From NCBI GenBank assembly GCA_963823665.1, contig CAWGMQ010000007.1:448001-512000 (forward strand): a stretch of 64,000 nt of DNA. Direction: 5' to 3'. A model generated the notes under the pieces. That model made no database searches, was not told the DNA's origin, and saw only the letters and a program-made list of their open reading frames with translations. Below, in pieces: positions 1 to 64,000 of the stretch. The stretch's first letter is position 1, and the number at the start of each line of letters is the position of its first letter. A program made the position numbers and the translations under genes. Origin of the DNA: an uncultured Planctomycetota bacterium (GTDB lineage Bacteria; Planctomycetota; Planctomycetia; Isosphaerales; Isosphaeraceae).

Positions 1-1551
1 CTTGAGGAACTGCTGAAGCTGGCGCGGGAGTCCTTCTGGGTTGGAGGAGATCGGCTGCGGATGATCCGGCTGCTGGGGCGGAATCCCGTGGACGCCGTTG
101 CAGACCGGCGAGTTGCGGAGGTTTTTGCGGCGAGTCACGCGCTTCGGCCAGTGGGCAATGCATTTGCCGAGCTGGAGAGCGATATGAGCGAGCTCGCAGC
201 CGAGAACCAGGAGAAGGATATCAGGGCGAGGTGGCGCGACCTTTCGCGCAAAGGTGAGCCGGAGAAGGCCAGGCAGAGCCTGATCGGCCTGGTGGAGGGC
301 GAGATCGAGCGGGTGTGGGCGATTGCGGAGCAATATGAAGAGAATGCGGGTGATGAACCTGCGCGGACCCGGAGGCGCAGGAGTTTCGTTCATAGCCGAG
401 AAGCCGATGCGATGCGGCGATGGTTCGTGCGCGCCAAGGGGTCGGTGGAGCGGGGGGGGAAGGTACTTCGGCAGGAGGTACGGGCGCGGAGGGCGGATAA
501 GGATGCGCAGGGATTGCCGCCGGTGCCTGGGAAAGATGTTAGCCCGTATGATGGGCGGCCGGCGTCTTGGTGGAGGGAGAGCGCGGGTGATCGGAAGGCG
601 GGACGGAGGGCGGAGGGCGGAGGACGGAGGACGGAGATCAGGGCGGAGGGCGGAGGACGGAGGGCGGAGGACGAGCGGGAGGCAGGACGGAGGGCGGAGG
701 ACCTGGGACGGGGTCAGGAAAGTCTCGTCCAAGGTCGGGAGGGTGATTGTGAGAGCGGCGGAGCATTCGCGGGTGGGTCTTCGGGCGCGGCAGTTGAAAT
801 TGGCCGTGAGACTCAGGTGGACGGTACACGGTGTGTGCCTGCGGCTTCGAATGCGAAGGGGCGCGGGTGGGAGTCGGTTGTGGTCGAGGAATCGGACGTT
901 CTCGCGTGTCAGGGGTTCCTTCCGGAGAGGTACATCGAGAATGTGGGTCAGAGCGAGCCTGGGCCTACGGTGGAGGACGCAGTGCCGAGTCGTTCTGGAA
1001 CGGTGAGTTCGGATCCTGGTGAAACCGGGACCTGCGGCACGGATCTGGACGCAGGAGGGGTTGGCGAAGTCGCCCGGGAGGAACTGGCGGAAACCGCTGA
1101 TCGGTGGTGCGATCAAGGGGTTCTCGTAGGCGGCGATGACGTACGAATCGCTGAAAAGGCGCCGAACGAAGCCAATTTTTGTGCTGACGTGTGCATAACA
1201 CAACATCAAGGGATTATTGAAGTTCCGACGAATTCTGGCGGTGTTTCGGGACTTGACGGTTGTCAAACGAAGCCAATTTTTTTGGAAACGAAGCCAATTC
1301 CGGCGAGTGGTTCGGAAGCGGGTAGAGCGGGCGGTTCGAAGGCGCCGGAAGCACGAACTCTGACGGAACGCGAGCGGTGGGACGCGTGGAGGGAGATCAG
1401 GCGGCGGGAGTGGATTCGGTCGCGCGCGGAGAAACAGGCGCGGGAGCGGGACCGCAGCGCGAGGTTGAATGGCGGGGCAGCGAACGCTGGGGCGGATCCG
1501 GGTGGGGCGGCGGGGGACGTGACGGGGTCACAGGATGTGCGGGGGCCCTGA
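1..1551 (+). CDS. Hypothetical low-complexity protein, 5'-partial (frame open from base 1)
   Basis: Frame 1 is open from the window start through ORF 61..1551. Contains R/G/E-rich repeats and APNEANF/TKPI motifs of a kind seen in planctomycete hypotheticals. Confidence 0.5.
   Translation, partial: LEELLKLARESFWVGGDRLRMIRLLGRNPVDAVADRRVAEVFAASHALRPVGNAFAELESDMSELAAENQEKDIRARWRDLSRKGEPEKARQSLIGLVEGEIERVWAIAEQYEENAGDEPARTRRRRSFVHSREADAMRRWFVRAKGSVERGGKVLRQEVRARRADKDAQGLPPVPGKDVSPYDGRPASWWRESAGDRKAGRRAEGGGRRTEIRAEGGGRRAEDEREAGRRAEDLGRGQESLVQGREGDCESGGAFAGGSSGAAVEIGRETQVDGTRCVPAASNAKGRGWESVVVEESDVLACQGFLPERYIENVGQSEPGPTVEDAVPSRSGTVSSDPGETGTCGTDLDAGGVGEVAREELAETADRWCDQGVLVGGDDVRIAEKAPNEANFCADVCITQHQGIIEVPTNSGGVSGLDGCQTKPIFLETKPIPASGSEAGRAGGSKAPEARTLTERERWDAWREIRRREWIRSRAEKQARERDRSARLNGGAANAGADPGGAAGDVTGSQDVRGP
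595..705 (+). repeat. Heptamer tandem repeat GGAGG(G/A)C
   Basis: ggacggagggcggagggcggaggacggaggacgg... The reverse-complement form recurs at about 35921-35960. Confidence 0.75.
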
Positions 1552-1618
1552 GGTGACGCGGGTGGTGTTGGGGATTATCGGCGCGGCGATCGGATCACTG
1601 GCGGGTGGCGCCGTTTTT

Positions 1619-1649
1619 CCCCCCTGGCCCCCTTCTAAAGGGGGGGGAA
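1619..1649. repeat. REP-like palindrome CCCCCCTGGCCCCC(CC)TTCTnAAGGGGGGGAA, copy 1
   Basis: Near-identical copies at 5107-5140 and 12995-13028; CCCCCTT/AAGGGGG hairpin. Confidence 0.8.
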
Positions 1650-1771
1650 GCTTGGATGGTCGCCGGACGGCTTTGTGGCGACGGCCGCCGGAGGGTGGGC
1701 ATGGAACTCCGCCCGGCCGCTTACCTCAAGGAAGGGAACTGGACGGTGCGGGACCGTATCTAATAAAGGAG

Positions 1772-1796
1772 CGGAGCGGTACCGCGCTCCGTTTTT
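1772..1796 (+). terminator. Possible intrinsic terminator
   Basis: CGGAGCG-gtaccg-CGCTCCG stem followed by TTTTT, between the first ORF and the cluster. Confidence 0.45.
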
Positions 1797-2033
1797 GATC
1801 CGTCCGGATTGTCAATCTTTTAATAAATTCGCTTGCACGACGTATTACCCATCGACTACAAGTGTCTTATTCCGATTCGACGGTTTGACTGCACGGTCGG
1901 TGCATGGATCGGCCCCGATCCGAGGGCATCGTCTCGCGGTGCCGAGAATGAATGAAAGCTGGTGGATCGCACGTTCCGTTCCGGCAGCCGCGCGTCCGGC
2001 TCCAGCCTGCTGAGATGAGGTCATCGAACCGTG

Positions 2034-4179
2034 ATGCGTGTGGCTGTTCTGGCTCTCATCGTGGTTGTCTTGTTCCCCGCGCTGGCATTTGCTCAGGCCA
2101 ACGACAAGGACCAGGACAAGGTCTCGAACGATCAACCCGATCGGCCGTTGCAGATGCCGCCGGCTACCACCGAGGTGAAGGAGGCGCTTGATGATTTCGA
2201 GCGCTTCAGCCGCCGCAATGCGTGGGAGCGGGCACTCAAGGCTCTTTACACGATCAGCCAGGACCAGTCGCAGCGGTTCATTGACGGCGAGAAGGGTTTC
2301 ATCATCCCGGTTGCGCGGAAGCGGCGGCTGGTCTTGAGTGCACTGCCGTCGGCTGGTCAGGCTGCGTATCGACTCTTCTACGACTCGGATGCTCGCAAGT
2401 TGTTCGACGAGGCCAAGGGACCGACCGAGCTGGCGACGCTCGAGCGGATTTATTCGGCCTATTTCAGCACGTCGATCGGCGACAATGCCGCGGACCGGCT
2501 GGGGGACCTCTATTTCGAGCTGGGGCGGTTCGATCGCGCAGCCGACTGCTGGCTCGACGTGCCTGCGCGGGCGAACGGATACCGATCTCTCCCCGGCCTT
2601 GCTTGCGGTCAAAGCGGCGCTGGCGCTTCATCAGGCTCACCGGCGGTCGGAATTCGAGCAGATTCGCACGGACGTGCGCGAGCGGTACTCAGGCGAGAAG
2701 GTTACGCTCGGCGGCCAGACGGCCGCTGCGCCGGCGCTGCTGGAGCGACTGCTCAAACAGGCCGCGCCCGCTGCGGAAGCGGGCGCCCCGTCGGCCGGGA
2801 CAGCCGAACCCGGTCTCGCTCTGGCCGACCAGGTTGAGCCGGTGTGGCAGATGCGGTTCGGAGACTCGGTTGAAGCGGGGATGACGCCGCCGGAGCTGAC
2901 TCAATGGGAAGGCAATGTGCTCTCGGCCGCGGTGCCGGCGGTGGCTGTCACCGACGGGTCGAAGCTATTTGCAAACTATCTTGGCTATCTGTTCGCGATC
3001 GATTTGAAGAGCGGCAAGCTGCTGTGGCGGTCGGCGGCGTTTCATCACGTCGAGATTCCGGCGATGCAGAACATGGGGCAGGGCATCGACGTCACCCGCT
3101 ACGCGATCCTCGCATCGGGCGAGCATGTCTGGAGCCTTTCGCGCGATATGAAGGACGGGAACTTTCAGGCGCCTTTTTCGCTCATGTGCTGCCGGTCGGA
3201 GAACGGGGAAGCCATCTGGCAGTCGAAGGACGTCTCCGACTATGCGGGGCTCGACCTGAACGGGCCGCCGATCCTGGCTGCCGGCAAGATCTTCATGCCG
3301 GCGAAGGGCCAGGGCAATCCTCAGCAAGGGCAGGGGGGGATGCAGCAGCTCGTGCTGGCGATTCAGCCCCACGACGGCAAGGTGATCTGGAAGTCGGAGG
3401 TGGGGTCACTGCGGGCAGATAACAACAATCGTTGGTGGGGGTGGGGCAACCGGGAGCCGGAAGCGCAGCCACGGCTGGTTTATAGCGCCGGATCGCTGTA
3501 CGTCGAGACCCATCAAGGGGTGTTTGCGCGGCTCGACGCCGACAGCGGAGCGCCCGACTGGGGATTCGCCTATCAGACGGACCCGGTGCAAGGGCAAATC
3601 CGCTTCTTCCGATTCTGGGGCGAACCCATGCAGCAGCAAGAAGCCACGCCGGAGGGAAGCCTGCCGCTCCTTTCCGGCGAGACATTTTTGCTGAAGGGGC
3701 TGCAATCGACGCGGCTCAATGCGCTGGACCCGAACCGGATGAAGGTGCTGTGGGAACGGCCTATTTCCAAAGGCTCGCGGTTGCTGGCGGCCGACGACAA
3801 GACCGTTTATCTTGGTGGTGCGGAGATCTCGGCCATCGACCTGCAAAGCCGGAACCTGCTGTGGGCGACGCGGGTGCCGGGCGGGTGTGCCACTGCCCGG
3901 GTGCTCGTGCGGAAGGATGCGATCTGGCAATCGACGCCGCGCGGGATAGTCGAGCTGGACCCCAGGACCGGCCAAGTGCGGCGGTTCTTCCGCGGCAAGG
4001 ACCTGGGCTCGGTGGGTGGCGACCTGATGCTTACCGGCCCGCTGCTTGTTTCCGTCTCCAATCGCACGATCACCGCTTATCCGCGGGGCGCGGGTGCTTC
4101 TCGGGACGTTCCGGCCCGCAACGCCGCTGCTGCATCCAACACCACCACGAGCAAAACCACGGGGGTCACGAATGAATAA
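2034..4179 (+). CDS. Secreted PQQ-like/BamB-type beta-propeller protein with N-terminal TPR-like region (frameshift near 2560)
   Basis: Signal peptide ending AFA-Q. Helical LGDLYFELGRF segment in ORF 2031..2837 continues in ORF 2338..4179 with AIDLKSGKLLW, HDGKVIWK and LDPRTGQV propeller motifs. Confidence 0.8.
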
Positions 4180-5020
4180 GCCACGAATTGCGGCCGTCGT
4201 TTTCGTCGTCGCGTGTCTGGGCGCGGTGTGCCCGGCGGAGGCCCAGTGGTTCAACCAGATGCCGACGTCTGCGCCGGCGGGGAACATCGAGGGCTTCACG
4301 GTCACCGGCCGCGCCTTTTCGGCGGCCAAGCCGAACGCCGTGGAGATCGACCTCGATGTGTCGGCGTCATCGGAGCTCACCGCGGACGCGATCGTGAAGT
4401 ACCGTGACGCCAAGAAGCGGGTGCACGACGCGTTCGGGGCGCTCAAGCTCAAGAACGTCACCATCGAGGAGCGGGGGCTGCTGGTCGATCAAAAGGGAAT
4501 GATGCAGAACCCGTATATGTGGGGAGGGATGCCCAACACCCGCACGAAAACTGAGGTCCAGCTCAGCCGGAAGCTGGTTGTGAAGGCGAGCGACATCCGC
4601 TCGATGCCGGAAGACGCGGTTTTGCAGCTCGTGGGCAAGCTGCTCGACGTGGCCCAGGATTCGGGCGGACGGATTGGCGGTCAAAACGACTTCAACCCCT
4701 ATTATTACAACCCCTGGCAGAACATGCAGCGAGGGTTGATTCGCTTTGTCCTCGAAGACGTTGACAAGCTGCAAGAGGAAGTCTACGACAAGGCGATCGC
4801 GGATGCCCGGATGCGGGCCGAACGGCTGGCGAAGCTTTCCAACGTCGAGCTGGGGCCGGTGACGGCGGTGCGGGAGATCATTGTGCCGAGCGACCGGTTC
4901 ATCACCAACGATGAAGAGATGCCGAAGCACCGCCTCGAAGTCGGCCGGTTTCAGGAGATTCCGATTCGCGTCGAACTGCAAGTCCGATTCGAGATTCACT
5001 CCAAGGGTGGCAAGAAATAA
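4172..5020 (+). CDS. SIMPL (DUF541) domain periplasmic protein
   Basis: Signal peptide; FTVTG..KP N-terminal motif; KAIADARMRAERLAKLSNVELGPV motif. ATG overlaps the upstream stop. Confidence 0.8.
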   Translation: MNKPRIAAVVFVVACLGAVCPAEAQWFNQMPTSAPAGNIEGFTVTGRAFSAAKPNAVEIDLDVSASSELTADAIVKYRDAKKRVHDAFGALKLKNVTIEERGLLVDQKGMMQNPYMWGGMPNTRTKTEVQLSRKLVVKASDIRSMPEDAVLQLVGKLLDVAQDSGGRIGGQNDFNPYYYNPWQNMQRGLIRFVLEDVDKLQEEVYDKAIADARMRAERLAKLSNVELGPVTAVREIIVPSDRFITNDEEMPKHRLEVGRFQEIPIRVELQVRFEIHSKGGKK

Positions 5021-5035
5021 GGAGTGCAAATCGAT

Positions 5036-6284
5036 ATGAGCGAGCACATTCGCGGATTCAACGAGCGGGAGATTTTGCGTAGCGTGGGCGACGGCGACGG
5101 AATGCACCCCCCCTGGCCCCCCCTTCTCAAGGGGGGGAAAGAGAGTGAGACCCTTCTCGACGGGGGGAATCCGTTGGACGCGGCTCGGCGGAAGTCTCGG
5201 CCTCTCGATATCTCGCGGCGGGTTTTTCTGGATCGTTCGACTCTAGCTGCCGCGGCGGCGCTGGCGGGGTTGGGGTCGCTGGCGGGGACTTCGATCAGCC
5301 GGGCGGCGCAGAAGGAGGTCTTGCCCAAGCACATCACGCCCGAGACGCTCAAGGCGGTGATCAAGGGGCTCGATTACCTTCAGCTCAAGCAGTCTGACGA
5401 TGGGTCGTGGGTCATGGGCGGGGGCGAAGGGTACCCCGTGGCCATGACGGCGCTTGCGGGTACGGCGATGCTTGCGCATGGAAATTCGCCCACGCGTGGA
5501 AAGTACGCCAGGAACGTGCAGGGGGCTGTCGAATACCTGGTGCGCTGCGCCACTCCGAATGGCCTTATTACCGGCTCGTCGCAAGACGGGGGCCAGCCGA
5601 TGCACGGGCATGGGTTCGCGCTCATGTTCCTGGCGTGCGTGTACGGCATGATCACAAAGGAATCGTTGCGGCAGAAGGTGCAAGCAGCGGTGCGGAAGGC
5701 CGTCACGCTGACGAGCCAGGGGCAGAGCCTGCACGGGGGCTGGACGTATATCCCCGGCGCCGGCGACGAAGGGTCGGTCACGGTCACACAGGTGCAGGCC
5801 CTCCGCGCGGCGCACAACGCGGGGTTTCTGGTTCCGAGGGCAACCATTGAAGAGGCGGTGAAATACCTGGAGCGATGCCGTACGCCGGAAGGCGGGATCC
5901 AGTATTCGCTGCTGGCCGCGACGGGGCCCAGGCTGCCGATCTCGGCCGCGGCGGTGGCGACGCTGTATAACGCAGGCCAGTTCGACAGCACCATTGCGAC
6001 GGATTGCCTGAAGTACGTCTGGGCCAAATTCAGCGCGACCGAGGGATGGGACAAGGGCGACGGCCACTCGTTCTACGCACACCTGTATGCGGCCCAGGGG
6101 TTTTACATGGCGGGCGACCAGTACTGGGACAAGTATTTCCCCGCGACCCGAGACCAGTTGCTCGCCATGCAACAGCCCGAGGGCTCGTGGAACGGCGACG
6201 GTGTCGGGGACGGTTTACGGGACGTCAATCGCGACCATCATCCTTCAGCTTCCGTACAAATATCTTCCGATCTTCCAGCGATAG
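5036..6284 (+). CDS. Tat-exported prenyltransferase/squalene-oxidase-repeat protein (frameshift near 6210)
   Basis: SRRVFL twin-arginine motif; QW-like repeats (QSDDGSW, QSLHGGW, QQPEGSW). C-terminus [22 protein letters not shown] lies in the frame of ORF 6087..6284. Confidence 0.8.
5107..5140. repeat. REP-like palindrome, copy 2, in-frame inside the CDS
   Basis: Translates as [11 protein letters not shown] within the predicted N-terminus. Confidence 0.8.
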
Positions 6285-6298
6285 CGAGGAACGCCATC

Positions 6299-7347
6299 TT
6301 GAAAGACAAATCCACCGACGACATCGACCTGGCCGAGCTGGACGAGCTGAACAAGGCTTATGCGGCCATTCGCGAGCAGATGTCGCGCCAGATCGTGGGC
6401 CAGAACGAAGTGCTCGATCAGCTCTTGATCGCCGTCTTCGCGCGCGGCCATTGCATCCTTGAAGGCGTGCCGGGCCTGGCCAAGACGCTGATGGTGCAAT
6501 CGCTTGCGCAGTCGCTGGCCCTGGACTTCAACCGGATCCAGTTCACGCCCGACCTGATGCCCAGCGACATCACCGGGACCGAAGTCCTTTATGAAGACCG
6601 CGCCAGCGGGGCACGGGAGCTGCGATTCGTGACGGGCCCGATCTTCGCCAATCTGATCCTGGCGGACGAGATCAACCGTACGCCGCCCAAGACCCAGGCC
6701 GCGCTACTGGAAGCCATGCAGGAGCGGCAGGTGACTGCGGGCGGGCACCGGCACGTGCTGCCGGACCCTTCTTCGTGCTGGCGACGCAGAACCCGATCGA
6801 GCAAGAGGGGACGTATCCTCTTCCGGAAGCGCAGCTCGACCGGTTCCTGTTCAAGATCTTCATCACTTATCCCACGCCCGAAGAAGAGCGGCGGATTTAC
6901 CGGCTTACGACGGGTGCTGAAGAGCACGCGATCACGCCGACACTGGACGGCCATCGAATCGCCGCATTGCAGAAGCTGGTGCGCCGGGTGCCGGTGACGG
7001 ATCATTGCATTGACTACGCGATGGATCTGGTGCGGGCCACGCGCGGGCCGGACCATGGCGGGCCCAAGTACATCGGCGACTGGGTGGCCTGGGGCGCGGG
7101 CCCACGGGCGGGCCAGGCGCTGATTCTGGCCGCCAAGGCGAAGGCGGCCTTGATGGGCAGGCCGAGCGTTTCCGTCGAGGACATCCAGTCGGTCGCCCCT
7201 CCGGTGTTACGGCACCGGATCGTGATCAATTACAACGCCCAGGCCGCCGGCGAGTCGAGCGACTCGATCGTGAAGAAGCTGCTCGCCGATGTACCGATCA
7301 GGAAAGGACCCGCCAGTGCCGCCGTCGCGGAAATATTCCGATCCTGA
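6299..7347 (+). CDS. moxR: MoxR-family AAA+ ATPase (frameshift near 6768)
   Basis: Walker [25 protein letters not shown], Walker [31 protein letters not shown] in ORF 6775..7347. TTG start after GAGGA. Confidence 0.92.
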
Positions 7348-8242
7348 TGCCATCGCGCAGATTTCGGACCTGGCGCTGCGGTCGCGCAGGCTGGTGGAAG
7401 GTGCGATCAGCGGACAGCATCGCAGCCCGTTCCACGGGTTCAACGTCGAGTTCGCCGAATACCGGGAATACACGCCCGGCGACGACTTGCGGCGGCTGGA
7501 CTGGCGCGTGTTCGCGCGATCGGACCGGCATTACATCAAGCAATACGAGGAAGAAAGCAACGTCCGCGTGACGTTCGTCGTCGACGCCAGCAACTCGATG
7601 AATTACCGCGGTCAGCCGCCGCTATCCAAGTTTGAATATGGCGCCACGCTGGTGGTCTCGCTGGCGATGATGCTGGTGCGGCAGCAGGACCCGGTCGGCT
7701 TCGTCCTCTTTGACGAGGCCGCCACGACGGTGCTTCCGCCGGCGGCGACCCTTTCGCAGATCATGGTCATGTGCGAACTGCTCGAAAAATGCAAGCCGGC
7801 GCGCAAGACGGAGCTGGGCGGTTTGCTCCGGTCACTCTGCGACCGGTTGCGGCGGCGGAACATGATCGTGATCGTGTCGGACCTCCTCACGGATCTGGAA
7901 TCGGTTTACGACGGGCTCAACCGGCTGCGGTTCCTGGGTCATGAAGTGCTGGTCATGCAGTTGCTCGACCGCGACGAGCTGGAGCTGCCGTTCGACGGCC
8001 CGACGATTTTTCACGATATCGAGGGAACGGAGGAGCTTTTCGCCGAGCCCTGGGCGTTTCGCAAGTCGTATCAAAAGGCGATGGCGGACTTTGTGACCAC
8101 GGTGGCGCGCGAGTGCGGGAACCGCGGCTATGACCACGTCAAGTTCCTCACCGACGAACCATTGGGCCGATCGCTGAGCTCCTTCCTGCACGCGCGGCAG
8201 GAATCGGGCCGGGCGGCCGTTCGACAAGGCTCACGATCCTGA
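7316..8242 (+). CDS. DUF58 domain protein
   Basis: GQHRSPFHGFNVEFAEYREYTPGDDLRRLDW signature; directly follows moxR. Confidence 0.92.
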   Translation: MPPSRKYSDPDAIAQISDLALRSRRLVEGAISGQHRSPFHGFNVEFAEYREYTPGDDLRRLDWRVFARSDRHYIKQYEEESNVRVTFVVDASNSMNYRGQPPLSKFEYGATLVVSLAMMLVRQQDPVGFVLFDEAATTVLPPAATLSQIMVMCELLEKCKPARKTELGGLLRSLCDRLRRRNMIVIVSDLLTDLESVYDGLNRLRFLGHEVLVMQLLDRDELELPFDGPTIFHDIEGTEELFAEPWAFRKSYQKAMADFVTTVARECGNRGYDHVKFLTDEPLGRSLSSFLHARQESGRAAVRQGSRS

Positions 8243-8275
8243 TTTGACAGTTCGCCAGGGCACGCGATTCTGAAC

Positions 8276-10438
8276 ATGCTTACATTTCTAGCCCCGTTGT
8301 TGATCTGGGGTACGCTCCTGGGAGCGATACCCATCATCATCCACCTGCTGAACCGCCGGAGGTTCCGCCGTGTGGACTGGGCTCCCATGCACTATCTGCG
8401 TCTGACGATCCAGCGCAACCGGCGGCGGATTCAATTCGAGCAGCTTCTGCTCCTGCTCTTGCGGATTGCGCTCATTGTGCTGTTATTCTTCTACCTTGCG
8501 CGTCCGCTACTGAACCCGACGGGGCTCGAGACGTGGCTGGGCTCCGGGGGCAGGACGAGCCAGGTGATCTTGATCGACGACTCGCTCAGCATGGGCTTTT
8601 CCGCGGGCGATGCGACGGCGTTCACGCGGGCCAAGGAGGCGGCGGGCTCACTGGTGGCGTCGATCCGGCCGCAGGACCGGTGCACGATTGTGACGACATC
8701 GGCGCCACGGGTCCCGGTGCTGCATGAGGTGGAAGGGACGCGTCGCGAAGAGCTGCTGGGGGCGGCCGGGGCGATTCCGCTTTCGGCCACGCACGCTGCG
8801 TGGCCGGCGGTGCTCGAAGGTCTGGACGAGGTGGTGCGCTCCTGCACGTATCCGACCAAGCAGCTCACGATCCTGACGGATCTGCGCAAAGCGGGCTGGG
8901 ACCGGAGTGTGACGTCGGTCGCGGGGCGATGGAAGCAGGACGGGCTGCGGGTGCGGATCGTCGACCTGGGGGACGACGAGACCGTGAACGTGTCGCTTCA
9001 GGCGCTGGTACCGCTCGATCGCACGATTCTTGCCGGCGCACCCAGTCGCTGGGAGGCTGTGATTCGCAACGACTCACCGCGGGTGATCTCCGGGGCCAAG
9101 GCGGTGCTGCGGGTCGATGACAAGCCGACGGAGCTGAAGCTGCCCGAGATTCCTCCGAGCGAAGTCACGCGGGTTCCGCTGGCGGTTCAGTTTCCGGGAT
9201 CGGGGCCGCACGAGTTTTCGCTGCAGCTTCCCGACGATGCCTTGCAAGGCGACAACCAGCAGTGGGCGGCGGTGCCGGTGAAGGACTCGCTGCTGATCCG
9301 GCTGGTCGACGGCGAGCCTTCGTCGGAGGCTTTTGGATCGGAAGTTGACTACCTGGCGGCGCCTTTGTCGATCGGCATCGGGGCGGCGGAGGCGTGGCGG
9401 GTCGAGACGGTTCTGGACCAGGATTTCCTGTCGCCGCGGCTGGAGACGCCGGACGTGCTGGTGCTGGCGAACGTGGCATCGGTCACGCCGGAGGAGGCCG
9501 AAAAGCTGAGTCAGATGACGAGCGCCGGGATGGGGCTGCTGATCTTCACGGGCGCGAAGCTCGACATCGGGCTTTACAACGACTTGCTCTTCCGCCAGAA
9601 CAACCGGGTGCTGCCGTGCCCGCTGAAGTCGCTCGCCGACGAGAATATTCACGGTGTTTTCATCGAGCCGCTGCATCCCTCGCCGCTGGAGAAGCTGCTG
9701 GATTTGAAGGCTTCTGCGCTCGAGCGGGTGACGCTCAAGCAGATCATGAGCGTGGAGGAGCCGGCGGAGGTGGGGCAGGTGCGGGTGCTGGCGCGGTGGA
9801 ACAACCCGGCGCGGTCACCGGCGGTGATCGAGCGAATCAAGGGGGAGGGCCGGGTGCTGTTGTGGACGACGACGGCCGATCGTGCGGGCAATGACTGGCC
9901 GATCGAGCCGAGCTTCGTGCTGGCGATCCGCGAAGCGGTGCGCGGGGCGGCGCGGCCGACTCCGCTGGACCACACGGTGACGGCGGGCGAGCGGATGAAG
10001 CGAGTGGTGCAGACGAGCCAGCAGCTTTCGAGTGTGCGGTTGACCTCGCCCGGCGGCGGCGAGCCCGAGGCGCTTCAGGCGGTGCCGAAAGCGGACGAGC
10101 CGGGCAGCAAGGAGGCGCCGTCGGTGGAGATCGTGGCTCCCGACACGCGAAGGGCGGGGATTTACCGGTTTTCGTGGGACGAGGGATCGGCGGGCACTCA
10201 GGGGGACATCTATGCCGCGAACCCCGACCCGCGGGAGAGTGCACTCGAGCGGATCGAGACGCGGGAGCTCCATACGTTCCTGTCGCCGCTCGAGCTCGAG
10301 ATTATTCGAGCCCGGAACAACGAGGGGAACCTGTTCTCGCCTACCGGACGAGAGATGTGGCGCGATCTGGCGATCGCGCTGGCCGTGCTTCTTGTTTTCG
10401 AGTCGTTATTCGCGACCTGGGTTGGCCGTTCGCGTTAA
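8276..10438 (+). CDS. BatA-like N-terminal domain plus vWA membrane protein
   Basis: PIIIHLLNRRR..W.PM BatA motif; IDDSLSM MIDAS; C-terminal MWRDL TM segment. Confidence 0.85.
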   Translation: MLTFLAPLLIWGTLLGAIPIIIHLLNRRRFRRVDWAPMHYLRLTIQRNRRRIQFEQLLLLLLRIALIVLLFFYLARPLLNPTGLETWLGSGGRTSQVILIDDSLSMGFSAGDATAFTRAKEAAGSLVASIRPQDRCTIVTTSAPRVPVLHEVEGTRREELLGAAGAIPLSATHAAWPAVLEGLDEVVRSCTYPTKQLTILTDLRKAGWDRSVTSVAGRWKQDGLRVRIVDLGDDETVNVSLQALVPLDRTILAGAPSRWEAVIRNDSPRVISGAKAVLRVDDKPTELKLPEIPPSEVTRVPLAVQFPGSGPHEFSLQLPDDALQGDNQQWAAVPVKDSLLIRLVDGEPSSEAFGSEVDYLAAPLSIGIGAAEAWRVETVLDQDFLSPRLETPDVLVLANVASVTPEEAEKLSQMTSAGMGLLIFTGAKLDIGLYNDLLFRQNNRVLPCPLKSLADENIHGVFIEPLHPSPLEKLLDLKASALERVTLKQIMSVEEPAEVGQVRVLARWNNPARSPAVIERIKGEGRVLLWTTTADRAGNDWPIEPSFVLAIREAVRGAARPTPLDHTVTAGERMKRVVQTSQQLSSVRLTSPGGGEPEALQAVPKADEPGSKEAPSVEIVAPDTRRAGIYRFSWDEGSAGTQGDIYAANPDPRESALERIETRELHTFLSPLELEIIRARNNEGNLFSPTGREMWRDLAIALAVLLVFESLFATWVGRSR

Positions 10439-10477
10439 ACACAGCTTCTCGTGTTAATCACAGCTTGACGTTCACTT

Positions 10478-12926
10478 ATGAATAGTTTTTTGCAAATCAT
10501 TCTGGGAATCGATCGGCCGAAGGGGGCGGATGCGGCCGGGCCTTCGCGGCTGGAGCTTTCTGCGCTTCCACAAGGAGCAACAGCCGCAGCGCTCATCGTG
10601 GCGGCGGTTGTCTTTCTTTGCGTCGTGTGGTGGCTCTACCGGCATGAGCGGCCGGATCTGTCGCGGCTCAAGCGCGGTCTGATGGCGGGGCTGCGGGCGC
10701 TGACGGTGTTTGCGCTCATCGCGATGCTGGTCGAGCCGGTGCTCGTGAGCAGTCACCGCGAGACGATCAAGTCGCATCTGGCGATCATTCTGGATGATTC
10801 GGAGAGCATGAAATTTTCCGATCCGTATACGGACCAGTCCAAAGCGGCCGAGATTGCCTCGAAGATGAAGCTCGAGTCGGCGGGTGCTCGGTCGTCGGTG
10901 GAGCGGCTCCGCGAAACGTCGCGTCTGGATCTGGTCAAGCACGGGCTGCGTGGGAACCTCGACGCGCTGGCGAAGGGGCGCGAGATCTTCCTTTATGATC
11001 TGGAGTCAGCGGCGCGGCCGGGCTCCGGTGAATCGGCGCAAAAGCGCACGCTGGACGACGTTCAGCCGAACCGGCCGATCTCGCCGGTGGGGGACGCGAT
11101 TCACGGCGTGCTGGCGGGGCATCGGGGGCAGCCGGTGGCGGGCCTGGTGATCGCGAGCGACGGACGGTCGAATGCGGGCGAAGAGCCGCTCAAGGCGATC
11201 GAGACGGCCGTACGGCAGAACATTCCGATCTACGCGGTTGCGGCCGGAGGGGCGGAAGGGCCGCGGAATGTGCGGCTGGCGGAGGTGGAAGCGAGCCCGG
11301 TCGTGTTCGTCCGCGACCCCACCATTCTGGCCGTCGTGGTGGAGGCGCGCGGGCTGCGCGACGCCGAGGCGACGATCGTGCTCGAACAGCGAATCAACGA
11401 AAATGAGTGGGAAAGCGTGGGCAGGGAGCGGGTGGTGCTGGGAGAAGACGGGATCCTCAAGCGCACGACGTTTCGGATCACGCCCAAGGTTGTCGGTCAG
11501 TATGAGTTCCGCGCCAAGGTTGAGGATGCCGGGCCCGAGCTGACGCAGGAGGACAACGTGGCGACGGCTGCGGTGAAGGTGGTGCGGCAGCAGATCCGGT
11601 TGCTCTTGATCGCGGGGTCGCCGTCGCCGGAGGTGCAGTTCCTGCGGAATGCGCTGATGCGCGATCAGCGAGTGGAATTTGCCGGCTGGCTGCAACATGC
11701 GGATCCCGGATTTCGCCAGCCGGGGGACCGCCCGATCACGCCGCCTGCCGAATGACTCGGCCGAGCTGAGAAACTACGACGCTCTTTTGCTGGTTGACCC
11801 GGATTTGCGTGCGCTTGGTCCGCAATGGCCGGAGATGATCACGCACTTCGTCGGCCAGGAAGGCGGGGGTGTGATTTTCGTGGCGGGCGAGCTTTATTCT
11901 CAGCAGCTTTTCGAGGCGGCAGATGGCAAGGGACCTGCCGGGGACTGGACGAAGATCTTGCCGATCGTGCGGGACCCTGGGCTCTTCCGCACGGAGGCCG
12001 AGGTGCGGCTGTCGAGCCAGTCGACTTATGGGCTGGAGCTTTCTCCCGAAGGTCGCGGCGATCCGGTGTTCGAGTTCAACGCCGATCCGATTCGCAACCG
12101 CTCGATCTTGACGAGCCTGCCGGGCATGTACTGGAGCTTTCCGGTGACGAGGTCACGGCCGGGGGCGACGGTGCTGGCGCGGCATGGGGACCCGCGGATG
12201 CAGAACCAGTACGGCCGGCAGACGCTGCTTGCGTCTCAGCTTTATGGACCTGGGCGGACGGTTTTCATCGGGTTTGACAGCACGTATCGCTGGCGCTATC
12301 TGTCGGAAGATTACTTCGATGGCTTCTGGGCTCGCCTGGTCGATCGAGTGGGCCGAAGCAAGGCGCTGGGGGGGCGGTTTCCGTTCACGGTGCACCTGGG
12401 GAAGAGCGTGTACCGGGTGGGGGACCAGGTTCAGGTGGGCGTGCGCTACACGGACCCGGCCGCTCTTGCGGAGGGGACGGAGCTGGCCGCGGATCTCGAG
12501 ATCGCCGGCCAGCCGCCGGAGCCGTTGCGGTTCGAGCGAGTGGCAGATGATCCGGGGTTGTTGACAGCCACGTTTCCGGCGGCGCAGGCGGGAGCGTATT
12601 CGCTGCGGATCGTGCCCACGACCGCGGCGACGGGGGGCTCGGACATCCGGGCGTCGACCACGACGTTTCGCGTCGAGCCGCCCAAGCGAGAGATCGACGA
12701 GCCGTCGCTCAATCGTCCGCTGCTCACGGAGCTGGCGCGGTTGACCGGGGGGCGGGTTTTTGAGCTGGCAGACCTACGTGAGCTGGACGCGGCGATTCCG
12801 ACGCGCGAGGTGACGCGGACGCTGGAAACGCGGGATGAGCTGTGGGATGCGCCGCTGTTTTATGTGACGATCTTGACCTGCTTGACGGTGGAATGGGTGC
12901 TGAGGAAGAAGTATCGGATGGTGTAG
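10478..12926 (+). CDS. vWA plus glutamine-amidotransferase-like membrane protein (frameshift near 11745)
   Basis: N-terminal TM helices, LDDSESM MIDAS, SDGRSN; continues in ORF 11679..12926 with TYRWRY...FWARLV and a C-terminal EWVLRK. Confidence 0.82.
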
Positions 12927-12994
12927 GGGGGCCTGATGAAAAGCGGACCGTTTTCTGTTGCGCTACAGTTTAGTGATGGCGGCCGCCGGGACGA

Positions 12995-13028
12995 CCCCCC
13001 CTGGCCCCCCCTTCTAAAAGGGGGGAAA
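12995..13028. repeat. REP-like palindrome, copy 3
   Basis: Intergenic copy matching 1619 and 5107. Confidence 0.8.
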
Positions 13029-13134
13029 CTTAGTGTAGGGGCGGTGGTTTGACTCGGTACTTAAACGCGGTTTAGAGGATTAGACGGATCGTCAGGCAGA
13101 AGCCTGACCTACCGGGGAAATCGTCAGGCGAACC

Positions 13135-15360
13135 ATGGCGACTGTTCTTGAACTACCGACGCTTGATCGGCTTCGTGAAGAGCAGCGGGCGCTGCGCGCG
13201 GTGCTGATGCGGCTGCGCAGGCGATTGCGGCTGGAGCTGTTGCTGGAGTTCGGGGCGGATGCCCTGATCGTTCTCGCCGTGACCGGGGCGATTCTTGTTT
13301 TCCTGGATTTTTGGTTTCGATTCGGCGTGCAGGTGCGTCTTGTCTTGCTGTTGCTCGCACTGGCGGGGGTGCTTGTCTTTCTGGGACTACGGGCATTCCG
13401 GCGGTATCAGGCGTCACGGCTTGACGAGCTCACGCTGGCGATGACGCTGGACCGGCACCGGCCGGGGACCGGCCAGCAGATTGCCGATGTGCTTCAGCTT
13501 CCGGAGCTGCTGGATGAGGAGGGGTCGACGGTTTCGCGGGCGATGGTGCGACAGGCGGTGCAGCGCGCGACCGCGGCGCTAGCTGGATCGGATTGGCGCA
13601 CGCTCTGGAATCGCAAGCGCACGGCTCTGGCAATTGCGGCGGTGGTCCTGGGGTTGCTGCTGCCGCTCTGGTTCCACCGGGTCGCTCCGAGGGCGGCTCG
13701 GCTGAGTGCGGCGCGGTGGCTGCTTGGGTCGTCGCAGCGATGGCCGCAGCGGACTTATCTCACCGTGATGGGCTTGAACGCGGCCGGGGAGCTTCTGGTG
13801 CCTCGCGATGAGCGATATCCAGTCGAGGTGCGATCGGACCTGCCCCTGGTCGAACCCCAGGGGGACGACTGGATTGTTCATGGGCGCGGCGAGCCGACGC
13901 TGATCTGGTCGAGGCCGTCGGCTGCGGTTGCTCCTTCGTCGGTGCTGATCAACGAACGGACTGCGGAAGGCAAGGTGAGGAAGGCGGCGATGTCGGAGGC
14001 GGGGCCCGACCGGTTCACGTTCGAGCTGCCGCCGTCGTCGAGCTCGTCGGCGATTGACCTGGCCGGAGGAGACGACTGGCTGGGGCCACTGACGGTGACG
14101 CGGGTCGATCGGCCGTCGCTTGCCGAGACAAGGGTTCGTGTCAAGGAGCCGGGCGCCACGTACACCGGCTTCCGCGCCGTGGAGGATGCGCGGGAGCATC
14201 TGCTTTTCTTGCCCGACACGGAGATCGAGCTGACGCTGGTGGGCACCGAAGCGATCTCGGAGAGCCAGGTGAAGATCCAGGCGGGAAAGACCCTGACGCT
14301 TGCGCGGGGCGACGATCGCTCGTTCACGACGACCTGGAAGCTCACCGAAGCAACGACGCTCGAGATCCTTTTGAAGTCGGCCAGGACGGCGCTTTCTTCG
14401 AAGCCGACGTTCCTCTCGATCGGGCTGCTCAAGGACCGTGCGCCGCGGGTGACGCTACGCGCCCTGGGGACGGGCGGCCATGTGACCCCGATCGCGACAA
14501 TTCCGCTTTCGATCAGTGCGACCGACGATTTTGGTCTGGGGGCACTTCGCTTGCAGGTTGATCGGACGACGAGCACGGACGACAAAGCCGCGCCGGTGAC
14601 CACGCGGGCGACCCAGGCCTTGCCGCTGGTGATTGAGAAGGACCGCCCGCTGCTTGATCATCAGGTGCGCCACGAAGTGGTTTTGCAGGCCGACCCGCCT
14701 CGAATCGGCACGATCATCCGGTTCGTGGCGGAGGCGGACGACCGATGTGCCAACGGCAAGCAGACCGGCCGATCGAGTGCACTGCAAGTTCAGGTGGTCT
14801 CACCGGACGAGCTGTTTTACGAGATCCTGGTCCGGCAGCGGGCCGAACGGGCCAAGTTCCTGGCGGCACTCGAGGCCGTGGAGAAGCAGACGCCGGTGCT
14901 GGCGGGGCAGCCGACGGCGGCCGACTTCCAGAAGGTGATGCGGGTTCATCACACGGGGGCGCGGCAGCTCGAGCAGATCGCCGGGCGCGTGGCCGACACG
15001 CTGCAGGAGATGAAGCTCAACCAGGTGGGATCGCCCAAGTCGCACCGGCTGCTGCAACAGGCGATCATCGACCCGATTCGCGAGCTTGCCACCGGCCCGA
15101 TGAACCAGGCGCGGAGTGTGCTGCAGGCGCTTTCCGGTGCGGCATCGACGCCTGGCGCGAGCGAAGCCGAGGCCCGGCGACTGCATGCGGAAGTTGTTAC
15201 AAAAATGAGGAATATCCTGGACCAGATGTCGCAGTGGGAGAGTTTCGTCGATGTTGTCAACCAGGTCGCCGAAGTGATCAAGATGCAGCAGAAGGTGCTC
15301 AAGGACACCGAGAAAGCGCGGGAAACGCGGACGCGTGAGGTGTTTGATGATAAGCCGTGA
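13135..15360 (+). CDS. DUF4175-like membrane protein with Ig-like domains and coiled-coil C-terminus
   Basis: Three N-terminal TMs, DRAPRV and ATDDFGL motifs, helical tail; typical member of MoxR-vWA clusters. Confidence 0.7.
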   Translation: MATVLELPTLDRLREEQRALRAVLMRLRRRLRLELLLEFGADALIVLAVTGAILVFLDFWFRFGVQVRLVLLLLALAGVLVFLGLRAFRRYQASRLDELTLAMTLDRHRPGTGQQIADVLQLPELLDEEGSTVSRAMVRQAVQRATAALAGSDWRTLWNRKRTALAIAAVVLGLLLPLWFHRVAPRAARLSAARWLLGSSQRWPQRTYLTVMGLNAAGELLVPRDERYPVEVRSDLPLVEPQGDDWIVHGRGEPTLIWSRPSAAVAPSSVLINERTAEGKVRKAAMSEAGPDRFTFELPPSSSSSAIDLAGGDDWLGPLTVTRVDRPSLAETRVRVKEPGATYTGFRAVEDAREHLLFLPDTEIELTLVGTEAISESQVKIQAGKTLTLARGDDRSFTTTWKLTEATTLEILLKSARTALSSKPTFLSIGLLKDRAPRVTLRALGTGGHVTPIATIPLSISATDDFGLGALRLQVDRTTSTDDKAAPVTTRATQALPLVIEKDRPLLDHQVRHEVVLQADPPRIGTIIRFVAEADDRCANGKQTGRSSALQVQVVSPDELFYEILVRQRAERAKFLAALEAVEKQTPVLAGQPTAADFQKVMRVHHTGARQLEQIAGRVADTLQEMKLNQVGSPKSHRLLQQAIIDPIRELATGPMNQARSVLQALSGAASTPGASEAEARRLHAEVVTKMRNILDQMSQWESFVDVVNQVAEVIKMQQKVLKDTEKARETRTREVFDDKP

Positions 15361-15534
15361 GGCCTCAAATAAAATCAGGATTCGCATGCTGCAAACCCCG
15401 CGCGAAGATGGTAGGATCAGAACCGACTACACTCGTCGTAAGACGGGCACCCCGGTGCGGCAACAGCCCGGGGTGCTGTGTCCTCTTCGCTCTTTTGTCG
15501 CCCGAATGAGTGGACCTAACCGGAGGAAAAGCTG

Positions 15535-16056
15535 ATGAGGATCGGTATTATTGCAGTTGGTGGGGCCGGCCTGCTCTCGTGCGTTCTGTGCCTTTCGGCC
15601 AGTGCAGAGGGGCCCATCACGACCATTTCCGGCAAGATGACCACGGTTGCCGGCGATCTGGCCAAGACCGTGACGGGCGAGCCGGTACAGACCCGGCAGA
15701 AAGAGATCGTCAAAGACCTGGATGACCTGATCGCGTCGCTGGAAAAACAATGCCAGCAGTGCAAGAACGGCATGGTGAAGAACAATCCGACTCGCCCGGC
15801 GCGTGAATCGACCATTCGCAAGGGCACTGGCGGCGTCGGCGATCTGGTCAATCCTGCGGAAGGGAGCAAGGACTGGGCAAAGATCTCGCCGAGAGAGCGC
15901 GACCGCATTCTGCAGTCGATGTCGGAAGGCTTCCCCCCCGAGTATCGCCTGGTCCTCGAGCGTTACTACCGACGTTTGGCGGAGGAAAAGACCATTCCCG
16001 CCGGAGCGGACAGCTCGAAGAGCAAGGCCGAACCGACCCGGACCGAGGGCGAGTGA
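15535..16056 (+). CDS. Secreted hypothetical protein of the MoxR/vWA cluster
   Basis: Signal peptide; QKEIVKDLDDLIASLE and W..ISPRER...FPPEYRLVLERYYRRL motifs; AGGA RBS. Confidence 0.75.
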   Translation: MRIGIIAVGGAGLLSCVLCLSASAEGPITTISGKMTTVAGDLAKTVTGEPVQTRQKEIVKDLDDLIASLEKQCQQCKNGMVKNNPTRPARESTIRKGTGGVGDLVNPAEGSKDWAKISPRERDRILQSMSEGFPPEYRLVLERYYRRLAEEKTIPAGADSSKSKAEPTRTEGE

Positions 16057-16071
16057 GCCATAGGATCTGCG

Positions 16072-19013
16072 ATGTTCAGCGCGACTCTCGTCGTCATCTC
16101 GCTGACCGCCCTGGCGGGTGCGGGCGCGAATTCTGAGTATTCCCGCACACTCAGCTTATCGGCTCTCGATCAAGCCGCTTTTGACGCCGAAACTTACGGC
16201 GAGAAAGCAGGCCTAAAACGAGAAGCCGATGGGCTGCGGATGACCCTGGCCCCCGGGCAGGCGGAAACCGGCTGGAAGACGCCGCAGCAAATAAAATTCG
16301 GCGGCGACTTCACGATCACGGCGACCGTGGTCATCAAAACCCTTCCCAAGCCGGCCCAGGAAGACGGCGCCGCGCTGGGCTTGGCGATTGCCTTTCAGGA
16401 CATCAACCAGCCGGACGGCACGCTGCTCCGAATGCGCGAGCCGAAAGGGCCGGATGTATATCGGTTCATCGACAAGTCCGCGATCAACGCGGCACAGCAA
16501 CAACAGCAGCAGATGCAAATGCAGATGCAGCAGGGCTTTATGGGCGCGGCAAAGCCGCCGAAGGTTCCACGCCCCACGTTTCCGGCTTCGGGCGAGCAGG
16601 TTCGTTTGCAGATCACGCGTGAGGGCCAGATTATTCGCTTCCAGGTGATCGACGTGGCGACCGGGCAGTCGCGTTACCTGGGGCAGGCGCAGCTTGGGCC
16701 CAACGATGTCGCTTCGGTGAAGTTGTTCGTGGCGAATCGCAATGGCGCTGAGCCGATCAACGTGCTGTGGCGTGATCTGACGGTGCGGGCCGAGCGGATT
16801 AACGGGCTGGGGACGATTGTCCGAACCGTGCTTGGGGAAGTGGTTTACGCCGACCCGACTTCGATCGAAAACGATGTTCTGGTGCTGGGGGGCCAGCCCA
16901 AGGCTCCGCCTCAGCCGCCAGCGAAGCCGGGAGCAGCGCCGGGCGCTGCACCGGGCGGTGCTCCGGCCGCGAAGGATGGGCAGCCAGCCGCGGCACCGGC
17001 GGCTGTGAAAGGGGCGGCGGCACCTGCTGCGGTGGCGGCGCCTCCCGCGGGCGCGGTGGTGAAAGCGGTGGCCGTGATGAAGGTTCAAGCCGTACCGGCG
17101 GGCAAGGGCGTGGTTGTGATGAATGCGGGGCAGGTCCAGGCGGCGATGGCGGATCCATTTGGGCCGGCCGGACCGGGGCCGGCGGTTCCACGGGCGGGCG
17201 GCCCTGGTGCTTCTGGGGGTCAAGCTGCCCAGGCGCCGCCCAAACCCAAGGCGAAAGTCCCGATGGATGAGCTGGAGAGTATCCGCTTCGAACGCACGCC
17301 GGCGATGGCGGCCCGGTTCATGGGACAGCCGAATGCCGACTTCACGATGCCTGGCTTGAGCGCCAAGAAGGAAGAACCTCCCAAGAAAGAGGAACCGGCC
17401 AAGAGCGCGGAGCCTGCGAAGATGGTCGACGCGGGCAAGAGCGAGCCCGCGAAGAAGAAGGGCGAGGGCGAAAAGAAGGCGGAGGCTGAGAAGGCCGTGG
17501 CAGCCAAGCAGGGCGCGGCCGTCAAGAAGGCTGCCGCCGTGGCGAAGAAGGAAGAGCCGAAGGCGCCCCGGCTGACGACGTGCTTGCGCCGCCGCCGGGT
17601 ACCACGATCACCAAGATCGCCAAGCTCGAGCCCAAGAAGAACGGCATCCGCGACATGAATATCGCGCTCTTCGGGCTAAGAGACAAGGCGATCAAGCAGG
17701 TGATGATCAACTGCCAGACGGCGAGCGGCCCGGTGGCCTGGCGGCTAGATACGTCGGACTCACAGGACTGGCCGGTGGTGATTCAGCGCGCAGGTGTCGG
17801 GCCGACGGCCGACATCTTTCTCGAGCCGCCGCCGGGCGACTGCTTCGAGAAAGACTTCACGATCAACATCAATTACGAGGACGGCCAGGCTGCCAACGTG
17901 AACACGAAGGCGGCGCTGCACAGCGACGCCAAGCTCGCGGTCGACGCGAAAGCGCCGAGCGGCATTCGGCCCGACGTGTGGGTTTACCTCACCGGGGACG
18001 AACTGCTCTTCGGCAAGCTCGAGGGAATCGGCCCGGATACGTTGCGATTCACGACGCCGTGGCAAGACAAGCTCGAGGTGCCGCTTTCGCGGGTGGCCGG
18101 AGCGCACATCGGTTTGCTCGATCGTAAGGAGACCGTCGAGGCGTTTCGCAAGCGGCTGGAATCGCGAGGGGCCGAGGACGTTCTGCTTGCCCAGACGAAG
18201 AATGGGGAGGTCCTGGCCATCGCGGGTGTGGTCGAGGGGACAGATGCCGAGAAGCTGCGGTTTCGTTATCAAGATAAGACCCGGACCATCGCGCTCAAGC
18301 AGGTTGAAGGGGTGATCATGGCCTCGCGGCCGGAGGCACGGGGGCTGGACGAGCTGCGGCCGACGTTCACGCTGCCCAACTCGGTGGTGATCTCGGGTAA
18401 GTGGAAAGATCTTGATACGAGCACATGGAAGATTGTCACCAAATGGGGGCAAGAGCTCAATCTGCCGGCGGGCGACGTCCAGGACGTGCGATTCCGGGGA
18501 GGCAAGGTGACGTTCCTGTCGGACTTGATACCACTCAAGGTCGAGGAAGCGCCTTACTTCGGACATCGCTTTCCCTGGCGGCACGACGTGAACCTGCTCG
18601 GAGAGTCACTCAAGATCAACGGCCAGAGCTTCGATCGAGGCCTGGCGGTGCATTCACGCTGTATCCTCACGTACGACCTGGGCCGACGGTATTCCCGATT
18701 CGAGGCGATTGTCGGCTTCGACGACGCGGCGCGAGGCAAAGGGCGGGTGGATTGCCGCGTCTTTGCCGACGGCAAGGAGATCTATGCAAATCCCGACCTT
18801 CGCGCTGATGCGCCCCCGGTGAAGCTCTCGCTTCCGGTAGCGAATGCCGAGGAGCTGCGGTTGCACGTCGATTTCGGCCAGGGACAGGATACCGGCGACC
18901 GGGTGATCTGGGCGAACGCCCGCTTGTACCGGCCGCAGGCCGGCAAGGTTTCGGCGCACGGGCAGACGACACCGAGCGAACTTGCAAGGGGCTCGCAGGC
19001 TGGACCTCGCTGA
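16072..19013 (+). CDS. Large secreted protein with Ala/Pro/Lys linker and C-terminal NPCBM/NEW2 domain (frameshift near 17570)
   Basis: ORFs 16072..17658 plus 17580..19013. C-terminal RGLAVHS..LTYDLG..FEAIVGFDD..VFADGKE..WANARL motif. Confidence 0.78.
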
Positions 19014-19052
19014 GCGAAAACAGAGCACCGAAATACATCCAAGTCCAAAGTC

Positions 19053-20705
19053 ATGAGCAAGTACATTGTTCGTTTCGTTGCGGTGATGATCGGGGTGCTC
19101 CTGGTCACTACGATCGGCGTGATGGCGCTGGACGACAAGGCCGAGTCACCGATTGAAGTCTACGAGTGGTCGGTCTGGGTGGGTAATCCTGCTCAGCCGG
19201 CGCTCAATGCCTCGCGCATTTACAACAACGCGATGCCTGGCGTCGTGGGCACGAGCCGGCCGAAGCTCGAAGAGAAGGAGGCGGCATCGCGCTTTCCGCT
19301 CTCGCCGATATCGGTGGTGCAGTTCTTCGGCTCTGAAGCCCGCGACGTGGACGTGGATCTCAAAGTGAAGAAGGGCACATTCCTGGCTCACTGGCCGGCC
19401 AGCAACGAGCGCGGGGGACGGCTCCAGTGGTTCAAGTCGGACTTGTCGAATGCCGCCCCTTCGCAGATTCCGCCGAGTTACCTGCCTGAGACGCACTGGC
19501 TGGCAAAACTCCGTGACGCAGACTCGGCGCTCTATCTGAAGTACGAGTCTCACTTCGAGCGATTCATCACGTACGACACCGAGCTGTCGCTGCCGATTCC
19601 GCTGCGCATTCGCGGCGGACCGGACGAATACACCTTGCAGAATCTTTCGGGCCAGCGGCTGCTTGATGTGGCGATCATCGTGCCGACGCCCGAGGGCTAC
19701 CGGGTCGGATGGCTCGATGAGCTGCCGACCGCCGCGCCTGAAGACGAGAAGGAAAAGGAAAAGAAGAAGAAAGACGAGGATGTGGCCAAGAAGAAGACCG
19801 AAAAGGAGAAAGCCGACGCCTTCTTCAAAGAAGACGAAAAGAAGAAGAAGGACGACGAGCCGCCGCCGCTGCCTGCCGAGGGAGATGCGAGTGTCAAAGC
19901 CAGGGTCGACCAGCAGCTCAACCGACCGGTCGTCGTGACAGTCGAAAAGGCTCCGCGGCGCAACGTGCTGGACATGATCACCGGTCAGATTCGACTGCGG
20001 TATGAGCTGGACGATCGCACGCTGGCGCAGGCCGACATCAATCTCACGCAGACAACGAGCATGAACGCCAACGGCATCGCCGCTCGCGACGCCCTGGCCG
20101 AGTTGCTCGGCAACCTGGGGCTCAGCTACCGTGTCGCCGACGACGGCCGGCTCTTCATCACCACAGCGGCGCGGCTCTCCGAGGATGCGAGCAAGAAAGG
20201 CGCCGTGATCGAGGGCCCGCCCGTCAAGGTGGTGATGCCGCCGGCGATGAAGGCGTCGAACCCATCGTATGCCGAAATCACACGGCTGGCGCTGGCCCGC
20301 CGTATGGCGGGGCAAGGCCAGCGCGAAAGCGTCGTGCAGACGCTCTTGTCCCAGTACGGCAAAGCCCTCTTCGAGCCGCCGGAGCTGATTGTTCTGGTTC
20401 ATCTGTCGCGGGCCGCGATTGACGATGCGATTGCCCTCGACGTGTTTCCGCCACCCAAGAAGCTGGTGAGAACGGCCCTCCTTGTTGTGCATGGCGTCGA
20501 CCCGCGCCTTCAGGACCGCGCACGGGCGCTGGTCCAGCAGCTTGGCGACCAATCCCCGAGGGTGCGGGATACGGCTGAGAACAACCTTTCCGCGATGGGG
20601 CCCGTCGCCGTGCCCGCACTCGAAGACGCGCTGATCAACAAGGATGTGGAGATCGTCTTCCGCGCCGAAAGGCTGCTGCTGAAACTGAATCGACCAGTGC
20701 CGTGA
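19053..20705 (+). CDS. Secreted protein with VYEW N-terminal domain, STN-like domain and C-terminal HEAT repeat
   Basis: Signal peptide; ARDALAELLGNLGLSYRVADDGRLFIT (STN-like); LVQQLGD..RVRDTA..L..MGP.AVPAL (HEAT). Confidence 0.65.
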   Translation: MSKYIVRFVAVMIGVLLVTTIGVMALDDKAESPIEVYEWSVWVGNPAQPALNASRIYNNAMPGVVGTSRPKLEEKEAASRFPLSPISVVQFFGSEARDVDVDLKVKKGTFLAHWPASNERGGRLQWFKSDLSNAAPSQIPPSYLPETHWLAKLRDADSALYLKYESHFERFITYDTELSLPIPLRIRGGPDEYTLQNLSGQRLLDVAIIVPTPEGYRVGWLDELPTAAPEDEKEKEKKKKDEDVAKKKTEKEKADAFFKEDEKKKKDDEPPPLPAEGDASVKARVDQQLNRPVVVTVEKAPRRNVLDMITGQIRLRYELDDRTLAQADINLTQTTSMNANGIAARDALAELLGNLGLSYRVADDGRLFITTAARLSEDASKKGAVIEGPPVKVVMPPAMKASNPSYAEITRLALARRMAGQGQRESVVQTLLSQYGKALFEPPELIVLVHLSRAAIDDAIALDVFPPPKKLVRTALLVVHGVDPRLQDRARALVQQLGDQSPRVRDTAENNLSAMGPVAVPALEDALINKDVEIVFRAERLLLKLNRPVP

Positions 20706-20721
20706 AGCTGGAGGGGATAGC

Positions 20722-21757
20722 ATGATGCGAATCAAACGGCTACTGGTGACCGGCTGCTGCGGATTCATCGGCTCGAATTTCGTCCGCTTCGTGCTCGAGT
20801 CGGATCCGAACATCGAAATCACCAATCTTGATGCGCTCACTTATGCGGGAAATCCCGATAACCTGGCAGAGATCGAGAAGAGCCCGCGCTACCGATTCGA
20901 GCTGGGGGACATCGCCGAAGGGCCCATGGTGCTGGCCCTGGTGGCGGACGGAAAGTTCGACGCGGTCGTGAACTTCGCGGCCGAAAGCCACGTCGACCGC
21001 TCGATCAACGACGCGACGCCGTTTCTGCGCACCAACGTGGTCGGTACGCAGTGTCTGCTGGACGCGGCCCGTGCAGCGGGTGTGCCGCGGTTTGTGCAAG
21101 TCTCGACCGATGAGGTTTACGGCACTCTGGGCCCGGATGACCCCGAATTCTCTGAGACCACGCCGCTGGCACCCAACAGCCCTTATGCCGCCAGCAAGGC
21201 CGGCGCGGATCTTCTGGTACGCGCGGCCCACCACACGTTCGGCATGGACACGGTCATCACCCGATGCTCGAACAATTACGGCCCGTTTCAATTTCCCGAG
21301 AAGTTGATCCCGTTGTTCATTACCAATGCGATGGCCGAGGTTCACGTGCCGGTGTACGGAGACGGCCGCCAGGTACGCGATTGGATTCACGTCCTGGATC
21401 ACTGCCGCGGCATCGACGCGGCCCTGCGCCGGGGCCGCGCGGGCGAAGTCTACAACTTCGGTGGACGTAGCGAACGATACAACATTGACGTCACTCGCAC
21501 GATTCTCCGGCTCTGTGGCAAGACGGAAGGTTCTCATTCGCTACGTCACCGACCGGCCGGGGCACGATCGACGTTACGCGATCAACTGTAATAAGGCCGA
21601 ATCGGAATTGGGGTGGCGCCCGACCGTGTCCTTCGAAGACGGACTCGCGGATACGGTCTCGTGGTACAAAGCGCACACGCGCTGGATCGAGCGTGTTCGG
21701 TCGGGCGCGTATCGCGGTGGTCAATCGGAGAGCAGCGCCCCAAAGGCGGAAACTTGA
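20722..21757 (+). CDS. rfbB: dTDP-glucose 4,6-dehydratase (frameshift near 21525)
   Basis: VTGCCGFIGSNF, LDALTYAGN, AAESHVDRSI, STDEVYG, YAASK; DRPGHDRRYAI in the second frame. Confidence 0.93.
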
Positions 21758-21860
21758 AAGCAGCTTCGACCCAGCCGCGTCCTTTACCGCGTCCGGGATC
21801 GCCGGTTTCCCGTGGGGGCGATGCGGCGCCCGAGGCGAAGTCGCCGCCATGTCTAAAAGT

Positions 21861-22770
21861 TTATGGGCTGGTGAAGGTCACACCAGTTCCCGATACGAAG
21901 CCGACGGTCGGCTGGAGGTTTGCGGCCGCACCGGTGTTGAACGTCGAGAGTAACGTTGTGACATTATTGGTGAACTGCGTCTGGAATGCCCCTAAGGCTT
22001 GGGACATTGCCGTGTCGACGCTGTTGATCGCCGTGTTCATCGCGCTAACGGCCTGCGTGAACGAGTTACTGAAGGTTTGCGTGCTGATGATGCCGATTCC
22101 GGTTGTCGCTGGCGTGGTCGTAGCTCCAGTCGTTGTGCTTGCGCCACTGCCCACCTTGCTCAGCGAGCTGCTGGCAGTGCTGATCTGACTGGTTGCAGCG
22201 CTTATCTGGCTCTGGACTCTTGACGTGAGGGAGTTGACAGCGCTTGTGAGACCGGCGCGGGCGAGATCGAAGTTGTTTTCGAGCGCGTTTGCCGGAACGC
22301 CCAATTGCAGACTGAGCTTGTCCAGCGGCTTCGCAACGATTCCGAACTCCTGCTCGAAGCCGTTGTTGAGCTGAGTCACCCGGGTGTTGAAGGAGGAGAC
22401 GATCTGTTCCAGTTGATTGTTGATCGCCTGAGCGTGGCTCACCAAACCGACCGGGGAACTCACATTCACGCTGGCGTTCACGCGTTGGACCTGCACTTGC
22501 GCGGACAGCCACGCGTGCGAACACGCTCTCCAAGTAATCGGTCCGGTTGACGACGAACGATTTGAGATGTTTCGAGTTGGCCATGAATCCGTGGTCGACC
22601 CGATCGAGCGCTCGCTCGAACGTCCGCACCTGGGCGACACTGAACGGACTCGGTGCCGGCAGCGGAGTGGCGGGTAGGGGGACGCCAGCGTTCAAGGCGA
22701 GACGGTCTTCGAGCATCTCAGCGGAACCAACGAACTTGCGCTTTCTGGATTTGGATTGGCAGCGGCTCAT
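21861..22770 (-). CDS. Secreted Ser/Thr-rich helical protein with planctomycete LEPR-XLL-type leader (frameshift near 22510)
   Basis: N-terminal RKRK...EMLEDRLAL in ORF 22066..22770; continues in ORF 21861..22640. Confidence 0.6.
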
Positions 22771-22989
22771 GGTTGAACTTCTTTGCGAGTCAGTGTGCGG
22801 ATTGGCCCATTCGGAGCAATCCGTCGGATCGGAATCAAACGACTTCTGCTGACAGGTCCTTCAATGCACAGCGCGTGCCAATCCCGGCAGGACGGCATTC
22901 CTGCGAGTGGAAGGCGTTCGGCGTTAACCGCCTCATCTTGGCGAATTGAACTGGGTTTTCCTGGAAGAACCGGTGTCCGAAAAAGCTCG

Positions 22990-24018
22990 TCATGGAACCT
23001 CGAACACTTCGCCACCATTACGCGTCACGATGCCCTCAAGCACTTTCGGGCTGAGGGGATTCGTCGGCGTGCTCTTGAGAAAGCGAACTGAACCGTCGGC
23101 GAACAGCGCATTGAGGCCGGATGGATGCTTGCTCCCCATTCCGATCGTCGGGTCGTTCAGCGGGGCGAACGCCAGATCGTCAGGCTTGCTCCACGGAACA
23201 GCTCTTGCTGCTTCCACGACAAGCACGGTATTGCCTGGCCCGTCCGTCACCTCGTCGAGAGCAACGCCCACTGGCTTGCCGGTGAACATCGCACGGGGGT
23301 CAACAATGACCTGGTACGGTGTGGTCGTTCTCGAGCTCGGTTCTGTGCTCGGGCACTGATAAACGTTGAGTGCGATGTCGCTCAGTGGCTTGTTGTGCGG
23401 GCTGTCCCACGGCTCGTCGAGGTGAAACTGCTGGTAGAGCGGGTTCTGCTCGAGATATGGGAGCACCAGCACTCGCCAGCTCAGGAGCGGCTTGCCACTG
23501 GCGTCAAACGTGGCTGCGGGCGGAAATGTGCCATAGGAACTTTCGTAATTCATCAGCGCGAGGCCGATCTGTTTGAGGTTGTTCGTGCACTGCGCACGGC
23601 GAGCGGCTTCGCGTGCGGCCCCGACGGCGGGAAGCAGCAGGGCGATCAACATGAGGGGCACAAACACGAGCGACCACAGACTTCCCAGCACGATTCCTGT
23701 GATCGCAAAACCTCTGCCCGTCACATTCTTCTTGGGGTTGCTGATGTCGCTCAAACCCATGATCCCGAAAATGACGGCGGGCACACCAGTGATGCAACCC
23801 AGACAAAAGCACAACCCCAGCACGAAACTCGTGACGGCCTTGCCGCTCATTGCCGGCGGAGGCAATTCGTGGAGTGGCGCGAAGTCGCTTTCGGCGCGAG
23901 GTTTCAGGTGCGGCACGATCAGCTCCCGCTGACAAGTCGGGCATCGCCCCCGCCGTCCTGCGTTCTCGTCCCCGGTCTCAAATTCCTTGCCGCACTCGCA
24001 TCGAATGATAATCGACAT
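22990..24018 (-). CDS. Zinc-ribbon + DUF4190 + DUF1559 domain protein
   Basis: [77 protein letters not shown]. Confidence 0.9.
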
Positions 24019-24264
24019 GATGGTCGTCCTCAGGCGCCGCTATATCGAGTCTCAAAGCCCCGTCAGCCTCCATTGAGACTGAAGGAATAACCACGATTCT
24101 ACTGAAGAACCAAGCCGTTGCCGATCGTGAAGACTCGCACCGCCAGTTCGATTCGACTGCATCAACTGACAATGGCCATCCACCGATTCCCTTTTTCCAC
24201 CAAACTGCTGACTATCCCCTCGAACTACTGTATCTTCGATCGTTGAAAGGGAGGGCGATGATCC

Positions 24265-25419
24265 ATGCGAAAGAGTGCGTCGTTGATTGTGTCGGTCGTG
24301 GCAGTGATGGCGACTTCTGGATTCGTTGCTTCCGGCAGCGAAACGCATGCAACGGACGGTCCGCAGGGCCAGAGGAGTTGCGAAAAGATGGACTTCGGCA
24401 AGACCCCGGAGGGCACTCCGGTCGAGATGTACGTGCTCTCGAACGGCAAGATGACAGTGAAGGTCATCACGTACGGCGCGATCGTGACCGAGATCAATGT
24501 GCCTGACCGCAACGGCAAACTGGCGGATGTCGTCCTCGGCTTCGAAAACCTGGAAGGGTACCTGGGCGGGCATCCCTATTTCGGCGCGGCCACGGGACGC
24601 GTCGCCAACCGGATCGCCAAGGCGAGATTCACGCTCGAGGGTAAGGAATACAAACTCGCCGCCAACAACGGGCCCAACACGCTGCACGGGGGCATCAAAG
24701 CATTCGACAAGGTCGTCTGGAAAGCATCTGAAGTGTCTGGGCCCCCGGGGCCGGCCGTGAAGATGTCGTACCTGAGCCCGGACGGCGAAGAGGGCTTTCC
24801 CGGCAATCTCTCCGTTACGGTAACCTACACCGTAACGGCCGATAACGCGCTGAGAATCGATTACGCGGCGACCACCGACAAACCCACGCCCGTGAACATC
24901 ACCAATCACAGTTACTTCAACCTCGCCGGACCGGCCGCCGGCTCCGTCCTGGGCCACGAATTGATGCTGGCGGCTGACCTCTACACGCCGGTCGATGACA
25001 CACTGATCCCGACCGGCGAGATCACCTCCGTGCAAGGCACTCCGCTCGATTTCACGAGACCGGCCACGCTGGGTTCGCGCATTGCCGAATTGAAGGGTGA
25101 GCCCGGCGGCTACGATCACAACTACGTCCTGCGCAGCGGCGGTAAGGAGCTCTCGCTCGCCGCCCGCGTGACCGAGCCTGTAAGCGGTCGGATCCTGGAG
25201 ATGTTCACGACCGAGCCGGCCGTGCAGCTCTACACCGCCAACTTCCTGGATGGAACTCTCAAGGGCAAGCACGAGGTCGTCTACAAGAAACAGCAGGCGT
25301 TTTGTCTCGAGGCCCAACATTATCCCGACTCGGCAAACCAGCCCAAGTTTCCGTCGACAATCCTTCGACCCGGATCGACATACACCCAGACGACAATCTA
25401 CAAGTTCAGTGCGAGCTAG
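24265..25419 (+). CDS. galM: Aldose 1-epimerase (mutarotase) with signal peptide
   Basis: GRVANRI, LHGG, TNHSYFNL, GYDHNY, CLEAQHYPDS. Confidence 0.93.
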   Translation: MRKSASLIVSVVAVMATSGFVASGSETHATDGPQGQRSCEKMDFGKTPEGTPVEMYVLSNGKMTVKVITYGAIVTEINVPDRNGKLADVVLGFENLEGYLGGHPYFGAATGRVANRIAKARFTLEGKEYKLAANNGPNTLHGGIKAFDKVVWKASEVSGPPGPAVKMSYLSPDGEEGFPGNLSVTVTYTVTADNALRIDYAATTDKPTPVNITNHSYFNLAGPAAGSVLGHELMLAADLYTPVDDTLIPTGEITSVQGTPLDFTRPATLGSRIAELKGEPGGYDHNYVLRSGGKELSLAARVTEPVSGRILEMFTTEPAVQLYTANFLDGTLKGKHEVVYKKQQAFCLEAQHYPDSANQPKFPSTILRPGSTYTQTTIYKFSAS

Positions 25420-25545
25420 AGCAGCGAAACTACATTCGAGCAACCAAGCTGGCCGCTGCGCCCGAAGTTGAGACTCCTTTCCGCAGATGTTCCTTTTTTT
25501 GCCCTTCCCCACGAGCCGATGAGGAGAGGGCCATGGTGAGTGCCG

Positions 25546-26667
25546 ATGAAAGCCGTAGCCGTATTGCCCGGCAAGCCGAATAGTGTGCATCTACGAGAGA
25601 TTCCTGTTCCGAAAGTCACTGACCAGCCTCATCCTCACGTGTGCAAAATCCCTCACGGACGTGGCGTGCTCGTGAAGGTGTTGCAAGTCGGCGTCGATGC
25701 GACTGACCGTGAGATCAATGAGGCCCTTTACGGCAACGCCCCTCCCGGCGGCGAGCACCTGGTCATCGGGCACGAGAGCTTCGGTCAGGTGGTCGAAGTT
25801 GGAGACAGGGTCAAGGAGTTCCGTCCGGGTGACTACGTCTCCTGCACGGTTCGCCGTCCGGGCGAATCGATCTTCGATTTGATCGGCAGGAACGATATCA
25901 CCAGCGACGAGGTCTACTTCGAGCGAGGGATCAATCTCTGTCACGGTTACCTGACCGAGTACTTCGTCGACGACGCGGAATACATGGTGAACGTTCCCCA
26001 GAACCTCAAGCATCTCGGCGTACTCGCCGAGCCGGCCAGCGTCTGCGCCAAGGCTATCGAACAGGCCTTTCTGGCCCAGCAGCGGCTGCAAGTTTGGGAC
26101 CCGAAACGGGCTTTCGTGCTCGGGTCGGGCCAGATCGGCTTGCTCGCCACGATGATGCTGCGGCTTCGAGGAATCGAGGTCCACACGATTGCCACGCGGC
26201 CGGGGCCGCACCGGAAGTCGTCCATCGCCGAAGCGTACGGCGCCCATTACGTGAGCACGAAACAGCAATCGCTCGCGAGCCTCGCCGCGGAGGTCGGAAA
26301 GCCCGACCTGATATTCGAAGCGACCGGAAACGCCGAAATCTGCTTCCGCGCGATGGAGGTCCTCGGTCATAACGGAGCGCTCATCTGGACGAGCATCACC
26401 GGCGGCAAGCACGACGTCTCGATCGACGCCGCCAAGATCAACATCGAATGGGTTCTCGGGAACAAGCTGCTCGTCTCGAGCGTCAACGGCAACCGCCGCC
26501 ATTTCGAGCTGGGTATGCAAGCGCTCTCGCACGGCGAGCTGACCTACCCCGGCGCGACCGACAAGATCCTCACGCATCCGATCCAGGGGCTCGAGTCCTA
26601 CAAGGAAATGATGCAACTGCTCGAGGAAAAAGAGGCGCTCAAGGTCTATGTCAACGTCGCCGGATGA
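25546..26667 (+). CDS. Zn-dependent (archaeal-type) glucose 1-dehydrogenase
   Basis: [41 protein letters not shown]-family glucose dehydrogenase pattern. Confidence 0.85.
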
Positions 26668-26734
26668 CGAGTGGTTCATTTTCGATCCGGCTGAGCTTTT
26701 TCTACTCGCACGGCTACGAGTGGGGTAAACAGCG

Positions 26735-27817
26735 ATGGGTGGACTCTCGATTCGGAAAGATCCCTGCGAGCTCGACTTCCTCTCGCTCGGTGCGCTCGTG
26801 CATCGGCTCGACCCCGGCGTGATTCCGTTCCGGAAGGCGCGGTCGGTTGACATTCACGTCTCCGGCGGCGAATACAATGTGGCCGCCGGTCTCGCTGACT
26901 GTTTCGGAATGAAGACGGGCGTCGCGACCGCAATGGTCAATTATCCGATCGGAGAGCTCATCCAGAGCCGCGTGCGGGAAACCGGTGTGACTCCGTTCTA
27001 CAAATGGTTCGAGCACGACGGCGTCCGCGGGCCCAATATGGCCACCGTTTATAGCGATCGCGGCTACGGCGTGCGCCCGCCGGTCGTCTTCTACAACCGC
27101 TCGAATGAAGCCGGCGCTCTGCTCAAGCCCGGCGACTTCAACTGGGCGGAGCTTTTCGGCCGCGGCGTACGCTGGTTCCATTCCGGCGGCATCTTCGCCT
27201 CGCTTTCCGAGACCACGGCCCCTCTGATCATCGAGGGAATGCAGGCAGCCAAGGCTTCCGGCGCCGTCACCTCGTTTGACCTCAACTATCGCGCCAAGCT
27301 CTGGGCGGCCGTCGGCGGCGCCGAGCACGGCCAGCAAGTCATCAAGCGCATCGCCAGCCATCTCGACGCGTTGATCGGAAACGAAGAAGACCTTCAAAAA
27401 GGGCTGGGCGTCCCAGGGCCTGAGGTCACCGGCAAGTCGAGTCTCGACCCCGATAGCTTCTTCGTCCTGATCGATCGCGTCGTCGAACGCCATCCCAACA
27501 TCAAGCTCGTCGCAACGACCCTTCGCGAGGTGCATTCGACCAATCGCCACGATTGGGCCGCCGTTCTCTGGCTGGACGGCAAGCGGTACGTCAGCCCGAC
27601 CCGTGAGCTCGACGTCCTGGACCGAATCGGCGGCGGCGACGGCTTCGCCGCCGGGCTGATCTACGGCCTCTTGTCGGGCCGATCGCCCGAAGACTCCCTC
27701 AGGCTCGGTTGGGCCCATGGTGCTCTGCTGACGACATTCCCCGGCGACGTCACTATGGCCAAGCTGGCCGAGGTCGAGGCGCTCGCCAAAGGCGGCTCGG
27801 CACGCGTCCAGCGATGA
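26735..27817 (+). CDS. kdgK: PfkB-family sugar kinase (2-keto-3-deoxygluconate kinase-like)
   Basis: GGEYNVA, SFDLNYRAKLW, GNEED, DRIGGGDGFAAG. Confidence 0.8.
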   Translation: MGGLSIRKDPCELDFLSLGALVHRLDPGVIPFRKARSVDIHVSGGEYNVAAGLADCFGMKTGVATAMVNYPIGELIQSRVRETGVTPFYKWFEHDGVRGPNMATVYSDRGYGVRPPVVFYNRSNEAGALLKPGDFNWAELFGRGVRWFHSGGIFASLSETTAPLIIEGMQAAKASGAVTSFDLNYRAKLWAAVGGAEHGQQVIKRIASHLDALIGNEEDLQKGLGVPGPEVTGKSSLDPDSFFVLIDRVVERHPNIKLVATTLREVHSTNRHDWAAVLWLDGKRYVSPTRELDVLDRIGGGDGFAAGLIYGLLSGRSPEDSLRLGWAHGALLTTFPGDVTMAKLAEVEALAKGGSARVQR

Positions 27818-27904
27818 GTGCGCGGCGGCCCGCTGCTAGATAATCATGACCATTTAGCTCCTCCCCCTGACAACGCCGGAGCATACTCCGGCGGAGATGC
27901 ACCA

Positions 27905-29051
27905 ATGTTGACCGCCCAGGGATCCAAAACGCGTCGCGATCGACTCTGGCGTGCGCTCCCTTCCGAATGCGACCTGCTCCTCGTCGCCGATCCATCTCAT
28001 CTGATCTATCTCGCCGCATTTGTTCCCTCTCCCTTCGTATTCCGGACAGTCGAATCGGGTGCACTGCTGATTCTGGAACCCGACCGCGCGACGCTGGTCG
28101 CGGACGACATGCTCGGCCCATTTCTCGAGCGGGCGTTCGTCGACGAGGTCCACGCTCCCTGTTGGTATGACGGAAACCACTCCGCCCCGCATCGCCGCCG
28201 GCTGCTCGTCGAGTCCACCCTGAACCGCCTCGCGGCAATGCCGGGCAAACGCATCGGCGTCGAGCTCTCGAGCGTCCCGGCCGGAGTCATCGAAGGTCTG
28301 CGATCGGCTCGAACCGGGCTCGAAATCGTCGACATCGCCCCCATCATCCGCAGGCTCCGGCGCTCGAAAGATCCCGACGAGATCGAAGTCCTCCTTCGCT
28401 CAATGCGGGCCGGGGAAAAGGGACAAGCTGCCGCGCTCGCACAGATCAAGCCGGGCATGTCCGAGCTGGATGCCTATCGAATCGTCCAGAATGCGGCGAT
28501 CGAAGATCTCGGCGAGCCCGCCATCCTCTACGGCGACTTCGCATCCGGCCCCCGTTGCGAGATCGAAAAGGGAGGCTCGCCCACCTCGCGGAGAATCGAG
28601 CCGGGCGACCTTCTGCTCCTTGACTTCTCCGTCGTGGTCTCGGGCTACAGGGGCGATTTCACCAACACGTTCGCCGTGGGCCGCGGCCCGACCGCTCGCC
28701 AGCACGAGCTCTTCGAGGCCTGCATGGGCGCCCTTCACGCCGGCGAAGCCAGCCTGAAGCCGGGCACCCCTGCCCGCGCAGTCGATTCCGCGGTACGCGG
28801 CCACTTCGGTTCCCTGAATCTCGCCCACGCCTTCACCAGCCACTCCGGGCCACGGCCTCGGCCTCGGCCACCCCGAGCCGCCGTACTTCGTTCCCAACAG
28901 CGACGACACCCTCGCCGTCGGCGATGTCGTCGCCCTCGAGCCCGGCCTCTACATCGAAGGCGAAGGCGGAATGCGGATCGAGCGGAACTACTTGATCACG
29001 ACCGACGGTTTCCGGACGCTAAGTCACCACGAGCTCCGCATCACGCAATGA
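27905..29051 (+). CDS. Xaa-Pro aminopeptidase, M24 family (frameshift near 28848)
   Basis: [23 protein letters not shown]; second frame gives [11 protein letters not shown] and ALEPGLY..GGMRIE. Confidence 0.88.
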
Positions 29052-29127
29052 CAAGAAAACATCGCGAATTGACGCGGCAGAACCAGCCGTGGCTGGGGTC
29101 CTCAACATCGCGAAGTGGCTCGACCGA

Positions 29128-29993
29128 TCAGAACATGCCCATCCCGCCGCCCATGCCCATGCCCCCCATGCCCATGTTGCCCATCACCGCACGCAACGGC
29201 ATCAGCGTAAAGCCCATTCCCGGGATATAGACCAGCACGTAAATCCCATTGCCGTCGCCGATGCCATACCCGTAGCCGCCGTACCCATAGCCCCCGTTGC
29301 CGTACAAGCCGTAACCATACCCTGAGTTTCCGTACCCCTGACCCCATGAAGTTCGAACCCCAGTAGTTGAAGTTCCTGGAACCGGTACCATTCAGCCCGT
29401 TGTTCGCAAGCCCGTTCCCCAGCGTGTTGAGCCCTTGCGAGGCGTTCGTAGCGTTGGTGGCTCGACTGGCGCTGCGTCAGGTTGCCGGTGCCGGCCTGGC
29501 CCTGTCCGCTCGTGAGCATGTTGTTGTTGGTGCCAAGGCTACTGCGTCCGAGCATCGCTCCGGATCGTGCGGCAACGTGCTGCGTCAGACCGGAACGATT
29601 GCCCATTGTCCCACCGCGGACGCCCGTTCCATTGTTGCCACGTGCCACAGCGCTGGTCGCTCCCCCACGAAGCCCTGACGCGCCAAGTGCGAGTAGGCCG
29701 CCCATTCCGGACAGTCCCACCCATATGCGGATATCCACCCATCCTCGCAAATCCGCCCATGTGAGAAACGCCTCCCATGTGGCTCATGCCCCCCATGTGC
29801 ATTCCTCCGCCGATATGGCCCCCACCCATGTGACCGCCGCCGACCGCCGCCCGTGCCCACCACCGCCATGGCCACCACCGCCGTGCCCACGAGCCGGGGC
29901 AGTTCCTCCCGTTATCACAATCAGGATCGTTACAAGCAGGGCCAGGGTGTGAGTCATACGTGTGCGCGTCTCAGAACGGGGTTTCATCGCCAT
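29128..29993 (-). CDS. Gly-rich low-complexity secreted protein (multiple frameshifts)
   Basis: Signal peptide then GHGGGG, MGGxxH and GYG repeats spread over several frames. Confidence 0.55.
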
Positions 29994-30134
29994 TCTCCTG
30001 GGTCGGCTAGCCTCGGGCTCTATTCTATTAGACCCCGCTAACTGCCAAAGGTTTCTCCCGGCCCACCGAATTCCTGACGAGTTGTTCAGTGAGACCTCCG
30101 CCGCAGCTCCTCCCGATTCTCGCGAATCGCCAAT

Positions 30135-32148
<2,014 letters not shown>

Positions 32149-32156
32149 CGCCAGCC

Positions 32157-32456
32157 TCACCTGGGTGCCTTCGGTTTCGCGCGCGCCGAAAACCACGGAT
32201 CGAACACCATCGCCAGCACGCCCGTCGCGAGCATCACGACGAACTCGCCACCCAGCAACAAGGGCGCATTACGATCGAGCCACTCGGCGACAGCAATTGA
32301 TCGAGCGCTTTGTGGCGGACCACCCGGCTTCGGATCGAGGATCCACGCGCTCGAGAGATAACCCAGCACCGTGAACACGAACACCACGCTCGCCAGCAGC
32401 AGTATGGCGAAAAATGGATTGGCGAAGATCTCGCGCTTCCTCCGCGGTGCAGTCAT
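32157..32456 (-). CDS. Small two-TM membrane protein
   Basis: NPFFAILL...MVFDPWF; lies between ndk and ligA on the same strand. Confidence 0.7.
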   Translation of the reverse strand: MTAPRRKREIFANPFFAILLLASVVFVFTVLGYLSSAWILDPKPGGPPQSARSIAVAEWLDRNAPLLLGGEFVVMLATGVLAMVFDPWFSARAKPKAPR

Positions 32457-32517
32457 GCGACGGCCATTTCTCTTCGACCCGCGTAGCTTCGGCTCACCCC
32501 AGGGCGCGCCGCCAGGC

Positions 32518-32973
32518 TCACGATTCCCCCCGAACCCACTCGCTCCCGGCCAGCTCGTATTCGACTAACTCGGCGGGCTCGAACCACATCCCGATCTCAC
32601 GCTCGGCCGAAGCCGCACTGTCGCTGCCGTGTACCAGGTTGTTCTGCTTGGAAATCGCGTGATCGCCCCGGATCGTCCCCGGCGCCGCCGCGGCGCCATT
32701 GGTCGCTCCCAGCATCCCGCGTACAACCGAGATCGCCTCGTTTCCCTCGAGCACCCCCACGACTACCGGCGCACTCGTGATGAATTCGATCAATCCCTCG
32801 AAGAACGGCTTTCCCTGATGCTCTCCATAGTGCTTTTCCGCCAGCGCGCGTTTGACTCGAATCATCTTGAGCGCGGCGATTCGCAACCCCTTCGCCTCGA
32901 ACCGCGCCAGAATCGAGCCGATCAGCCGGCGATGTACGCAATCGGGTTTGAAAATGATCAAGGTGCGTTGCAT
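32518..32973 (-). CDS. ndk: Nucleoside diphosphate kinase
   Basis: QRTLIIFKPD, PGTIRGD, NLVHGSDS. Confidence 0.97.
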   Translation of the reverse strand: MQRTLIIFKPDCVHRRLIGSILARFEAKGLRIAALKMIRVKRALAEKHYGEHQGKPFFEGLIEFITSAPVVVGVLEGNEAISVVRGMLGATNGAAAAPGTIRGDHAISKQNNLVHGSDSAASAEREIGMWFEPAELVEYELAGSEWVRGES

Positions 32974-33052
32974 CAAACGATCAACCGTTGAACGAGAAAA
33001 GGGTAATTCTCAATGGATAGAGTCTAATATGCCCAAAGACAACCTTGCAACC

Positions 33053-33502
33053 TCAACGATCGCTGCTGCAAGCCTCCGGCTCCACGATCCGCCACTCCAG
33101 CTCCCGGAATGAATCCGGCTCGAGTTCCCACACTCGCACCTCCGGCGACATCCCGCACAACGAGATGATGATTCGCGGAACCAGCCCATAATGGTTCTCG
33201 GCTAGATCGGTCTTCGACGGCACAGCTTCCCACCGCGGATGCGAGTGGTAAATCGCCAGAATCTCGGCGTCGCGCTGCCTCAGCGCAATGTGGGCTTCGA
33301 TCAGGTCCCGACCATCAGCGTTGTAACGCGTTTCACTCGCCAGATCGTTGCGCAAACGATGAAGCGACGAAACCCGCGGTGCGATGCCTCCCAGGATCCC
33401 GCAACACTCAAGCGGCGACTCGCGCACGCAATGGGCAACCATCGCGTCATGAAGATCGCGGGGAATCTCAAGTGGCTCCGGCTTCGAGCTGTCGGACGTC
33501 AT
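33053..33502 (-). CDS. M67/JAB (Mec-like) metallopeptidase
   Basis: ECCGILGG and IYHSHP...PSKTD JAMM motif. Confidence 0.88.
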   Translation of the reverse strand: MTSDSSKPEPLEIPRDLHDAMVAHCVRESPLECCGILGGIAPRVSSLHRLRNDLASETRYNADGRDLIEAHIALRQRDAEILAIYHSHPRWEAVPSKTDLAENHYGLVPRIIISLCGMSPEVRVWELEPDSFRELEWRIVEPEACSSDR

Positions 33503-33521
33503 GCCTCTCTTCCGCCAATTC

Positions 33522-34493
33522 CTACTCCGGGAAGAGCGGCGTGGATAAATACCGCTCACCCAGATCCGGTAGCACGACGACCACCAGCTTGCCGGCGTTC
33601 ACAGGCTTGCTCGCCACCTGCACCGCCGCCACCATCGCCGCCCCGCACGAGATCCCGCACAGCATCCCTTCCTCACGTGCCAGCCGCCGCGACATCTCGA
33701 AGGCATCCTCGTCTCGCACTAACACCACGTCGTCGATGATCGATGTGTTCAGCACGTCCGGAATGAACCCGGCTCCAATCCCCTGAATCTTGTGCGGCCC
33801 CGGCCGTAGCGATTCCTTGCGGCGCAACTGCGTGAGTACCGGCGAATTGACCGGCTCGACAGCAATCATCTGCACCGACGGCTTCCGGCTTTTGAGCACC
33901 TCACCGCATCCCGTGATCGTGCCACCCGTGCCGACACCGCTCACCACAATGTCGACCTTCCCGTCCGTGTCGCGCCAGATCTCCTCGGCCGTCGTCCGCC
34001 GATGAACCTCGGGATTGGCCAGGTTCTTGAACTGTTGCGGCATGAACGCGTTCAGCGTGCTCTTCACCAGCTCCTCCGCCTTGCGCACCGCTCCGGGCAT
34101 CCCCTCGTTCGCCGGAGTGAGCACAATCTCCGCCCCGAATGCCTTGAGCAGCCGCCGGCGCTCAAGACTCATGCTCTCGGGCATCGTCACGACCAGTCGA
34201 TAACCCCGGGCTGCACAGGTGAACGCCAGCCCGATCCCCGTGTTGCCGCTCGTCGGCTCGATGATCACCGCGTTCTCGCCCAGCCGGCCCTCTGCCTCCG
34301 CGGCATCAATCATCGCCACGCCGATCCGGTCCTTCACCGACCAGAGCGGATTGAAACTCTCCAGCTTCGCCACGACCGTCGCATGGCACCCGCTAGTCAC
34401 TCGCCTCACACGCACAAGCGGCGTATTCCCAACCGTCTGCGTGATGTCGTCATAAATCCGCCCACGCCCCACGCTCGCTTCGGCTGTCGACAC
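33522..34493 (-). CDS. cysK: Cysteine synthase A
   Basis: [46 protein letters not shown]. Confidence 0.95.
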
Positions 34494-35962
34494 GGTTCGC
34501 TCCCCCCACAAGAAACAATCATCCTGATCCCGATGGCTCCGTCCCCGATCCGCCGCTCATCAAACCCTTTCAGACATTTCCCGATCATGATAGTCGAGAA
34601 GAATTCGACCGACAACCCGGCAATCCGCGACCCCCGTGTGGCGTCAGAAACGACGGCGTCTCCCGGCGCCTTTCCCGGCCCCGGAACACTTGCGCTCACC
34701 TTCGTGTCCCAATCGAGGGAACAGCTCCCGCAGACCCCCAAAACATGGTCATCAGCGTCATCTCCTTTCCACAACAGGAGTTACGAATGACGATGTTTTC
34801 GAAGCCGAAAAACCCTCGAAGCAACTCTCGAGCCCATCGACACTTACGAATGACGATACTTTTTGCCCGCTGCGCCCAACTCGTCCCGATGCTCCGCGTT
34901 GGAACGTCCCCGTGCCGCTCCGCGGCGCGCTCGACGATGGCATCCGCGCTTCGTCCGCCGCCCTCCGTCCTCATTCCGGCCCCGAATCGCCCCGCGCGGC
35001 CCGCGACGCGCTCCACCCCCCGAATCCGAGCCGTCTGCCCTCCGCAAGTGCACATGTGAAAACGGCTTCGGTCGATCCATCAGCTCCTGTCCCCCTGGAT
35101 CAAAATGATATCTTTTGATAGCAAAACAAAGTTCTCTCCCGATCCCCCACTCGCCGTTCTCAGCCTGGCGGCACACCGCCCGGCGGCGCCCCTCGTGGAG
35201 AGGTGAATGACGCAATCGAGTCCTGACGTCAAGGGATCCAATGACGGTAATCGGGAATGACAACTGTTCGGCGGGTCTCTGGCACCCGGAGGGTCGCCGC
35301 CGCCATCGCGACCGGAGGTCGCCAACTACTTTTCCTCCCGCCTACGATGTTCAACCGTCTACCCCGATGGACCAGTTCGTTTTGTACATTCGTCGCGCGT
35401 CCTTACGCCACAAGGACTACGGGAACGCAGTCGGTCGGTCGAGTTGAATCTCACCGCTGTTCTCAGGATGAGTGGAGATCGACGAGGAGGGAGGAAAGGA
35501 AAGGGGAGCCGCCCATCGCGCCAGCATCGCGCGGTCGCAGACTCCGCCCTATGGATAATATGCGACCGGTTTCAGCGATCGGCAATAAAAGCGTCCAAAA
35601 AAACTGCAATCACTGAATCGATGCGGCTGCAACGTCAGGAGCTGCGGTTTTGCGCGATTTCTTTGTTAATTGTGAACACGCGGTCGAATCAAAACGATCA
35701 CGCGGTCGTCCGACCGGCAATCGAGGGCCGTGCTGAAAGACAAGAAGCTCACCCCAGAGAACGCGAGAAAGTTTCCGAGTTCCAGCGATCAGATCGATTA
35801 ACGAACAGAATTCATGCTGTCTGCGCGCGCCGGCGCTCAGTATTCGTCTTCCACCGCAGCGTGGTGCCGCCTTCGGCGGCGGCGAGGCATCGCGCAGACG
35901 CGACGTACCGCCTCCAGCGCGCCCTCCGCCCTCCGCCCTGTACCGAGATCCTCCGCCCTTCC

Positions 35963-37075
35963 CTAACGCAACGCCACCGGCCGCAACGCAAACCCCGCAG
36001 CCGCCCCTTTGATTTTATTAACCGCAGCCACGTAACAAAACGTGTACGCCTTCGCCTGGCTCAAACCTTCCAGGTAATGAAACTCCCCAATATGGACCCC
36101 CTGATCAACCAGCAGGTATCGATGCACCGGGATCCCCGTCCCGGGCGAATCAGGCGCCGGGTTCACCTCCAATCCCGACGTGTCCGAGCCGACCATGATC
36201 GCACCTTGGTCCTCCACCAGCCATTTCGTGCCCGCTAGGTCAACTCCGGCCGAATCGTGCTCGCCGATCTTGGCGTGTTCCGCACCATCTTCACCCCAGA
36301 ATCGCCCGGTCCCCGTCCGCACGAGTACCACGTCGCCGGGGGAAAGCGTCACGCCTTCCCACGCCAGTGTGTCCTGCAGGTCTTTCCTGGTAATTCGAGT
36401 GTGACCCGGCAGAGCGTCGAGTTTCTTGAACGCGGCCACGTCAATCAGCACACCACGGGCAATAATCGGCGGGATCGTCGCCGCATCGCACTTGCGCGGG
36501 CCCCAATCCCCGCCCCATTCCCCTTCTTTGAAGCCGTTGTACCAGTGATAATCCGGCCCCGCCGTGATGTGCGCCAGCCCGTCGATCTGCGTCGCCACGT
36601 TATCCGAGATGAACATCGCCGCCGAATGCCAGAAAACCAGGTCCGGATTGCTTTCTAGCGGGGGTGCATCCGCGTCTTTCATCCTGTGCACTCCGTCCGG
36701 GCTCCGGAACGAGATTATTTCACCCGGGCTATGACCGGGCCACTTGTAACTCCGCCGGCTGTAAGTCATACCCAGGTCAAAGACTTGCCCGGTCTTGGCA
36801 ATGGAAAGCGCCGCCGCCCGCGATTGATCCGACAGCGCATTGAGCGCACCGACCTCGTCATCCTTCCCCCAGATCCATCCCCATCCTTTGCCTTTGGTGA
36901 ATCCCTTGATCGAGCTCGGCTCGGCAGCTTGCTGCTCTACCAGCGACCGCTCCGACTCACGCCCGAGCACTGCCCCCGCTTCATGGCGAGCACCCCAGCC
37001 CGCCACAATTGTCCCCCCCGCGATCGCCCCCACGCCGACGAGCACAAGGCTCCGCATGCTTCGACCAATATTCAT
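35963..37075 (-). CDS. Cyclase-family (kynurenine formamidase-like) exported protein
   Basis: N-terminal hydrophobic leader; WGKDDEVGALN, TQIDGLAH, ARGVLIDV, VLVRTG. Confidence 0.85.
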   Translation of the reverse strand: MNIGRSMRSLVLVGVGAIAGGTIVAGWGARHEAGAVLGRESERSLVEQQAAEPSSIKGFTKGKGWGWIWGKDDEVGALNALSDQSRAAALSIAKTGQVFDLGMTYSRRSYKWPGHSPGEIISFRSPDGVHRMKDADAPPLESNPDLVFWHSAAMFISDNVATQIDGLAHITAGPDYHWYNGFKEGEWGGDWGPRKCDAATIPPIIARGVLIDVAAFKKLDALPGHTRITRKDLQDTLAWEGVTLSPGDVVLVRTGTGRFWGEDGAEHAKIGEHDSAGVDLAGTKWLVEDQGAIMVGSDTSGLEVNPAPDSPGTGIPVHRYLLVDQGVHIGEFHYLEGLSQAKAYTFCYVAAVNKIKGAAAGFALRPVALR

Positions 37076-37445
37076 CGTGCCGCTCCCCTTTCATTGAATT
37101 CCACGGCTGCTGCTCGCGACTCAATCAGGCCCACTTTTAATCAGCCCACCCACTTGCGAACGGCATTCTAGGCGGCGCCGCCGTCACCTGCAATTAGTCC
37201 ACTTCCCCCGCAGCCCCGGTCCGTGACCCTTCCTGATCGTCCAGCCGCAGACTCAACTTGCTTGTCGCGCCCCATTGTCTGATCGTACAATAGATCTTTT
37301 GTGCCGCTCCCTGTCCGACTCAATTCGGAGAGGCTGGGGCACTTGCGACGATTTCCGGTCGGTATCCTCCGGATTCGACCCTCGTCCGGGTCTGATGCAT
37401 GACCGGTGTCGCGGGCGCGGCAGATCCGCAACAGGAGCGAAGGCG

Positions 37446-38381
37446 ATGTCACACGATCCTTCCGGATCCACCGGGACTGCCCCGGACGCAGACTCAAGTT
37501 CGACCGCCCGCTCCACCACGCGCACGTTTCCGATGCAGCACGGCCACCGCCCTGCTGCATCTGCGGAGATCCCCGCCACGCTCGTCCCGGAACAGGGTTG
37601 GCACTGTTTGCACGTCTTCTACCAGGTGGATCGCGCGCGTCTCGCTTCGATTTCGACGGAACACCGTCGGCAGGGCCGCATCGACCTCCTCCAAGCCCTC
37701 CAGCCGAAGTCGCCAACCGCTCCCAATCAGCTTCAATGCTTCGCCGTTCCCGGACACAAGGCCGATTTCGGCGTCGTGATGGCCGGCCCCGACCTCCGCG
37801 CCCTTCACGGCATTCAAATGGCGATCCAGGCCTCGGCCCTGGGACCTGCCCTTATTCCCACATATTCATTCTATTCATTGAGCGAGGTCTCCGAATACGT
37901 CCCCAATGAGGATCAGTATGCCAAGATCCTCACCGACCGCGAACACCTCGACCCCGCCAGCCCGATGTTCAAGGCCAAGGTTTTGGCATACAGCGAACGG
38001 CTCGGCCCGATGAATCGCCAGCGCCTTTATCCCGAATTCCCGTCGTGGCCCTGTCTCTGTTTCTACCCGATGAGCAAGATGCGGACCGAGGGGCAGAACT
38101 GGTACGTGCTCCCATTCGACGATCGCGCCGATTTGATGTCGCAGCACGGCCGCAGCGGCATGAAGTTCGCCGGCCGCGTATCCCAGCTCATTACCGCTTC
38201 GACCGGCCTGGACAACTGGGAATGGGGTGTGACCCTTTGGGCCCGCAATCCGGCTTATTTGAAGGAAATCGTCTATACGATGCGCTTCGACGAAAGCTCG
38301 GCGAAGTACGCGCTCTTCGGTGACTTCTACTTCGGATACATTCTCCCGCCTGACGAATTGCTCGAAACAATCCGTTTGTGA
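37446..38381 (+). CDS. hemQ: Coproheme decarboxylase/chlorite dismutase-family heme protein
   Basis: GWHCLH, GHKADF, CFYPMSKMR..NWY, HGRSG, STGLDNWEWGVTL, VYTMRFDESSA. Confidence 0.82.
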   Translation: MSHDPSGSTGTAPDADSSSTARSTTRTFPMQHGHRPAASAEIPATLVPEQGWHCLHVFYQVDRARLASISTEHRRQGRIDLLQALQPKSPTAPNQLQCFAVPGHKADFGVVMAGPDLRALHGIQMAIQASALGPALIPTYSFYSLSEVSEYVPNEDQYAKILTDREHLDPASPMFKAKVLAYSERLGPMNRQRLYPEFPSWPCLCFYPMSKMRTEGQNWYVLPFDDRADLMSQHGRSGMKFAGRVSQLITASTGLDNWEWGVTLWARNPAYLKEIVYTMRFDESSAKYALFGDFYFGYILPPDELLETIRL

Positions 38382-38479
38382 AACTTCAAGCACGACCCAG
38401 AATCGTTCCCGCCGTGCAGCCGTGACCCTTCGGGTACCACGTGGTGTTGTTGGTCTTTCTTACGAGGTGAATCAGTCAG

Positions 38480-39040
38480 ATGATGACCAAACCATCGAAA
38501 ACGAAAACGAAAACGACTACGAACACGACTACGAACACGAAGACGAAGCGGACCTCGAAACGGTCTTCCTGGCAGGAGAAGCTCGACCAGGATAAGGATT
38601 TACCGAAGGTGGTGCCGATCGGCCCGACCATGAGCAAGCAGTGGGGTGAGGGAACAGTCGTGGTCCCTGCACCGCGAGAAGTCGACGGCATCATGAAGGC
38701 GGTGCCTGAAGGCAAGCTGATCACCATTCAGGAAATCCGCGCGGTCCTGGCCAAACGCCACGGCGCGACAATCGGCTGTCCCTTGACCACCGGCATCTTC
38801 GCCTGGATCGCCGCCCATGCCGCTCAGGAGGAGCTCGATTCCAACAGCGACGATGACGTGACCCCCTACTGGCGCACGCTCAAGGCCGGCGGCTTCTTGA
38901 ACGAGAAGTATCCCGGCGGCATCGATGCGCACAAAGAAAAGCTTGAGGCCGAGGGTCATGAAGTGGTCGCACGCGGCAAGCGCTTCGCCGTGGCCGATTA
39001 CGAGCGCGCGATCGCCATCCCGAAAACCGGTCGTCGATGA
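38480..39040 (+). CDS. MGMT-family alkyltransferase-like protein
   Basis: VPEGKLIT, CPLTTGIF, TPYWRTLK; K/T-rich N-terminus encoded by hexamer repeats. Confidence 0.75.
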   Translation: MMTKPSKTKTKTTTNTTTNTKTKRTSKRSSWQEKLDQDKDLPKVVPIGPTMSKQWGEGTVVVPAPREVDGIMKAVPEGKLITIQEIRAVLAKRHGATIGCPLTTGIFAWIAAHAAQEELDSNSDDDVTPYWRTLKAGGFLNEKYPGGIDAHKEKLEAEGHEVVARGKRFAVADYERAIAIPKTGRR

Positions 39041-39657
39041 GCGCCGCGAGCAGCTCGCAGGACCAGGCTTCCTCCGCCCGGTTCGACTTGGTCCTTGCGA
39101 GCACGTCGTCGTACAGGCGGGTATTGCTGGAACGATTGGGTCTGTCCTTCCGATCAAAAGCGCCGATCTGTGACGAAAGATCGCTCGCGGCCGAGGAATC
39201 AGACCCGATCCGCCTTGCCGGGAAACTCGCCCACGCCAAGGCCGCCAGCCTGGCGCCCGAGGAACCCGGCGCAACGCTCATCGGCTGCGACCAGGTTCTG
39301 TCGTGCAACGGCCAGGTCTTCGGCAAGCCGGGAACACTCGAGCGCGCAGTGGACCAGCTCGTGTCTCTCTCCGGCAAAGAACACGCGTTGATCACGGCCT
39401 TGGTCGTGCTGAGCGGGACCAAGACATTCCGTCACACGGATGTGACAAAGCTCCGGATGCGCCCGCTCTCTCGCGCCGCGATCGAGCGCTACGTGCTCGC
39501 CGACCAACCGCTCGACTGCGCCGGCAGCTACAAGATCGAGTCCCGCGGCATCACTCTGTTTGAGCGGATCGAATCCAACGATCAAACCGCAATCACAGGC
39601 CTTCCCCTGATCGCGCTGACATCCATCCTGACCGAGCTAGGATTTCAACTCCCCTAG
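39037..39657 (+). CDS. maf: Maf-family nucleotide pyrophosphatase
   Basis: LVLASTSSYRR, IGCDQV, GKPG, CAGSYKIE, ITGLPL. Confidence 0.92.
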   Translation: MSAASSSQDQASSARFDLVLASTSSYRRVLLERLGLSFRSKAPICDERSLAAEESDPIRLAGKLAHAKAASLAPEEPGATLIGCDQVLSCNGQVFGKPGTLERAVDQLVSLSGKEHALITALVVLSGTKTFRHTDVTKLRMRPLSRAAIERYVLADQPLDCAGSYKIESRGITLFERIESNDQTAITGLPLIALTSILTELGFQLP

Positions 39658-39663
39658 CCCAAA

Positions 39664-39857
39664 GTTGGGCGCAGGTCTCCCGACCGCGCCCCAGAGTCGC
39701 CTTTCGCTCCGCGAAAGTGCGTCCTCGTTGGGCGCGGGTCTCCCGACCCCGCCCCCCGTTTGACCGTAGGTCTCCAACCTTCCGGACCGCCATCGCCCAA
39801 GCCCGATGTTGGGCGCGGGTCTCCCGACCCCGCCCCCGCGTCCGACCGTAGGTCTCC
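39664..39857. repeat. Cluster of REP-like palindromic repeats
   Basis: GTTGGGCGCRGGTCTCCCGACCSCGCCCC at 39664, 39727 and 39808; GACCGTAGGTCTCC twice; half of a CCTTTCGCTCCGCGAAAG element. Confidence 0.8.
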
Positions 39858-39972
39858 GAGCGTCCGGACCGTCAGTTCAACGCCCGACCATAGGCCGCCA
39901 AACGTCCAGACCGCCGATCGACAGCCGCCCTCGCGCTCGCAGAGCCCAACAACAACGCGCGCGTTCACAGGC

Positions 39973-40001
39973 TTGACAAAGTCGTCCCAGCGGAGTGGAA
40001 T
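39973..40001 (+). promoter_or_regulatory. Putative sigma70 promoter for the tRNA
   Basis: TTGACA-17 nt-TGGAAT just upstream of the tRNA. Confidence 0.45.
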
Positions 40002-40013
40002 CAAGTACAGCAC

Positions 40014-40087
40014 GTGCCCGTAGCTCAATTGGATAGAGCGTTAGCCTCCGGAGCTAAAGGTTACAGGTTCAACTCCTGTCGGGCATA
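40014..40087 (+). tRNA. tRNA-Arg (anticodon CCG), no encoded CCA
   Basis: Acceptor GTGCCCG/CGGGCAT, D arm GCTC..GAGC, anticodon arm TTAGC-CTCCGGA-GCTAA, T arm ACAGG-TTCAACT-CCTGT. Confidence 0.96.
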
Positions 40088-40130
40088 TTGGAAGCAACGC
40101 CTCCCCGCCTATCGTAAGGCGATAGACGCC

Positions 40131-40825
40131 ATGACATTGCAATTGTTTGAAACTGCAAGATGCGAACTGCCTTGTTACGCGCTGCGGTTGAACGCGTCGC
40201 ATGGACCTGTCAATCGCATCAAGCGATTCAAGACGAAGCGCAACCGATTTCTTCTGAGATTCGGTCCGAGGCGGCGGGTTCGCCTTCGGAAAGAAACCGA
40301 GAAGCTGCGATTAAAGTATGAATCGCTCATCATCGAAGGTAACCTGATTTTCGAAAGCCTGCGCCTCGCAGAGTTGCTATGGCGCAAATCGGTTCTGCAT
40401 GGCGAGTGCGTCTTTGATATCCGGCACGAGCGCGAATTCACGGACTATTACGGGCAATGGGTGCACCCGCGCATGGGGCACTAGAGACGATCGCGAAGTT
40501 CGAGGCATGCGGTCAATTTATCCGGGGATCAAAAGAGTTTCGCGAGCACTACCAAGAGGTGTCCAAGATTCTCGCTGGCGATGATCCGTTTTTCGCCGAT
40601 GCGGTCACTGCATCGAGATGGCAGCGAGCGACAGAGTTCATGCGGCCGAGCCCACAACCAGTGGAAGTTGATAGTTCGGGACGCATCTTTGATGAAACCG
40701 GCAAACAGATTGTGATGCCTGGCCTCGAGCCTGCGAAGATTCTTGGCGCATTGGAAGACGAGCGCCTCGGAAGGATGTACTCGCTCGACGAAGTTGTCGC
40801 TTCACTTGAGCAACATGAGCTATGA
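40131..40825 (+). CDS. Hypothetical protein, possible antitoxin (probable frameshift near 40470)
   Basis: ORF from ATG 40131 overlaps ORF 40457..40825, which ends ALEDERLGRMYSLDEV and overlaps the next gene. Confidence 0.4.
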
Positions 40826-41114
40826 ACTGAGGTTCTCAGGCACATTCGAGGAAGATCTGCGCCGCCTACCGGTGTGGCTTCGGCGACCGGTTCTCGATCA
40901 TGCACGACAACTTGCCGAACAGCCCGCGGCGATGAGTAAGCGGGTGGTATCCCCTCCGTACCCGCCGGGCGGCATGATGAGCACGTTCAGCATACCCAGC
41001 GGCGATATACTCCATCATGTCGTGCTTTTCTTTAAGTATACGACAGACGAGCGGGCCATTAGCGTCTATGCGATCGGGCATACGGCACTCCTTAACGATC
41101 ATGGCCGTGGATGA
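40815..41114 (+). CDS. RelE/ParE-like toxin candidate (99 aa)
   Basis: MSYELRFSGTFEEDLRRLP N-terminus and ISVYAIGH C-terminal strand. Confidence 0.5.
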   Translation: MSYELRFSGTFEEDLRRLPVWLRRPVLDHARQLAEQPAAMSKRVVSPPYPPGGMMSTFSIPSGDILHHVVLFFKYTTDERAISVYAIGHTALLNDHGRG

Positions 41115-41177
41115 GCCAGGCGTTGGAGCGGAAAGAGCAGGCCGTATGACGGTATCATCTCCCCAAGGGCAGTTTAC

Positions 41178-41699
41178 ATGTTTCGACTTTCGATCGCCGG
41201 GATACTTTGGCTGATCGTCCTGGCCGCGCTGAACTTCGCGGCACTCCGCTATTTCGGGCACCTCGCCGACGCAAGTGGAGAGCCCATCGTCCTGTTAGTG
41301 GGCTTGATGCCGCTATTTGATGCTTTTCTCATAAGTTTCTATGCGGCCGCAACCAAACACTACAGTTTTTCGCTCGTGCGCCGGGCCGGTCGCGTTGGCT
41401 TCGCGAAACCCCTTGCCGTGACAACTGGTGTGATGTTGGCTCTGTGTATTTTCCTGTGCTTCGCGGCTCCTAAGGCGATTCTTACACTGATCGTTGATTC
41501 GTTTGATTTCCGTAAATGGTTGGGCATTTTCAGACAGCCGCTGACTTCTAACGAACCCCTGGTGGGAGCAATGCTTTGCGTCCTGATGTCTGGACCTCTG
41601 CTCGTGATTGCAACCGTGTTTTCCGTCATCATGAGCAGATACAGGCTGGTCATAACACGGCGATCGCTGGATACCCCGGCTGGCGACAACCGGCCATAG
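41178..41699 (+). CDS. Multi-TM membrane protein with RLSI leader
   Basis: MFRLSIAGILWLIV...; four hydrophobic segments. Confidence 0.65.
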   Translation: MFRLSIAGILWLIVLAALNFAALRYFGHLADASGEPIVLLVGLMPLFDAFLISFYAAATKHYSFSLVRRAGRVGFAKPLAVTTGVMLALCIFLCFAAPKAILTLIVDSFDFRKWLGIFRQPLTSNEPLVGAMLCVLMSGPLLVIATVFSVIMSRYRLVITRRSLDTPAGDNRP

Positions 41700-41861
41700 T
41701 CCGGCATCGCCGAGGATCGCCGCTACGACGCCGTCGTCGTCGGCTTGGCGGATCGATCGACCCGACGACGACGATGCCCAGGCCGGCGCCCAGCGACTCG
41801 AAATCTCGCCCCGTTTTGAATTTTCCGAGCGGTTCCCGCGTCTAACGCTACGGAGGTCGAT

Positions 41862-42677
41862 ATGATTCGTCGACGAGAAAAGATCGCCGGAGCAATCGGG
41901 GTATTCATCGTGATCGCCGCCGCCGTCGGAATCTGGGAATTCCGGCGCCGGTCCTGGGCTCAGTCTCCGTTGCCAGCCGAGGCCGCCGCGACCGGGAACG
42001 GCCCCGTCATCGTCCTCTCTGACGAGGCTCGGCTGGCGATAGTCGCCGAGAAGAGAAAACATGACGCAATGCTCGCCGAGGCTCGGCTGGCGAGGGTCGC
42101 CGAGAACGATAAAGTGCGGGTCGCCCAGAAGAAAAAATATGACGCAATGCTCGCCGACTCCGCTCGTAAGTATCCTCTGCCGGAGAACTGGCCGCGGAAC
42201 GTGAGGAGGTGGAAATCCGTGATGGAGCCCAACGGCGACATGTATCTCGTCCCAGCCGATCCCGACCCGCCGCCCGATCGATTCTTCGTTTCGATCGCGA
42301 TTCCGAAGCGCGATACAGGGCCGTTCGAGCTTGCCGAGCCGTCCGAGCTGGCCAAGGCCGCCGCCGCCGTGCTGCGCGAAAATGAGCCGATCAACCCCGG
42401 TCGGATGCGATCGTTCGGCGAGGGCTTCGATCGATACGCGGGCGTCGAGTTTTTAGGATGGAGTCTAACCATCGTGTCAGTCGAGCCGATCGGTGAACAT
42501 GGCTGGCGAGCCGAGGTGAAAGTTTGCCCGCAACGGGCTTTCGCGCCTACGATGATGGTAATGGGGAATCTCCATCTCGAAGTCTATTCCTACGTCGACG
42601 GCAAGCTGACGCTCGAGAGCCAGCGGCCGGGGCCGAACAACGAGTCTCCCGTGCCTTCGCGGGCAGGGCGACCTTGA
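41862..42677 (+). CDS. Membrane-anchored hypothetical protein with an internal duplication
   Basis: GGAGG RBS; N-terminal TM; EARLA.VAE and DAMLA each occur twice. Confidence 0.65.
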   Translation: MIRRREKIAGAIGVFIVIAAAVGIWEFRRRSWAQSPLPAEAAATGNGPVIVLSDEARLAIVAEKRKHDAMLAEARLARVAENDKVRVAQKKKYDAMLADSARKYPLPENWPRNVRRWKSVMEPNGDMYLVPADPDPPPDRFFVSIAIPKRDTGPFELAEPSELAKAAAAVLRENEPINPGRMRSFGEGFDRYAGVEFLGWSLTIVSVEPIGEHGWRAEVKVCPQRAFAPTMMVMGNLHLEVYSYVDGKLTLESQRPGPNNESPVPSRAGRP

Positions 42678-42834
42678 GCCGCCCATGCGTGCCAGTCAAG
42701 CGTTCAGTAGCGGTGGAGAACGGTCTTTGGGGGCGGGCCGAATCGCGCGACCGAACGACAACTTGTAGACGCTCTCACGACATGAGAGAATGCAAGTCAG
42801 ATCGGGGGGACTGCAACGCACTCGGAACTCCGCT

Positions 42835-43188
42835 ATGAAATACACCAAAGATGCCGCCTATTCACAGCATAGGGCTGGCAGTTTGACTGCACTCACTTTC
42901 GTGCGAGCGGCTTGCTTCGTTACCTTGCTGGTCGGTGCAACTTGGTCGTTCACGTTTCTCGCCATGGCCGTAGTCCTTGGCAACACCACCCCCATCTCGA
43001 TCGGTCTTGTCCTTCTTCTGTGTATGACGCTCGCCATTTGGATGATCGCTGCCGTTTTGGGGACCGCTCTTCTGGTCCCCAAGTGGATTTGGGCCAAGAC
43101 GCAGGACCAACTCCTGCGAACACCGTGCTGGACGGCTGCACGCTCAAGTGTGTGGGACGAGTCGCTCGACGGACCCATTCGAGCCTGA
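42835..43188 (+). CDS. Small membrane protein
   Basis: Two long hydrophobic segments; ends VWDESLDGP. Confidence 0.5.
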   Translation: MKYTKDAAYSQHRAGSLTALTFVRAACFVTLLVGATWSFTFLAMAVVLGNTTPISIGLVLLLCMTLAIWMIAAVLGTALLVPKWIWAKTQDQLLRTPCWTAARSSVWDESLDGPIRA

Positions 43189-43199
43189 ACGAAAGCGAA

Positions 43200-43460
43200 A
43201 GTCCAAGGAGTTCAGCGCGGTTCTCGAGGACAAGAGCAAGCCCGCCAAGGAGCGACAGCGCGCGCTGCTATTCCTCATTCACTTCGTCGAGGACGTGCAC
43301 ATGCCGATGCACGTGGGTGATAACAGCGAGAGGGGTGGGACCGGGCCCAACTCCGTTTCTGCGACTTGGGAACGAATATGCACTCGCTCTGGGACGGCGG
43401 GTTGCTCTCGCAAGTGAGCAACAACGAAGATTACTGGCTCGAGGAACTGACTGTCCTAGC
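43200..43460 (+). pseudogene. S1/P1 nuclease fragment
   Basis: FLIHFVEDVHMPMHVG and, after a shift, TNMHSLWDGGLL match S1/P1 Zn-ligand motifs. Both ends are missing. Confidence 0.7.
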
Positions 43461-43464
43461 GTCA

Positions 43465-44290
43465 GCTCAGAAAGTTTGTCGTATAGGCGAATGGCTTGGT
43501 CTATCTCGCCCCAGAGGCTTCGACCGGTCCGGGCGTCGTGATCCCACTTCCAGCAACGGATGCCAGCAGCTTGGAAGTCATTGTGAAGGCGAGTTGCGAA
43601 TTCTTCGTCGGCGGTGCTATAGCTAATGAAGCACGAATAGAACTGGATCGGCTGCATCGAGTTCAGAATCAAAGGCAGCGATTGAATCAGACTCTCGGGC
43701 AGTCCGCAGCCGCGGAGCAAGACTTTTGGGATGTTTTCCTTCAATAGCAAGAGAGTGTCTGTTCCGAGTGTGCTCGGTCCGATGTGGAGGACGGAGTCGA
43801 GACCGTGTGGCTCGGATAGATCGACGTTCGCAAATATTGTGAAGTAACAACTAACCTCGCTGAGGTTGGCGTCTCCGAGTTTGGCGCTGCAGAAGTAGGC
43901 GCCGCTGAGGTCCGCACCGGTGAGGTCGGCGCGGCAGAGGTCCGCAGCGCTCAAGTCGGCGGCGCCGAGATCAGCGCCGTTGAGATCGGCATCGCGGAGA
44001 GTGGCGTGCCTGAGGTTGACACGGCCGAGGTTGGCGCCGCTGAGGTTGGCGCGGCTAACGTCCGCGCGGCTGATGTCGGCCCACCTGACGTCAGCGTCGT
44101 TGAGGCTGGCTCCAGTGAGGTTGACGCCGCTGAGTTTGGCGCGGCCGAGGTTGGCGCCGCTGAGGTCGGTGTGCCTGAAGTCGAGGAAGCTGAGGTCAGG
44201 GATTTCGTCACCCCCGCCGCGACGGCGGTTCCATTCGGCGATGCCTTCCTTTCCACCCTTGAGCAGCTCGAGCGCTACATCGCGATCCAT
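43465..44290 (-). pseudogene. Pentapeptide-repeat + TIR domain protein, TIR truncated
   Basis: A(D/N)LxG pentapeptide repeats, then FYSCFISYS..FATRLHND..GIRCW..EIDQAIRLYDKL; similarity stops there. Confidence 0.8.
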
Positions 44291-44336
44291 GTCGCTGACC
44301 TCCGTCACTCGCTTGCCTGATAGGTACGGCAAACTC

Positions 44337-44555
44337 TTATGCATCCCGCGGATCGGGCTCGAGGAAGACCGCCCCGTCGCGCCACTTGATCACGACACCC
44401 CAACGTCTTGAAGTATGACCACTCGGCCACGGGTCGGCGCTGATCTCGTCCACGTCGTATCTGCCGGCTTTCCAGTCGCGGATCGCAGGCTCGATATCGG
44501 CGAGGGTATCGACGTCGATGATGGGCTCTTGTCCGTTATGGGTGATTCGGTACAT
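44337..44555 (-). CDS. Small hypothetical protein, paralog 1
   Basis: GRYDVDEISADPWPSGHTSRRWG; aligns with 45435..45650. Confidence 0.7.
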   Translation of the reverse strand: MYRITHNGQEPIIDVDTLADIEPAIRDWKAGRYDVDEISADPWPSGHTSRRWGVVIKWRDGAVFLEPDPRDA

Positions 44556-44609
44556 CGTGCGTCGCCTGGAGAGAAATCCCGCGGCCGGCCGGAGGAGTGA
44601 CAGGCGAGG

Positions 44610-44804
44610 TTAGCCGCGAGTCCTCGTCGTCAAGAGTAGCCATACGGCCCCGAACAAGCACGAGATCCCAACGGCGCCTTGGATCGTCCACCAAGCCCAC
44701 CAACTGTCGCGAGGCATCTCTTTGGTCGCGAACGCGGAATAGACGCAGGCCGCGACGATCAAGAGCAGAACGACTGACAGTAAGGCTCGACCAATGCGCA
44801 ACAT
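44610..44804 (-). CDS. Small two-TM protein
   Basis: GGAGG upstream; two hydrophobic helices. Confidence 0.5.
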   Translation of the reverse strand: MLRIGRALLSVVLLLIVAACVYSAFATKEMPRDSWWAWWTIQGAVGISCLFGAVWLLLTTRTRG

Positions 44805-45434
44805 GACAATCCCGCCTCCGTTAGATGCAACCCGTCGACCATGTGCGGCGGACGGGTTCGCGAAGCTCCGCCTATGATCCTACGTGAAGGACACGCGTGG
44901 ATTGAATGCCCGGGCCGTCCCAGTGAAGTAAGGAACGCCCGGACTGGCGGGGTTAACGATCGCGCCGAGCGCCATGAAATTGCCCAAGAGCGCGACGTCG
45001 CATCGATCCGGTCGAGCACCTCACTATCCGCCTGGCTTCGCGGGCCGAACAGTATCCAGTTTGACGGGGCAGAATAGGGATCGCAAGTGCTGCCGGGGGC
45101 GCTCACGTTCGCTACGGTAGCGCCGGGTCCACATTGCTGATCAACCTTACGCTCACGGGCTGGCTGATTGCCGTACTGATCTACTGTCCGTTGCGCCGGC
45201 GGTTCTATCGGTCGAAGGATGGTCCAGACGCCTCGCTGTGAAGCCCGCCCCTAGTCATCATACAAATTAGTGTCGATCAGAATCGCAACATCGTTCGTCA
45301 TGGAACCACCTTCGTTCGGAGTTCCGATTTAGCGCACCGCTCAGCGCGACCGCGTAGCACTCTCTCAGTCATCATCATGGCGCAAAGAACCGGCCGCAAG
45401 ATCCCAGTGGAGGCGAATGTGGCGGGCCGTTCGC

Positions 45435-45650
45435 TCATGGCCACGGATCGGGCTCGATCGCAACCGTGCCATCTGCCCATTTGATCCCGACACCCCAGCG
45501 GCGCGAAGTGCGGCGACTCGGCAGCGGATCAGCTCTGATCTCATCGATGTGATATCGGCCCGGCTGGTTCGAGCGGATCACGGGCTCGATTGCTTCCGCG
45601 GTATCGACGTCAACGAATTTATCCGACCGGGAGTTTTTGATTCGGAACAT
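45435..45650 (-). CDS. Small hypothetical protein, paralog 2
   Basis: GRYHIDEIRADPLPSRRTSRRWG; about 40 of 71 residues identical to paralog 1. Confidence 0.7.
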   Translation of the reverse strand: MFRIKNSRSDKFVDVDTAEAIEPVIRSNQPGRYHIDEIRADPLPSRRTSRRWGVGIKWADGTVAIEPDPWP

Positions 45651-45697
45651 CGTCCTCTGCAAGAGCGTGCTCACCATCGTGAACCTCGCCGTTGCGG

Positions 45698-46186
45698 TCA
45701 TTGGCCCGCCAGGTCCCTGAATGCGGTGATTTCGATGGTCGAGTTCCCATCACGGACGTCCTTATGCGCCGTGAAAACGATCTTGGTTGGGTAACCGAGC
45801 TTCGGGTGATAAGTAGCCACGATCGTCGCGTAATTGGGGTTTTTGGAAACAGTGTGAATGCTCGCGAATAGCTCGTCGATGGTTAGGCGAGGTGGGTCAA
45901 TGTAGCTCAACGAAGTGACGGTTTTTACGACGCCCCCACGAACTTCGATCTGGCCAGCGTCCTGGCCGAAGCTGTGGGCCGAGAAGGGGTGGATCTCAAA
46001 GGAATAATCGTGGATGCCACTCCGTTTCCAGCGCTCCTCAGCCGCGGTCAATGCCGCGGTCTGATCGGTCGTCAGTGCAGACCGGGACGTCGGTGCAGGC
46101 CGGGAGCAGCCTACCACCATCAGCACGGCCCAGCAGCAGACCAAGATCCTGGATCGACGTGAGAGTTGCATAGGCGTAGGCAACAT
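45698..46186 (-). CDS. Lipoprotein, DUF6174-like
   Basis: Lipobox VVGC; ERW..GI.DYSF, TIDELF, YHPKLGYP. Confidence 0.65.
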   Translation of the reverse strand: MLPTPMQLSRRSRILVCCWAVLMVVGCSRPAPTSRSALTTDQTAALTAAEERWKRSGIHDYSFEIHPFSAHSFGQDAGQIEVRGGVVKTVTSLSYIDPPRLTIDELFASIHTVSKNPNYATIVATYHPKLGYPTKIVFTAHKDVRDGNSTIEITAFRDLAGQ

Positions 46187-46456
46187 AATGCGCTCCAGAT
46201 GAGGCCCAGCACCTTACAATCCGCCCGGCTCCGCTGGCCGGACGGTATCTAGCTTCGCTGAGCAGAAGGGGCATCGCAAGCAGCTAGGCATCACGCCCGT
46301 GGCCCCACGCGACGCAACGACGCGTCCAGTCGCCTCGCGGTGGAATCGATCGGCTCGAGGGGCGCACGCCTCGCACGGGGGCAGGGCAGGGGCTTGCGCG
46401 CTCGATTTTGGCCTCGGCGGAGCGATCGTTAACCGCCGGCGCTAACGGTCAAAACG

Positions 46457-46510
46457 CTTATCCGTTTCTTATCCGTTTGAGCCCAAATTATCCGCGTTCT
46501 GTGTCCGTTT
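46457..46510. repeat. Direct repeats CTTATCCGTTT (integrase arm-site-like)
   Basis: Tandem at 46457 and 46468, variants at 46488 and 46502; about 100 bp from the att copy. Confidence 0.6.
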
Positions 46511-46602
46511 GCGCGTGATTCTCGACATGGCGAATATTAGGACAAACGTGCTCAGCACACCGGTTACGACATTTATGCTGATATGCCCACTCTTACATCA
46601 GA

Positions 46603-46636
46603 AGCTAAAGGTTACAGGTTCAACTCCTGTCGGGCA
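46603..46636 (+). repeat. att-like duplication of the tRNA-Arg 3' half
   Basis: AGCTAAAGGTTACAGGTTCAACTCCTGTCGGGCA identical to 40052-40085. Confidence 0.92.
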
Positions 46637-46728
46637 CACTAAACAGCGTAAAGACTCACGCAAACCTTCGGTGATGACTGCTACCGAATTTGGTACGGAA
46701 CGCCTCTTCGGAAGGAACCGTTCGACAC

Positions 46729-46962
46729 ATGCTATCGAAACCCGCCGAAGATCTCCTGCGTCGACGACTTGCAAACGAGTGGGTTGACGTTACGGATGAG
46801 ACGCGACCACTGTACCGTGAGTTGGCCGCGGCGGGATTGATGAGCACCCGACATTCGTTTGCAAGCGGAAGGGACGGGTCGTACCGGCTGACAGCGGCGG
46901 CTCTTGAATGGGCTAACGGCTCCGCCAGCCACTTGGCAAGCTACAGTAAGCAGCCAGGATAA
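46729..46962 (+). CDS. Small hypothetical protein, wHTH-like
   Basis: GAAGGA upstream; TDETRPLYRELAAAGLM..YRLT pattern. Confidence 0.5.
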   Translation: MLSKPAEDLLRRRLANEWVDVTDETRPLYRELAAAGLMSTRHSFASGRDGSYRLTAAALEWANGSASHLASYSKQPG

Positions 46963-47104
46963 ATTCCCTCTCCGTTCTGAACCAGTCCGACGTCTCGTCT
47001 CTGGTTGCGTGGCCTCCATCCCTCCCTTCTTCATTCGTGAGATTCGTGTTATTGGTGGTTAAGGGCATTCAAGGCCTCGCCGGCCCACCCGGGGCCTGAT
47101 CTTT

Positions 47105-47608
47105 ATGTGCGGTTACCTCTCAAAAATCGGGGTTTCCTTCGTTCCGCGTCTCAGAATCGGGCATTGGATGGCGGTCGTACTTTGTGTGGGGCTCGCCCTG
47201 CCCGCGCTCAGGAGGATTCTTACCGGAAGCCCCGAACTCGACATCCTCTCGTCGCGGTTTGCATTGATCGGCAAGATTGACGCAAATCGCGACGGCAAGG
47301 ACGACCGCGCCGCGTTCAAACGGGTCATCGAGGCAGCGGGTGGCAGTGTGGACTACGACCTCCCTGCGCCGGAAGTCGGCCAAGAAGTCGGCAAGCTGTC
47401 GCCCCGGATCGATTGGTACGTCGTCGATGATCGAACTTATTGCCCATCGCTATCCGCGCCGATTGACGTTGGCTGGCACCAGTTCGCCAAACGAGTGAGC
47501 GAGCGCATCAAAGAAGCGCGGCTCGACGGGATCAAGCCCATGCCGCTTTCACGCCTGGTGCCGATCGTGCGCACCGCCACGCGCCAAGGTCCGCTGCGCG
47601 GCCGCTGA
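47105..47608 (+). CDS. Membrane-anchored protein with BRCT-like domain
   Basis: PRLRIGHWM leader plus TM; FALIGKID..IEAAGGSVDY..IDWYVVD. Confidence 0.5.
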   Translation: MCGYLSKIGVSFVPRLRIGHWMAVVLCVGLALPALRRILTGSPELDILSSRFALIGKIDANRDGKDDRAAFKRVIEAAGGSVDYDLPAPEVGQEVGKLSPRIDWYVVDDRTYCPSLSAPIDVGWHQFAKRVSERIKEARLDGIKPMPLSRLVPIVRTATRQGPLRGR

Positions 47609-47729
47609 CCTTCGGATCGTGGCCGCGGCGTCTCGCCACTCGGATCGGACATTTTGGCGAGCCGGGAGCCCGCCTCCTTTCTTCTGCGGGTCCACTTGGC
47701 GGTGGTCCGTCCGGTGTACGCACCGCTTT

Positions 47730-47890
47730 GGTCATGTAGGGCACTTCATACACTTGAGCGGGCCGGGCTGGTCACTGTCGCGAGACGGCCGGGCCGCCAT
47801 TCGGTCTTCACATTTCTTGATCCTTCCACGACGGCCGATTGACTGAGTGCGCAAACGATGCCAGCCATTCGCGTACGAACTCGGACGATC
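47730..47890 (+). pseudogene. Module copy A: wHTH 3' remnant plus cargo-gene start
   Basis: RALHTLERAGLVTVARRPGR..; stop ends 47842, ATG 47858 (MPAIRVRT); matches 50470-50622. Confidence 0.7.
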
Positions 47891-48272
47891 GCCCTCCCGG
47901 TCGCGGCGCCGCACCGGCGGTTCGATCGGGCGACCGACGACGTCCTCTCGGCGGTTGGCAGCAACGCTGAAACGCAGATGGCAGCCTCGCCGACGAGGCC
48001 CGAGGCGCTTCGGTCGAGGGACTGAACGGGTTTGGCTCGATTTCCTTGGGCGGCATGGTTTCCCCGAATCTTTGGGGTTCAAGTCACTTCGAGACGATCC
48101 CAGTTTCGCCGAACGACCGGCGGCGGGCAACTCTGGGCCCGCAGCGGACGAAAAAACCCCGGACCTGCGAGCGTCCGGGCCGGTGACTCAAATCCGTCCG
48201 TTGCGCGATATGATGAATGTGCTCAGCACACAGGCTACGGCATTTATGCTGATATGCGCAGTTTATCCTCCT

Positions 48273-48309
48273 GAGCCAAGGGTTAAAGGCTCAATTCCTG
48301 TCGGGCATA
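48273..48309 (+). repeat. Degenerate att-like copy of the tRNA-Arg 3' half
   Basis: 32 of 37 identical to 40051-40087; shares upstream sequence with the 46603 copy. Confidence 0.85.
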
Positions 48310-48444
48310 CCGGATGTTAATCGCGTCAATCGCGCGCCTCGCGAGCCTCTCCGTGCGGCGCGGCCGAAATCCTCCCACCTAGCCGTTGGTCTACCCGGAT
48401 TTCGAGGCTCGACCACGTTCGATCACACTCGAAAGACCCATTCA

Positions 48445-48699
48445 AACTGGTGCCCCCCGGCCTCCCGGCTCCCGGGGAAATCTCTTCAAGTTGCGTCGGT
48501 CTGTTGGCTCTTGGCGGGTTGGAACCGATCGGCCGAGTTCAAGCTGGCGTTGGACGATCGGGCCGAGGTCGGCCTCTCCCGGTTCTAGGCCTCCCAGGGT
48601 TTGGTTACACTGGAACGGGCCAGGTTGATCTCCGTCGCGAGACGGCCCGGCCGGTCTCCGACTCTTAAGGTACTGGACGCTCTAGCGGGACGCGGTTAG
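48445..48699 (+). pseudogene. Module copy B: wHTH-like gene with in-frame stop
   Basis: ASRLPGKSLQVASVCWLLAGWNRSAEF..SRF*..TLERARLISVARRPGRSP; TAG at 48586. Confidence 0.75.
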
Positions 48700-48714
48700 C
48701 TCGAGAGGCCGAGT

Positions 48715-48966
48715 ATGCGGCATTTTCAGTTTCGTATCGTGACGTTCATGCGGTTCGTTGGGTTCGCAGCCGTCGGTTTCGCGGTGGCGCGTCTATTTCT
48801 CACGAGCTTTGAGTCAGGCCTTTCCGCCTCACTTTTCGGCGTATTCGGCCCACTCATTGCGGTTCGGCGTCATCTGCCGAGTCGTTCGCGGTCGCCGGAG
48901 TTACCGTGTCCACCCACAACAACGTTGACGTTAAAACCTGAAAGCGGGGAAGCCGAGAGAGTGTAG
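48715..48966 (+). CDS. Small membrane cargo protein (module B)
   Basis: MRHFQFRIVTFM plus TM; ends SGEAERV; followed 7 nt later by ATG GGG TGG AAA ACC ATC AAC. Confidence 0.6.
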   Translation: MRHFQFRIVTFMRFVGFAAVGFAVARLFLTSFESGLSASLFGVFGPLIAVRRHLPSRSRSPELPCPPTTTLTLKPESGEAERV

Positions 48967-49300
48967 GTTAATAATGGGGTGGAAAACCATCAACGGTCGC
49001 CGCGATTACTACAAATCGGAGCGAGACGGAAACCGAGTAAAACCTTGAGATTTGGTCTGCCCCCCGGTCGTTGGCGTCGGTCGTTGTCCTTGCCAGCAGC
49101 GGTGCGCAACAATCCCGAATCACCGAGATTCTCGCGCCAGGTACTGGGCTGACATCGCTGTCATCAACAAAGTCGAAGAGGTTCCGGACCCTCCGCGGCC
49201 GTGCTACACTCCGGTATATTCTCCGAGAAGACGCACTCGGGCGCGTTCCCCGGTTTCGGAAGCGCCGAAGAGACCGCGTCGTGGATGCGAGAGCCCGAAC

Positions 49301-50389
49301 ATGGACCAAATCAAAGCGGCCGCGGGCGTGCCGAGGAACGAGACCGCCTGGGCCAGTATGGGGCTGACATTCTTTGTGTCGCTGATCGAGCTTTGCCTCG
49401 TGAAACTCGCCTGGGCGGTTCTCGGCCTGCCCAGCTTCGACGCCGGCAAAGGCTTCCTCGACCTCTGGATCGGGAATATTATCGTCGCGCCGCTTCTTGG
49501 CACCCGCTTTTACAGGTCACGCGAAGTGGCTCGAAGCGCCCGCATCGCATCTCCGGGTGAGTTTTTGATCGTAACCACGGCGATCGCGTCGCTCCTCACT
49601 TTATCGGGGTCGACGCTATTGTCGCTCATTTTTGCCGCCGGAATCCGGGTCGACCCGCTTCCTGCGCAATTTGTGATAGGTTTCGTAGCTGGCGTGAGCC
49701 TGTTCGTCGCCTTTATTCTGGGCGACCGGTTCTTCCTCGCATGCGGCAAATCTTTGAGTGGAAGCTCCGTCGTGACATGGGATCGTTTGATCGCCGAGGA
49801 GGAACGCTTCGTCGCGCCGAGCTTGGCGGTCGAGTACGGGTACGATCGCCAGAGTCTCCTTGTCACATCGCTTCTCTGCCATCTCTTCTGTCTGGTCGTG
49901 ATGTTTCTTCTCTTTCTGGCTCGCCCGGGTATGTTCGGTTTTTTTCTGGCTGGCGCAATGATCGTCGCCTCCGAAATATCGGGTTTCTGGTGGTTGAGCC
50001 GCGAGGGAAGTATCATGCGCGTCGATCATGGAGGAGTGTTCGGTTATCCAACGGGACTCCCCTTCACCAGAAAGCTGGTTCCCTGGTCCGAAATCGCATC
50101 CTGCGACTTGATCACCCTCTATGACCCGTCCGGCCGCGTGGTCTGTTTCGTCCCGGTTTTCAAGAATCAGGCCAGCGAGGCACTCTTGAAATTGAACCTG
50201 GCCCAGGTGCCGCTGATCGACCAGGAGCGCATCGTGCGATACATCAAGATGAAGCTGCCCGTACCGCGGGCGGCCATCGATGACGCAGTCGGGATCGCCA
50301 AGAAAATCGCTACCAAAGACGCCGGGCTTGACCGCGGAGGCAGAGTTCTTCGCCGGTCCGAGAAGTCGGAGCTGTCTGTTGGCTCTTAA
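49301..50389 (+). CDS. Multi-TM membrane protein with PH-like C-terminal domain
   Basis: About six hydrophobic segments, then RVDHGGV..LVPWSEI. Confidence 0.6.
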   Translation: MDQIKAAAGVPRNETAWASMGLTFFVSLIELCLVKLAWAVLGLPSFDAGKGFLDLWIGNIIVAPLLGTRFYRSREVARSARIASPGEFLIVTTAIASLLTLSGSTLLSLIFAAGIRVDPLPAQFVIGFVAGVSLFVAFILGDRFFLACGKSLSGSSVVTWDRLIAEEERFVAPSLAVEYGYDRQSLLVTSLLCHLFCLVVMFLLFLARPGMFGFFLAGAMIVASEISGFWWLSREGSIMRVDHGGVFGYPTGLPFTRKLVPWSEIASCDLITLYDPSGRVVCFVPVFKNQASEALLKLNLAQVPLIDQERIVRYIKMKLPVPRAAIDDAVGIAKKIATKDAGLDRGGRVLRRSEKSELSVGS

Positions 50390-50574
50390 CGGGTTGGAGC
50401 CGATCGGCCGAGTTCGAGCCGGCGCTGGACGATTGAACGGAGTTCGGCCCCTCCCGGTTCTCGGCCTCCCGTGGGTCGGATACATTGGAGCGGGCCGGGT
50501 TGGTTTCTGTTGTGAGACGGCCGGGGCGGCCTCCGGTCGTCAGAATCCTTGACGCTTCGGCGAGAGCCGATTGA
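50362..50574 (+). pseudogene. Module copy C: wHTH-like gene with in-frame stop
   Basis: VGAVCWLLTGWSRSAEF..DD*..SRFSASRG.DTLERAGLVSVVRRPGRPP; TGA at 50434. Confidence 0.75.
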
Positions 50575-50589
50575 CTGAGTACGCAAACG

Positions 50590-51165
50590 ATGCCAGTCAT
50601 TCGCATACGAACCCGGATGATCATACTCGCGATCGCGTTGATTGTCGGTGCCACAGCCTGCTGTTACCTGGACCCCCACGAGGATCCGGTTTTCTTGAGC
50701 GTCATATGCGGCACATTGATCGCTTGCGCGCTCGTCCTGTCGGTGGTCTGTGGAGTTAGCTGCCTTGCCCTCGCCGCACCGTTTCTGAAGAAACTCCGAC
50801 GTTTACATCCGGAATCCAGCGTCGGACCGGGCCGCTTCCGGATTCGGACAATCATGCTCGTCATCGCTGTGATTGCCATTCTGATCGGGTTGCTCCGAGA
50901 CTCGATTGTTGCAACTCGCATCGCGCAGTGTTGGGTCGAGAACGATGGCTGGGATTTTTGGTTCGTAACTGACTCGGTCGAGACTGTCTCCCCTTCCCAC
51001 GTGCGTTCGTATACGGTTCACGATCTCCACAAAACTCACGTCCCCCTGCTCCAAATCGTTGCTACAGCGAGTGCGCTGATGGCTCTGGTGCGCTTCTATC
51101 ACAGAAAGCGAATGCGCCGAGCGCGGGAAGAAATCGAGTCGGAGGATGCGGCCGTGGCGGAATAG
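50590..51165 (+). CDS. Membrane cargo protein (module C) with two leader motifs
   Basis: MPVIRIRTRM and internal RFRIRTIM; C-terminus runs into the repeat shared with 56620. Confidence 0.65.
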   Translation: MPVIRIRTRMIILAIALIVGATACCYLDPHEDPVFLSVICGTLIACALVLSVVCGVSCLALAAPFLKKLRRLHPESSVGPGRFRIRTIMLVIAVIAILIGLLRDSIVATRIAQCWVENDGWDFWFVTDSVETVSPSHVRSYTVHDLHKTHVPLLQIVATASALMALVRFYHRKRMRRAREEIESEDAAVAE

Positions 51166-51373
51166 TTCGACGAGGTCCGGGCCCGCAGCCGCATGGCGAT
51201 CGCAAAGACGGACGACGCTCTAGCCGACTCGCGCACGCGGCCCCGTCTCCGGTCCGTCGTGTCGCCATCGACGCTTCATGGGCTGTTCAGCCCGTCCCCG
51301 GACCGAACCGAGCAGATAGATACTCATATCAGCCTTACCTTTGCGTCTTCTCGCCTTTGCGTGAGCCCCTCTC
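51123..51373 (+). repeat. About 250-bp dispersed repeat (partner 56620-56871)
   Basis: GCGGGAAGAAATCGAGTCGGAGGAT..GACTCGCGCACGCGGCCCCGTCTCCGGTCCGTCG.. in both copies. Confidence 0.9.
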
Positions 51374-51451
51374 CGCCGTATCCCGTGCCGGTCTCCATAC
51401 GTTACGATCCTGGGTGCGACGGTGGGAAACCCTTGATGTCAGAGGCCGAAG

Positions 51452-51796
51452 ATGCCGCGAATTCAATTCCGAGTTCGGACGATCATGCTCGCCGCCTTGT
51501 TCGCGGCGTTCTTTATGGGGATCTTGATGGCTGTGCTGCGCTCACCACTTGGGGAGAACCCATTTCACGATACATACCCCGAGTTTTTAATGATATTGAT
51601 CCAAATTTTCTTTTTTCCGATCATCGCCTTTCTCGCTTTTCTCGCCACGGTGGCGTTGGTGTGGGCCGTTCAATTCGCGGTATCCCGGAACATATTCCGA
51701 TCGTTACGACGGCAAGGAAGCCGACGATCGAGAATGGCTGGCGGACCAGACCCCCGTGCCGACGTGGATCGAAGCGGGGATTTGAAGAAAGTGTAG
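51452..51796 (+). CDS. Small membrane cargo protein
   Basis: MPRIQFRVRTIM plus two TMs; ends SGDLKKV; followed 7 nt later by ATG GGA TGA remnant. Confidence 0.7.
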   Translation: MPRIQFRVRTIMLAALFAAFFMGILMAVLRSPLGENPFHDTYPEFLMILIQIFFFPIIAFLAFLATVALVWAVQFAVSRNIFRSLRRQGSRRSRMAGGPDPRADVDRSGDLKKV

Positions 51797-51887
51797 GTTA
51801 AGAATGGGATGATCGCTCCCATACTCCGGCCCTGAGTTGAGAGGCCATGCCTCGGCCGTTTCGCGAGGCGATTCGTGTCCCTCATCC

Positions 51888-52361
51888 TCAACCTCCCTTG
51901 GTTTGGGCCTTCTTCAAGATCGCGATCTGACCTGCGTGATACAGAGCATGTTGGGCGACGCCGTGGAGCATGGCATACACAGAATACCCCTTGCTCGGCA
52001 CCTCCTCCTCCAGCCGTTCGGGCGCGACCGTCGCCACCATTTCGAGCAACCGTTGATGAGTTCGTTTGAGCTGCTCCACGGCCTGAGTCCAGGCATCCGG
52101 CGTCGGCTCGGGTGCCGGGGGCCAGTCCTGGTCGGGAGGCAACTCCACGATCACCTCACCCAAGAGCCGGCGACGGACGACATCGTGATCGGTCCCGATA
52201 TGCAGCACGTTCTCCCAGATGCTATGGGCCCCCGGGACGGGTTTCGCAACGGCTTGCTCCGGCGCGACGCCGGCCAGGATTTCGAGAACCGATGGCCCCG
52301 ACCAGGCGTTGCCCTCGAAGGCCCTCCGAAGCTGATCGACGATCCGTTCGATTTCGTTCAC
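51888..52361 (-). CDS. DinB-family protein
   Basis: AFEGNAWSGPS, HSIWENVLHI, QHALYHAGQI; GAGGA RBS before GTG 52361. Confidence 0.88.
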   Translation of the reverse strand: MNEIERIVDQLRRAFEGNAWSGPSVLEILAGVAPEQAVAKPVPGAHSIWENVLHIGTDHDVVRRRLLGEVIVELPPDQDWPPAPEPTPDAWTQAVEQLKRTHQRLLEMVATVAPERLEEEVPSKGYSVYAMLHGVAQHALYHAGQIAILKKAQTKGG

Positions 52362-52769
52362 TCTGGACACTCCTCTCGCCCTCGGCAGGCGAAGTACGAC
52401 GAGTGCTGCATGAGGTGAATAGCGACACTCCGAATTCTCCGTCCGGCCACCATTCTTGCGCCGAGGATGCACTGATCCGCTTGATGATCGCATCATACAA
52501 AACCATAATCCCGATCGCGATGCCGAGGGCCAGCACCTAGCCTTAGACCGCAATCGGCCGTGCGCACGAGATTAGATACAAATTCCCGATGTTGCGGCTA
52601 CAACCTCGACGAACTCCCGACGTGATCGCCAAGCGGCCTGGAATCGCGCCTGTCGCATCGCCAGGCGTCGGGACGTGGGATCGATCGACCGTCCTTCGAC
52701 GAACCACGTGCGAGGCGTTATGATGAATCGAGCGAACAGGCATCGGCCCTCCGCGCGGAGGAGGCCAGC

Positions 52770-53726
52770 ATGAACGATCAAGCCAAACCCATCTCCCGTC
52801 CCTGGCGACGATTCCTGCGCTTCAGCGTCCGGGGGATGATTGTCCTTGTGCTTGTAATCGGGATCGGGTTGGGCTGGCTGGTTCGAACGATCCGAAGTGC
52901 ACGAATCCAGCGTGACGCGGTGGCGACGATCACGAGAGCCCGAGGCCGCGTCGAATATGACTGGCAATGGAGCAACGGGGCATACCTTCGAGGACGTAAT
53001 CCTTGGGCGCCATGGTGGCTCGTGGATCTCATCGGAGTCGACTATTTCGGTCACGTCACCGAAGTCAGGCTGCCTCCGTCCTTGAATGCTACTGATGCAA
53101 CGCTCGCAGCGGTCGGGCGTCTCACCCGACTCGAACAACTGGTCCTTACCGGATCGTCAATTGACGACGCCGGGCTGGACCATCTGAAGGGGCTGAGCAA
53201 ACTCTCCTCCCTCAACCTCGGCTTCACGCAGGTCACCGATGCGGGGGCGGCGCATCTGAAAGGGCTGGCCAACCTGTCGCAACTCTGGCTCAACGGCAAC
53301 GAGATCACCGATGCAGGACTGGCGCATCTGAAGGAGTTGAAAAACCTGAAAGACCTCTACCTCAACAACGCGCCCATCACCGACGCTGGGCTGGCGCATC
53401 TGACGGGACTCAGCAATTTGTCCGAACTCGGCCTTTACCGCACGCACCTCACCGACGCCGGGCTGGCTCATCTAACGGGTCTAACTAACCTTTCGATACT
53501 CGACCTCAACCGCACGCGGGTAAGCGATGCCGGACTGGCGCATCTGAAGGGCCTGACCAAGCTCAATACGCTTCGCCTCGACGGCACTCACGTGACCGAT
53601 GCCGGGCTGGAGAATCTGACCGGCCTGACGAGCCTCTCGGAACTGAATCTCGCAGACACTCGGGTGACCGAAACTGGAATGATGGACTTGAAGCAGGCTC
53701 TTCCGAGGCTGAGGATTGACCATTGA
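52770..53726 (+). CDS. Membrane-anchored leucine-rich-repeat protein
   Basis: RFSVRGM leader plus TM; 24-aa repeats LxxLxLxxxxxTDAGLxHL. Confidence 0.92.
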   Translation: MNDQAKPISRPWRRFLRFSVRGMIVLVLVIGIGLGWLVRTIRSARIQRDAVATITRARGRVEYDWQWSNGAYLRGRNPWAPWWLVDLIGVDYFGHVTEVRLPPSLNATDATLAAVGRLTRLEQLVLTGSSIDDAGLDHLKGLSKLSSLNLGFTQVTDAGAAHLKGLANLSQLWLNGNEITDAGLAHLKELKNLKDLYLNNAPITDAGLAHLTGLSNLSELGLYRTHLTDAGLAHLTGLTNLSILDLNRTRVSDAGLAHLKGLTKLNTLRLDGTHVTDAGLENLTGLTSLSELNLADTRVTETGMMDLKQALPRLRIDH

Positions 53727-53804
53727 TTTCATGCCCATCCAACCGGCCTAGAATCCTCCCTGTCGCAACACCAGGGGGCGGGTGGAATCCAGAGCGCTCG
53801 ATTG

Positions 53805-54194
53805 ATGTCTCCGGAGCGCCTCATGCCGCGTGTTCGGTTGCATACTTGGATGATCATGGTCGTCAGCGCGGTGGTCGCCGTGTTGATGATCCTCGTGCGG
53901 ATCATGGTCTCCGTCGATCCCCGGCGGTTGGACGCTGCAGTCGACTTGGCGATCGGGATCGTTTTGTTCTCGATCGTGTATTTCACACCTTTCATTGGCT
54001 TGACGATTGCGCTCCGGTCGTCCACCGGGAGACCTGGAGTGGCCGCTCCCGTCGGCAACCGAGAGAAGACGCATGTCGTCAAGATGCGCCAACCGAATGA
54101 AAACCTGGCCCCCCATGCGTGTCTTCCCCTGGCCTTCTTTGGTAAACTGGAACGGCTGGTCGAGAAACGAGAATCTTCGGGCGATCCGAGCTGA
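53805..54194 (+). CDS. Small two-TM membrane protein
   Basis: MPRVRLHTWMIM leader and two hydrophobic segments. Confidence 0.55.
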   Translation: MSPERLMPRVRLHTWMIMVVSAVVAVLMILVRIMVSVDPRRLDAAVDLAIGIVLFSIVYFTPFIGLTIALRSSTGRPGVAAPVGNREKTHVVKMRQPNENLAPHACLPLAFFGKLERLVEKRESSGDPS

Positions 54195-54202
54195 GCCGCA
54201 CC

Positions 54203-55060
54203 ATGCGACGGCCGCGTCTCCGATTCACCATTGGTTCCCTGATGATCGGGACGGCAGTCTTGGGCGTCCTGTTCTGGGTCATCTTCGGCCTCTTGCGGGA
54301 TGGAAGGGAGTGGTTCAGAAACTTTCCCGTAACTCTGGTCTTCACCGAAGGGCGCGGCAAGGACCAGAAGTCACGGATGATCCTCGAGAAGCTCGAGGAG
54401 CCCGTCGCCATGTCCTTTGCGGAAGAAACTCCGCTCGAAGACCTTCTCAAATACGTCCATCAGGTGACCACGAGTCGCACGAATCAGGGCATCCCAATTT
54501 ACGTCGATCCCATCGGCCTGCAAGAAGCGGAGAAGTCGATGACCTCGACCGTGCGCAACATGGAACTCGACGGCGTGCCGCTGCGCCGGACCTTGCAACT
54601 GCTGTTGAAGCAGCTCGACCTGGCCTACTTTGTCGAGGACGGGGTCCTTTGCATCACTTCGCTAAAGTCGATGGGCCGTTTCGACCCGACAATGCATGAA
54701 CCATCGCCGACCATGGAAAGGGTCAAGAAGGCAGAACGAGGGGAACTCTCGCCTACCGAGATGAAAGACCTTATCGAGCTTCTCAAATCACAGGCGGAAG
54801 CCAGAAGGCTGGCCGTGGCCGCGGCAGAGGAACCCTTCGACCCAAGCGTGGGGGCCGACGCCCTCGTTTCGCCAGGCGCCGCGCGGGCGGAAAAGCCGCC
54901 GGAACGCAATCCGTCCGGTGAAAAGATAGAGCCCGAAGTGGCAAGGCCCGATCGCGAACAGATGAGCCTCCTCCTGAGTGAACTGCGGGAACTGATCAAG
55001 GTTTTGAGGTCCAAAGAGCAGCCGAAGAACGCGCCCGGCGAGAAGGAGCCGGTTCGTTAA
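54203..55060 (+). CDS. Membrane-anchored protein with STN/secretin-N-like domain
   Basis: PRLRFTIGSLM leader; TPLEDLLKYV..IPIYVDPIGL..GVPLRRTLQLLLKQLDLAY. Confidence 0.75.
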   Translation: MRRPRLRFTIGSLMIGTAVLGVLFWVIFGLLRDGREWFRNFPVTLVFTEGRGKDQKSRMILEKLEEPVAMSFAEETPLEDLLKYVHQVTTSRTNQGIPIYVDPIGLQEAEKSMTSTVRNMELDGVPLRRTLQLLLKQLDLAYFVEDGVLCITSLKSMGRFDPTMHEPSPTMERVKKAERGELSPTEMKDLIELLKSQAEARRLAVAAAEEPFDPSVGADALVSPGAARAEKPPERNPSGEKIEPEVARPDREQMSLLLSELRELIKVLRSKEQPKNAPGEKEPVR

Positions 55061-55206
55061 CGACTCGCGCCCGCCGGTTGGATCACAACCCGTTTGCTCC
55101 ATCGCGCAACCACGAAGCGCCAAGAGACACCGAGCGTGAGAGTTGCACTCCGGCCTGACTGGTGGTCGAGCTGACCTGGTCTTCGGGCCGAGGATTAGAG
55201 AACGAC

Positions 55207-55749
55207 TCAAACTAACCACGTGATGGCTAACCACGCGACGGCTAACCACGCGAGCAGCGTCGGGATGAATCCGGTAACAGGGAGGATCACCGAGCGCTTT
55301 CGGCCGCGGTATGCGACTTTCACGCCAGCAGCACCCACAACTGTTCCGGCTATCAGTATTTCGAAAAACATCGACGAAGGAAGGATTGCCGTGCGCTGTT
55401 TCACCACGCGGTGTCCCCATGCATCTATTGCTTCAACGGCATATCTGTCGATGTCGTAAAGGCCCTGATATCCAAAACGTTCGCCCTTGCCCCAGGTCGC
55501 GAGAAGGAAGATCGCGCCCCAACCGATCAGATAAGCGATAACACCGCATGACCCAGCGATGGATCTGCGGTACTTGCGTACCCAAGAAACAAATATGCCT
55601 GCCTCGTTCTCGAGCCAGGACAGTGGTCGCTCCGACAGGGATGTCTGGGAGTTGTCCAGTTGAGCGTCAGGCCTTTTGTGAGCAAGCCGCATCGCTAACT
55701 CCTCGGACCGAAAAGCCTCCGTGGTTAGGTTCCCCTTATCGTCCATCAT
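55207..55749 (-). CDS. Hypothetical membrane protein
   Basis: Three hydrophobic segments; start codon uncertain. Confidence 0.5.
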   Translation of the reverse strand: MMDDKGNLTTEAFRSEELAMRLAHKRPDAQLDNSQTSLSERPLSWLENEAGIFVSWVRKYRRSIAGSCGVIAYLIGWGAIFLLATWGKGERFGYQGLYDIDRYAVEAIDAWGHRVVKQRTAILPSSMFFEILIAGTVVGAAGVKVAYRGRKRSVILPVTGFIPTLLAWLAVAWLAITWLV

Positions 55750-55846
55750 CGGGCCCGTCGGTTCAAGCGGGGAGTTGAGGGCTCAAAAGTGACGGAGCGA
55801 GTCCGGCGAATCGATTTGTCGATAACCTTGATATGTCAGCCGAGTA

Positions 55847-56178
55847 GTGGCGGCCTCCGTCCTGGCTCACCCGAACCCGGTGGCCGGGCCGAAGCGCCGG
55901 CCGTTGTACGGGCCGATCTCTTGGAGTTGGTGGCTCCCGGCCTCTCGGCTCCCGGGGAAGATCCTCCAAGTCGGGGCCGTCTGTTGGCTCTTGGCGGGTT
56001 GGAATCGATCGGCGGAGTTCGAGCTGGCGTTGCATGATCGGGCCGAGTTCGGCTTCTCTCGGTTCTCGGCCTCCCGTCGCCTTGATACACTAGAGCGGGC
56101 CGGATTGGTCGTACCGTCCGACGGCAGGGCCGATGTCTGATCGTGACGATTCTGGAAGTTACGGTAGGAATCGGTTGA
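55847..56178 (+). pseudogene. Module copy D: most complete wHTH-like gene (shift near 56110)
   Basis: LYGPISWSWWLPASRLPGKILQVGAVCWLLAGW..SRFSASRRLDTLERAGLV; second frame RRQGRCLIVTILE ends at 56178. Confidence 0.75.
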
Positions 56179-56193
56179 ACGGGGTGTCCGACG

Positions 56194-56442
56194 ATGCCAC
56201 GTATTCGCTTCCGAATCCAGACGGCAATGGCTGTGATCGCCGAATCTGGTGTACTCATGGGCCTTGTAGTATGGGCGTTTCGCGATGACCCCGGCGTAAT
56301 GACCCCCATTTTGATCTTCTTCCTTGCCGTTAGCACACACGTAGTGGTTCGTCTCCGCCGGTCGACACGACAGCGGAGGGACTTGATCGCCTGATTGCGC
56401 GTGTGAGCGCCAGCGCGAAGCAGGGAGCCCTGGAGACTGTAG
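56194..56442 (+). pseudogene. Small membrane cargo gene (module D) with internal stops
   Basis: MPRIRFRIQTAM; TGA at 56392; in-frame TAG at 56440 sits in the conserved junction. Confidence 0.6.
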
Positions 56443-56449
56443 GTCAAAA

Positions 56450-56842
56450 ACGGGATGGAAAACCATCAACGGACGCCGCTATTACCACAAGTCGAAGCGT
56501 GAGGGAGCCCGAGTCAAAACCACCTACTTTGGGGCGGGAGAGTCGGGCCTGTTGATTTCGCTCTCGGATCGGGAGGATCGGGCCGAGCGAGAGGCCGAGC
56601 CGGTAAAACGTCGGGACGAGCGGGAAGAAATCGAGTCGGAGGATTCGGCCGTGGCGGAATGGTTCGACGACGTCCGGGCTCGTAGCCGCATGGCGACCGC
56701 CAGGACGGGCGACGCTCTAGCCGACTCGCGCACGCGGCCCCGTCTCCGGTCCGTCGCGTCGCCGTCGACACCTCATGGGCCGTTCAGCCCGACGCCGGAC
56801 CGACTCGAGCAGGATAGTTACCCATATCAGCCTTTCATTTGA
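56450..56842 (+). pseudogene. 'MGWKTINGRRY' hypothetical gene with mutated start (ACG)
   Basis: GWKTINGRRYYHKSKREGARVKTTYFGAG..EREEIESEDSAVAEWFD; fragments at 48974, 51123 and 51804. Confidence 0.65.
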
Positions 56843-57011
56843 GTCTTCGCGCCTTTGCATGAGCCTCTCTCTACTTGTTATCACTCACTCCAAACACAAA
56901 TCGCACTGAGTTCATCTCTCCCTTGGCGGCTTCACGTCTTTGCGTGAACCACTCGTGAACGTGGCCGGGAGCCAATCTTGAGCGAACAACAGACCGGTCT
57001 AACCGAGCCTT

Positions 57012-57058
57012 GCCCACAAACCTCCCCACAAACCCAAGGTCGGGGGTCTGCCCACAAA
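57012..57058. repeat. Three CCCACAAA direct repeats
   Basis: At about 57013, 57025 and 57051. Confidence 0.55.
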
Positions 57059-57068
57059 GCCGCGGGGA

Positions 57069-57356
57069 TCACCTCGGCTCCGGCGGGTCGGGTGCGACGG
57101 GTAGCCAGGGATAGCGGGCGGCGTGCTCGTACTTGCGGGCCATCGATTGGTGCCATTCAAAAAGACGCCAGACCTTGTCTTCCATCCCGATTGGCTTTAT
57201 CCGGGGCATAATCGGAACGTCGGCCCGATGATGCACCGCAATCCACCGAAAGCGCTCATGCCGCTCAATCGTGATCCCCAGCCCGCTGCCGATGATCGCC
57301 ACGGCGACCATCAGCCGCCACACGGTGAACCGGGGAGTGAGGCGAGATAGGTGCAT
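57069..57356 (-). CDS. Small membrane-anchored protein
   Basis: PRFTVWRLMVAVA leader; KYEHAARYPWLPVAPDPPEP C-terminus. Confidence 0.7.
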   Translation of the reverse strand: MHLSRLTPRFTVWRLMVAVAIIGSGLGITIERHERFRWIAVHHRADVPIMPRIKPIGMEDKVWRLFEWHQSMARKYEHAARYPWLPVAPDPPEPR

Positions 57357-57687
57357 GTAGTCGTAGTGCTCCCGCACCCCACTCTACCCGGTCGATCCAG
57401 GATTCGCATCGGAATTGGCGTCGCATCACGAGTTGCGCAGCAAAAAGCTGAGCTGAAGCCGAAGGTCGTGAAAAAGAAGTAGAGAACTCGGAGTTCACGC
57501 CGCCTCGGTCATCTCGCCATCTCGCCAATCGTCAGCCACGACGAAGCCGCAATCAGTGTCAGCGCACAGATCGTCCTCGGCGGTCAGACGCACCCTGCCG
57601 TCAAACAGTGCGATCACAAGCTTGGTGTAGGCGAGGTGACCGCTCATAGCATTCGCCGCGCGGTTTACCCGTCGCTGAGTCTACCGC

Positions 57688-57933
57688 TCATTCGATTTCT
57701 TTGGGCGTTCTTGCTGTTTTTGGGTCCAAGTGCAGGTGGCGGATTTTTTTCTTGGACGCCCATTCGTCGCCCTTCATGAGATTTAACCACCGCGCACGCT
57801 CCGCCTCGGCCGTCCGCTCATTGCGCCGCATGATCGAAATCGTCTGAACAACGGCGTAAGCAACCACCGCTGCGATTACCACGATCACCAGCGCTCGCCC
57901 GAGCGTGATCTGCCGTCGTCGTGGATTCGTCAT
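57688..57933 (-). CDS. Small membrane-anchored protein
   Basis: RRQITLGRALVIVVIAA leader plus TM. Confidence 0.55.
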   Translation of the reverse strand: MTNPRRRQITLGRALVIVVIAAVVAYAVVQTISIMRRNERTAEAERARWLNLMKGDEWASKKKIRHLHLDPKTARTPKEIE

Positions 57934-58024
57934 AGAACGAAACTCTCATCGCTGATGGCACTTCGCCTTCGATCGAGCGAGATCGTCTCACACAATCGCA
58001 CCTCTTTTCAAGTCGCGCAAACTC

Positions 58025-58073
58025 CATCTACGGATTCCCCCGTTGACATCTACGGAGGAATCCGTAGTATAGA
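58025..58073 (+). promoter_or_regulatory. blaI promoter with palindromic operator
   Basis: TTGACA at 58043; CTACGGA-GGAA-TCCGTAG at 58050-58067; extra CATCTACGGA half-site at 58025. Confidence 0.75.
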
Positions 58074-58114
58074 GTCGTGTGGCACGTGATTCCCGTTTCC
58101 GAAGGTGGTTGATA

Positions 58115-58510
58115 ATGGCGAGGCGACCGCAAGAAACTCCAACCGAAGCCGAACTGGAGATTCTCAAAGTTCTCTGGGAACGTGGTCCCAGTACCGGACG
58201 GGATGTAATGGATGTCCTGGTCGCAGAGCGGAAACGTGCCTACACGTCGGTCATGAGCGTACTCAACATCATGGCGAACAAAGGGCACGTGACCAGAAAG
58301 CCGCATGGACGTGCATTCATCTACTCCGCCAAACGGCCGCGTGAAAAAACACTGGGCAAGATGGTCAATAGTCTTCTGGGGCGTGCCTTCGAAGGGTCCG
58401 CTGCATCCCTGGTGTCTCAGTTGCTCGACCAGTCTAAGCCGGCACCCGAAGAGCTCGACAAGATTCGGAAAGTCATCGAAGAATATGAAGCCAGGAGTAA
58501 CGGCCAATGA
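58115..58510 (+). CDS. BlaI/MecI/CopY family repressor
   Basis: TEAELEILKVLW..AYTSVMSVL..KG.V.R...RAFIY..FEGS. Confidence 0.93.
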   Translation: MARRPQETPTEAELEILKVLWERGPSTGRDVMDVLVAERKRAYTSVMSVLNIMANKGHVTRKPHGRAFIYSAKRPREKTLGKMVNSLLGRAFEGSAASLVSQLLDQSKPAPEELDKIRKVIEEYEARSNGQ

Positions 58511-60588
58511 ATCCGTTCTCGATGAACTTCGTGGCAGAGTTTGCCGAGCTTCTGACGTCGGTGCTGATTCACTTCCTTTGGCAGGGAGCTCTCCTTGCGC
58601 TCATTCTGCTCGTCACAGTGAAGCTTCTCGACGTGAGGTCAGTGCGCCTTAGATACCTCCTTTCAGTGGGCACGCTGCTGCTGATGGGAATGGCTCCAAT
58701 CGTCACGGCGATGTTGCACCGTCAGGGCAGCTCGCAACCACAACATCTCCCTGTCGCGAGGTCAGCTCAATCAAGTCCGATCATCGAGGAACACACCGCC
58801 ATCAATACGGCTGGTCGCATTGTAGCTGACGTGCAAAAAGGGCTGGCCGCTCCGTGGAATCTCACCATCGAAGTCTATGTCCTCTTTGCATGGCTCGTAG
58901 GAGTCTCGATTCTCAGCACACGGTTGGCGATTGGATTCGGTGTCACCGTGTGGAGCCGGGTGAATCTAAAGCCTCTTTCTGATGAATTCGAGCAGCGAGT
59001 TCGAATGCTCGGTGACAGACTGAGTGTGGATGCACGACAACGTGTTTTCGCATGTGTGAGAGTGGGTCAAGCGGTGGCCGTCGGATTCATTCGCCCGGTC
59101 GTCTTGATTCCAGCGTCCTGGCTGACCCAACTAACTCCGCAAATGATCGAAGCAATCATCGCCCACGAACTCGCTCATATCCGCAGACGGGATTTATGGG
59201 TCAATCTCCTGCAGCGCATTATCGAGACGCTCTTGTTCTACCACCCCGCAGTCTGGTGGCTCTCGAGTCGAATCCGTCTCGAGCGTGAGATGTGTTGCGA
59301 CGAGATTGCAGCCGGGTGTTTCGACCGGGTGTTGTATGCCCGGTCTTTGGAATCCGTTGCCAAGATCGGGCAGGGAAACCTGGTCATGGCGACCTTGATC
59401 AGTGGCGGACACAAAATGAAACTGTTGAATCGAATCCGGTATTTACTTGGGCGTGCACCTGCCGATGCAGCCGGCAACTGGTGGGCAGTTGGATTTGTGG
59501 CCCTGATCCTGCCCTTTGCAGCAGCGGTTGCGTTTTCATTATCAGCACTGGCCAGACCCGCCGTCACAACGGCCGGTAACGATTCTGCCAGGCCAAAGGC
59601 CATTGAAAAGATCGTGGTCAAGAGCGTTGAGGCAAAGGCCGTCACGGTCACCGAGCAATATGTCTGCCAGATCCAATCGGCGCGGCACATCAATGTCCGT
59701 TCGCAGGGGACCGGTTATTTGAAGGCCATCTCGATCAAGGAAGGCCAGACGGTGAAAGAGGGCGAGCTGATGTTCGAGATCGTGCCGGCTCTTTACAAGG
59801 CAAGGTTGGAAGGCGCGATGGCCGAGAAAGACCTCGCACAACTGGAGTTAAATAACACCCGGAGGATAGCCGAGAAACGAGGTGTCTCTCAGACGGAGGT
59901 GAAACTGTTCGAGGCCAAACTCGCAAAGGCCCAGGCCAACGCGGATCTGGCGGCAGCCGAACTGAACTTTACGAAGGTCAGACGCGCCTTCGACGGCATC
60001 GTCGACCGCCTGCAAGACGTGGGCAGCCTGGTCAAGGAGGGTGAGACTCTCGCGACCTTGTCCGATAACAGCCAGGTGCGGGTTTATTTCAACGTCCCCG
60101 AAACGCGTTACCTCGAATACATGACCGACCTGAGCGAGCGTAAGGAGAATCCAAAGATCGAGCTCATTCTGGCGAACGGCAAGAAGTTCGGCGAGGTCGG
60201 CAAGTTCGGTGCGATGAAGGCCGACTTCAACAACGAGACTGGCACGATCTCCTTCCGCGCCGACTTTCCGAATCCCGACCGCCTGCTGCGTCACGGTCAG
60301 AGAGGCACCGTGCTGATCAGTCGTGTGCTGAATAACGCCATCGTCATCCCTCAACGTGCGACCTTCGAAGTTGGCAGCGGGCGGTACGTTTTCGTCGTCG
60401 CCGAAGACGACGTGGCGCATCTGCGCGAGATCGTGATCCAGAATGAAGTGGAAGACCTCTTCGTCATCAAGAAGGGCATTGGCGTTGGCGACAAGATCAT
60501 TGTCGAGGGGATCAGACAGGTTCGCGTCGGTGAAAAGGTGGAATACATCGAACGCCAACCGAACAAAGTTGATGCAATCCTGCAATAA
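58507..60588 (+). CDS. M56 (BlaR1-like) peptidase fused to an RND periplasmic adaptor (MFP)
   Basis: HFLWQG, HELAHIRRRD, FYHPAVWW, EREMCCD; then EGQTVKEG, FRADFPNP, IVIPQRA, GDKIIVEG. ATGA overlap with blaI. Confidence 0.9.
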   Translation: MNPFSMNFVAEFAELLTSVLIHFLWQGALLALILLVTVKLLDVRSVRLRYLLSVGTLLLMGMAPIVTAMLHRQGSSQPQHLPVARSAQSSPIIEEHTAINTAGRIVADVQKGLAAPWNLTIEVYVLFAWLVGVSILSTRLAIGFGVTVWSRVNLKPLSDEFEQRVRMLGDRLSVDARQRVFACVRVGQAVAVGFIRPVVLIPASWLTQLTPQMIEAIIAHELAHIRRRDLWVNLLQRIIETLLFYHPAVWWLSSRIRLEREMCCDEIAAGCFDRVLYARSLESVAKIGQGNLVMATLISGGHKMKLLNRIRYLLGRAPADAAGNWWAVGFVALILPFAAAVAFSLSALARPAVTTAGNDSARPKAIEKIVVKSVEAKAVTVTEQYVCQIQSARHINVRSQGTGYLKAISIKEGQTVKEGELMFEIVPALYKARLEGAMAEKDLAQLELNNTRRIAEKRGVSQTEVKLFEAKLAKAQANADLAAAELNFTKVRRAFDGIVDRLQDVGSLVKEGETLATLSDNSQVRVYFNVPETRYLEYMTDLSERKENPKIELILANGKKFGEVGKFGAMKADFNNETGTISFRADFPNPDRLLRHGQRGTVLISRVLNNAIVIPQRATFEVGSGRYVFVVAEDDVAHLREIVIQNEVEDLFVIKKGIGVGDKIIVEGIRQVRVGEKVEYIERQPNKVDAILQ

Positions 60589-60627
60589 CAGGCGGATCCG
60601 ACTCGCTTCGGCCGCGTCCGAAAACAT

Positions 60628-60679
60628 TGTCGGCCTTCGCTCCGCGAAGGCACATTCCCTCGCGGAGCGAGGGCCGACA
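60628..60679. repeat. REP-like hairpin
   Basis: TGTCGGCCTTCGCTCCGCGA..TCGCGGAGCGAGGGCCGACA; same family as the half element near 39700. Confidence 0.75.
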
Positions 60680-61059
60680 CTTCGCGAGCGTTGATGGCAT
60701 CATCCCGCCAACACCCTACCTGCGGCGCGGTGCATTTCAATCGGCTGGTGCATGATCGCCGTCGCGATCATTGGGTATTTCTGTGCATTCCCCGAACTGG
60801 CCCCGGGTACAACTAACCATCGGAAGTCCCGACTGCCGGCGCAGTGACCGGCGGACTGCGCCAGCGTATACAGACGCCCTGAGGTCGTGTTATGGGAACG
60901 CCTCGCAAACTTCACTGCCCCAAGCTCATCTGAAGGGTTTTCCAACGCCCGCATGTTAAACTAGATCAATTGCTTTGGTCGGGGCATTCCCTGGGCGTTG
61001 GCCCCGCGACATCGATGGTTTACCCCGTCCCTTTGCGACGGGCATAGAGGGGGCGGACG

Positions 61060-62658
61060 GTGAAGATCACCTCTCGCAACGCGGCTTCGTTCGTTGTGCT
61101 CGTACTCATGGGCATGCTGACCTTTGGCCGGGCAGCGTCGAGCGAACGCGGCCGCCTTCCTCAGGGCGGTCAGCATGCGGCGGAGAAAGCTAATCTTACT
61201 CCGTACATCGCCGGGTCCCTTAACTGCAGAGGTTGCCACGAGCATCCCGAAAACTTCCCGAACCAGCAACTCATCTGCAGGATGACCGAGTACCCCGTCT
61301 GGAGCAATCGAGACCGCCATCAGATTGCCTACGAGGTCTTGGTCAAACCCGACGGCCGCGGCCAGGAGATTGCCAAGCGACTGAAAATCGACCTCGACGC
61401 TCGAGACAACGCGTGCGTGCGATGCCATGGCATCTCCGTCCCCGAGGGTGTCGAGCCATTCCAGTTCGCCGCGGAACGGGACGGTGTGACATGTGTGGCC
61501 TGCCACGGAGCGTACCAGGAATGGATCCTGGAACACCAAAACCCGAACAACAAGAAATGGCGCGACCTGTCGCGTGCCCAGAAGGAACGTCTCAAGGGAA
61601 TGCGCGACCTCTGGGATCCAAAAACCCGCGTCGAGACCTGCTTATCATGCCACGTCGGCAATCCCGCCGAACGGAAGATCCTCACCCACGACATGTACGC
61701 CGCCGGCCACCCGCCTCTTCCGAGCATCGAAGTGGCCACGTTCAGCGACCAACAGCCTCGACATTGGCAGATCTTGCGTGAGAAGGACAAGTCGATCAGG
61801 GACCGCCTCAGCTTCAAGGAAGGCCGGCTGGAGCAGGCGGAGCTGGTCGCGGTCGGAAGCTTGGTTGCACTGAGGAGGAGCCTCGAGTTACTGACGAGTC
61901 GGCCCGAAGGCAATGCCGCACCTCCGCCCATCCTCGATTTTGCTCGGTATGATTGCACCGCGTGCCACCACGACCTCGTGCGATCGGACGGTTCGTCGCG
62001 CCAGGTGCGCGGCCTAGGCAGCACGCCCGGACGACCCCTTCCCCCGATCTGGCCACAGGCGCTCGTGCGCGTCGGGCTCGAGGCGGCAGACCCAGCGCGT
62101 GCCGATGGCTGGTTCAAAGAGCTGCAGGGTAAGCTGCGCAACTTCGAGGCGGCGATGACCGAGAGGCCTTTCGGCAACGTCGAAAAAGCAGGCTCCATCG
62201 CGTGCGACATCATTTGCTGGCTCGACGAGCCGTTGGAGTTGCTCGACCAGATGGTCCAGAACCAATCCGGAAAGAGCGGTCGTATCGTGGACCAGGACAC
62301 CGTCCTGAAGATGCTTCACGCCCTCGGTGATCGTGCGGCCAAGCAAACGCCGGACTACGAATCAGCGCGACAGATGGCCTGGGCGTTCCGCACGATCTAC
62401 ATCGAGTGGTCCCGTAAAACCAATAAACCCGACAAGGAAATTCTGGATGTCCTGAATGGACTCGATCAGAGATTGGTACTCAATCTCGGCCCCGATCCTC
62501 TCGGTCAGAGGACTCCGATCATCGATTCTCTGAGCGCGCGTTTGAAAGCGGCGGGCGACTACAAACCCGCTGAATTCGCCCAGGACTTTCAAACGCTCAT
62601 CTCCAGGTTGCCCAAGGGCCCGCAAGTCCCAGCGCAAAAACCTTCTGGCGCCGACTGA
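61060..62658 (+). CDS. Exported multiheme cytochrome c (five CxxCH)
   Basis: Signal peptide; CRGCH, CVRCH, CVACH, CLSCH, CTACH; HDMYAAGHP. Confidence 0.9.
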   Translation: MKITSRNAASFVVLVLMGMLTFGRAASSERGRLPQGGQHAAEKANLTPYIAGSLNCRGCHEHPENFPNQQLICRMTEYPVWSNRDRHQIAYEVLVKPDGRGQEIAKRLKIDLDARDNACVRCHGISVPEGVEPFQFAAERDGVTCVACHGAYQEWILEHQNPNNKKWRDLSRAQKERLKGMRDLWDPKTRVETCLSCHVGNPAERKILTHDMYAAGHPPLPSIEVATFSDQQPRHWQILREKDKSIRDRLSFKEGRLEQAELVAVGSLVALRRSLELLTSRPEGNAAPPPILDFARYDCTACHHDLVRSDGSSRQVRGLGSTPGRPLPPIWPQALVRVGLEAADPARADGWFKELQGKLRNFEAAMTERPFGNVEKAGSIACDIICWLDEPLELLDQMVQNQSGKSGRIVDQDTVLKMLHALGDRAAKQTPDYESARQMAWAFRTIYIEWSRKTNKPDKEILDVLNGLDQRLVLNLGPDPLGQRTPIIDSLSARLKAAGDYKPAEFAQDFQTLISRLPKGPQVPAQKPSGAD

Positions 62659-62924
62659 GCTGATTCAGGTTTCTCAGGATCAGAGAGTAGGGCCTGGCGG
62701 AAACTCACCGACATCGCCGCGCGATGCAAACCGTGTCGTGCGCCCCGTGGCTCCCGTCAGATCGAACTTGCGCTTGCGTGGATGGACGATTTGCCAGTAA
62801 AATGCGTCACAATCGGGGTGTCAGCCAAATCGATTGCAGACGAGTCCGGGTTTCGACCAATTCCGTTCGGGCCGATCGATCCACATTCACCTCGGCCGCA
62901 GCCAAGCACGGGGAGCCTTGGCCA

Positions 62925-64000
62925 ATGAGACAATCTCCCATCAAGCACAAGAGAGTGGTACGCCCAGCCTGCGTGTTGCTCGAATCCAGGGCCCTCTTGT
63001 CTGGTGGGCTCAGTCTCACGCCCAGCATCACGACCAATGCCGCGGTCTACCAGCCCGGCCAGCCGATCCAGATTCAGTTCACGGAAACGAACAACACGAG
63101 TCAACCGATCAAGTTCGTCTACGGCCCGAGCGCCGACGGTTTCGACTTCAGCGAAGGCGGTGCGGTCGTCTACAAGTCGAACGGCGGCATCAACCCGATG
63201 GTTCTCGTGCTCGACACGCTCCAGCCCGGCGAGTCCAAGACCTTCAATTTCACCTGGAACGGCGTTTCGGGTAATCCAATCGAAGGAACCACTCAAACCC
63301 TGACGCCGGGCACATTCATCGTCACCAACCAGCTCGACCCCAGCGTCTTGGCGACGTTCCAGATTGCCTCTCCGCTTTCTTATACTTTTACGCTTAATAA
63401 CCAGTCATACCAGGTCGGCCAGCCGATCGGGATCAACTTGACCGAAACGAATACCAGCAGCCAGCCTGTTACCGTCAACGTGAACCCAGCCGCATTCACG
63501 GTCACGAACGGCCTCGGTCAGACGCTCTGGCAGTACCAGGACAGCTCGGCCTCGCCAGCCACCCAAACGCTACAGCCCGGCCAGTCGATCACGCAAACCG
63601 CGACCTGGAATGACATCGCCAACGTGGGGCCCACCGCCGGCACCAATGTATGGGGCAATTTCACAGTGAGCAGCCCCAATGCGCCTGCCGGTCTTGCACC
63701 CACCGCCGGGATTAATGACCCGCTCTCGTTCAGCCTGAGCCCTCAAACCGGCTCCGTCGCCCCCGGCCAGCCGGTGGTGTTCAACTGGGTCGCGACAGAC
63801 ACGGCAGCCGTGCCCGTGACGATTCCTGAATCGACGGGCCAGCTCACCGTCACCAACTCAGTGACGGGCGTGCAAGTCTATAGCACCAGCGTCGCGGCCG
63901 CCGCGCCCACGATCACGCTGCAGCCCGGCCAATCCTGGACCCAGAACATCACCTGGCCCGGCAGCTCCACGGGTTCGGTGCCGGCGGCCATCTACGATGC
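62925..64000 (+). CDS. Secreted Ig-like repeat protein with LEPR-XLL-type leader, 3'-partial (not in ORF track)
   Basis: MRQSPIKHKRVVRPACVLLESRALLS; three domains each ending TLQPG.S.T...TW; no stop before the window end. Confidence 0.8.
   Translation, partial: MRQSPIKHKRVVRPACVLLESRALLSGGLSLTPSITTNAAVYQPGQPIQIQFTETNNTSQPIKFVYGPSADGFDFSEGGAVVYKSNGGINPMVLVLDTLQPGESKTFNFTWNGVSGNPIEGTTQTLTPGTFIVTNQLDPSVLATFQIASPLSYTFTLNNQSYQVGQPIGINLTETNTSSQPVTVNVNPAAFTVTNGLGQTLWQYQDSSASPATQTLQPGQSITQTATWNDIANVGPTAGTNVWGNFTVSSPNAPAGLAPTAGINDPLSFSLSPQTGSVAPGQPVVFNWVATDTAAVPVTIPESTGQLTVTNSVTGVQVYSTSVAAAAPTITLQPGQSWTQNITWPGSSTGSVPAAIYD

Follow-up and report, generated by a model that had tools for sequence, protein, structure and literature searches.

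Among the systems closest to the locus described here, PICIs are of comparable size, follow an integrase-xis-replication gene order, and carry a small terminase gene. The hotspots of P2/P4 satellites are small, high-turnover loci, each flanked by a pair of conserved genes in an integrative element of ~10 kb; their contents are reported to be swapped over a conserved core, form recombination chimeras, and include defence-like genes. Tycheposons integrate at tRNA genes and are described with an inward-facing tyrosine integrase, an excisionase-like gene, a replication module, and an optional terS; partial tRNAs and remnants stack up and become the seeds of islands (10.1101/2020.12.28.424599). Pipolins are integrative, encode their own DNA polymerase, and combine a minimal core with exchangeable, defence-rich cargo (10.1101/2024.05.22.595293). 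The element reconstructed here resembles each of these systems in the respects listed, with the small-terminase match of its last gene being weak.

The window that we analysed is a 64,000-nt stretch of DNA from an uncultured Isosphaeraceae bacterium (GCA_963823665.1, contig CAWGMQ010000007.1, positions 448,001 to 512,000, forward strand). A preliminary description had proposed that it holds the core of a small mobile element, equipped with an exchangeable slot and piled up beside a tRNA gene. This proposal is borne out: an intact parent element exists in relatives, the slot contents vary, and some slots are empty. We consider it likely that the units in the window are right-arm relics of a ~9.5-kb, self-replicating, tRNA-integrating Isosphaeraceae element that has a hotspot in the form of this slot.

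Repeated units and their parent element

Units composed of a rep tail, a cargo gene, a promoter-like motif, and a stub of the MGWKT gene are repeated at tRNA islands in this genome and in a congener, where they have lost the core and share common break points. These units have accumulated at three tRNA islands here, including the one in the window (Table 1). Partial tRNAs are present but no integrase was found in the window, and tRNA was the sole match of an Rfam scan at gathering level. Among the loci compared, the arm upstream of the att-like tRNA copies occurs only in the 46538 copy and at 48216. An MGWKT::rep junction falls at the identical 10 nt in three copies in genome G001, and a similar junction occurs in G000 (contig C4). 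Stacked integrations, together with deletion and duplication at short homologies (the head DNA of the cargo genes and the 10-nt MGWKT/rep match), would yield such arrays. The unrelated membrane gene inserted into one MGWKT remnant has no match in Pfam, NCBIfam, PHROG, or PADLOC.

Table 1. Features of the tRNA-Arg island in the window
Positions	Strand	Feature	Remarks
40014..40087	+	tRNA-Arg(CCG)	island's integration target
46538..46643	+	att-like copy of the 3' end of the tRNA plus upstream arm	first stacked integration
47732..47842	+	rep (tandem wHTH) 3' remnant, copy 1	
47858..48025	+	relic of leader-type cargo, related to 50590 but truncated and with a frameshift	80% to 50480-50637 across 158 nt
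48209..48314	+	att-like copy of tRNA 3' end with arm, second	
48445..48699	+	copy 2, remnant of the second winged helix of rep, with TAG at 48586	stop also in short-read contig
48715..48966	+	83-aa membrane cargo of leader type	ends at motif-internal TAG
48942..48970	+	bipartite promoter-like motif of MGWKT operon	
48974..49048	+	MGWKT gene, first 24 codons only, then stop	
49052..50389	+	unrelated gene for a multi-pass membrane protein, inserted within the MGWKT remnant	start uncertain
50362..50574	+	copy 3 of the rep remnant, with TGA at 50434	
50590..51165	+	single frame holding two leader modules, joined near 51103 to the 3' part of MGWKT	second head at 50833
51123..51373	+	3' piece of MGWKT with a spacer repeat rich in hairpins	89% to 56620-56871
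51376..51436	+	copy 5, a short remnant of the rep tail	overlooked by preliminary description
51452..51796	+	114-aa cargo of leader type with two hydrophobic segments	ends at motif TAG
51772..51812	+	promoter-like motif and 3-codon MGWKT stub	
53823..54194	+	leader-type cargo behind LRR gene, without rep tail	79% to G001C5 cargo
55847..56178	+	copy 4 of the rep remnant, with a frameshift near 56110	
56194..56394	+	66-aa cargo of leader type	86% to G001 cargo with different upstream flank
56418..56680	+	promoter-like motif and MGWKT codons 1-77, ACG start	ACG also in short-read contig

Few-contig metagenomic assemblies are prone to indel errors and the array is not spanned by any read, which might suggest an assembly artefact. 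However, the copies are just 63-89% alike, similar arrays occur in G001, G033, and G008, and key lesions and junctions are identical letter for letter in short-read contigs, so this explanation is largely refuted and extremely improbable. The contigs, from four public DNA runs that are possibly not independent of the assembly, match positions 48404-48629, 48900-49145, 56008-56158, and 56365-56655 with 0 differences and leave 50712-51062 and 51414-52466 uncovered. The copies are thus genuine wherever they could be checked.

The intact parent in relatives is a tRNA-integrated element of 9.3-9.6 kb, which in G018 and G020 lies between the tRNA and an att repeat. Its gene order is integrase, regulator, DUF1580, a small gene, a ~245-aa gene, PolA, and rep, followed by the slot, MGWKT, a 193-aa gene, a small HTH gene, and the att repeat. 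The preliminary description had called for a search for an intact element with an integrase or a primase; the parent carries a tyrosine integrase (PF00589) and a family A polymerase (PF00476; E 2e-18 and 5e-20). The DUF1580 gene, which weakly matches HTH_17, is a putative excisionase. The last gene is weakly TerS-like (an HTH stretch matches the small terminase subunit of PHROG with E 5e-4), and the 193-aa gene falls near unnamed clusters only in the ESM Atlas. Leader-type cargo was found beside a full-length PolA at no locus examined, and therefore an active element bearing such cargo has not been seen; the only near-case is P0133, where a full-length rep runs into head-like DNA. The element is a small, DNA-polymerase-carrying mobile element of soil planctomycetes that is apparently undescribed. 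A literature search on PolA satellites, Isosphaeraceae islands, and DUF1580, mostly of papers available without subscription and without bioRxiv supplements, returned no description of it.

The wHTH-like gene of the preliminary description corresponds to the latter half of a protein with tandem winged helices, here called rep. The structure model of this protein (pLDDT 80) has two tandem winged-helix domains of initiator fold, and its best match among 48,161 chains is the plasmid initiator pi (2nra; Z 9.2, rmsd 5.0, 184 of 200 aligned, 11% identity), followed by RctB (Z 6.0). The modelled fold suggests that rep is a pi/RepE-type initiator. No match to rep was obtained in Pfam, in 50,697 phage records, or in plasmids, and Foldseek gave nothing at E<=0.001. 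Relatives of rep and MGWKT were not found in viral contigs, which is no proof of absence. The four rep copies originally listed in the window are real, but a fifth, ending in TGA at 51434-51436, had been missed. As had been noted, these flanks align as DNA (76-83% between copies) and are decaying through in-frame stops in copies 2 and 3, to which the frameshift in copy 4 can be added.

The slot between rep and MGWKT is an insertion hotspot

MGWKT lies no more than 1.6 kb from the rep end in 33 of 71 rep ends. Nine of these 33 slots are empty (46-75 nt), 16 hold leader membrane genes, 7 hold other DNA, and 1 is a short spacer; the leader-type cargo is a trait of one sublineage. The slot between rep and the motif upstream of MGWKT is a true insertion hotspot that can be empty. 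One of the 7 other contents matches a PADLOC nuclease model; PADLOC matches were confined to a slot gene at locus L164 and a gene beside rep at L157, both of which are non-membrane.

Exactly 15 nt do separate each of the four rep stops first listed (ending at 47842, 48699, 50574, and 56178) from an ATG downstream. This spacing does not generalize: it is 15 nt in 10 of 33 cases and 21 nt in 8, and the geometry, which had been thought fixed, is constant only inside subtypes. A SGEAERV-type tail and a 7-nt gap had also been assigned to the cargo. Neither is a cargo feature, because the same DNA motif, which belongs to MGWKT, is present in empty slots. Reading the tail as a protein motif was rejected since the DNA motif is frame-independent. 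Only one of the three MGWKTING genes starts as originally written (48974), whereas 51804 reads ATG-GGA-TGA and 56450 has an ACG start.

The motif was found upstream of 61 of 67 MGWKT starts, at 8-12 nt in 50 and displaced by 16-61 nt in 11, using a pattern tuned by eye (a stricter, earlier pattern gave 34 of 67). A sigma-70 scan returned 3 sites versus 2.0 expected, none at the motif. In the fixed spacing of its two boxes and in its position, the motif agrees with an ECF sigma promoter, whose consensus it presumably resembles. It would act as a promoter for an alternative (ECF-like) sigma factor, from which a mostly leaderless MGWKT message is made; this would explain the constant 7 nt. Planctomycetes average 40 ECFs per genome (PMC7826278). 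It is rather doubtful that the motif is instead a binding site or origin for Rep/MGWKT. Its failure to fit the sigma-70 consensus is compatible with such a role, as is the finding that the strict pattern has 4 matches in G000, all before MGWKT genes (a control pattern also has 4). Nevertheless, the motif accompanies MGWKT at loci without rep, it is single rather than iterated, with two conserved boxes and a variable 13-nt centre, and an SD-like word appears once the motif sits further from the start (7 of the 11 displaced cases). A literature search on leaderless promoters, mostly of papers available without subscription, found no description. MGWKT itself gave no clear match in a fold search (best Z 5.3) and only weak Pfam matches (9 of 24 members matched SSV1 D-335-like, with E 0.034 at best).

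Exchange and possible retention of the cargo genes

The leader-type cargo genes are small, mostly two-helix membrane genes with a common head, M-x3-RFRIRTIM, and 26 of 33 have at least two hydrophobic segments. Several window copies required revision. The cargo end at TAG 51796 stands, but its start is 51452 (TGA 51434-51436, 15 nt, ATG) rather than 50590; the 56194 frame stops at 56394 and not at 56442; and 47858, formerly an ordinary copy, is a frameshifted and truncated relative of 50590 that has no hydrophobic segment. A sixth family member begins at 53823 behind an LRR gene, and its relative in G001C5 sits behind a rep tail. One of the six copies is clearly broken. The whole 50590..51165 unit is 79% identical to G001:C5:2629344-2630072, and no shorter homologues of the 50590 protein were found; internal heads are sites of module fusions. 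The cargos have no match in PADLOC, Pfam, or PHROG, the 51452 product is near unnamed clusters only in the ESM Atlas, and a literature search on the head motif and planctomycete N-terminal motifs (mostly papers available without subscription) found no description. NCBIfam NF053726, a “WLR motif membrane protein,” likewise has an Arg/Phe-rich N-terminal head before a hydrophobic helix. It matches the internal head of 50590 weakly (E 0.047, 13.5 bits versus a cut-off of 38), and a genome scan with it gave no match, with the scan's controls also blank.

The 33 leader cargos fall into 27 unrelated DNA groups, and cargo pairs whose rep tails are 84-88% identical (ungapped values in this grouping, which indels distort) have bodies that cannot be aligned. 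Aligned values were used for the ratios and pair comparisons below, for which nine homologous pairs, not independent, were chosen by eye. In eight of the nine, similarity begins at the leader and the upstream DNA is unrelated, with upstream identities of 0.50-0.63 against a random baseline with a mean of 0.55 and a 95th percentile of 0.63. Between G000 and G001, cargo bodies keep their frame and an identity of 77-86%, the DNA immediately upstream is at baseline, and similarity blocks in the tRNA-Phe islands begin at the start codon. In some pairs, low upstream identity possibly reflects flank decay instead of a swap.

Judged from these alignments, cargo is replaced rather than hypermutated. 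Hypermutation of the interiors, whether DGR-like or through strong diversifying selection, could produce 27 groups among 33 copies and the two pairs with dN/dS of 1.6 and 2.0, but we regard it as highly improbable given that dN/dS is below 1 in seven of nine pairs and that the divergence of homologous bodies does not exceed that of the flanks. In the single co-inherited pair, cargo and upstream DNA are each 81% identical, which does not support the rapid diversification that had been one option of the earlier proposal. Cargo bodies would be swapped by ordinary homologous recombination at the ~30-40-nt head.

Breakpoints clustered at the head could also mean that a dedicated cassette system, similar to integrons or shufflons, recombines site-specifically at a DNA site inside the head. 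Of the 30 heads with Arg at codon seven, 23 use CGA (versus a background of 15-19%), and the head stretch has short inverted arms. We nonetheless view this system as very unlikely. The CGA bias is explicable by kinship or gene conversion, neighbouring silent positions are free to vary (codon 5), the commonest head form is not a perfect palindrome, and the only recombinase genes adjoining the arrays are fragments of the element integrase. In G000, which is 92% complete, the integron integrase model TIGR02249 had 18 partial matches but none above cut-off. As for attC sites, cargo ends show no recurring inverted repeat among the 25 longest repeats listed, and the Rfam scan at gathering level matched nothing but the tRNA. 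A palindromic recombination site in the head was considered and found weak.

Selection on the cargo, as previously suggested, holds in part. The dN/dS values of 0.29-0.74 in seven of nine pairs show purifying selection in most cargo pairs, and pooled pN is 0.22 versus a pS of 0.34; the two remaining ratios come from pairs with few silent changes. On the other side are those two pairs, the broken window copy, and the rep tails, whose ratios are similar (0.25-0.70). The units might accordingly be neutral island debris, duplicated, decaying, and functionless, with cargo frames open because they are short and recent. The absence of the parent-element core from G000, the broken copies (47858, the rep stops, the ACG start), rep-tail ratios as low as those of the cargo, and two cargo pairs near or above 1 agree with this view. 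We find it unlikely because the cargo bodies shared by G000 and G001 stay in frame behind unrelated DNA and because hydrophobic segments are so widely kept.

Under the relic explanation favoured above, the host may keep these tiny membrane genes after the element decays, and each retained promoter would read through its MGWKT stub into the next cargo. Their likeliest role, which we put at somewhat less than even odds, is that the cargos are envelope-level anti-phage or anti-element proteins, acting by exclusion or abortive infection, in a diversified array kept by the host. It is rather unlikely that large-genome Isosphaeraceae have domesticated the hotspot of a satellite-like PolA/Rep element into a diversity system of the host, made of coreless arrays in which the alternative-sigma promoter of the element drives dozens of tiny membrane proteins as a shuffled exclusion or sensing repertoire. 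The head would then be both a membrane-targeting signal and a recombination joint, maybe bound by a protein, and the arrays would be switched on either by a sigma factor from a phage or by stress on the envelope.

Relation to described elements

The findings add an apparently undescribed integrative element family, with its own family A polymerase and a pi-like initiator, to the little-known mobile elements of this phylum. Its rep and MGWKT genes provide two anchors for collecting new defence candidates, and the promoter-like motif is a candidate planctomycete promoter that is ready to test. Empty slots, filled slots, and coreless arrays form a natural series, which is the presumed route of island growth from element hotspots. 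If the membrane genes are protective, they would be membrane defences of a new kind, forming a family of small genes that are shuffled.

The parent pairs a PF00589 integrase with a DUF1580 gene (weak HTH_17 match) whose excisionase role is inferred, as in the integrase and excisionase of PICIs. Unlike PICIs, it has no recognizable primase-helicase, its terS match is weak, and it has no match in viral contigs. The parent in G018 and G020 has the inward-facing integrase at a tRNA and the partial-tRNA bounds expected of tycheposons, but the hosts differ, the replication module is PolA/Rep, and no small serine recombinase was seen in the element (10.1101/2020.12.28.424599). The pipolin polymerase is a primer-independent PolB rather than family A (10.1101/2024.05.22.595293). 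The P2/P4 core genes (psu, int, capsid, etc.) were not recognized here, where the core consists of PolA, the pi-like Rep, DUF1580, and unknowns. The P2/P4 hotspots are reported to swap contents without pseudogenization, whereas the arrays here are coreless with pseudogenized flanks, and the dominant cargo of one sublineage is, unlike theirs, a single tiny membrane family with a common head. The element works like the P2/P4 satellite hotspots or the tycheposon islands, but it is probably not a member of either.

Relic units in the window and their parent element

The repeated units in the window are real. At all four junctions named in the preliminary description, the stop codon of a decayed copy of a tandem winged-helix (wHTH) gene, here called rep, is followed after 15 nt by an ATG, and the flanks of the units align as DNA with 63-83% identity between copies, as had been claimed. 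The repeated module is thus present, but its geometry is less regular than was written. The small membrane gene (cargo) that ends at 51796 had been assigned to one of the listed copies and in fact belongs to a fifth unit; another cargo frame had been given too distant an end (56442); and the genes beginning MGWKTINGRRY (MGWKT) said to follow three of the cargos are present only as partial genes. Several lesions and junctions show zero differences in short-read contigs of four public DNA runs, which span only parts of the array and whose independence from the assembly is uncertain; an assembly artefact has a negligible probability.

Positions of features in the window and in related islands
Feature	Position	Remark
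tRNA-Arg(CCG)	40014-40087	array region downstream
Repeats of its 3' end	46592; 48263	
ParE-like toxin and upstream partner	40457-41114	right behind tRNA; related pair in C10 tRNA-Phe island, just before rep remnant
Pentapeptide-repeat and TIR protein	43268-44344	weak PADLOC TIR matches; probably further defence-like island content
Cargo	47858	frameshifted relic
MGWKT	after 48966	stop reached after 24 codons
Frame	50590	two modules fused to 3' part of MGWKT
Short dispersed repeat (D8)	51315-51373; 56813-56871; 56898-56956	also on G000 C4, directly before truncated rep copies; may mark deletion end points
Cargo of fifth unit	51452-51796	
MGWKT remnant	after 51796	three codons only
DinB-family gene	51876-52421	94% identical to DNA of G033, from another genus, there too beside an MGWKT remnant; probably transferred recently via a shared hotspot pool
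LRR genes with related Arg/Phe head	52770-53726; G000 C4 199.7-217 kb; G000 C10 and C8	
Sixth cargo family member	53823	LRR gene in front
Head-bearing 285-aa gene	54126-55050	91% to G001:C4:4176071, a different locus
Cargo	56194-56394	
MGWKT	after 56442	ACG in start position
MGWKT and 193-aa pair without rep	L023 (G000 C8 360-364.5 kb)	
Seven tRNA genes in a row	G011, L061:11810-12845	directly behind MGWKT and 193-aa pair

An intact element with an integrase had been proposed as a check, and complete elements of 9.6 kb and 9.3 kb were found in two relatives (G018 and G020, respectively), each bounded by a tRNA and a copy of that tRNA's 3' end. Their genes are, in order, a tyrosine integrase (PF00589), a regulator-like gene, DUF1580, a small gene, a ~245-aa gene, a family-A polymerase (PF00476), the wHTH gene, a slot, MGWKT and a 193-aa gene, and several elements end with a small HTH gene that has weak terminase-small-subunit matches. 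Because integrase, DUF1580 and polymerase leave no trace in the window, we interpret its units as right-arm relics of this parent. Host polA is the only family-A polymerase gene found in the window's own genome (G000). The element family itself is established; no description of the element or of the shared N-terminal head of its cargo was found in the literature, of which subscription papers were poorly covered.

The full wHTH protein has ~230 aa and two repeats. Its structural model (pLDDT 80) best matches the pi initiator (Z 9.2, rmsd 5.0, 184 aligned) and then RctB (Z 6.0), and a Foldseek search with the model gave no significant E-value. We name it rep, as a predicted replication initiator. 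The protein was detected in 23 of 121 family genomes and, with 7 candidates scored in each genome, in at least 8 of the 401 genomes of the phylum; MGWKT was detected in 23 of 61 genomes searched, and each count includes G000. Most named records that match the wHTH protein come from Isosphaeraceae or Planctomycetota. Contigs L135, L138, L152 and L153, which look non-planctomycete (two named records are not Planctomycetota), also carry the ~245-aa gene, PolA and a distant rep in this order, and the replication module may thus have a wide distribution. Pairs of MGWKT and the 193-aa gene without rep, at L023, L061, L062, L064, L068, L069, L071 and L073, keep a promoter-like motif, and this module is probably used by other elements too. 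A Singulisphaera acidiphila plasmid bears a 31% relative of the 193-aa gene.

Contents of the slot and the motif before MGWKT

Among 75 rep ends found, 71 had enough sequence, and MGWKT lies within 2.5 kb of 35 of these, within 1.6 kb of 33 and out of reach for 36. The 33 slots, several of which are close kin, are empty in nine cases (46-75 nt), carry head-bearing (leader-type) cargo in 16, a short spacer in one and other DNA (316-1523 nt) in seven. These differing contents, together with the parent elements, bear out the earlier proposal of a small mobile-element core with an exchangeable slot, and the series from empty to filled slots to arrays is established. Within the slots, a gene at L164 fits a PADLOC endonuclease model (E 2e-19 over 99 aa); next to rep on L157, a contig without MGWKT, another gene fits PDC-S11 (E 8e-123). 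The membrane cargos have no PADLOC match. Envelope-level defence or exclusion is our best guess for their role, a tentative one drawn purely from position.

MGWKT is preceded by a motif composed of AAGCGGGG, 13 variable bases and YGTAGKYYA, which also occurs in empty slots, in slots with unrelated contents and at MGWKT loci without rep. It was found before 61 of 67 MGWKT starts with a hand-tuned pattern (34 with a stricter first pattern), 8-12 nt from the start in 50 and 16-61 nt away in 11, seven of which have an SD-like word in between. In G000 a strict pattern has four matches, all before MGWKT, and a control pattern also has four. We regard the motif as a candidate promoter, from which MGWKT would mostly be translated leaderless; the likeness is presumably to an ECF promoter. 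PMC7826278 describes planctomycetes as rich in ECFs.

The SGEAERV-type tail and 7-nt gap, earlier listed as cargo features, are DNA that precedes MGWKT in empty slots as well. Cargo frames simply extend into the motif: a stop at its TAG was flagged for 13 of 33 (inspection showed one false positive and one missed case), and others terminate in another frame. Nor is the 15/7-nt spacing a general rule: of the 33 cargos, 10 have a 5' gap of 15 nt (one via a GTG; 12 with its ATG) and eight have one of 21 nt, nine show other values and in six the gap is undefined.

Probable exchange and possible selection in the cargo family

The 33 cargo copies, from this window and nine other loci, fall into 27 DNA groups; on a crude scale, 26 of the copies show at least two hydrophobic segments. 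Their bodies are unalignable even in pairs whose rep tails are 84-88% identical, a divergence for which hypermutation of the cargo is a very improbable source. Nine homologous pairs were picked by eye. One is co-inherited (body 81%, upstream 81%); in the other eight, identity over the 120 nt upstream is at baseline (0.50-0.63; random mean 0.55), and the bodies share 71-86% in seven of these pairs and 51% in the eighth. The cleanest swap is the cargo at 56194, with an 86% twin in the congener G001 behind a 21-nt-type MGWKT::rep chimera; flank decay may contribute in some other pairs. Cargo modules also occur singly or fused at internal heads, and in the G001 tRNA-Arg(CCG) island an LRR gene precedes two different family members. 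The large LRR family clusters in the same tRNA islands; G000, G001, G008 and G033 each have dozens of matches to it.

A head profile has at least 34 matches in G000 (150 of 360 candidates scored); of the best 15, 14 lie in the three relic loci, six of these being training sequences. Weaker head relatives are present on other membrane genes. A site-specific cassette system would fit the head, where codon 7 is CGA in 23 of 30 Arg codons versus 15-19%, but no IntI was found over the cut-off in G000, and we consider such a system improbable. CGA, an uncommon codon, is favoured at specific positions in head codons 5-12, which also bear short inverted arms; both may stem from kinship or gene conversion.

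Selection on the cargo had been suggested, and its dN/dS is indeed mostly below 1 (0.29-0.74 in seven pairs, 1.6 and 2.0 in two), with pooled pN 0.22 versus pS 0.34 (p 2e-7, for pairs that are not independent of one another). For rep tails, the ratio in seven pairs is 0.25-0.70. These values overlap those of the cargo, and therefore the ratios alone do not prove stronger selection on it. That the units are merely neutral debris is unlikely.

Origin of the arrays and comparison with known systems

Other G000 islands hold three fuller units adjoining tRNA-Arg(ACG) on contig C4, of which one retains an intact 100-aa MGWKT gene followed by a 193-aa gene, and remnants adjoining tRNA-Phe on C10; in G001 the tRNA-Arg(ACG) array is larger and further units stand at tRNA-Phe. 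Partial tRNAs repeated in the island argue for stacked integrations, and break points common to several copies argue for duplication after truncation. Three C4 copies share the rep start position and the repeat in front; in three G001 copies the joint between MGWKT and rep falls at a single 10-nt match, and a similar joint occurs on G000 C4. No full polymerase stands beside leader cargo in the six genomes carrying such cargo, which may reflect domestication or a lineage effect. In P0133, a full-length rep protein runs into head-like sequence.

We consider the following mechanism the most probable. The slot would be a hotspot of a self-replicating integrative element, in which one cargo family has diversified and exchanged bodies by homologous recombination at the head; loss of the core would leave arrays, and retained MGWKT promoters would express cargo by read-through. 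The element is a member of neither P2/P4 nor the pipolins. It works like the P2/P4 hotspots (PMC9122126, PMC13586616), builds islands like the tycheposons (10.1101/2020.12.28.424599) and is parallel to the pipolins (10.1101/2024.05.22.595293).
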